From Lepidodermella squamata (taxonomy: Eukaryota; Animalia; Gastrotricha), in NCBI GenBank assembly GCA_047495785.1, contig JBLDXI010000017.1:806001-870000 (forward strand): DNA of 64,000 nt, written 5' to 3'. Every line of letters starts with the position of its first letter. The stretch's first letter is position 1. Positions 1-64,000 of the stretch are shown here, piece after piece. Below the pieces are notes generated by a model. The model did not search any database. It saw only the letters and a list, made by a program, of their open reading frames with translations, and was not told the origin of the DNA. A program made the translations under genes and the position numbers.

Positions 1-332
1 TTCATTTTACTGGAAGCGGCTAGATTATTGTACGGGTTTGTAGGAGTTTGTCTAATCGGGGTTGAATAGTCATTATAATTACCACCAGTGTTGTTAGTTG
101 TAACAGAGATCCCTCGGCCTATATCAAGTAATTCGTAGGCAGATGGTGATGATGGGCAGATTCCGGAGTTAGTGATATATCACAGGGGTTAAATGAGGAA
201 TGAACAGAAAAAAATAACATGTTAATAAAACTTGTATAGAAATAAATTGTAAAAATATAAATTTTTTGCGTGAAAGTTTGTTCTTTAAGACGGATTTTGT
301 TTTCGTTCGCTTCACGCCGACTCACCTGCGAG

Positions 333-4148
<3,816 letters not shown>

Positions 4149-4192
4149 TTACTCACAGTGCATCTGCGCAATACCACAAGGGAGCGTATGTA

Positions 4193-4206
4193 ATTACCAT
4201 AGCAAC
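4193..4206. promoter_or_regulatory. RFX X-box-like motif (ATTACCATAGCAAC / GTTGCTATGGTAAT)
   Basis: Good match to the X-box consensus ~84 bp upstream of the CDKL ATG, in the divergent CDKL/CCDC61 intergenic region; both families are cilium/basal-body associated. Confidence 0.6.
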
Positions 4207-4492
4207 AAAATTAAAATAATGGATAAAGAAATATAAAATAATTATAAATTGTATTTGATGATTATTTAGAATATCAATGATTACTAATTTTACGCGGGAT
4301 TATTCAAAAAAAGCTTTTGGAAGCCTGAAAAAGCCAGTCAGTAGAGAAGGGAAAAGAGGACACCGGAAATGGAACAAGTTCGACTCGTGAGTTTGGAAAC
4401 TATCTACTATCTACATCTCTAAACTCTGTCAGGTCTTTGCTGCGATCAAACCAGAGAAAAAATATGTTGCTCATTCCTCTTGAATGGAGTTT

Positions 4493-4841
4493 GCCCCCTT
4501 GCACTTCGTTATTTAGGTATCAAGCTCAGCTCGAAGTCAGCTCAGCTTATAGCACGCTTAGCGTATTCACACCTTAGTTCAGCGTACAAGCTCAGCTTGT
4601 TATAGCCGAAGCTAACTAACCTTTTCAAGCTTAGCTTACTAGCGAGCATGTTAAGCTGAGCTGACAAGCTGAGCGCAGTAGAATATTGAGTACTAGAATA
4701 TTGGTTGTAGTTGAACACGCTGAGCTTGTACGCTGAGCTAGCTTGTTTCCGATCACAAGTTCAGCTTGTCAGCTGAGCTGACTTCAAGCTGAGCTGACTA
4801 TAAGCTGAGCTTGTTACTTAAATAACGAAGTGCAAGACGGC
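4493..4841. mobile_element. MITE-like non-autonomous DNA transposon with ~39-bp TIRs and 8-bp TSD
   Basis: Left end GCCCCCTTGCACTTCGTTATTTAGGTATCAAGCTCAGCT is the near-perfect reverse complement of right end AGCTGAGCTTGTTACTTAAATAACGAAGTGCAAGACGGC. TGGAGTTT is duplicated at 4485-4492 and 4842-4849. Interior has many AGCTCAGCT/AGCTGAGCT motifs. Confidence 0.88.
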
Positions 4842-4861
4842 TGGAGTTTGTTCTCTTTTAA

Positions 4862-4983
4862 ATTGAGACGCAGTCCAAAAACGTACCAAATTGAAACTGA
4901 GCTCTTTTTCAAAACAAGGGGTACGTGTTTGTTATTTTGGCAAAATGAAAAAATTGGTACGATTTCATAGGCTGTGTCTCAAT
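4862..4983. repeat. Short inverted-repeat element (possible degenerate MITE)
   Basis: ATTGAGACGCAGTC..CGTACCAA and TTGGTACG..GGCTGTGTCTCAAT are imperfect inverted arms; a similar TGAGACGCA..CCAAAAA start occurs near 26921. Confidence 0.5.
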
Positions 4984-5116
4984 AATCGTTTATGTCTCAA
5001 GCACTTCTGACATGAGACATGATTTTTATTCGTTTTCTGGATTGTCTTTGTTTCTGATTCGTTCAAATTTACTCTAGCCTTTTTAAGCTTATTAAATTGC
5101 TGATAGGCGACCACTA

Positions 5117-6950
5117 ATGCCACCAAACGCTATGGACTGTGTTGTGGAAGGAGAATATGAATTTTCTGGCATCGGTCACATTCTACGCATCAAATCCGCT
5201 AATGGCAAGCTTGACATCGAAGTTACCAACGGTCTGACTAATGAAGTCTGGCAGGCAACGTTTGATGCAGCTTGTAAGTTCTAATTGTTCACATTTGCGA
5301 ATATAAAGTCAGCGTATTTTTTCAAGTTATCGAAAACATGACGAAAAAGACCGGTAATTTCAAACAGTTCCCCGTGTTTGTAAACATGTTACGCTCTGCC
5401 GTTTTAAAGGTTTGTTGGTATAATCCATTCCAGGTAGATAATTTTGATTCATTCCTTAGAATACTGAGTCTGTATGGCTTGATCTCCTTTCATTCGCTGA
5501 TCTCGAGAAATTGAGAGCGAAAAAGAACGGAATGGAAAATTCTATTAATGCGCCCACTTCTGCTAATGCTGCGCAGTTGAATAAGCGATATCTCATTCTT
5601 ATGTACAATGTTGAGTTTGACAGGTAAGTGTGCGAGAGGGTTCAAATTCATTTTTAATTTGATTTGTTAAACAGGATACATTTTCCGTTGCCGTTATCTG
5701 CAGTAGCAGCAGCTGAAAATTCAAATGCAGCTCATGTCCATGCCGTTGTCGTTCGGGAGTTGCAAAGTGAAATTCGGTCTCTTCGTAATCAACTGAACTC
5801 CGATTACCGCATTGTGGGATATGAAGAACTCAAACGCAACTACGAAAGAGCTGTGGAGGAGAAACGTGCCCTAGAAGACGCGTACAGACAAATGCAAGAA
5901 GAGTGCCAACTTCTAACCCACGACAACGGTTCTGCAAAGCAAGTCAGAATGCTGAAAAACGTCATCCGGCAGCTCGAGCAAGACGTAATTGAATTGAAAA
6001 CGGCAAATCAGCACATGATTGCGCGAAAGGATAAGGAAATAAACGCCCTAGCCGCCGAAAATGAAGACCTGAAATCGAGCGAGCGTATGCTAAAATCTAG
6101 AGTGAGAAGTTTAGCGCAAGAGTTGCAAACTTTCAAACGCTACAGCAACAGCCGTAATAACTCGATCAGCAGTGATTACGATACTGGCAACCGGAGTAAT
6201 GTAGTCAGACCATCCCCTAAAACTCGGCTGAATCAAGGATCGTTATCTGCGAGAGAATACGGGTCGAATTCTAAAGGAGTCATCTACCCAAATCGAGGCA
6301 GATCGACCTCTCGAGACAGCATTACCCGAGATATAAGGAAACGATCCAATTCTCGATCCCCGAGTGCGACTCGAGGGGTGCCTAGCCGAATTCCAGCGCC
6401 TACTTTGCAGCTATCTGCTCGCAGTAATCGGTCGACGAAATTCCCCGCGGAGCGTCCTTTACCGCCGATTCGCTTCACTTCTCGAAGCCCTAGCCCAGCA
6501 GCTCGGTTAACTCAACGAGGCTCAATGGGCAATTCTGGGTCGAAAAACGCGATTTCTCGCGGAATTCGCACCCCGTCCGTCAGTAGTATTGCATCGAATA
6601 ACTCGGATTTGAGCATCGCGTTCGGCAATACTTCGATAAATCAGAATTCGGCGTCAAAGAACGCGTTTCTTAGGCGAGCTCCGGTTGCTAAAGCGGTGGC
6701 GGCTGGAATTCGCGGCGCCTCGCAGCAACAACACGTTCCAAGACGTGAAATGACTCGTAAAAATACCGCGGCAGCGAGTTATGAATCTCGAGAAAATTTT
6801 CTTGATGAATTTATTGCGAGTTCAAAATCTAACTTCGATCGGCCTCTAGTCGACAGCCAATTTCAAAATCGAGCCGCGGAAATGTTGGAAATCGACGCGC
6901 GGCTCAAACGTCTGCATAATCTGCTGAAAGAAAGCGATTTGACGGCTTGA
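5117..6950 (+). CDS. CCDC61: Centrosomal coiled-coil protein CCDC61/VFL3 (4 exons)
   Basis: Exons 5117-5273, 5327-5409, 5460-5623, 5675-6950 join in frame. Head-domain motifs IENMTKKTGNFKQFPVFVNML and KRYLILMYNVEFDRIHFPLPL, then coiled coil, S/R-rich region and terminal EIDARLKRLH helix. Confidence 0.92.
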
Positions 6951-7202
6951 AAATTGTTTGAAGCGTAATTTTTCGCACTTTTTCACACCAAAATCCCGAC
7001 TTTGCACGTCATGTTTTGCATACTATACAAAAATTTTACTCAAAAAATAATAAAATTCCGATTGTTTTCGTCTCAGTTTACTTTGTTTGTTTCATTCATC
7101 CGGCACACGCTATTTCGATGATATATCATAGCTAAAATAGCTAGTTTCGTTTTTAAAACAGAAATTTTCTCACAGGACATTAGTTTGATTTGTTCTCAGC
7201 TC

Positions 7203-9179
7203 TCAAAAAGCAACAGTGATCAGCCGTAAAAGCGATGAGGTAAGCAAGACAACAGCAGCATTCGGAATCTGAATGAAAATTCGCTGTGAAGCAGCATTAA
7301 ATCCGTTATTTGAAGTCCTCAATATCGGCACATGTTCATTAGCAACTTTTGAATTATTATCTGACGATGAATAATTCGAATTAGGCGGCGCTCGAGTTGA
7401 AACTGAAGCCGGTAAAACTTGGGAAGTCGCGGTTGGCTGAATTTTCCGGGTTGATTGAGTTGAGGTAGATCTAGCCGACTGAGGTAGGCACAAATCGGCC
7501 ATTTGTTCGGGGGTAAGAGGTTTCCCAGTCGATTCGTCTTGGTTAGCAGCAAGTAGGGCGTAATTGACCAGCAGTTGGTTAGCATCGATGCCCAACGACC
7601 GGCCAAATTCGGCGAAGTAGATTTTGTTTTGGCGGAATCTCTGCACTAGGGTGAAGAAAGCTCGAGATAAGAACTGCTGGTGCTCTGGGTTGATTAGATG
7701 CTCGCCTGAAGTATCAGTTGTCGCTATACACACCGTAGCTCCCTGGAATTAGCGAAATGGAAATTTCATTGAACTATGGAATAATTATGATCAGGAGTAA
7801 AATTTACTAAGAAATTAAAGTCTTGGGTTCCAGCATTAAAGGCTCCAGCTCTAGATTTCCCAAAATGTTCTTTCAAGTTTCAATTTCTTTCTAAAAATCG
7901 CAGGATCCTAAAGGGCTTTGATTCGATCAGGAAAAGGAAAGCTGGAATCGCAATGAATTGGAAATTGGGGCTAAATTCAGCTCTGGAACCTTAATTTTAG
8001 TGTTGCAAATGAATTAAACTTCGCAAATTTTCAAAATATAATCATTTGAATATTTTACGTTTTTCATGTCGCTCGTCCTGCTCAAAAAATTTCATGAATT
8101 TTACGTCTGACATTTTTGACCTTTTTCAATTTTTGCCCGAAAAATGGACGTTCATTACTATTACAAATTTTGTGCAGTTTAGCACAGCGCTATTTTTTTA
8201 ATTAATCAATTAATTTTATGCATTTCGAATTTTCCTTGAAATTTACCTGGAAGACGCATTTGAGAAAATTATTGAGTGCATGGCACAGGTCGGAAACCGG
8301 ATCGCTCTGTTTGGCGGGTATTTCGGTAATTTTCAGATTTTCCGTCGACGCCGTATTCGCAATAGCCGTCACGACGCAATAGCGGTGCGCCGGCGATATT
8401 TCAATCGCAGTAACGCACTGCCCCAGCAGCGTTGTCGCATTACACAAATGCCCGTGCCGCATTTCTATAGCCGCCCATGTTGCGCGCCTCGTCGTCTCGT
8501 CACACGACTCGGTTTGCCGGGTCACCAGCAGGGCCTCATCTTTCATTACATCACCCAAATCCGGCCGGCTGCGGTCATCCTCTGATATGCAGTCGACTAA
8601 GGCCCGGCTTGAAGAACACGCCGAAAATAGGAGATTCGCAAATATCGGGCCCGGGTTTTGCCGCGGCAGGTATTGCAACGCCTGTTCGATGTCGTTGTTA
8701 TACCGCAAACAATCGCTTGGTAAACAATTAGTCGGGTTATTATTACTAGCCGAATCGGTAACAATCGGGGTCGATAATTTCCCGCCAGTTTGCGAGCGGG
8801 TATAACCGTTTTTCGACGTAGCAAACGCATGGCCTCGTTGCACCATTTGAAGTAGATTAGCGAGCTCTTGAAACGCGAAAATGTTGCTATTTGCATTGTC
8901 ACGCATGAACGGGTCTTCAATCGATTCATCCTCTTCGATTTCTTGGGTCACCCCATCATCGTCGTCTCGGCTGAGTGGTTCGTTCTGCCCGGATGACACG
9001 AATTCAGCATCACTTGAACTGTCCGACATTCGATCGTTGTCGACGATGAAGACGAAACCGTCGTCTTCGGTTAGAAACGGGGATCGATTCGGGTTTCCTC
9101 GGAAAAAATTATCGGGCGGCAGGGCGAATGACCATGACGCGCCCGTAATGAGGAAAAATAACCGGATATTAATGACCAT
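7203..9179 (-). CDS. Uncharacterised secreted/GPI-anchored Cys-rich protein (~490 aa, 2 exons)
   Basis: Exons 9179-8247 and 7742-7203 join at phase 0 (CAG|GTAAAT..TTCCAG|GGA). Signal peptide MVINIRLFFLITGASWSFA, acidic linker, Cys-rich core, S/T-rich stalk, hydrophobic C-terminus with no cytoplasmic tail. Confidence 0.75.
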
Positions 9180-10996
9180 TTTATCTTCCCATTTTTAACA
9201 CCGCGAAGAGAGTAATTGCTCAATTATTTCTAAAAAAATTGATTTGATTGAAAAAGCTACTAAAAATAGAAATTTGAAAAATTTGAAAATTCGATAAAAA
9301 TCCGAGTGATTAATGGGCGTAAACTGGGATTATAAGTTTGAAGCAAGGACTATATTATCATAACAAGGTGAGTAAGAAATGTGTTTTTAATAAGAAGCAC
9401 CGGTCTAATTTTGAGGCGTGGCCCAGGCTACAACAGTTTTGTTGTACGCACCTTACTTGGTATACATTGTAACGCCGATGTGATTTTTGCGGCGCGTTAA
9501 CAAGCGAATAATATTATTATTACATGCACATCACGCGGTTGAAAATAAGGCAACGCCCCATCCTATTATCTAATAAATAAAAAACAAAAATATTTCAGCC
9601 TGCTCTGCGATGCGCGCGTACAATTTTGTCGGTGAAAAAAGTGTATATGCCTAGGTTTATCATCAGCCTTTTGGTTTATACACCATAAAAAATAGTAGCT
9701 CAACATCCGCCGGGCACCACGTGTCCGGCTTAGTCTGCTCCTAACCCGAGGCCCAAAAAATTAAGCCAGATATCAGCGATAAACGCACTGTAATAAATTG
9801 TCAGGTTATTAACATGAAAAAAAAACAAAAAATTATGGTTAAATGGAAAAAAATCAACTAATCGTTTTCTTATCGGGCTTAATGGTAAAAAACGAGGATG
9901 TTAGCTGACCACTGATGCGTGACGCAGATGCGAACGGAATGCCTAAAAGTCTCTGGGGGATATTAGTACCAAACGTTGGCTGAAAATTTCCTTGTTAATA
10001 TTTTTTACTGGTGTGGAAAGTATCGGAAAATTTGATCGACAAAATATGATATTGTATACGGCGCTAAATTGAGCGGAAAGAAATAGGCGTCTTAGAACAC
10101 ACAATTTCGCTGTTTTTCTGTTATTTATTACGTGTAGTATAGTCACGATTGGAATGAAAATAATAAGAAAAAATTCTGGTGTGTTCTCTGAGGGTATTAA
10201 TTAAAATTTAACAAGCCCTATGCCATAAAATTATAAAATTCAATTGGGAGCTATTGGGAAGATGAAAAAAGTTGAAAGCGTCCTTGGTAAAGCGTGGTTG
10301 CTATGTAAAAAAAAGTTATTTTTGTTGATAGCGCGGCTTGATTAAGTTAATCATTGAACTGTATCTTGTATTATTTATCGATGGCGAGAGCGATTATTGT
10401 TATTATTTATTAAAAGTTGCATCATCATCGCATCTCGCTCGCTCGCCGACTTTTGGCCTCACCTGAATAAACACGCGCGTGTTATTGAGGTTTCAGCGCG
10501 CATGTTTTCAACTTGGGACTCTCCACCCTCAATCGCGCATCTTGTTGTGTAGCATTTTAATGAAGTGATAAGTCATTTGCTGGTTGTAATTATTACCCCG
10601 TAATAAATAATAAAAATACAAGACACCGGGGGCCCTCAAAGATATACCTACCCACCTATCTTCAATATAACACCACGGTTTGTAACAATTTTCTTGGGCT
10701 TTCACGGCGATCCATGAATGAATATTTGGCTCGTGCGCGGGGCGGGCGCGGAAAATCATACCGCAGCTCTGTAAGTGATAACGCTTAAAATAACAGTGAT
10801 AGAATTCGCACGCTGCGAATATTTTTCCCCCATCCTTTTGTTTTTCATTCATTTTTCTTTGTTTTCTCATAATTATACAAATATTCATCATGAGGCAACA
10901 TTTCGTGTTTATTTCAATGCGGTCGGTACTTGAAGAAATCACAATAAAACATTTATAAAATTTTAAAAATAATTCTAAAATTCTGAACAAAGGTCC

Positions 10997-13900
10997 TCAG
11001 ATTCCGCCCTCGTCAAAGTCGTCGTTATCATCGACAGGCTCTCTTAGTTCACCGAAAACATTCGCAGAATCCTGCAAATTATTAGATAGCTCGTTGTAGT
11101 CCAAGGTGCTTAACTTCAAGGTGATTAAATTTGTCGATTCAGAAGTGCCGAACACAGCCATTCGACCGCCGAGAGCTACATTCATACACTAAAAATGACA
11201 AAAATTGACGACTCATTTTTAAGGCGGATTTTCGAATTACCTGAATTGAGACGTCAGGAGTGAAAACAGCTAAAACGCATCCGTTTTTGATGTCCCAAGC
11301 CGAAATTTCAGCTGTTAGGCAGAAAGCGATCGAGCAGTCGTCAGTGAGCCAAATTCTCGATTTCCCAGGCTGGAAACTGCAGGCCGGGTAGGGCGCGATA
11401 ATTCGCTCCGAGGAGTGCTTCATCGGCTCCCATACGCGCATTTCGCCGTTTTCTTTGCCAATGAGGACTATGCTGAGATCTTTAGAAACAGCTAGAGCGC
11501 CGACGCCTCTTTGATTTGCCATTCTTCTCACCCGTTTGCCTTCTTTAGTGAGCCAAGCAGAAACCTATTTTGAAATTTTCGAAATTAAAAAAAATTCAAA
11601 TTTTTTAGAATTTATTAAATCACTCACATAGGTCGTTTTGTCGCGTTCGTCGTAAGTATACGTGACCAAATATTTTCCATCGCTTGAAAGAGCGGCCACA
11701 GTAAGTAGCAGCAGTGAATCCGGTTCGAAAATCGTTTGTGAATGGCGGAACCAGTTGTTACTACCGTCGATAACACACAGAAAATGGCCGTAGTGCGACG
11801 TGATGATCGTACTCATGTCCTCGCTGACAAGAAATTCGTACACAGAATTGCGGTGTTCCGTTTGAAGGTGACCTAAAAAGCGGCGTTGCGCTGTTGAAAT
11901 GCGCGTGGCACTCGGTCGGCGGCCGCGAATTTTCGCGACTAGCGGGTCGAGTAGCTCGAGCATAGGCTCAAAGGACGGGCGGATTCGCATGACTTGATAG
12001 CCGGTATCAACTTCCCAGACAATGAATTCAGTACGCGATTCTGAAAGTCCCATGAACCTGAAAATTCAATAAATGAAAAAAATGAAAAATTTCAAAAATC
12101 GAAAATTTTAAAATTCAAATTTCATGAAATTTCAAATTTTACCTATTTGTGTCATAGTAAATAAAGTCCTCTGATGACCCAAGTGGCACAATGGTATCAG
12201 CGACTCGTCGCAGTAAAACGCGTCGATGAATGTCGTAGAGTCGAAATGCGCTGAAAATTTGCGTTCGAACCGGGGCATCGGACGAAGTGCTGCCCACAAT
12301 CGATTTGACCTCAGTCAGGACAAGTAGCCTAGTATTTCTCAGTAGCAACACATCAGTCGAATCTCCTGTTATGCCATGCTCGATTCGCACTGATTTACCC
12401 GCACATCGGCCGAGAAATACGTTCCAAACCGTGATTGGGCCGTTATTATTCGTCCGAGTAACAGCGTACTGAGAATAATTTTGCATCCGTTGAATTTCGG
12501 TGACGTAAAACTTCGGTTTATATTTCGGAACACGGCGCGATACTTCCAGGCCGAGATTCCATACCAAAATTCGCGATGTTCGTTTGTCCGATGTGCACAC
12601 GCAATTTAGGGTGCTCATTGCTACGAGATCCGTTATCCCGTTATGGCTGCCGATGTGTTTATGATCCTCCGTGTCCAGGTTCCAAATCATGAAATGGGAT
12701 GAGTTTGTTTTGTAATTTTTGTAACTCGCCAAGGCGTGGCTTCCGGTTTGATTAACATAAACTCGGTCGATTTCATCGTATCGACATCCGTGAATAGTAT
12801 GAATCCGCCTTAAAATTTGAATATGCACATATAAAATTAAATAATTTCTAATTAATTACTGATATTTGTCGCTTGTGAGGAAAAGGTCGATAACGCTGAT
12901 AACTGATCGATTGTTTTCTTCGTAGGCCATGTAAGCGAGAACAAACACCTCGGCACCTCGGCCAACTGCTTGAATGCTGCCTGATTTATGAGCAATTCGC
13001 AGTTTTTGAGCCAATTTATCTGCAAACGAGTTTGAAAAAAATTGTCAAAATTAGATCAAAATCTGATCATTGATAATCTTTTAAATAATTAGATTTTTAA
13101 TCGAATTTCGGCATGAAAAATTTGAAATTTCAAAATAATAAGTATAAATCCTAGGTAAAGGTAATTTTTATTTTTCATTAAAAAAGCCGCTCTGAAAGCG
13201 ACTGACCCCTCCGGAAGTGGCCCTAATTAAAGAGCCACCAGCCCGGAACGTTCATCAACGGCCCACGAGATCGGCTAAAGCCGGTCACGTAGGGCCAAGT
13301 TCGCGCTCAGGGCCAGTCACCACGTCTCGTCATCGCGGTTTGGGTTTGTCGTCAGATGAGGCTGACGTTGGGGCAAAACTTAATAAAGTAATGATCCCAA
13401 GAAGTATGATCTTAATTAATTTCTAAAAAATTTTGGAACCACTTTTTCGCATGGGTTTCATCTCAACTCCCAGGGTAATTTGAATATTAAAATTAAGAAA
13501 AAAACAAAAATTAGAAAAAATCGCTCCTTGGCAGGGAATCGAACCCTGGTCTCCCGCGTGACAGGCGGGGATACTAACCACTATACTACCAAGGATGAGT
13601 TGATGATTACAAACTTACTAGCATCAAGATTCCAAGCTATCGCGAAGTTTGTTCGCTGGGCCGTGACCAAAATCAGCCCATCAGGGCTGGTATTCAGCGG
13701 CATGAGGACCGTAGCAGTGGGTGATTTGAGATTCGAATCCAAAAATTCGGATAAATCAACCGTGGATACAACTTTTCCGAATTTATCGTCATTTCCCATA
13801 CCCCAGATCGTGATTCGGCTCGAATTACTCAGGCAACTCGCCAGCAATTGGCCGTCTTTGATTAGACAGAATACAAGTGGGTCGATGAAATCACTCAGCA

Positions 13901-16900
13901 AAACTTTGGCGCATTGCGCTTTGCCTAGATCCCACAAACTGAACCGATTCGACTCGACAATAGCCGCGAATTCGTTATTTCGAACAAATTGCATCATCGT
14001 AACATCTGAGCCGATGTTATGCAGCAATCGAATGATTCGCCCGCCCAGCTTCAAGTCCCATAAAATCATCTTATTATCCTTAGCCGCTGTTAGTAGAAAG
14101 GCGTTATCATCCGAAACTGCCATAGTTGTGATTGGCAAACGATGCCCGCCGTGTAACTCGTAGAAAACTGATTTACCCGGCGGCATTAAGGCGGATCCGC
14201 TTGGGACTAAGGACGGCTTAGTTCGATGCGTGCTGATAGCTCGAATCAAATTTCGAACATTCAACAATTTAGGCGGATCACCCGGGGCGAGTGGGACGTC
14301 CTTCGAAACCGGACCAGCCAATCTTGCGCATAATTGACTGCCTAATTGCGTAATGTCCCTTTGCAGGACAGTTCGAGACAATTTTAGACACTCGTAGACC
14401 AAACTCAGCTCTTCATCCGGCTCCGGCCTGTTATCAATGACCCATTGAAAAATGTCTAGCACATAAGCTAGACCTCTAGCCCGGCAGGATGCGAGTAAAA
14501 AGTCGTAATTTATGTAACAATCGCCCTTAGCCGCGTCGATTGACACCGATTTTTGGCCGGCTAGTAGCTCAGCAAACGGCAATTCGTCGATTCTTCGAGT
14601 ATTAGCCCGTTCATTGGAGCCGGGTAGCCGCCATTTCGGCTCGGCTGTGAACGAAATTTGCTGGGTGCATAGGTGAACGCGTTCATATCGACGAATCGAC
14701 TCGACATACCGCGGTTGATTAGCCCAGGTAGACATGAAATAATCGGTAATTTCACGCCCGAATGACGTCGGATCTTTCGTGCCTACGTATCGATCATAGG
14801 CGATGAAACGAGCCGCGGCGTGGCCGAAAACAATCAAAGGCCACCCGTCACATCGCCTGACGCCTAGCAGCGGCGCGAGGTTGATTTCGAGAAGGGACGA
14901 AACAATAGCCGGGGGTGTTAGGTACATTGGTAAGTTCAGGGTTGTGCGAAGGTGGACTGAAACCAGGCCGTCTTGCGTGAGTAAATCCGCGAGTTCCAAC
15001 CGGGTCAGACCTATCCTAGCCGTTGCTAGGTAACCAACAGCTCGGCGAACAATCAACTCGCCCAACGCGCGTTCCGCATCGTTGAACACGCCATTTATCG
15101 CTGATTTTAACGAGACGGGTAGCCGGTTAACCTCGAAACAACCTTTGATAATTTTTCGGCAAACCAGATCGACCAGGAAAAAACTGGTAAAATTCGGGTC
15201 GCCATTAACCCTGGCGTATTCGTAAATCCAGTCATTTACGACTTGACTGCAAAAAACATCGTTTTTCGCCAGAGTTTCTTCCATTCGAGCCCTGATAATG
15301 TCCTCTGGAATCGGTTTCATCCGGTAAATTCCGATCGGAATCGCTTTGTTAGACATAGCTGCCTTAACAGTGTCGATAATTGCCTCCTCAGCGCCGGCTA
15401 GCGATAAAATAATATGGACATTGTCGTTCTTATTTTGAGACAGCCATTTCAGGTTTTGGCCGTGGTAAAAATCGAGAAGGCGCAATACGCCGTCCAAAAT
15501 AATGAAAATTGGCCTCTTTTTCGTAGCTAAAGCCAGAGTTTTCTCGAATTCATTCTCAATACCAAGGTAAGTCTAAAAGAATTTTTTTGAAAATTTCCTA
15601 AATATCCGCCTTAAAAAACTTACGGTATCAAACGGAAGTTTGCTTGAAGGCGGTGGGGGCGCTCCCGCGTGAAACATGTGATCGATTTGTTTCTTCAAAT
15701 CGCATAGCAAAACTCGAACATTGAGCGATCGACTAGTCAGGCCGATTTGTCGATAACAAACAATAGGATTACAATGGCGGCTTTTTCTACAAATTCAGAT
15801 TTCAATAAAAAATTGAAGAATGATAGATGGAAAATTACATTTGAGATCGAATTAAAGTAGTCAATTTTGCGAGTAAAACAGATTTTCCAGACCCAGATTC
15901 GCCACATACGAATAAGTACTGATTCGAAGAAATTAGGGATAAACATTCATCTAATTGCTCAGAATAGTCGTAAGTCCATTTTTTCAACCTATAAGGAAAA
16001 ATTGAGAGAAATTAGGTTGGACTAAATTTGAATAGCGTACGAAGATTGAAGTGCTTCAAGGTGGGTTGCGACGTCCTCAATCAGTTCGACTGGAGCTTTG
16101 TGTGAAACTGGGACTGGAACTGGCGAACCACCCGCTGTCATTGGAATAGTTTGCGCCATGGTTAGGGCACTCGACCATCGATTCAAATTCAAGCCACTGA
16201 AATGCCGCGCCAAGCAATCAGTCGCTTGATTCACCGCATCTGCTACGACCTTTTCAACATAGGCTAAATGTTCGTAGGATGTAGTTGGGTTCAGGCCTTG
16301 CGAACTCCAGCGAACGGCTGATGTGACCTGGTTGTCACCGGGCGTTCGCGCTTTCACGAATTTAGCTAGGCTTTCCATTTGCAGCTGCGCGTCTGGGTCA
16401 TAGTCGACTTGGCCGTTTTTGCGCCTGTTGTAATTGGCGAATTTAACGCACGCTTCCTTGTCGTCTTTGTTGAAATCGACGAAGCGACGGATGTGAAGGA
16501 AAACTCGAGCTTTCCCAGCGTTTTTAAGAACGCATTTCACTTCGTTAGCGTAGGCTGCAAAAATAAAAAATTTACAGTTGTTTGTCCCATTATTTTGATA
16601 ATTTATTTGATAATTTTATTTCTGAAATTTAAACTGAAATTTACTGAAGAAATTGAAATTTTAGCGGAGAAATCCCGATAAATCCGATAGTAACTTATTG
16701 GGTAATTTACGGTATTCTACCTGTGTGGTTCAATTAGATTTTTCCTTCATTAAACGATCATTTTTAAAACCGAAAAATTGCGGAAATACAAAAATATAAA
16801 AAATCACCTATTTTTTTATTTATTGGAAAAATTTAAATAATTCAAAATTTCATGAAAAAATCTGATGGGTAAAACCAACCTGATTGGTAGAAAAGACGAT

Positions 16901-30503: not shown

Positions 30504-32843
30504 TCAACCGTTGATTACAGCGTTAATCCAGCTTAAGACTTCGCAAGGCTTGGAATAGACCACTTTGTTCCCAGAGCTGCAGCCTTGTGGTGCGGCCGAT
30601 GCTACTCCTTGAATTGTGTATCCAGCGCTATTGTCAGCCCTGCAGACTAAAGACCCACCAACGTCGGCCTGTTGAAATAAAAAAAATTCAAAAAATAGTT
30701 TTAAGCGGTAAATTCTGGAATAATTACCTGACAAAGGGCGCCTCGTCTTTCTGATACGCAGTACTTTTTGTCGCTTTCTGATTCGTCATCAGTATTGGTG
30801 ATTTCGCAGTCGTCTAGAGCTACGGTTGATTTCTTCATTTGAGCCTCAGAAAGCGCGCCCAGGGAGGCCCAGCCCACGGTGAAGCAATTTAGACTTGAAA
30901 CCGGCTCGCATCGCTGTGGCAGGCAGACAGGTCGGATCTTTCCACTTAACCTAACAGGAGCTAAGGTGAAAGGCTAATTTTTATCCTGGATTGGATTAAA
31001 AAATACTGTACTTTTCAGTCGGACGAGAGCAAAGTCGAAGTTTGAATTCTCTCCAGAGTAAAGTTGGTGAATTTCGATGTTATCAACTGAGGCATTAACT
31101 GACCCTGACAGGGTATTCAAGTTCGTTACGCCGAGCTGAATAACTATATTAGGATTCCTTATTTGAATACATTTGAATATTCAAGTATTTCGTAACAATA
31201 AATCGGTAATTACTCTATTTCCTGTGATTCGACACAACGAGCGGATGTTAGTAGCCATCTATCACTTATAAGACTGGCGGCGCAAATGTTTAAGATAGAA
31301 CGCCTTCCTTGCCGGTAGATGATCATGCGGGTCATCCACGGAAATTCGTTATCTCTTGCAATCGAAAGCGGGATATTGCCACTGTAATCATTCGTCCCGC
31401 AATCACTGATTACTGGCTCACTGGTCGTTGGGACGGTTGCCGGGGCTGTGCTTAGTCTCGGGTTTGTCGGAGTAGCCACAACTGGGCTTCGCAGTTGAGT
31501 TACATTCAGTACCCAATTCGTTACGACGCAAACTCTTCGAATGGATAAGTATTGATGTATGAATTCCAATTATGGTATAGACGCCTACCGGCTGTAAACT
31601 CCGTAAGCACCTTGCACGTTACATCTGCAATCTTCAGTAGTGAAATCGGTGAAGGCTGTAAGACAAAACTCACCCCAACCCCCAGCTGGACAAGCCGTGG
31701 AGCAGTAAAATTCCTGATCGCGAGCTGCATGCTAACGGGCCACCGCCATCACCCTTAAGAATTAATCACCCAATCAATCACTCAGCATGGTAACAGAGCC
31801 TATAAATCTCACCCTGCAAGTATCGGCTCCAGATCCATCTTAGATATGAATTATCAGAATCGGTTGGGGTTCGAATAGGATTTAAAATGTTCTCACCCAA
31901 ATAGCCAGCACACATCTAATTATTATACTTAGATTACCAATCACAGAAAACTTGGTAGAGCTCACCATGCGTTCCGTTATGGGAACTCCTCCGCTTAGCT
32001 CTTCCATTGTTCCGCAAGACGAACGATTGGTGACGGGTATTTTTGCTACCATTAGCATGTCTGAGTACTGATCAGACTCCTCGCTGATTGTTCCCCATCC
32101 ACTTTAGAAATAATGAATAAATTCACAAGATAAGATTCGCCGTCGTCCGCCATGCTAACCTGACCATGCATAAACTATTTGCCTCGACTTCTTGCGAGCA
32201 GTCGTAGGGCATGCAAATTGGAGCAACATTCGATGACCATGGTGTAATAGGTTCTAAACAAATTGAATCTTACACAGACTTCCCCATGTGGAAAATTTAT
32301 GATTCAGACTTGCAAGGGTGACAATTGCATAGTTGTAGTCGAAATCTCCAGCTCGATATCGCGGATGAATATCGACACGACTGACATCTATACGAGGCGT
32401 GCTATCCGCTTTCTGAAGGGTACCAACAGTAACTTTGAATTTACTATCCGGAATGCGGACTTTAACTGATTCCCTGGTAAAAAAATTCCAAGAAAAATAG
32501 GATGGAATTGCGAATTAGTACCTTTCATAGAAACAATGAGCCACAGATAAAATGAAACGAGAACCGATGATCGCACCGCCACAAATGTCCGACGACCCCA
32601 CGATCTCAATCAAGGCTTGTGAAGGAACTTCTCCTTCATTCGCCTGTCTCCCGCGAGATATCTTCGGAAACGTTGCGGGCTTTGCTGAGCCAACGTCGCA
32701 AATGTAACCATTGTCTACTAGTTTAAGCTGGCTTTATTGCTCAATTTCAGCAATTTTATCTGGCCAAATATACCTGTTTGGGCGGAGATTCGAGCAGGAA
32801 CGGACCCTAGCGTTAGAAAAGTTAAGAGTAAATTAAGATACAT
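30504..32843 (-). CDS. Secreted tandem two-domain trypsin-fold serine protease homologue, probably inactive
   Basis: Signal peptide MYLNLLLTFLTLGSVPARISA. Domain 1: CGGAIIGSRFILSVAHC, DYNYAIV, GDGGGPL. T/P-rich linker. Domain 2: CAASLISDRWLLTSARC, NFDFALV, ADVGGSL. Confidence 0.85.
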
Positions 32844-33775
32844 TTTTATCTTTTACATGCTAAACGTTTAACGTGATCCCATGTTTCGTCAAGTTATGTA
32901 CAACTCTGTATACTTGAACACGTCTTTTTAACGACAAATTTGATGTTTAATGCCAGTTTTGTGGGCGCTTCATAGAATTATAACGCTACACCTCTGCTGG
33001 AATATTATTTTCAAGCTTACAATAGCTTTCTGCGAATAATGACACACTTCAAAGATGAGTGAAACACGGTCAGAAACATTCGCTTGGTCCGAAATCTTCA
33101 TCGTACTTGAATGAAGCTCAATAAATAATTCATTACAACTTCCTCCAAGAAGATGCAAGAAGATTGATTAAATTGTTTTCCATCGAGGCATTTGATCCAT
33201 AGAAAAAGCAGAGGCGTGCTCATCAAATCGCCTTAATTATTAACATCAGCAAATAGACAAAAATTGCGAACATCCCATGTATAATTAACCACGCAATCAA
33301 AGAAAAATCTGCCCTTGAGTTGGTCGTCTCGCGATAAAACACCCCAATACAACAATGCAGCGTTTATTAACCAGTTATGTACAGCGTTATTAGCGCAAAA
33401 CTCATCCGAAGAATCAGATAAAAGATAAAAGCAGGCAACATTTCAAACCAGAAACCACTGGACTAAGAAACCGGATTCGCAAAGGTAGCAAAGAATAAGC
33501 AGCACGATAACAAAAGCGTACGCTAAATCTGTTAAAATATGATACACGCGAATAAAACATATCAGCAGTTTCCTAGAATTTTCTGTACACGACAACTTAT
33601 CTTAATATAGGTAGTGAGATGAAAATAGTTTCTCACAATTCCAATAAACTATACTTATTATATAAGCGAACAAAAAGCGGACTTTATAGTTAATTTCCGT
33701 GGAGTTCGCTGCGTAGAAACTTCGTCAAACAGCATGCTAGGAGCCATGCTTTAAGAAGGAGAAAAAATTGCCCTT

Positions 33776-36382
33776 TCAATTCCAGGCTTGCACGTTGGTA
33801 GTGGAAGAAATACGGTTCGGCTCTTCAGCCCGCCGGACGGCCGACTTTTGTCGAGACGCTGATTGCTCGCGCCGTTTCACTTCGCCTTGCGTGGCTTCGC
33901 GGTTGAAAGTCACAATTTCATCACCAGCTGTGGTAGATTCTGTGAGGACTGTCTCATCCCCGTTCGAATCAGTTGCTGAGTCTTTCACAACAGCCGTCGA
34001 GACTCTTCCATTAGTGTGACCTGTGCCATTGGCTATTGTTTTCATTTTATCGCCATTTTCTTTGGCGCCACCTTTTACCGCTACCTCTGCTAACGCAGCT
34101 GCCCGCTTTTCCAATTCTTTCCGGCGGGGTCTTACAATGGAAATCCAGCTCAAATCAGCAATCACGAATGGAACTGGATGTGACCAGCCAGGGTTTTTGA
34201 TATGCTCCATCGGGTATTTCGCCAACTCCTGTTCCCACAGTTGTTCGTAATACTTGTCCAGTTGCTCTTCGAAACTCTCGTGTGAAGGCACTTCGCCGCC
34301 GACATGGATATTTGGTGTCATGTAAGCTTCGAAAGGATATGGAATCTCGTGCATGTGGCAGTAGTCAAGTCCAATTATTTCGTCTTCCCAATCAACTCGG
34401 ATCATGTTGAAGCTCTTCAAGATGAAGAAGATGACCCACTGGAAAATAAGAAACTTCAAGTAGAAATCGATAGAGGGTCAATGAAAACTAACGGTATGTG
34501 CCGCACTCCAAAGGGAGATGGTTATGAAACCAAGAAGCTGCCAGCCTAGCATCTGTTAATTGATTCACAACTTTCAACTTCCAGTAATTGCAGAAGTAAA
34601 CTGAAGCTTACCAAGTTGGCAGCGCGATCCCAGTTATAAAATATGCCTGCATCGATTCTGAAGAAGGCAAGACCAACGCAGCCAACAAGCCCTCCTCCCC
34701 AATGAACGCCCACCGCATCTGCAGCATCATCAATCTTCAGCTTTTTCAACGCCCATTGGACGAACAGGAACATTGATCCAGCCCATACCCTTAGATGAAA
34801 ATGATAGCGGTAAGATGCGTAAAATAAAACGCTGGTTTCCTTACCCAATGACTAGAGCTCCCCACGGTTCGATGAATGCGCAGCCGCAACATGCGGCCAC
34901 GTTGCCTGCCAAGCCCCCACAGAGCATGGGCATCGCCAGCCACCTTTTATACACAACTCTGGTGACTATTGCAACCCAGAGGAAGCCGCCAGCTCCGCAG
35001 TAAATTGTATTCACCGCTGCCCTGTTGACAGGTAGCGCATCAGCATCGTTGGCAATGGCGCACTCGGAACCGGCGTTAAAGGCTAGGAAACCGGTGAACA
35101 GCGTCATTCCACCGAATGCGATATTCTAAGAGGAATGATAAGACGCTCATCAATTTCACATGATTGAAATATACATACGGTGATAGAATGTCCGTTGATT
35201 TCGTTCGCATGACCATCGGGAGTAAATTTTCCAATTCTTGGGCCAATGAAAATGATCGCAACGAGAGCAGCAACACCACCACAAGCGTGGACAACCCCAG
35301 AGCCAGCAAAATCTACGTATCCAATTTGGACCACTGTTCCGCTGATGTTATAAAACCCGCCATATTTAAGCCAGCCATCGGCATTCCAACACCAGTGAAC
35401 GACGACGGGATACGTGACAGCTGATGCTATCGTAGTGTAGATGAGGTAGCAGATGACTTGCGCGCGTTCGGCAATGGCCCCTGAATGACAATGTCAGCTA
35501 ATTAACTGGGATATCAAACTCAGAGACAGCTTACCGGTCATGATCGCGCCAGCCGTAGTGCAGAAGACGTATTCGAAGAAGAAAAACATCATGTCGTTAG
35601 CTCCACCAGCGGCGTGTGGCATATCTTGAAATGCCCAGAAAGTTTTTCCAGCAAAACGGCCCTCGGTCGCGCCAAACGAAAGAGCCATTCCAGTCAACCA
35701 GTAACCAAGGGCAGACGTGACTAAGATTTATTGAAGATGAGCTACAAATCAAACTTAAAGTTCTTCAGTAACTTACAGGCATAGGAAAGATTTTTCCAGA
35801 TGGTGTTTCCAGTATTTTTGGTCCTCACAATGCCGATTTCCAGCATTGCAAACCCGCTTTGCATGAAGAAGATGAAAATCCCCATAGTTAGCAAGAAGAA
35901 TATGTTCGCATTGCCCTTGATAGGATTGACCATGTTAGCGTACACAGCATCCGAGAAAGAAGTGCTGCCGATTAATGCAGCTTCGATGCCACCTCGTACA
36001 TCAGCATTATCGGCCAACATTTTCAAGAGAATGTGTTGGAAATATTGGATGCTGGTGGACTGGAAACCCTCCAGCATTTGTCCAACGGGATCGATACCGA
36101 CCATAGTTGTATTCGTGGCATTATCCCAGTAAGTTGCGTTCGACGAGAAGTTTCCCGTGACGTTGACCATCAGATTCATAATCCAAACCGTGAGGATCCG
36201 ATTGACTACCTCAGAGCATTGGCTGTCAATATAGTTGAGTAGAATTTCCTGTTCCGTCAACTCAGTGACGTTGCTTGCATTCGATTGATTCATCAATGGG
36301 GTGGTTACCTTGAAAGTAATCAAATTGTCTTCTCTTAGGTCAATGCGGAAATTAAACTCACCATGAAGAGATCTTCCAACAT
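33776..36382 (-). CDS. Ammonium transporter (Amt/Mep/Rh superfamily, Amt type)
   Basis: Multi-exon. Motifs FFMQSGFAMLEIG, GAIAER, DFAGSGVVHACGG, GPRIGKF, FNAGS, IDDAADAVGVH, EIIGLD; twin His retained. The 21-nt first exon (36382-36362) is less certain. Confidence 0.93.
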
Positions 36383-37825
36383 TTTCAGCTTTAAAACCTT
36401 TTGGATATACTCTGATAATAAATAAGTACTAAAACTGTGAAGAAGAACAGCTTTAGTTCAGGTTTGTTCCAGAATCGCCTTCCTGTGGAATCGGATGATA
36501 AGTAAAATCTTTATAACTGTTTCAGACTGCGAGAAATGAGATATGTTATGCAAACTAGGCTTGAATTGAGTGAGGCACCGCGCTTGATATGACTACTTGC
36601 GCAGCGGATTTAATTTTGGAGCTGCATCCGTGGTAACACTTGCAACCAAAACAATGAATGTTAAAATGTGGGTTAGACTCTGATTTCTGCCGCGTGGCGA
36701 CGATCGGTACATCCTAGCAACATGCGAATGGAATAGCGCTTATCTAAACAAGCGATCGGTTAAGTAAATTCTAGAAAATTCAGCATTTATTCCTAGCGTA
36801 TAATATCTTTTACGTAAAAGGCTTTTGATAATTTATGAGCAAGACTAGCCGAAGGTAATTCTGTGCCAATGATCAAGGGCGAGATTTTTCTTATAGGACC
36901 TGCGGGTAGAATGATCGATCATACCCTTAGGCGCCAGGAAAAAATCAGCCGAATCACCTGGACGAAGCGTAGATCAGACATGGTCCTTAGTAACAGCGTT
37001 AATAATGACACTTCACGTGGATAGCCTAATAAAATAACACACCCGAAATTCGCCAATACGGTAGAATATTAAATTCGATCACAATCAAAGCGCATTTTTC
37101 TCAGCAGCTGAGGCTAGACCGTCTGACGTAAATTAAAAATGAATGGGGAGCTTTGGGGATTCTCTCACGAGGTCAAAAAAACGGAATGAGAAATGAGAAC
37201 ACGCCGAGAAGGAGAAGCTGATTTATTTTTCTGAAACCAATTCAGATGAGATCATTTTTAATAGTAGTATGTAGTATGGCAAAGAGAACACGTTAGCGTT
37301 TCAATATAATTCTCCATGTAGCGGTAAAAACAAAGCGCAAACAATATTTACCACACACGAAAAAAATTGGCAAGATGAATTTGCCGTCAAGTTAGAGTAG
37401 AAATATCCGCCGGCCGAAATTTGGACGAAAAGTGCATTATCTGTTTCATGATTTTTCAAGCATTCGCTCGCATAATGATTCTAAAAGGCGAGGGGGCATA
37501 TCGATGATTTTGCGCTATAAGGAGCCAATGAAAAAATTCCTATCCAGAGTACTACGCACTATAAATAGTACTACGCACACATGTAGTAAGATATAGCCCA
37601 TTGTATTCTGTATTCTGTGTGAAAAAAATATATGTACTGGACAAATAATGACCAACAAATATCTTCGATACTGCGGTCATTCTGAGGTATCTGCGCTGGG
37701 AATTCCGAGATAATCATGGAGGAAACGTTTCAGAAACTCATGGACTTAATCGTTCTTAGACAGCTCGAGTAAAACACAGTTCAAACTCTCAACAATAAGC
37801 TTGTTTTAATAATTTTGAAACGCTT

Positions 37826-39752
37826 TCAAGTAGTATCCATCCAAGTCTCGAGGGCGTTATGTCCCGGCGGAGGTTTAGCGTCAATGCTGCAAGCAGTAGG
37901 TTTGTCTGCGTCTTCTTCGTAAGCCATTATGACTGAGCGATAAGCTTCTGGAATTGTGCCTTTGTTGACCATTTCGATGAGATCCTTCTTAAGACTGGAT
38001 TCGATCGGCAATCGCTTTTCGTATTTTTGAACAAGTTGGAAAGGAAACAAAATGACGTCTTTGTTGTAGCGCTTGGCGACGAAAGTATGAAAAGCCAAGT
38101 CGAAAGTTTTCTTGGTTTGGAGATAATTAGGGTAGTCTTTCTCGTATCTGAACCAACATGGCTCCGACCATTTAACATCATTTTTCTGTTCGTCTTGCAA
38201 ATACTGAGCGAACTTTGGTGACTTGTCAAAGCTGAAGAAGCTTGCAAATTGCATTTCAGTTATGCTGTATGGTTTCACTTTCAAGCGGTTTGGTGTTTCC
38301 TCGCCGTACACTTCGAGTCTCAGATCAGCATCAATCGGAGCCTTCCGCGACGCGGCCACGATTTCTCTCCATTCCTTTGAATAGCTGATGTTGACTCGTT
38401 TCTTAGCTTCCCTTTCAATAGTGGCATGCACGGAATCACATTCCATTTGCGAGTGGCCCGGCTCGAAAAACTTGTGATCGATGACTTTGAGATTACCTTT
38501 GGAGTTGGACAAGGCTGCGAATAAAGCGTTGACAATGTACTGAGATTTGTTTTGGCTTCCAGTGCTGTCGCTCCATAGAATCAACTGCTCAACTTCGTCA
38601 GGAATCATTTCAGTGATGAATTTATAGAGACATGAACCAACTTCATCCGTCCCACGACCCCCTTCTGTTTGATCCCACATGAAACAGTAGACATCTTTTG
38701 ATGAAGTATCGTAGAAAGTCAGGTTTGAGGTGTGGAACTTTTTTTTGTACATTATCGAGCAGCAAGGGCTTTCGAGGATTGACTGCATATCAAACTGGAT
38801 GCACAAGATCAATCCTTTCGACTGTTTTGCTAGAATTTTGTCAGCATTCTTGGCATCTCTGTTGGATTCGTGGTTCCGTTTCTCCACGATCACTTCATGG
38901 GTGAACAGTTCATCCGGCAAAGTCGCAAATCGTGTGCATTTCTTGCAGGTGTCCTTTTTGGGATGACTGAAAGCGAGATTGGGAAAAGATCTCTTGAATA
39001 TGGATCGGTAAGTAGCGTATTTGACGGGTTTCTCATCAGTACGCAGAGCCCAGTTTTGGTGTGCTATGCAGTACATTCGATGTATTTCCTTCAGATTGAG
39101 CGCGGACCCGAGATATTGCTTGCTAGTTTGACTTCTCGCATAATGACTGTCTAATCGCTCGAAAGAAGTGATGTGCTGATAAACAAATTTGTAAGAATTA
39201 TCGCTGGTGGTATTCGGCGGCTTATGGCGACCGCGTTGATCTGGTATGATGTAGAAGCCGTCTTCGACTTTTTTCTCAACAGTTGTGTTTATAATTTATA
39301 AAAGCGCGAGTTTCATCGAGTGCCTTCAGAAAGAAAGACCTGCATACTTCGATTGAGTCCCTAGATTGTGAAGGCGAAGGGGTTGCCAAGTAGTTGCCTG
39401 GTAAGTAATAATCAAATCTTCGAGGACCATTCTCTCGTTTCTGTTTATAACTGACGTAACGGTTGATGAATGCTCGTCTAGCGTCGATAGATGCTCGGGA
39501 CCAGTAAGTGTTAAAGCATTGTTTGACTGAATTTTCATTGAATTTCAAGGAGCATTTACGCCAGCAACCACACTTGAAGTAAACAGGCTTACGACCGGAA
39601 TTAAACTTAGCGCTAACCCCTTTATCTGACTGACGGTAGGGTTTCCCAGAGTTGCGCTTGCGTTTTCTTTCCATCGCTTGTTTGGATGGGCGGTGTCTAG
39701 AATCCACTATCCTCGGAGGAAACTGTTTCAGCCAATGGTCGTTATCAGTCAT
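37826..39752 (-). pseudogene. Sola-like DDD transposase with one frameshift
   Basis: Motifs DQRGRH, SHYAR, PKKDTCKKC, QFDMQ, WDQTEGGRG, WSDSTGSQNK, GHSQMECDSVH. The two ORFs join if one copy of TTTATAA (39288-39301) is removed. Confidence 0.85.
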
Positions 39753-40242
39753 CAGCTCAAATCGTTGTTAAAAATGAAACGTTGAATGCTTTAGTCCTAA
39801 ATGACAAGCGTCATAAATTAAAATGTCAAGGATAGAAAACAGGGAGTTGTCGAAAGCCGAATTGCCAATCTGAGAAGTTCTGTTCTTGACCTAAGGCTGT
39901 ATGACCTCAGAGTTACAGCTACCGATGAAGGATTGCCCAACTGAGTAAAGATGGAAGTTAAAGTGGCCAGTAATCGGGAGTTTTAAATATCATAACAAAG
40001 CGATAGGTTCACTTTGTAAATTGCTGTGAAAGGTATTTATCAGCCAAAACATAAACCAGGATTCCAATATATTCCAATATATCGCGTTAGTTTTAACTGC
40101 AGCAGAAACTTGGGATGGGGTTATCCCAGTCGTATAAAAGCTGACCCTAGCACGTGAGTAGCATGTGATCGAACGGCCTAGGCATCTCAAAATCACCGTG
40201 TTCAATCCCAATAACCGCAACATCAATCATCCATGCATTGAA

Positions 40243-40739
40243 TGCGGCGTTTATCAAGCTGACAGGAAGGGTTGACAGGAAGCGTGAAACCGCCAAGCAA
40301 ATCCTCCCTTCTGGAATGGGCCGCCATTCACCGGTAATATATGGTAAAGATGTGGCTACTCAGCGGCCAAAGCAATCATGGGTATAGTCGGCTCCTAAGC
40401 ATTGTGAAGATGGCATGCGTCTGATACCAAATGCTACATTTTAAAAGGCAATAAAGAGTACTTCTGGTTAGATCTAATTAAGAGACTGTTTCGATTGTTC
40501 GTAGGGCTTCGACCTTCGACCGTTAGTAGATTGTAGGATTCACGCAAGATCGATAAGTCTATAGTTTCCGTCTAAGTAGCTGTCAAGTTCTAGGTGGAGT
40601 TTGAGCCCCAAACCGACAAACTTGGCTATCTTTGATCAGAAGTTGTGTTGTGTTTTGGAGGTGGTTGTTTGAGGAAAAGGGCGATAGTTTCAAATTATCC
40701 AGGGGCCCAAACCACATTATCAGCTTGATAAACGCCACA
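40243..40739. repeat. ~500-bp segment with 17-20 bp inverted ends nested in the Sola-like element
   Basis: GGCGTTTATCAAGCTGA (40246-40262) and TCAGCTTGATAAACGCC (40720-40736) are exact reverse complements; no TSD seen. Confidence 0.55.
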
Positions 40740-41657
40740 ACAACGAAATAATGGAATATTTTCCCAACAGAGTAGCCAGCAGCCACTTTCGGAATCTCAG
40801 CCGAAACAACCTTTCTACCCTATTTTTGCTGAAACCTCAAAACAGGAGTTTAACTTTGTGGTAAGCTCAGATTTCACTAAACTCCTAAAGAATCTGATAA
40901 GAAGCCTCTATCAATCTATCGGAGATTCTAATCTTTCCAGAAGAAAATTTCGCTGCGATTTAAAATGGACAACTATGGAAAACATTCCTACTCCGTCCCA
41001 TGAACAGACCAGGTCAGAATTACTAAAATCGTGGGTAATTTAAAGCACATGCTTTCAATGTCCTACTTTCAGCAAAAATGATGCGGGAGATCTAAGAAAG
41101 AATGATGATAAAAATGAAAAAACAAGAGAACAAAATGCGCAAATATACCATGTTACTGCGGAAGAATCGATCGCTCTCGTCTGAGTGCATTCTCTTGTGC
41201 ATGCACCAAAATGCTATTAGCCCTGTGTATAACCATATACTCGCATATACTCCGCACAGTTTTTATGGGCGTATATCAGAATGCAGCCTATCGGTCTGTT
41301 TTAGCGCAAAACCATCGATATGCCGTTTCTCAAGTGCTTTTTTACCATAATCACCAGAGGTTCAGGCATCATATCGTCAAGGAAAAGCTCACAGGTAAAG
41401 CAACAAAGGCGATTTCCACTCTCGAAAATTTAACTCTAGGGCGAAACGAATTTAACCATATCAAGCTCAAGGTATGGTAGCTTAACTGGACGAGGTGGAT
41501 GAAATTAGGGCACTGGGCTCCTCTGTTTTGGCCAATCAGCATAAATCAGCAATAAATAAATAAAGTAGCCGGACTCGCCGAAACCGGCATTCGATAGCCC
41601 GAGAACGCCTCTATAATCCTGCCCTTGTCAACTAACTTCTTAAAATTTGCTTGGGTG

Positions 41658-41766
41658 GCAAAGTTTGAAAACCTCAAAAAGCGGCCGAATGTAGGGTACA
41701 GTGCTCTCTTGTCATACATTCGCTGCACCCTAAATTCGGCAACTTTTTCGGTTTTTCAAACCTTGC
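41658..41766. repeat. Imperfect ~45-bp-arm hairpin/foldback
   Basis: GCAAAGTTTGAAAACCTCAAAAAGCGGCCGAATGTAGGGTACAGTG pairs with CGCTGCACCCTAAATTCGGCAACTTTTTCGGTTTTTCAAACCTTGC around a 17-nt loop. Confidence 0.75.
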
Positions 41767-42304
41767 TAGAGGTTCGCTGCATTTGTCAACCGCTTCAGTT
41801 TCGGATCAACTAAATATTGTCAAGGTAACAAGGCGGAACAAGTGCGAACCAGTCTGTCAAAAACGGTTTACCAGCTGAATCGCCTCGACACCGAAGAGTT
41901 GGTTGACATAGATAAACCATGGCATAAAGATAACATCGTTTATTGTGTCCTCGTTAGCATCTTCAGTAAATCATCAGACATGAACTCTCTATCTACTGCT
42001 ATCATTTTAGCTACGATTTCCTTGCGACTAACATAGAGATTGACTCGAAACTGAGCGAAAAAGCTCTGACATAGGAGAATAATCTGGTCCATGTCTTTTT
42101 TTCGTCTTTTTTCGATGCAAAACGTGATCGCTTTGACACTGCGTTCATTTGTCGGTAATAACCGCGATATATTTTGCCTATTTTAAAAGATGTTTATAAG
42201 GGCGTCTACTTAACGTGATTAGCGAATCATTATACACCGAGAGGGAAGATACCTTGCAATCCGGAAATGCAACATTTTCTTAGTCTTTTCTTTCATGAGA
42301 CAAT

Positions 42305-42708
42305 CATTGAAAAAATGACCAGAGTAAGCACTCAAGCTAAAATTTTAGAATCTTCATTGTTATTCAAAGTTGAATTTCTCAAAGCGGATATCTCGGCTGT
42401 TCACCAAATTTTGCACGCATATAGAACGCGAGCTGCTCTTTCGCGTAGTATAAGATTTGAGGTTGGAAACCCAACCGTTGTTACGATACAAAAACCTCTT
42501 TTTCACTATGGTTTTATTTTGACAAGATCAACACTGAGCAGCACTTGCCCACCTCAAATCTTATACCCCGTGAAAGAGCAGCTCGCGTTCTATAAGCATG
42601 CAAAATTTGGTGAACAGCGGAAATATCCGTTTTGAGAAGCACTCGATTTCATACTGCAGATCAAAATTTTAGCTTGAATGCTTACTCTGGTCATTTTTTT
42701 TCTCCAAG
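42305..42708. mobile_element. Foldback MITE with ~155-bp inverted arms and 8-bp TSD
   Basis: Arms ~42310-42465 and ~42548-42699 are reverse complements (outer 37 bp match at 36). GAGACAAT is duplicated at 42297-42304 and 42709-42716. Confidence 0.85.
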
Positions 42709-43835
42709 GAGACAATAAATATAATCATGAGTTGTGATCATTCAAAATGGGAGTTTTGAAAGAATTGAGCTATTTTTCATTTGGATTCGCTTTTGATTTT
42801 CAGCGTTTAAAAGATTGGGTTTGCTGACAGATGGTTGTTGTGGCCAGCCGCAAACCCATATCATGGGAAAAGCCATTATGATCTGTTGTTTACTTGATGT
42901 CACAGCGAGATGATATTACAGCGGACCAGCTTGGCAACCTCTCGTAAGGCAGAGAAATATTCAAGAGATCCGATATACCTACTGCTCGAATTCCTAGCCC
43001 GATTACGACGTCCGCATGCTGGCGTACCAAGCCAGCACTTGGAAATTAGTCGATTTAAATGTTCATTCCAATGCTATGATTGTCATTTTCTTCGCCCTAT
43101 TTAAGCCAGTAACCAATAACATGGCTGAACGATTTGTATTTGGTCTTGAGATTTTGAGAGAAGGCAACTTTAAGCCGTTAAGAATGCTCTAGAGCTTTCT
43201 TGCAAGCCCCTGCTGCTTGCATAGCGTCGTGGTATTCATCTACGTAGCATCGATGTTGGCTGCCCACGGATTGCCAATTTCGCAGGGGAGCCAAGACGGC
43301 AAAAAACAGGTGGGTGATTCAAAGAGTCACTTCACTACACTTGTGGAACTGAGGGAAGAGCTGCTACCGCTAATCTCTAATTTAATCTCTATCAGTCCAA
43401 AGACTTTTTCTCTACTCGCTCGTTTCCGGATACTCAATCGAGGAAAAAGGACCGACAGCCAAGCGAACCGTTAAGGTGGACAATTAAAGATTGATATTTC
43501 CTTTACGCGCTCATAACTCACCGCCCCTGTTAACGCCAAAGATCATTTTATTCTAGCTGTTGTGCAATCGATCAGAGCTTGGCGACCAACGTCGATCGAG
43601 CGAACAACGCTGTGAAGATCGATTTTGGGGGCCTAGTCTATCAAAGCTTACATGCAAACAGCAACGGCTATGAACCACTCTACGCATTACGCATTAAGAT
43701 ATCTCGCAACCGTAAAAGAAAGCTTCTATCGAATTTTTCTGGCGTTACTTGTCCCACTTTCACACGAAACTACCAGAGTATGAACAATACGCGCTCGCTT
43801 TTGCTAAAAAATATTCATCTTGCAGGTTATTACTA

Positions 43836-45978
43836 ATGTGGGTTGCGTTAATTTCTGCTGAATTGTTCATCGCGGTTCTCGTGGCTGCGTCGCTAACTGA
43901 CGATGAAGAAATGGGCTCCGCTTCAGCCGCGGCTGTCTATGAATACGATGCAGAAGAACCTGAGTGGAGAACAAGTATTTAAAACATTATGTTCAATGCT
44001 AATATCAATGCTAATTTCCTATAGCTACTGAGGAGCCAACATTTTTCCGAACCATTATGCCAATCAAGCGGGGACCAAAGTGGGGTGAGAACTATTTTCC
44101 AATTTCTCACTGATAGTTATCAGTTTTACTTGTTTCTTACTTTGTTTCCAGCTCCTCCAGAAAGTGAGCTTTACGAATGGATACGTACCAATTATTCCAA
44201 GTCATGCCGTCCACGGAAAAACGCCATGAAGCCAGTGGAGATCAGTATGTATCTTGATGTCTATGCGATCAATGACATCAAAGAACGGGACCATGCTTTG
44301 TTAATGACCGCAACCCTGAATCTTGCATGGTACGACGAATTCCTAGGTAGGTAGTCATAGGCCATTTTTGCAATTTATTACGGTTGTTTCAATGCAGTTT
44401 GGAACGAAACAAAGTTCAAAAATATTGATCTAATGGTGTTTCCAACCGACCAAATATGGGTGCCGGACTTTGCCATGGTCACTGCGGTTAGTTGAATTTA
44501 TGGTGAAAATCGTTCGCTAAGAATTGGGCGCCGTTTTAGCAAGACATGTATGAACTGAAAATGGCTCGCGGCATCAACGTCAACGTATTCGCGGATGGTT
44601 TGGTGAATTTCAACCCCAAAACAGGCTTCACCACGACATGTCAATTCGATCTGACGTAATTTCATTCTCTCCTCGAAAATTCGGAAATTCAGTGTAATTA
44701 ATACCTTCACCAAGGTTTTTCCCGTTTGATAAGCAACACTGCCGAGTTGCGTTTGAAGCTTGGACTTACCTGCCCCGAGCGACATACTTCACGCTAGTAG
44801 ACCCACCCATTACCTATGGGAAATTTATTTCTAACGAACAGTGGGAACTTACAAATAGCGCGGCTAATGCTTACATCGATTGCCCTGAAAATGCGACGGG
44901 ATCTAATTGCAACTCGGGGGTTCGATCAGAAATTATGTGGCCTTCGTTTCGATTTTAACAATTCATTTTGCAGTGCGAGTTCTTTTTCGATTTGACCCGA
45001 AAATCGAACTACTATAGTTTGAACATAATAGTTCCCGCCATGATTATCAGTGTTGCTGAAGTGGCTACCTTCGCTATTCCGGTGATTATTAACATTGAGC
45101 TTCTGCTCCTTTAACTGTGTAATTTCAGATAGGAGAACCTATGAAAGTTCACATCTCATTCACATGTTTACTGGCGTTCTCAGTATTTCAGGTATGAAGT
45201 TTACTATCAATGACACATTCCAAGCACTATTGTTTTTCCAGACTGCAATAAATGCCGATATGCCTCGAACCTCTGACCATACACGTGACCCAAGCCTTCT
45301 AAATTTTACTCCGACCTTAATGAGTATATGTTTTTAGCATTATTGTCACTCTACATCGTCCTCATCATGATCTACATCGCATTTGCAATTCTTGGCGAGT
45401 CGTTTGTTTTCTTCAGTTTGTCTCTGGCCAAGAGGAAAACGGTAAGTCATCCTTTTTCCAATCCATGTGCTGTAGCATAATTATGCGATCGTATCACCTA
45501 GCCTCTCCCTAGAGCTATCAAGGCTATTTTCGTAGCGCTAGGCAAGCTGCTCCTGATCAGCCGCGAGAAGTTGGAAGAACTCGCTGAAGATGCAAATTAC
45601 GAGTCGAGTGAATCAACAGCGTCCGAAGCTGGGAGCCCTTACATGCCAAAATCAATCAGAGCTGCCATCCAAAAAACCAGCGGTTTTAAATCGATGGAAG
45701 ACAAATACGGAATGAGTAACACAAGCGTCCCACCTGTAATCGAAAGAAATGGCTATGATAAAATGATAAATCTAGACCCATTGGACGCCCCTGCTGCTAA
45801 TCAAGAAGTGCATGCCCGTGATTGGTTCTACGTGGCACTGGTCGCATCTCGCCTGACCTGCGTTATTTACATCATCCTGCTTGGTCTCACCCCTATCATC
45901 ATGTTTGCTTTCATACCATCATCTCAGTATACGACACTATCGCAAATGGGAAACTTCTCAGTCGTACCTGCAAATTGA
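43836..45978 (+). CDS. Cys-loop ligand-gated ion channel subunit, nAChR-related orphan (copy 1)
   Basis: Signal peptide, YSKSCRP, INDIKE, IWVPDF, Cys-loop CQFDLTFFPFDKQHC, FEAWTY, RKSNYYSLNIIVP, M2 KVHISFTCLLAFSVFQ, M4 preceded by RDWFYVALVASR; many short GT-AG introns. Confidence 0.9.
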
Positions 45979-46489
45979 GCCTTAAGACATTTCGTAACTC
46001 AGCACCTAATATCGTTGCTTTATTCTTCAAGTTGATTAATCGAATTCTTGCAGAGTTTTTTAAACTAATAAAATTCATAAACAACATTCAGCAATTTTGC
46101 TAAAAATTGCGATCTCACAGTGGACGCTAGATAGATTAGGAAGTGAAGTTCTTTCGCACAGTTATTGGAAATCCTTCGATCCGGACGTTGAGTAAATATT
46201 TGATCTCACAACATGTGCGAATTCTTGCGGCTACATTCAACTGCGAGATTTGTTTTTGTTTCACCCGATGGCATGCCAGAACTCTTTACATATGTGAGGG
46301 AAAGTCTAAATTTTCCTCAGGTAATTGGCTCCTGAATATTTATGAACGCAAGTCTTCGCATAAACCGTTAGTTCTCTTTTTTACATTTTGCATGAGATTC
46401 GTGCTTTGATTTGTATCAACTTGATCTCGAACAGTTTTCCACATCACTTGATAAACTTCAATACATTCGATACCGACAGTATAGTCAGC

Positions 46490-48668
46490 ATGTTACGGTG
46501 GACAAGCCCTGTGTCACTCGTAGCCATTTGTCTTATCAAGATTACTACGACTCAGCCCTCCGAGAGCTCCTCATTCGCCGAGCCCATCGGTGGTAATTCG
46601 GCGAATTCAGATGTTGCTGATGGATGGGCAGGTGAGATTCTCCCGAGGTAATCTCCTTTACTAAATTTGAATAAATAGAGCCAACGGAGGGACCGGCGGC
46701 GGTGAGAACTTTGAAACCGAGAAAAGGTGCCTTGTGGGGTGAGCTAAGAGAAAGCCATTAAAATATGTTATTAATTGACATTTCCGTCACAGCCCCTCCC
46801 GAGGGAGAATTATACGAGTTTATTCGGCAAAATTATTCAAGTTCGTGCCGGCCACGGAAAAATGCAATGAAACCAGTTGAGATTAACATGTGGATGGATA
46901 TTTTCGCCATAAACGATATCAAAGAGAAGGACCATGCCCTTATTATGACGGCAACGCTGAACTTGGTTTGTTGCTATCAAGCAATATTACGAGAAACCAG
47001 CTTATCTTTCTTTTTACTAGGTGTGGATTGACGAGTTTCTGAGTCAGTTCGGCTTTGATTGAAATTAACTTGATTGAAACCAATTTTGATCCATTAGGGT
47101 GGAATGATACGAAGTTTAGAAACATTGATCTCATGGTATTTCCAACCGACCAAATATGGGTCCCTGATTTCGCCATGGTCACTGCGGTAAGATTGAAGTA
47201 TATAATCATGATCAGTTATACTGGACGCATTTTACAGCACGATATGTATGAGCTGAAATTGGCTAGAGGAATCAACGTCAATGTCTACAGCGATGGAACA
47301 GTTAATTTTAACCCGAAAACTGGGTTTTCAACAACGTGTCAGTTCGACTTGACGTAAATCAAGCCAAGATGGAATAACAAGTTTCAAAATATTATATTTT
47401 CAAGATATTTCCCATTTGACATCCAGCAATGCCGCATAGCCTTTGAGGCGTGGACCTATCTACCGAAAGCTACTTATTTTACATTAGCAGATCCTCCAAT
47501 TGGGTACCAAAAGTTTATACCAAATGAGCAGTGGGATCTGGCAAACAGTGCAGCTAATGCCTACATCAACTGCCCCGAAAATGCCACTGGTTCGAACTGC
47601 AACGCTGGGGTATGATATTAGCAATATCTTCAAAACTGATAATATGTTCTTGAATTATTGCTTTAGACCGAATTTTTCTTCGACCTTATCAGAAAGTCAA
47701 ACTACTACAATTTGAACATCATTATTCCAGCAGTTATCATAAGCATAGCTGAGCTATCCACTTTCACGATTCCAGTAAGATTTGAGAAATCCACCCATCG
47801 CTTCGTATATGCGCATTATTTCAGATTGGAGAGCCGATGAAGGTTCATATTTCCTTCACGTGCTTACTTGCTTTTTCAGTTTTCCAGGTTAGCCATTTCT
47901 TTACTATCCACATTATATTTGGGCTTAAAATTCACATTTTGCAGACCGCAATTAATGCCGATATGCCGAGGACCTCCGATCACACACGTGAGACTTCTGA
48001 ATTTGTCAGTAATCAGCATTCATCCTGCAACTTATTTTTAGCTTTGCTGTCTATTTATATCGTTTTAATAATGGCGTATATCGCATTTGCAATACTCGGT
48101 GAATCGTTCGTATTCTTCAGCCTCGCTCTAGCCAAGCGGAAGACGGTATTAAAAATTTATTTTACGTTACTCAATTTCATTTTTCGTTTCCCGGAAGCCC
48201 CTTCCCAACTCAATCAAATCACTTTTCATCGGTATCGGCCAATGCCTCTGCATAAGCCGAGAGAAAGTCGAGGAACTTGCTGATGAAATGCTGGATGAAA
48301 CCCATGAACCAGATGAAGACGAGGCGTCACGAAAGGAGATGCCGCGATCCATCCGCGCTGCTATCGGTAAAACAGCCGAATTCAAATCTATGGAAGATAA
48401 ATACGGACTCGGATCTGCCGCGGCACCGGGTGTCGATAAGAATGGTTATGACAACATGATTACAATGGCCTTTCCGCTCGACGCGCCGCTAATCCACCCT
48501 GACGTTCATGCTCGCGACTGGTTTTACGTCGCATTAGTTGCATCGCGTCTCACCTGTGTCGTCTATCTAGTTTTAATTGCAGTTACTCCATTAATTATGT
48601 TCCTTGCCACCCCGAGCGTTCAGCATATCAACAGGGCGCAAATGGGAAATCTTACAGTACGTCCGTGA
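46490..48668 (+). CDS. Cys-loop ligand-gated ion channel subunit, nAChR-related orphan (copy 2)
   Basis: Tandem paralogue of 43836-45978 with near-identical core peptides (CRPRKNAMKPVEI, NIDLMVFPTDQIWVPDFAMVTA, identical M2, INADMPRTSDHT) but divergent introns and N-terminus. Confidence 0.9.
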
Positions 48669-49173
48669 ATTGCGTGTTACTCCATCGTTGTGTGCCGTGG
48701 ATTCATTTGTGTGGCTCCAATAAAATCAGGAAAAACCATGTCGTGATAATGCGAACACTGGTATTCCCTTAGGGCTTTGTGCCGTTGCGTCGCTCTATAA
48801 AATATAATTTTGACAAACGAGGAAAATTGGGTTGTATATCAATCCTTCAGGCCAGTTTCAAACGGATAAAGATCTCATCCATAATTCAGACCAGGGTTAA
48901 TGACTGTCCCTGAAAATCCCTATGCAGTGAAAGTTTGGCGAATTCCGAAAGGGATAGTAATGATAACAATTAACGATGATTCATCTTGAGAAATGCATCC
49001 TCCCTCAAATTTCAAAATTCTTTTGTACGACGCGGCTGTGAATTCCCAGCCGCACGAAAGTTTGTGCAGCTGTTTTTACCGATCTAACAAAATTATTTTG
49101 TTCGCATCACTGATGTTCCTGGAATTCTGAACAATTCATTCTACAGATTCGCATGACAATTGTCATTTGAATA

Positions 49174-50721
49174 ATGATCGCCAAGGTTGTTATAACTTTA
49201 TTGGCACTAGGGAGCCATGCTGTCAGCCAAACAGGTTTGATCGCGATTTGTCTCTTTTTCCTATTATACTCTGAAAATGTTTGGTATTGAAAGTTGACAA
49301 TGGCTCGAAAGAATATCCAACAAGTAACTTTTCACAGCAAAATTTGAAGTATATAGTTCGCGTGGTCGTATCATAGGTGATAAGGATTGGGAGCTGTACA
49401 GGTCGCCCGATTCAAGCAACCAGTACTGGTATGAAAACATCGGCGAAACTGGTCTGCGTCTCTCGCTAAAGCAAATGAGATCTCGAGGAGCCATCTGGTC
49501 AAAAATGGTATCAGTTCAACTAGCTCTTTATTCCTTAAATTGCTTCATATCAATCACATCTTGACAGCCATGGAACCTGAAATACTTTCGTGTTGAACTC
49601 TCCTATATGATATGGGGTCATCGAGGGGGCAACGGTCTTGGAGTATTTTTCGCAACCAAAGACTCTATCGCAGACGCATCGAGTATCGCAGCTTCTAGTA
49701 AGTTTTTGACGATTTATGAAGTGTACCTATTAACGTAAAAATTGCCTCGAAGATCGCTTCTCATTGAACAGCTTATTCACTGGTTTCGGGATAGTCCTGG
49801 ACACTTACGACGAAACCAAGGCCAGGGTGTGTTTTGTAGCCTATTGCTGGATTGGAAAATTCTTCTTTCTTCTTAGAGCTACGATTACATGCAGCTCGTC
49901 GTAGGTAACAACACCAGTCTTGATGACGACAATAACCAGAAGGCATCAAAAATTGTGGAATGCGACTTGGGTGAAGCAGCTATTCGAGGCGATGTGAAAA
50001 CCGTGGTCGTCCAAGTCACCAAATACATCAGCGTATGACAGAAATGAAAGGACTATCTCATCCAATTTCTGCTTCTCAAAATTTCAGGCTGGGTTGATTG
50101 TTGAAACTACCGCAGCGAATGGCACCAAAGTCAGTAACATGGTTGTTTGCGTGAAGAACATTCTTCGGCCCGCCTTTCCGGAAACTACGCAACTCTACGC
50201 TGGTTTCACAGCTTCCTCTCCTAGCAAGATTGGAGACAATGCGGATATTTACAATGTTAAAATTTTCAAGCTAACACCGAAGCTGAATGAAAATGGCGAT
50301 GAGATTAAGGGCGAGATTGAGACTTCAAAGCCGGTTGTGATCGTCGATGCTTTACCTCCGCGTAAAATTGTTGGCGAGGAAGATGCAAAACCAACTGCGG
50401 ATCAGTTGAAAGGCAACCCTGCCTCGCCCACAACTACGCGTAATTTTTGAAATTCAACTTTGGCTATGTACTTCACAGTATTTTTTGAAATCAGCTGTTC
50501 CCGGGAACTGCACGGGTAACCTTGAAACCAATTGGGTCGATCATTCGCGTTGTCAGTGCAGCTGTCACCACCCACGCATAGAAGGTACCGATGGCGAAAT
50601 CTATGACACTGGTGACGAGCCAGATGGAACTTTCCCGATTCCTCTTACCGGAGAGACGACTCGCACCTGTGCCTTGGACCAGGATGCGTTCTACTTCGCA
50701 TCTTGCCGCTGCTGGTGTTAA
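49174..50721 (+). CDS. Secreted L-type (ERGIC-53/VIP36-like) lectin domain plus C-terminal Cys-rich module
   Basis: Signal peptide MIAKVVITLLALGSHAVS; motifs SRGAIWSK, FRVELSYMI, GGNGLGVFF, FTGFGIVLDTYD, LYAGFTASS. Last exon (from ~50495) encodes an 8-Cys module; no TM segment or KKxx tail. Confidence 0.72.
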
Positions 50722-51258
50722 GAGCTGTGCCATTGGAACGCCGTGTAAATAAGCTTTAATTCTAAGCTTTTAGATGAGTGCTGGTGGTGGGCTTGAGGCT
50801 CTTGCAACTTCCTTATTTACCTAACTCTTTCAGAGCAATCCTTATTAATAAAACTATTTAGCTATAGAGTTTGATCAGCTGCAGGATTCTATCTCTCAAT
50901 TATCAGAGCTGCTCTCACTTCTTTTTTAATGGCTTAACATTCCTGAAAGGCGTAACTATCTGGGAATGCAGAATGATTCATTATTCAAACACCCTTCGTA
51001 GAAGTCATATCAAGTCATCGCCACGCTTTTTATTTGATAAATCAATCAAACGGCACAACACCAAAAATAAGTTGAATCCAGCGATTAATGATTTGCTAAA
51101 ATCTTTGATTTGCATTTGGCACTGATACAATCACATAGATGAAGAAAAAATAGCGTGATATTTGATGTCATGAAAATATACGTTTTGAGTACAAAAATAA
51201 TTTGCATGATAAATTTTTGTATTATGAAGAAGGCGAAATATGAAGAATTTCTATACGG

Positions 51259-54200
51259 CTACCAATGCGCTTCGAAGAGGCGCGCAATTTTTTGCAGAAA
51301 AGACGCGTGAGATGCATAGAGTTTCATATCACTGCCGATATCAGCCCATCTTACGGCTACAGCATCGTCTCCGGCAACAAGAGGCAGCTTCCCTACAGAA
51401 GTACCCGCTTCGTCGTGGTAATTAACCGCCACAGTTTCCATCCAAGCATTATCAGTATTGCGTGGGTCATCAACGTAGCCCCTAAAACAAAAAGAAATAA
51501 TTTTCAAAAAAATATATTTGCAAATAACAGTTATATTTTTGAAGCGTTTAGATTTCTAGATATTTTAAAACACAAAGTATGGAATCTATTTATGTTTTCT
51601 TTTTCCAAATAAATTTGATTTTATTGCTGGCTTAAAAATCAATCTTCAACAAGATTGAATTGGGTTTAGTGCGGATGGCTAGTAGAATCCGCCGAGTGTG
51701 CAAGCCACGTAAACTTTAACCATCTGCGAATTTTGAATTGTGTCTAAGGTATGTATCTCTACCTTTCATTTCATGGGTTTCAGAGCGCTCACGCGTAAGC
51801 CGCGCTCTTTAAATAAGAGAAAATGAGTCATTTCATGAATTGGGTCACCTACCTGTATAATTCACGGCCATTAGAGGGCACAAAAAATTGATCGACCAGT
51901 TTTCGAATATTCTGTTTCGCCTTTTCGTCCATGTGGCCAAGCGATGCTAGTGCCTCTTCGATAAACTCCCGCTTCAGCGTAGTTCCAATCTGTTCACCCG
52001 CATCCACCATGCCACCCGGGATCGCCCACTCACCCGTGTCCCTCCTTCGAATGGCCACGAATTGAAGTATCGGCTTGCCAGATTTCGGATGCATTTGAAC
52101 GATATTTCGATCATTCCGCTTCCAGCGAGTGACGATCGGATCGCCGGCGTGGTTAGGCCCCCACCGGCCTAATCTGCCGCGACCTCGCAGCCCTGTACGG
52201 CCCATTGGGTTCAACGGGACGCCGCCCTGGTGCTCCCGCGAGTCGGTCAACTTGTACTCACCCATATGGCTCTGGCGATTAATACGACCGTCGTTGAAAT
52301 TGAATTTGAGCTTATAATTTTTATCCACCCTAATATCTGGATCAACCCAGTTACCCATCATTTCCGGATCCGTCCAATCGACAGGGTTATACTCGCGAAA
52401 TTCAACATTCCACGGAACTTTATCATCCGGAACAGGGTAGCGGGTGATTTCTTTATTTTTATAAATTGCGTAGACTCGGTTTCGAGATTTCGAGTGGATA
52501 AAGGGCGGCACCCCAGTCGACGAGCCGGACATAGGCCGGCCACCGTCTCGCGAGTTATTGGAGGACGACATGCCGTAGTGTTCCTCTAAATCGTCCGATT
52601 CGCCATCATCCGAGTACAAAACCGCTTTTCTCGAAGCGCGCTGAGACGCGCCTCGAGTCGTATGAGCCGCGTTTGGCCTCGGTGGTCTCGCGCTCGTGTT
52701 ATTCGGGTCATACGGGTCAAGCGCGTCGTAGCTCTGGCGTGACAGCGTCGATTTCGGCCGACTTCTCGCTGTTAGATCATCGCGTTGGCTATTCAGAACC
52801 AGCCCTTGAGATTCGATAGACATGTGCCTCGCATTGCTAGACCGCGGCCGTCGACGAACCGTTTGAATAATCGGCACTTGTTCGACGATTTTCACCTCGC
52901 TATCACGTCGGGTTACTTTAGAAACGTCCAATCCGGTGGTTTTGTCCTGGTTCTTGCGCCCGGGTGATTGGCCGCGTTTACGCCGCGGTGAGGCGGATTT
53001 TCGAGGGGTCACATTGCTGTCGAGAAGGTGCTTTTCGTTAGCTAAAGCTTCGGGCGACAGGTCTTGGAACATGATCACAGACGATTTTGGACGCATGGTT
53101 GTTTCGATTTTCGTTCCACTACCGTCATCATCCATTGCGAGCCATTGACCGCATTCAAATCTATAAAATTAGAACAAATAAATGAATCATTCTGAAACTT
53201 TCAATTTTATGAAAATGTAAAATTCCAGCTTAATAATTGGGAAATTAAATTCCCTATTATTTTTTGAAATTATTGAAATCCGGCAAAATGTTTTTACAAA
53301 ATTTTGAAAAATTCCTTAATTTCAAAAATCAATACCTTAATTCGTAATTAAACTAAAAAATTATGGATTTTTGAATTTATGGAATTTTCATAAATGAAAA
53401 ATAATTTTCAATTGAAAAAATAAAGACAAGTAGGTAATTACAAATTATTTTAACCTGTATTCTTCGTAGACTGGGACTCTATGAGCCGCAACTTCGATGC
53501 GTTGTTCCTTGAATTGCTCATACTCCTCAGGATCGCGGAAGCCCTTCGCGTCTTCATCATCGTCCAGCTGGCAAGCATCTATGTCGTGGTATTCATGAGC
53601 GTTAGGATTCGCTCGTTCTAAACGGGTTCGAATAACGCGCCGAAAATCGCGGGCTTCTTGAGGCGTGAAATATTTCTTGACAACAACTTTTTCCAGCAGC
53701 CAACCGGAACCGTAACCCACGTGATCATGGCCAATGCGAATTTCTCGAATCGACCCAACATTTGTAGTCTCCAGCTAAGATAGAAAAACCAAGAATTTTT
53801 TAGGCTAAATTGAACTAATTAACAACGAAGTGTCGCTATTACAAATGAGTTCGTGCATTTTTTGTGTAGGAAATTTAAATAATAATTTTTTCTAGCAATA
53901 AAATTTTTATTACCGCTTTATTTGCCTTGACAGAATTTATTTGAAATTTAACCGGGTATTTTTGAAGAAATTTTTTAAAAAATACTTACGCATATTTTGT
54001 CCTTGGTTCCTTTATCGAACCTTCCATTGTTGCCAACAGCAAACCAAATTTCATTCGACCGGCCATTCGTGCCGAAAATTTGAATAAAGATGTTAACATT
54101 CGCTCCAGCAAAACTCGACGCGCCAGTTTCGATGACAAGTTCGTAAATCGCGAGTGAATGCGTTGGTCGCGGCGATTTCCTCCGCCGCCGTGGCGTTACA

Positions 54201-57200
54201 ACAGGCTGGTTCGGGGTTTGACCCCGAGGGAATAGCTCTTTGAAAGTTTGACCATCGCCCTCGTCAACGGCTAGCCATTGATTGCATGGGAAGGTGAAAT
54301 TTTGATGGTTCTGGCTCAAATCTGTCACTTCAACCCGGTCAAGGTACCAACCAGGTGAAGCCCCGCGGTTGTCATGCTCAATCCTAATAGAAAAGAAATT
54401 AATAGATTCTCGAAATTCTCCGATTTAAATTTCATTACTTGATTTTCGCTAATTCGCCGATTTCATTGCAATCAAGCCGAAAAACATCAGTCTGGCCCTT
54501 TTCGAAAGGATCTCGATTCGAAGTTGGCGCATCGAGTGGTAACTTTCCTGAATTACCCTTCGACCCAAACAAGGTTATGTAAACTTTCGCGTCGGTTCCA
54601 GCATAATCCTTATTCCCAGTAACCACCTTAACCTCATATGCTAAAAACAAAATTCATAAAATTTTCAAAAAATTAGGATTTTAAGATTTACATTGTCTTG
54701 ACATTGGGCGGTTTGTGGCAGTTTGTGGTTGCTGTTGCTGAGATACGGGTTGCAAGTCTTTGTAAAGTTTTCTATCACCCTCATCGATAGCCAGCCATTG
54801 ATTGCAATTGAAAGTGTAAGATCTATTTTGCGTTTTGATCTCAACCTTATCCAAAAACCATCCAGCATTGTCGCCACGGTTGTCATGTTCAATTCTACAG
54901 CAGAAAATTAGGTAAAAAAATCAACAATTAATTTTTTGAAATTTCTCACCTGATTCGAGATATTTCGCCGATATCTTTACTTTCTAATCGGAAGACATCA
55001 ACCTGTCCGGTTTGAAATGGAGATTTGTAGGTAAGCGATTGCTTCAGCGGCATTTTCTCAGTCGTTCCTTTAGTGCCAACAATTGTCAGAAAAACATTAG
55101 CATCCGTTCCAGCGAAAGTTATCGTCCCTGTCGCGACCTTGACCTCGTAGGCCTGGCGCAGCGCTGAGTTGCTCTGCTGATGTGAAGGCGGTACGGCAGC
55201 GGTTGGCTGAGATGAGGGCAGGGCGGTGAGGTCGCGGTAGATTTTACCATCGCCTTCATCCGTTGCCAGCCATTGATTGCATGGGAAAGTCCAGGTGCGA
55301 TTTGAGCCTATCTCTTTCATTTCAACTCGATCCAAAAACCAACCAGGGGCCGTTCCGCGATTGTCATGCTCGATCCTAATATAGGGTATAAAAATTCCAT
55401 TTGAAGATATACAAAATTTTGAAATCAATTAATTGTTGGCAAATTTATTTTCAAATTTCATTTAAATTGGAAATTTTATTTTAGTTATCTCTCAACTTTA
55501 AAGAACTATAAAAAAATTTTTAAATTAATATACCAACCTTATTCGATTTAGGTCACCAATATCGTTGCAATCCACCTTAAAGACATCAGTTTGGCCGCTT
55601 TCAAACGGCTCTTTGTTAGTCAAGGAGCGAATGAGTGGAATCTTTTGGGTAGTCGCTTTACTGCCGGCCAGGGTGAGGAAAACAGAGGCGTCAGTTCCAG
55701 CGCCTGTGGCCTTCCCGGTGATCACCTTGACCTCAAAAGCTACAAATAAATCGACAATAATTTCAATTATGTTTAATTGAATATATAAATTACATTTTGG
55801 ACCACTTGGAGGTGCCTGGCGACCTTGAGCTGGCTGAGGCGCTTGTTGAATTGGATTCAGGTCCTTGTAAAGCTTCCGATCACCCTCATCAGCAGCGATC
55901 CATTGATTGCATGGGAAAGCCCAGGTTCGATTTCTGCCCGTATCCTTCACCTCGACTTTTTCGAGAAACCAGCCGGGAGATGCTCCCCGGTTGTCGTGTT
56001 CAATCCTTATTCGGGTCAGCTCTCCAACATCATCCGCATTTATGTTGAAAACATCGGTTTGCCCGGTTTCAAATGGGTTTCGAGTGCTCAAACTTTGCCG
56101 AAGTTGCTGCTTATCAGACGTTCCATCAACCCCGAAAAGGGTCACAAAAACGTTAGCATCAGTTCCAGCCATGTTGAGTTTCCCAGTTGTAACCCTTACT
56201 TCATAGGCTATAACAAAAACGTTTTCAGAAAAATTCTATCAATATATTTCAAATTACATTGCATGCTTTTTCGAGGTAGGGCGTGTAAGTCTTTGTAGAG
56301 CTGTTTATCGCCCTCGTCAACTGCGATCCATTGATTGCACGGGAACTGCCAAATTTTACTCGAACCCGGCGAGCCGACCTCTTTAATTTCAACTTTATCC
56401 AAATACCAGCCGGGAGACGCGCCGCGATTGTCATGCTCGATCCTTATTCGAGTTAGCTCCCCAACATTGTTCGTATTAACGCTGAAAACATCGACTTGGC
56501 CGGTTTTGAACGGCTTTTTGCCATTTACGGTGTTACGAAGGGCTAATTTTTCACTCGCTCCTTTGCGACCGAATAGCGTGACGAAAACATTCGCATCCGT
56601 GCCGGCAAAATTCACTTTGCCAGTCGTCACCGTTATTTCATAGCCTGAAAAATAATCCAATTTAATTTCGAAATTCTTGAATTTGAGTTCAGGTAAAAGG
56701 TAAAGGAAGGCTGAAATGTACGAAAAATAAGAAAGTGGGAAGTGAAGGTACTAATTTTAGGGAGTCTGGTCTTACCAGGATGTTTATGATCTTGAATTTT
56801 ACAATCAATTTTAATAAAATCAAACTTTTATGGGGCTAGAAACTCACCTTGAGACGTTTTCTGTTCAACGGGCATGACTTGATATGTTATAATGCGACAT
56901 CCCTCAGTTATCGCCAAGGCCATTTGAACGCTGAAACTCCAAGCTCTTTGCAGCTTCAGGTCTACTACGACAATTTCATCCAGAAACCACTGTTGGCCAG
57001 ATCGACCTTCGATCTGAAATTCAAACTTGATTACGAAAATCCTGGAATTTCCTAAAATAAATCACCTGTAGAAAGCATGATTTGATTTCGCCGAGATTTT
57101 TTAATGGAAGAAAGAAAATTTCAGTTGTTTCCGAAAAGAAATGAAACGGCTTTGATGAAGGACCGCGCCGAAGATCTGCAAAATTTGCCGTGCCTTCCGA

Positions 57201-58012
57201 GCCGACCAGCTTAACCCTGGCTTTCATACTCGTTCCAACTCGACCTGTTTTCACCATAACTTTATACCGACCACCGTAATGCGGCTGTGGTTGAGGCGGC
57301 TCGGCTGTAGCTGGGCGGTGGGTTCGGCCGTGGACAGATGCGTTGTGACGGGACCATCGGTTGTAAACACTTCGAGCCGAAGCGGCGCGTTGGGCTGCCA
57401 TGGAAATTTCTGCTGAATTTATGATTGTGCGGTGTTTGTGGCGAAAATGTTCCCAATGCTCCTCGGGGCTGTTGCAAAACGCGCAAAACGTGCAATTCGC
57501 CCCGCCTTCGCGGCGTTCAATTTCAGCCGGGTCGGTTTCAAGCTCGGCAACAGATGTTGTACGAACTAGGTCAGCTGCTGATCGATGAGCTCCTTGAAAG
57601 CACGCTTGAGCGCTCCAGTCTTCACCGCCATCATTTCTCGCCAAAGTTTTGAAAACTATTATTACAAAAAATTAATAAAATCACTGAATAAGGAACAAAA
57701 TTTACTTTTCGGAACTTTGGTCAATGATTTATACGACTCCCACACCGGAGGACCATATGCGTAGAGCCCACCGTCGACAGCCCCGGTTCCACTGCCAGCT
57801 TCAGCCAGTTCGTTTTGAAGGCATCGCAACTTGAGCTCGGAGGATCTTGCGATGGCAGTTAATTTTCCGCTCAAACTTTCCTCGTTTGGAGTGTTATGTG
57901 ACCTGCCATCGCCAGACCATCGATCTTCGACCATAAAACTGCCCTTCGGTGCCGCGTTATAACGGCGAGCCTCGAGAAGGGTCAACCAGGCTGAATCTAA
58001 GGCCCCAGACAT
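51259..58012 (-). CDS. Seven PLAT/LH2 domains (LOXHD1-like) fused to a C-terminal NUDT9-type ADP-ribose pyrophosphatase (~13 exons)
   Basis: Repeated YEVxVx[11 protein letters not shown]..PFExGQxDVF..[14 protein letters not shown]..[13 protein letters not shown]. The junction TAC AG|GTTAAA..TATAG|A TTT GAA TGC completes PLAT7 in the same exon as the NUDT9 domain ([35 protein letters not shown]; last exon [16 protein letters not shown]). Confidence 0.88.
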
Positions 58013-58176
58013 CTTACAAAAGTAACTGCCTAAAATAGTGAAAGTAACTCAATATAATGAAGCGACAACAAATTTATTTCAACAACACATAGACAATAGT
58101 GAAACTTGTAAATAATTGCGAATAATACATTGTAATTGAGCGTTAAAGCCTGAGATAACGGCACCTGGAAAGATGC

Positions 58177-60285
58177 TCAAGTGCGTAAATAACGCGATTG
58201 ATCGCTTGGAAGGCCAATTTTTTGCTTCCAAGTTTTCAAGCACCAAGCTTCCATATTTCGATTTCGTTGGCAAAAAGCGCCGCAGGTTTTGTGAATTGAA
58301 AATTTTACAAGAGCTTTTGCAGGTGTGTATGAAGTTGAACAAGCAACGTTGATAAATTCATTTTCAGTTGTGCTATTACCGCGACTACGGCCAGCAAACA
58401 GGTCGAATAGGACTAGAATATCATCCATTATGAGATACTTGTTTTTGTCCATGTCGGCAGGCAAATCCCATCGAACTTTATCGTCGAACTCACAAGGTGG
58501 ATTACAGACCAATCGAACGGTGCTACCTTGGCTAGCGTTTATCATCACACTTTCGAATTGGGCTTTCTGACACGGTTTTTCTGTCGTTTTATCAGTAGAT
58601 TCTCGCTTAATAACACAGCTACGGCTTTCATAATCCCATGAGCAATCTCGATCCTTCAAGCAATAACGGATGCGCAAGTAACTTGAGCAAATGCTTTCCG
58701 GGCGAAAAGCATAGACCATGGAATCCGTCGAAAAGAACAAGTTTCCTGAACTTTGGTGCCAGGCTAGCATATTTAACTTTTCGTTGTTCACCACAGATAA
58801 GGACGCAGCTGGGTTAAAAGCCCATGACTTAGAATTTTCCTGGTAAACACGACCTTTAATCAAATTTCCTTCTGCTGTGCCAATGAAACCAGTAACAGCA
58901 CCATTCGCTTTGCTTTGGGCCAATTCCAGATGGGTGAAAGTTCCTTCAGCTTCGAAAATAGTTGTGGCTACTTGGGTACGCTGGGTGCTATTAAGCTCGG
59001 AGTCGCAGTCGATGATACTACCGGTAGGCCGTTTCCCCTTGGTAGAAGTTTCGCACTTCGAGAAGAAGTTTGACAGCTTCAGTAAGCTAAATGTACACAA
59101 AGCTGATCGAGCACCCCAAAGACCGGGCGGCGTGGAAAACAAAGCAAGGACCGTGTCATTGACCAACTTGACATCGCGTATCCAATTATATTGGAAGCTG
59201 GATGAAAAGCAGAATCCGTGACGCGGGCACTCGGTAACGCGACTTGACGACGTACAAATGAAGGAGGCCGAGAGAATGTTCCTGAATGTTTTCTCAAAAG
59301 GTACTTCAGACTCGGTAGGAGCATATGTAGTATCAGCGATATCGACTAGAAGCAACCTGGAATTTTCCTCCTGTCTGAGAAATCCAATAACTGCGCTAGC
59401 TGATAGGATGCCGGGGATAGAGTAGTGTTCAAAAGCTACAAATTCACCAACTCCCGATAAAACAGATGCGGGGCCTTGTAGAAGAGTGGAAGTCAGCTTA
59501 CTATGTAAAGCCCCTTTCTTGCCATCTTTATCAACTCCATCGTCATATGGCATCAGCTCCACTTCTGAGAACATTTTAACCTGAAGGCCAATTTTACGCA
59601 ACCAAAGGCCTGTAACCCAGACGCTAGATTTCTCACCAGCGACGGCAGATTTACTCTGCAAAAAAGCAAAAGATTGTTCGGGAAACTCCGGGCACAGCAT
59701 TCTGCTCTTATAGTACAGCTCGTGTGGTGTTGCAAAAGGGTCATCATCCATCATTGCAGATGATGCTTCCATGTTGATTTGCCGCATATTGCTCATAGAT
59801 AGTCCATTAATAACATAAATTGGCGAGCCCTTATTCCCCCCTGTAGTTGCGCAAAGCAGAAGGTCGTTTTGAGTGGAGTACACATTACTCTTGAAATTAT
59901 CATTGAGTCCAATAGATGAAAGCGGGACGATTAAACGAACATGCGATCCGCAATAAATTTTACGTTGGTCATCTTGCTGGCATAAGAAAAGTGGATCGTC
60001 ATCAAGAGTAAACGGAAGTTTCTCGGACCGCTTGAAATAGTTTAACGACCCTTTTGAGGAATTGCGCGTAATGGCAGCTGAGTAAAGGTAATCCATAGCC
60101 CCGACAAAGAAAGTTTGGCCATCGACTCCAAACTGAATCGTGCTGAAATATCTTTTCGTACCATCGTAGTCTGTGAACTTCAGTAGAGAATCGATCGAGT
60201 TCACGGCAAAGTCAGGAACATTGCAATCGATTCGAAATACGAAAAGCAGATGCAGGAAAAGGGTTATTGAATGAGTTAAAATCAT
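58177..60285 (-). CDS. Divergent secreted semaphorin (Sema-PSI-Ig, class 2-like), intronless CDS
   Basis: Signal peptide MILTHSITLFLHLLFVFRIDC; Sema motifs FFVGAMDYLY, CPEFPE, ALFSTP..SALC, FIGTAEG; PSI C..DRDCSWD..C; Ig-like STVRLVC..W; WC..WK tail as in Sema2; no TM. Confidence 0.8.
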   Translation of the reverse strand: MILTHSITLFLHLLFVFRIDCNVPDFAVNSIDSLLKFTDYDGTKRYFSTIQFGVDGQTFFVGAMDYLYSAAITRNSSKGSLNYFKRSEKLPFTLDDDPLFLCQQDDQRKIYCGSHVRLIVPLSSIGLNDNFKSNVYSTQNDLLLCATTGGNKGSPIYVINGLSMSNMRQINMEASSAMMDDDPFATPHELYYKSRMLCPEFPEQSFAFLQSKSAVAGEKSSVWVTGLWLRKIGLQVKMFSEVELMPYDDGVDKDGKKGALHSKLTSTLLQGPASVLSGVGEFVAFEHYSIPGILSASAVIGFLRQEENSRLLLVDIADTTYAPTESEVPFEKTFRNILSASFICTSSSRVTECPRHGFCFSSSFQYNWIRDVKLVNDTVLALFSTPPGLWGARSALCTFSLLKLSNFFSKCETSTKGKRPTGSIIDCDSELNSTQRTQVATTIFEAEGTFTHLELAQSKANGAVTGFIGTAEGNLIKGRVYQENSKSWAFNPAASLSVVNNEKLNMLAWHQSSGNLFFSTDSMVYAFRPESICSSYLRIRYCLKDRDCSWDYESRSCVIKRESTDKTTEKPCQKAQFESVMINASQGSTVRLVCNPPCEFDDKVRWDLPADMDKNKYLIMDDILVLFDLFAGRSRGNSTTENEFINVACSTSYTPAKALVKFSIHKTCGAFCQRNRNMEAWCLKTWKQKIGLPSDQSRYLRT

Positions 60286-60832
60286 TGCGCGAAACGTATA
60301 AGGTGGTGCCACACAGACCAACAGTTTCCCACTGATTCCGCAACCGTTGACCTTTTAAAGCCGTTATGAGGTAATTAAAATTCAAATCAATAAAATCGCC
60401 GAAATCCAACGACGCCGTTGATAAGTAAAAACTAAAGTGTTCCATTTGCAGTCAAATTATTTATTCGTTTATTTTGATGATTATTAAATAAAAATTGTCA
60501 AAACGAATTAGGTTGACAATGTGGCGCTAACAAGTCTCAGCTGTCTGCCCAGAAAAATGCCACCAAAAGGGCAAAAGTTGGTATCACACTTTAGACTTTA
60601 GCCCATGTTCATCTTGACCTAGGCAAAACTGAGTTGCTTTGGCCTAAATCAACTATGATAGCCGTTTTTTGATAATTTCCAAGTCAGCAAAAGTCGTCAA
60701 AACCTCAAATTACATTGCCCACTGCCCGTCCACCGTCCGTAAAATATTCATCATTGACTTCGTAGTTGCTCGTCTCACTTGAGAAGGCTTGGTATTCATA
60801 ACGTTAGTTTTTATTCTCCAAGGTAGTTATTG

Positions 60833-63303
60833 ATGACACTGGAATCTAGCGATGGATTTTTGTCGATTTCGCATCCTGCTGCTGTGAAGAAAACGAAGTA
60901 CCATTTTGGATGTAGTTTTATTATTTTAATCTAATTCCATTCGCTGTGCTGTAGTGACAGTTGCACTGTTAGCAAATGGTCAGTTGCGGATTCTGGTTAT
61001 CACAATGACAAAGTTTTGAATAGCTTTGTTGAGTCAAAGTCGAAAAGACGAGCATCGCTGATCAACAGGTAGTTTTGACTGAAATAATGAACCGTTTAGA
61101 TTTGACTCTTGACTTCTTAGATGTTATGCTGTGAGGTATGCTTGCATTGAGAAAGAATTTTCGCAGTTCATTCAGTTCGCAACATCTGACTCTGCATACT
61201 CGGAAGCGTGTGAACTTCAAGTTTTGGTACTCGGGGCCGGATTCGATAGCTCTTTCTGGAGATTTACCTCGAGGTTTCCGGATAAAAAGCTGCGTTTTGT
61301 TGAGGTATATTTTCTCCGTACGATCTAGCATAACGCTCTACAATCTCGGATTTAGTTTGATTTTCCAGATGTTTGTCGCCGCAAGTGCAATTTAGCTAGG
61401 AAAGATGGCCACATCTTGAACGAAAGAATCTCGGAGGATACCGAAACAACTTACTGTAAGCATGCTTTTGCGTGCACTGAATCGTTAATGTCTGCAAATT
61501 GATCAATGTAGGGCTTGAGTTTGAGAAGAATGAAAACGCTCGATTTGTTTCTGTCGGTTGCGACATGACCAATAGAGTCTTGTTTCAGAGAATGATCACT
61601 AAATCTGTGGATGTGTCTCTCCCGACTTTGGTCATTTCTGAAGTTGTATTTGTTTACATGAAAATTGAGAGCCGCTTGGCGATTCTGCAATCCGCTTATG
61701 AGCTCCTAAAGGACAATCCATTGTTGGTTTTCACAACTTACGAACAACTTGCTAAACCGGAGACGGATGCTTTCAGCAAAACCATGCTTACTTCGTTCAG
61801 CCAGCAACAAAGCCCATTGCTGTCATATTTCCGCAGTCCTCTTGAAGTCATCCAATTTTGGAAGAACAATTTCCCAAGCTCCAAGTGCGATATTGTTTTC
61901 CGGACTTGCAGTGACATTTTATTTGAGGATATTCACCCATCGGAGCGCGTTTGGTATTGCAACGTCGAAGCTTTGTTCGATGAATTCGAGCCATATCACA
62001 TGAAATGCAATTTGTACTTCGTCGCTTCAGCTTGCTTCGGGGAGCTCGGCGTGAAGTTAGCAAAAACCAGCTTGAAAGCGAGGCTAGCTATTCTCAGAGA
62101 GGCGGGGATGGATTTGAGAATTAGCGAAGCTCAAACTTGTCCTAATTTGACGAATTGCTACGGTTTCGGCTGTGCCAAACTCGAATCTTCAGAAAATGTT
62201 GCCCTCGTAGGTGGCTTTGGATCTAATACCAGTAGCGGCTTGGTTCACTGTCGAAACAAGTCAATACGAACGATAAATCTTGTCAATGGCGAATTAAAGA
62301 CGGCCAATTCGATTGGTATTGGTGGAGATTTTCTAGGTTCTGCATTTTCATGGAAAAGTATAGTTGCAACTTCCTTGACTATTTACAGACAGAATGCACT
62401 GCACCGTTACTGCTCTACCGAATTCGCGTATTTTTGTATTCGGCGGTCGTCGTTCTCCCAACGTTTCTGTGCGTAATTACGGGACAATTTCTGCAGATTC
62501 AGAAGTATCTTTTCGGTCAGAAAAACTTCATGAACTGGATCCAAATAACCCAGCTTTACCTCATCCTCGTTTTCGCCATGCGGCATGCAAACTAGACCTG
62601 AGTGAGGGTAAAATCAATCGTGGTTCATGGTGATTTAGCTTTAATGTTTTCATTCTGAAGGAGATGAAACTATCTTTACTCACGGCGGTCGCTTCGTCGA
62701 TGAGAAGCAGCATGTTTTTTGCGACTCGTGGCTTTTCCATGTCAAGAAATCCGAATGGATAAACCTATGGAGTTCTCACAATGCAATTGCGGGTCGTCAC
62801 AGCCACTCCGCTGTATCATCGGGATCTTCAATCTACGTGTTCGGTGGCCTGAATGACAACGAAGAGCCGTTGTCAGACTTGATTAGAATCAAAAGTATAC
62901 TTCATTTTTGAATTATCATATCATTATCTTGCCCGGTTTTTCTTCAGTCGGACCTAATTTAGACTTTGAAGCTGCTAAAATGGTCACAACGCCTGAATTG
63001 GAACCTCGTTACGGTCATTCGGCTCATATATACGACGGAAAATTGATAATTGTTGGAGGTATTTGCCCTCTGGCTGCTCCATTTACAAGCAGCGAAATCG
63101 TTGTCATTGACCTCAATTCTGGCTTGGCGAAGAACTTCTCTGCGAAACCATCCCCGATCCCGTTTATGTTTGTCAACCATGGTTCTTGTATCGACGAAAA
63201 CGCTAAGCAGCTAGTCGTATACGGCGGCGGGGCGAATTGCTTCAGTTTTGGAACTCATTTCAACACGATTATGCTGAAAATTCCGTTGATCGATTTATTT
63301 TGA
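60833..63303 (+). CDS. LCMT2: tRNA wybutosine-synthesising methyltransferase TYW4/LCMT2 (LCM domain plus Kelch repeats)
   Basis: AVKKTNDSCTVSK, RRASLINR, VLVLGAGFDS, PTLVISEVVFVYM, YEQL..DAFSKTM, FDEFE; Kelch repeats (FVFGGR, PRFRH, PRYGHSA) and terminal GGGANCFSFGTHFN. Confidence 0.92.
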
Positions 63304-63399
63304 AAAGCCGACGTATAATTTTGCCATTTTTTTCTCAACTAGATTTTTATTAAAAGATTGATGAATTTTATGGAGTATCAGCCCACTTGAATCTTTCCA

Positions 63400-64000
63400 A
63401 TGATGATGCGAGGCAGTATTGTCCTGTGGCTAGGCATTGGCGCTCTAGCCTTTACTATCGACTGGGGCGTATTTTGGCTGCTTTCGATCTTCCTATTATT
63501 CGTCTCATTCATCGGCGGCGTATTATTTGCGATTTATTATATATCGGAAAAACGTATTACTAGTTACCAAAATGCTGAGAACACTTCTGCTTCTTCTACT
63601 TCCGCGTCGTCTTTCATTAGCAGTAGCAACATTCAATTCCAAGGCATTCCAGCTGTTACCAACAACGTTTCGCAGTTGAAGAGCGAAATCGAATCGTTGG
63701 AAACACAGAATGAAGAAATTACGGGAATACCAGAGGTCGACGCCCAGCTTAATTTATGCCTCGAATACCTTGTTCGCGATTACGTGGTACCGTGGTCGAA
63801 AAAGTTGTCGGCTACTAACGATAACCAGGTTTTGGACGAATCGCTGAAAAATAAATTACGAAGTGCCATAACAAATTTTGCGAATCCGCTACGGTCTATA
63901 GACTGGGTCGACTATTTTACGGCGCAATTAGTCGACGATTTCGCGACTCATCTTCATTTGTATCGAATAGCCCTGGAACGCGTGAAAATGCGGCGGTCTA
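63400..64000 (+). CDS. SNX13: Sorting nexin with N-terminal TM hairpin and PXA domain (SNX13-like), truncated by window end
   Basis: Open frame from ATG 63400: two TM segments with FIGG, then ITGIPEVDAQL..LVRDYVVPW..VDYFTAQLVDDFATHLHLYR, typical of the SNX13 PXA domain. Confidence 0.85.
   Translation, partial: MMMRGSIVLWLGIGALAFTIDWGVFWLLSIFLLFVSFIGGVLFAIYYISEKRITSYQNAENTSASSTSASSFISSSNIQFQGIPAVTNNVSQLKSEIESLETQNEEITGIPEVDAQLNLCLEYLVRDYVVPWSKKLSATNDNQVLDESLKNKLRSAITNFANPLRSIDWVDYFTAQLVDDFATHLHLYRIALERVKMRRS

What the first reader, a model, noticed from the sequence alone, without database searches (positions are those of the whole stretch)
51259..58012. LOXHD1-like PLAT array fused to an intact-looking NUDT9 ADP-ribose hydrolase
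Seen: seven PLAT repeats splice in frame; the last strand of PLAT7 ([13 protein letters not shown]), an S/R-rich linker and most of the NUDT9 domain lie in one exon (53160-51853), so the fusion is not a join of neighbouring genes. The Nudix box reads [17 protein letters not shown]. Established: NUDT9 with REFxEE hydrolyses ADP-ribose, the TRPM2 gating ligand; PLAT domains bind membranes or partner proteins, and LOXHD1 acts in mechanosensory stereocilia. I know NUDT9 folds as stand-alone enzymes or TRPM2 tails, not with a PLAT array. Inference: a membrane-recruited ADPR sink shaping local ADPR/Ca2+ signalling, possibly in sensory cells.
Basis: partly seen in the sequence, partly recalled or inferred. 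Interest (0 to 1): 0.85.

Follow-up and report, generated by a model that had tools for sequence, protein, structure and literature searches.

The report
PLAT-repeat protein ending in NUDT9 enzyme
A small invertebrate, probably a gastrotrich, has a real, transcribed and conserved gene that joins seven PLAT (membrane- or protein-binding) modules to an intact ADP-ribose-splitting NUDT9 enzyme, a join found in no other protein or paper searched, and its function is untested.

Summary
On the minus strand, 58012-51259, thirteen GT-AG exons give one open 1713-residue frame. It encodes a 232-residue N-terminal region with no family match, seven PLAT domains, a Ser/Arg-rich linker and a complete NUDT9-type Nudix domain. 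The Nudix box is canonical (REFIEE).

The fusion is real:
- Exon 12 carries the last PLAT7 strand, the linker and most of NUDT9.
- Spliced contigs of a public run show the exon 11-12 and 12-13 junctions.
- A syntenic orthologue in an environmental contig (L001) has the same architecture with only four PLATs. There the second half of the last PLAT, the linker and NUDT9 lie in one uninterrupted exon.
- Of the 31 exonic strain differences listed, 27 are synonymous.

The NUDT9 part groups with the stand-alone enzymes, not with TRPM2 tails. None of 371 close NUDT9 relatives, 149 of them long, has a PLAT domain apart from that orthologue. No paper searched describes the join, and this scan had not noted it before. 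Other NUDT9 fusions do exist.

In the orthologue the catalytic motifs are eroded and its branch is about 40 times longer.

Most likely function (inferred): a cytosolic ADP-ribose hydrolase tethered by its PLAT array. I rate it a new variant of a known kind, of moderate interest.

The parts
51259..58012 (-). Whole coding region of the PLAT7-NUDT9 gene (13 exons, 1713 codons plus stop)
   Evidence: Spliced model is open throughout and all introns are GT..AG. The start codon and N-terminus are conserved in orthologue L001.
57706..58012 (-). Exon 1 (aa 1-102 and the first base of codon 103)
   Evidence: The intron sits at the same position and phase as in L001.
57066..57655 (-). Exon 2 (rest of the N-terminal region and first half of PLAT1)
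   Evidence: The exon 2-3 junction appears as a loose end, ACCTTCGAT, at 57066 in run X1.
56848..57013 (-). Exon 3 (second half of PLAT1)
56258..56644 (-). Exon 4 (PLAT2)
   Evidence: Pfam PLAT E=9e-24.
55794..56207 (-). Exon 5 (PLAT3)
   Evidence: Pfam PLAT E=4e-28. It matches lipoxygenase and polycystin-1 PLAT domains in the PDB.
55538..55739 (-). Exon 6 (first part of PLAT4)
54950..55375 (-). Exon 7 (end of PLAT4, start of PLAT5)
   Evidence: Pfam PLAT E=3e-18, two stretches. The exon 7-8 joint 54950/54894 is seen in X1.
54692..54894 (-). Exon 8 (end of PLAT5)
54439..54640 (-). Exon 9 (start of PLAT6)
53990..54383 (-). Exon 10 (end of PLAT6, first half of PLAT7)
   Evidence: Pfam PLAT E=5e-14, two stretches. 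The following intron is at the same position as in L001.
53455..53774 (-). Exon 11 (second half of PLAT7 with its 72-residue charged insert)
   Evidence: It is 62% identical to L001.
51853..53160 (-). Exon 12: last PLAT7 strand, Ser/Arg-rich linker and most of NUDT9, all in one exon
   Evidence: The exon 11-12 junction is seen as the loose end TGACCGCATTCAAAT at 53455, which equals + strand 53146-53160. Pfam NUDIX E=2.5e-6; 1q33 E=1e-57.
51259..51481 (-). Exon 13 (C-terminal 74 residues of NUDT9 plus stop)
   Evidence: The joint 51852/51480 with CT..AC ends is seen in X1. The [15 protein letters not shown] motif is conserved.
57267..58012 (-). N-terminal region, aa 1-232, no family match
   Evidence: No Pfam hit above threshold and no Atlas hit. 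It is 62% identical to L001. The AF2 model has low confidence.
57429..57494 (-). C2H2-zinc-finger-like motif [22 protein letters not shown] (CX2CX12HX4H spacing)
   Evidence: Read from the sequence. It is conserved in L001 (CTFCSFCETPDQHWQHFRHKHR). No Pfam support.
56849..57266 (-). PLAT1 (divergent), aa 233-354
   Evidence: The orthologous segment of L001 passes Pfam PLAT (32.4 bits, E=1.7e-7). It is 54% identical to L001. The AF2 model gives an eight-strand beta sandwich.
54239..56848 (-). PLAT2 to PLAT6, aa 355-1014, five similar repeats
   Evidence: The repeats are 54-66% identical to each other. Pfam.
53124..54148 (-). PLAT7, aa 1045-1216, spanning exons 10-12
   Evidence: It is 67% identical to the last PLAT of L001 and is the best-conserved part of the protein.
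53457..53672 (-). 72-residue charged insert in PLAT7 (aa 1132-1203), between the strand ending ...LLEKVVVKK and the last strand
   Evidence: Comparison with PLAT2-6. Conserved in L001.
52503..53123 (-). Linker, aa 1217-1423, Ser/Arg-rich with basic clusters
   Evidence: Composition 15% S and 12% R. Strain differences in the linker are 13 synonymous to 2 nonsynonymous.
51262..52502 (-). NUDT9-type domain (cap plus Nudix core), aa 1424-1713
   Evidence: 1q33 E=1e-57. It is up to 61% identical to stand-alone NUDT9 enzymes and sits in their half of the tree. Motif alignment.
51948..52016 (-). Nudix motif [23 protein letters not shown]
   Evidence: Consensus taken from PMC6461439.

Best explanation
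A single protein-coding gene encodes a soluble 1713-residue protein with no transmembrane segment. Its parts are a lineage-specific N-terminal region, an array of seven PLAT beta-sandwich domains, a flexible Ser/Arg-rich linker and a C-terminal NUDT9-type ADP-ribose pyrophosphatase.

Shown:
- The gene is intact and spliced as modelled at the four junctions seen, including the PLAT-to-NUDT9 one.
- It is under purifying selection.
- It is conserved with synteny in a second species.
- The NUDT9 part derives from the stand-alone enzyme lineage and keeps every catalytic motif.

Inferred:
- The C-terminal domain hydrolyses ADP-ribose (to AMP and ribose-5-phosphate, as NUDT9 does).
- The PLAT array, as in LOXHD1, polycystin-1 and lipoxygenases, holds it at a membrane or on a partner protein. 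ADP-ribose would then be removed locally rather than in mitochondria or bulk cytosol.
- In the sister species the same scaffold carries a decayed Nudix site, so there the domain probably only binds a ligand or is structural.
For: - Gene model with 13 GT-AG exons and an open frame.
- PLAT and NUDIX Pfam hits.
- E=1e-57 to human NUDT9 1q33.
- Exon 12 contains a PLAT strand plus NUDT9.
- Run X1 has zero depth in intron 11 and precise intron-free joints at 51852/51480 and 54950/54894. It also has loose ends that spell the exon 11-12 and exon 2-3 junctions.
- Orthologue L001 has four exons and 1253 aa with three shared intron positions. The second half of its last PLAT, the linker and NUDT9 lie in one exon. 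Both neighbouring genes are syntenic.
- 27 synonymous against 4 nonsynonymous differences in the listed strain variants.
- Tree: window and L001 are sisters (SH-aLRT 99) in the enzyme half (85), and the window end branch is 0.026.
- Motif alignment.
- Activity rules for Nudix boxes (PMC6461439).
- PLAT domains bind lipids and proteins, and LOXHD1 is a PLAT-only scaffold (PMC8051682; PMC11387651).
- No hydrophobic 19-residue window above 1.22 on the Kyte-Doolittle scale.
Against: - No enzyme, lipid-binding or localisation data exist.
- The junction evidence comes from short contigs of one run whose RNA nature is a guess by the tool. I infer it is RNA from the precise intron removal.
- No single molecule spanning PLAT exons to exon 13 was seen.
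- A PLAT-less isoform cannot be excluded. It could arise from an internal promoter or from spliced-leader addition at the exon 12 acceptor.
- L001's eroded active site shows the architecture can persist without an intact catalytic site, so hydrolysis may not be the family's core function.
- Whether the genome also has a stand-alone NUDT9 or a TRPM2 channel is unknown.
Confidence: 0.6

Rival explanations
1. The NUDT9 domain works mainly as a ligand sensor, as in vertebrate TRPM2. Binding of ADP-ribose or a related nucleotide would change the behaviour of the PLAT scaffold, and hydrolysis would only reset the switch or be dispensable.
For: - In L001 the fold-defining motifs are kept ([28 protein letters not shown]). 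The catalytic ones are changed: GG to VS, the Glu of GX5E to Ser, REFIEE to QEFIED, HAGDP to HRGEL, LYASH to LAERF.
- The whole L001 gene stays open and syntenic.
- Precedent: in nvTRPM2, abolishing catalysis does not affect gating, and hsTRPM2 NUDT9-H binds ADPR without hydrolysing it (PMC6461439).
Against: - In the window species every catalytic motif matches active NUDT9 enzymes.
- Its end branch is extremely short (0.026 against 1.08 for L001), which is the signature of a retained enzyme.
- The listed variants in the domain are nearly all synonymous.
Confidence: 0.2
2. It is simply this lineage's housekeeping NUDT9. The enzyme happened to be captured by a PLAT-repeat gene, and the PLAT array adds no specific targeting function relevant to ADP-ribose signalling.
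For: - The domain sits among the ordinary NUDT9 enzymes.
- No other NUDT9 was noted in this genome by the scan (a weak negative).
- The NUDT9 domain is promiscuous: H1-, kinase-, VWA- and EF-hand fusions are in databases.
- This genome has several other PLAT fusions according to earlier notes.
Against: - The last PLAT with its insert is the best-conserved part of the protein (67%).
- The architecture has survived a divergence deep enough to leave the neighbouring gene at 38.5% identity.
- The linker also shows mostly synonymous variation.
Confidence: 0.15
3. The fusion is an annotation artefact, or the main product is a PLAT-less NUDT9 made from a start inside or at exon 12.
For: - This animal uses spliced-leader trans-splicing (earlier notes), so the exon 12 acceptor could in principle take a leader.
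- In-frame Met codons precede the NUDT9 domain (aa 1401 and 1414).
Against: - Exon 12 begins with a PLAT strand that is useless on its own.
- The exon 11-12 junction is present in X1 contigs.
- L001 has no intron, and so no acceptor, at this place.
- X1 depth is similar over PLAT and NUDT9 exons, though contig depth is a poor measure.
Confidence: 0.05

Closest known systems
NUDT9 (ADP-ribose pyrophosphatase, mitochondrial; PDB 1q33)
   Same: - Full cap plus Nudix core.
- 50-61% identity to animal NUDT9 enzymes.
- Canonical REFxEE box and [15 protein letters not shown] motif.
- Groups with the enzymes in the tree.
   Different: - It sits at the C-terminus of a 1713-residue protein, behind seven PLAT domains.
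- It has no N-terminal mitochondrial leader.
- It shares a 5-6 residue insert (DSREH / DTREN) with L001 only.
NUDT9-H domain of TRPM2 channels (nvTRPM2 6co7, srTRPM2 8sr7, hsTRPM2 6mix)
   Same: - A NUDT9 fold fused to the C-terminus of a large protein that acts at a membrane.
- Active in some lineages and catalytically decayed in others. This mirrors invertebrate versus vertebrate TRPM2 (PMC6461439).
   Different: - No SLOG/MHR, TRPM2 or ion-transport domains.
- The domain is not in the TRPM2 half of the tree (SH-aLRT 85).
- This is an independent fusion event.
LOXHD1 (15 PLAT repeats, hair-cell stereocilia)
   Same: - A cytosolic tandem PLAT array.
- LOXHD1 proteins are the nearest named relatives of the array, at 30-39% identity.
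   Different: - LOXHD1 is PLAT-only (PMC8051682).
- This protein has 7 PLATs (4 in L001), a distinct N-terminal region, an insert-bearing last PLAT and an enzyme tail.
- Orthology to LOXHD1 was not established.
Other NUDT9 fusions in sequence databases
   Same: NUDT9 joined to unrelated modules:
- linker histone H1 (PF00538) in two sea urchins (P0005, P0011);
- tyrosine kinase plus PID in Salpingoeca rosetta (P0354);
- VWA (P0310);
- SLOG plus EF-hands in ENA contigs (P0130, P0137, P0325).
   Different: - None has a PLAT domain.
- Most are uncharacterised predictions, and some may be merged gene models.

Membership tests
NUDT9-type Nudix ADP-ribose pyrophosphatase | Nudix motif GX5EX7REUXEE with the three glutamates | tested here: met
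   [20 protein letters not shown] at 52016-51948. It aligns column for column with human, fish, hemichordate and fluke NUDT9. Consensus from PMC6461439.
NUDT9-type Nudix ADP-ribose pyrophosphatase | NUDT9-specific N-terminal cap domain and C-terminal [15 protein letters not shown] / GDDA / LYASH motifs | tested here: met
   The alignment to 1q33 starts at chain residue 4. All motifs are present. PF25969 NUDT9_N is precomputed for orthologue P0002.
NUDT9-type Nudix ADP-ribose pyrophosphatase | Groups with NUDT9 enzymes rather than other Nudix clades | tested here: met
   Quick maximum-likelihood tree of 58 domains. It falls in the enzyme half (SH-aLRT 85), and its highest identity is 61% to a fluke NUDT9. 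Support is moderate.
NUDT9-type Nudix ADP-ribose pyrophosphatase | Mg2+-dependent hydrolysis of ADP-ribose | not testable with these tools
   Needs an enzyme assay.
NUDT9-type Nudix ADP-ribose pyrophosphatase | Stand-alone protein of about 280-350 aa, with a mitochondrial leader in the alpha form | tested here: not met
   The domain is residues 1424-1713 of a 1713-aa protein.
TRPM2 NUDT9-H | Fused behind the TRPM channel (SLOG/MHR, TRPM2 domain, ion transport) | tested here: not met
   No such Pfam domains in any exon. It is separated from the TRPM2 half of the tree.
LOXHD1 | Protein made only of tandem PLAT repeats (15 in mammals) | tested here: not met
   Seven PLATs plus a 232-aa N-terminal region, a linker and NUDT9.
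LOXHD1 | PLAT repeats closest to those of LOXHD1 | tested here: inconclusive
   The best named hits to the L001 PLAT exon are LOXHD1 of lizard, falcon, Aplysia and a clam, and rotifer PLAT proteins, at 30-39% identity. No tree or orthology test was done, and only proteins of 195-621 aa were visible to that search.
PLAT/LH2 domain proteins | PLAT beta-sandwich domain (PF01477) | tested here: met
   Pfam E down to 4e-28. PDB sequence matches to lipoxygenase and polycystin-1 PLAT domains.

The most novel reading that the evidence does not exclude
PLAT arrays in this lineage may act as a common scaffold for an NAD+/ADP-ribose signalling pair. It would make ADP-ribose-type signals at a membrane site, and PLAT7-NUDT9 would erase them there. 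In the sister species the eraser has turned into a non-hydrolysing ADP-ribose sensor. That would be an independent replay of the enzyme-to-sensor shift of TRPM2.
Probability: 0.1. Interest if true: 0.8.

Novelty: new variant of a known kind. Interest (0 to 1): 0.45.

Why it matters
NUDT9 folds are studied almost entirely as the mitochondrial enzyme and as the ligand-binding tail of TRPM2. This is a third, independent way of placing that fold, on a PLAT scaffold of the kind that holds channel complexes in place in hair cells.

It also comes as a natural pair. One species has a fully canonical catalytic site and the other has an eroded one on the same scaffold. That pair gives a clean system for asking what is selected when an ADP-ribose hydrolase is tethered: local removal of the ligand, or ligand sensing.

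The gene also adds to a set of unusual PLAT fusions in this poorly sampled animal group. The practical reach is modest until activity, binding partners and expression sites are known.

Tried and rejected
1. Scan of JGI metagenome contigs with a profile of the insert-bearing PLAT7 half. The two loci returned are bacterial carotenoid-gene contigs with a chance antisense match. Rejected.
2. HMMER search of 1.84 billion representatives with orthologue fragment P0002. No protein matched beyond the NUDT9 part. Neither P0002 nor the window protein seems to be represented there.
3. Word-index search restricted to long proteins, using the NUDT9-H region of a Branchiostoma TRPM2 (P0147) as bait. It returned 149 long NUDT9-bearing proteins and none had PLAT. 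Proteins sharing no 5-residue word with the bait would be missed.
4. I could not query with the full spliced 1713-aa protein. It has no reference, and long sequences are not to be typed. Full-length annotated orthologues elsewhere could therefore have been missed.
5. N-terminal region. Pfam gave nothing above threshold and the Atlas gave no usable hit. The AF2 model from a two-sequence alignment had mean pLDDT 49.5, too poor for a fold search, and only the PLAT1 part looked folded.
6. Rfam and tRNA scans of 51200-58200 found nothing.
7. L004 is the same contig as L001 from what looks like the same data (99.8% identical and the same start). I do not count it as independent.
8. Earlier-findings look-up by sequence was blank.
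Full report
**What is there.** I translated the minus strand of 58100-51200 and joined the open segments at GT..AG borders. This gives 13 exons: 58012-57706, 57655-57066, 57013-56848, 56644-56258, 56207-55794, 55739-55538, 55375-54950, 54894-54692, 54640-54439, 54383-53990, 53774-53455, 53160-51853 and 51481-51259. Together they form one open frame of 1713 codons.

Pfam finds PLAT (PF01477) in the repeat exons at E=5e-14 to 4e-28, and NUDIX in exon 12. The protein reads as follows (coordinates):
- an N-terminal region (aa 1-232) with no family match and a conserved CX2CX12HX4H motif;
- a divergent PLAT1;
- five similar PLATs, 54-66% identical to each other;
- a PLAT7 that carries a 72-residue charged insert before its last strand;
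- a 207-residue Ser/Arg-rich linker;
- a complete NUDT9-type domain.

No 19-residue window is hydrophobic enough for a membrane span.

**Is the join real?** Four lines of evidence say yes.
- *Exon content.* Exon 12 begins with [13 protein letters not shown], the counterpart of [13 protein letters not shown] that closes every other PLAT repeat. It runs without a break through the linker into NUDT9. A PLAT domain would be incomplete without this exon.
- *Transcripts.* In public run X1 the contigs have zero depth in intron 11. They skip introns 7 and 12 exactly (joints 54894/54950 and 51480/51852, ends CT..AC, which is GT..AG on the gene's strand). Contigs that stop at 53455 continue with TGACCGCATTCAAAT, which is exactly + strand 53146-53160, the start of exon 12. 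The exon 2-3 junction shows in the same way. The tool only guesses that X1 is RNA; precise intron removal is my reason to accept it. Run X2 covers the introns and behaves as DNA.
- *Orthologue.* The best full-coverage hit of exon 12 is P0002, from an environmental contig, fetched as L001. L001 holds a four-exon, 1253-residue orthologue with the same N-terminus, four PLATs, a linker and a NUDT9-like end. Its three introns are at positions shared with the window gene. There is no intron where the window has intron 11, so the second half of the last PLAT, the linker and NUDT9 are one exon. Both neighbours are syntenic: the upstream gene is 38.5% identical over 719 residues, and the downstream convergent gene is 52% identical over its Cys-rich end. 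L004 is the same contig from the same data and adds nothing.
- *Selection.* Of the 31 exonic differences listed between the window and runs X1/X2, 27 are synonymous and 4 are not. In the linker the count is 13 to 2. Only 40 of 68 differences were printed.

**What the NUDT9 part is.** The part of the NUDT9 region that lies in exon 12 (235 residues) matches human NUDT9 (1q33) at E=1e-57, nvTRPM2 at 3e-46 and the choanoflagellate TRPM2 chanzyme (8sr7) at 6e-34. A tree of 58 domains gives three results:
- The window and L001 domains are sisters (SH-aLRT 99).
- They sit in the half that holds the stand-alone enzymes rather than the TRPM2 half (85, quick search, moderate support).
- The end branches differ strongly, 0.026 for the window against 1.08 for L001.

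The motif alignment explains the asymmetry.
- The window keeps [68 protein letters not shown] and LYASH.
- L001 reads HRGEL, IPVSMADAGS, ATQEFIED, DDNLNTDNAWLET and LAERF.

Published work reports that REFGEE (NUDT9), REFMEE (srTRPM2) and AEFGEE (nvTRPM2) boxes are active. It reports that RILGEE and REFGKK mutants, and RILRQE of human TRPM2, are not (PMC6461439). By that rule the window domain should hydrolyse ADP-ribose. The L001 domain is doubtful, and Pfam NUDIX no longer detects it.

**Is the architecture known?** I found it nowhere else.
- The 120 best word-index hits to exon 12 carry precomputed Pfam domains, and none has PLAT.
- The 150 best of 2272 HMMER hits to P0002 in 1.84 billion representatives match only the NUDT9 part.
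- A search limited to proteins of 900-2863 residues, baited with a TRPM2 NUDT9-H region, gave 149 hits. Nearly all are TRPM2-like channels, and none has PLAT.
- A local PLAT profile built from the window's repeats found PLAT in none of these 371 proteins except P0002.
- A JGI metagenome scan gave only chance bacterial matches.
- Full-text searches for PLAT with NUDT9 or Nudix, and for LOXHD1 with ADP-ribose, found no paper on such a protein.
- The scan's own notes hold no earlier NUDT9 finding in this genome.

Two limits apply. The spliced full-length protein could not be used as a query, and only the best hits of each search are listed. A distant or unannotated second occurrence cannot be excluded.

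Databases hold histone H1-NUDT9, kinase-NUDT9, VWA-NUDT9 and SLOG-NUDT9-EF-hand predictions.

**The PLAT side.** The L001 PLAT exon finds LOXHD1 proteins of vertebrates and molluscs, and rotifer PLAT proteins, as nearest named relatives at 30-39% identity. In the PDB the repeats match lipoxygenase and polycystin-1 PLAT domains. 'LOXHD1-like' is a fair description, but membership fails: LOXHD1 is PLAT-only (PMC8051682).

The best-conserved part of the whole protein is the last PLAT with its insert (67%). The N-terminal region follows at 62%, then NUDT9 at 55% and the linker at 43%. The scaffold is thus at least as constrained as the enzyme.

**How it most likely works.** The shown steps are an expressed, selected, conserved single polypeptide with a canonical NUDT9 active site in this species. 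The inferred steps are these. The C-terminal domain splits ADP-ribose. The PLAT array, by analogy with PLAT domains that bind lipids and proteins and with LOXHD1 keeping TMC1 channels in place (PMC11387651), fixes it at a membrane or on a partner, so that ADP-ribose is removed locally.

I give the whole statement 0.6 and the gene-level part about 0.9. The main rival, at 0.2, is that the domain is chiefly a ligand sensor. L001's eroded site favours that reading, and the window's ultra-short branch and intact motifs count against it.

Links to TRPM2, Ca2+ or sensory cells remain untested. I could not reach that sequence, so this is a lead only.

**Organism.** Earlier notes suggest the gastrotrich Lepidodermella squamata (s1-421969). 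I did not test this.

**Verdict.** This is a new domain architecture built from known parts, restricted as far as can be seen to one small lineage. Interest is moderate.

Noticed in passing
window 51719-51810 (+ strand), inside intron 12 of the gene: Candidate spliced-leader RNA gene, antisense to the host gene.
- A 30-nt leader (51719-51748) ends ...TCTAAG and is followed by GTATGT. Further 3' lie a GC-rich hairpin and a T run.
- Contig depth spikes here, to 4453 as a bin mean and up to 29128 in X1.
- Contigs diverge into different sequences right after 51748-51750, as expected for a leader spliced onto many mRNAs.
- No Rfam match.
- This fits earlier notes of ~92-nt SL genes with a 30-nt leader in this genome, but I could not compare sequences (one search was blank).
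   Followed up: partly
window 58013-58201: Only about 170-190 bases separate the end of the upstream gene from this gene's ATG. A pyrimidine-rich ...TATTTTAG|G acceptor-like site lies 17 bases upstream of the ATG. It may be a trans-splice acceptor.
   Followed up: no
window 58201-60312 (- strand); L001 205-2250: The upstream neighbour is a single open frame of about 700 residues. It has a syntenic orthologue (38.5% identity) and no Pfam family on record.
   Followed up: partly
window 50410-50718 (+ strand); L001 6976-7836 (-): The downstream convergent neighbour ends in a conserved Cys-rich tail (...RCQCSCHH...CRCWC) shared with the L001 neighbour.
   Followed up: no
proteins P0005, P0011, P0354, P0310, P0130, P0137, P0325, P0346, P0365: Other unstudied NUDT9 fusions in public predictions:
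- linker-histone H1 plus NUDT9 in two sea urchins;
- tyrosine kinase/PID plus NUDT9 in Salpingoeca rosetta;
- VWA plus NUDT9;
- long SLOG plus NUDT9 plus EF-hand proteins on ENA contigs.
   Followed up: partly
protein P0398 (Rotaria sordida, 603 aa): Precomputed Pfam domains pair an ADP-ribosyltransferase exoenzyme domain (PF03496) with PLAT. This is another PLAT fusion with an NAD/ADP-ribose enzyme, in a rotifer.
   Followed up: no
window introns at 51488-51654, 53168-53260, 53305-53448 and 55395-55522: Run X2 (DNA, labelled as a different organism or strain code) lacks 165, 91, 142 and 126 bases inside introns. It differs from the window mainly at third codon positions in exons. It is a diverged strain or very close species with intron-length polymorphism.
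   Followed up: partly
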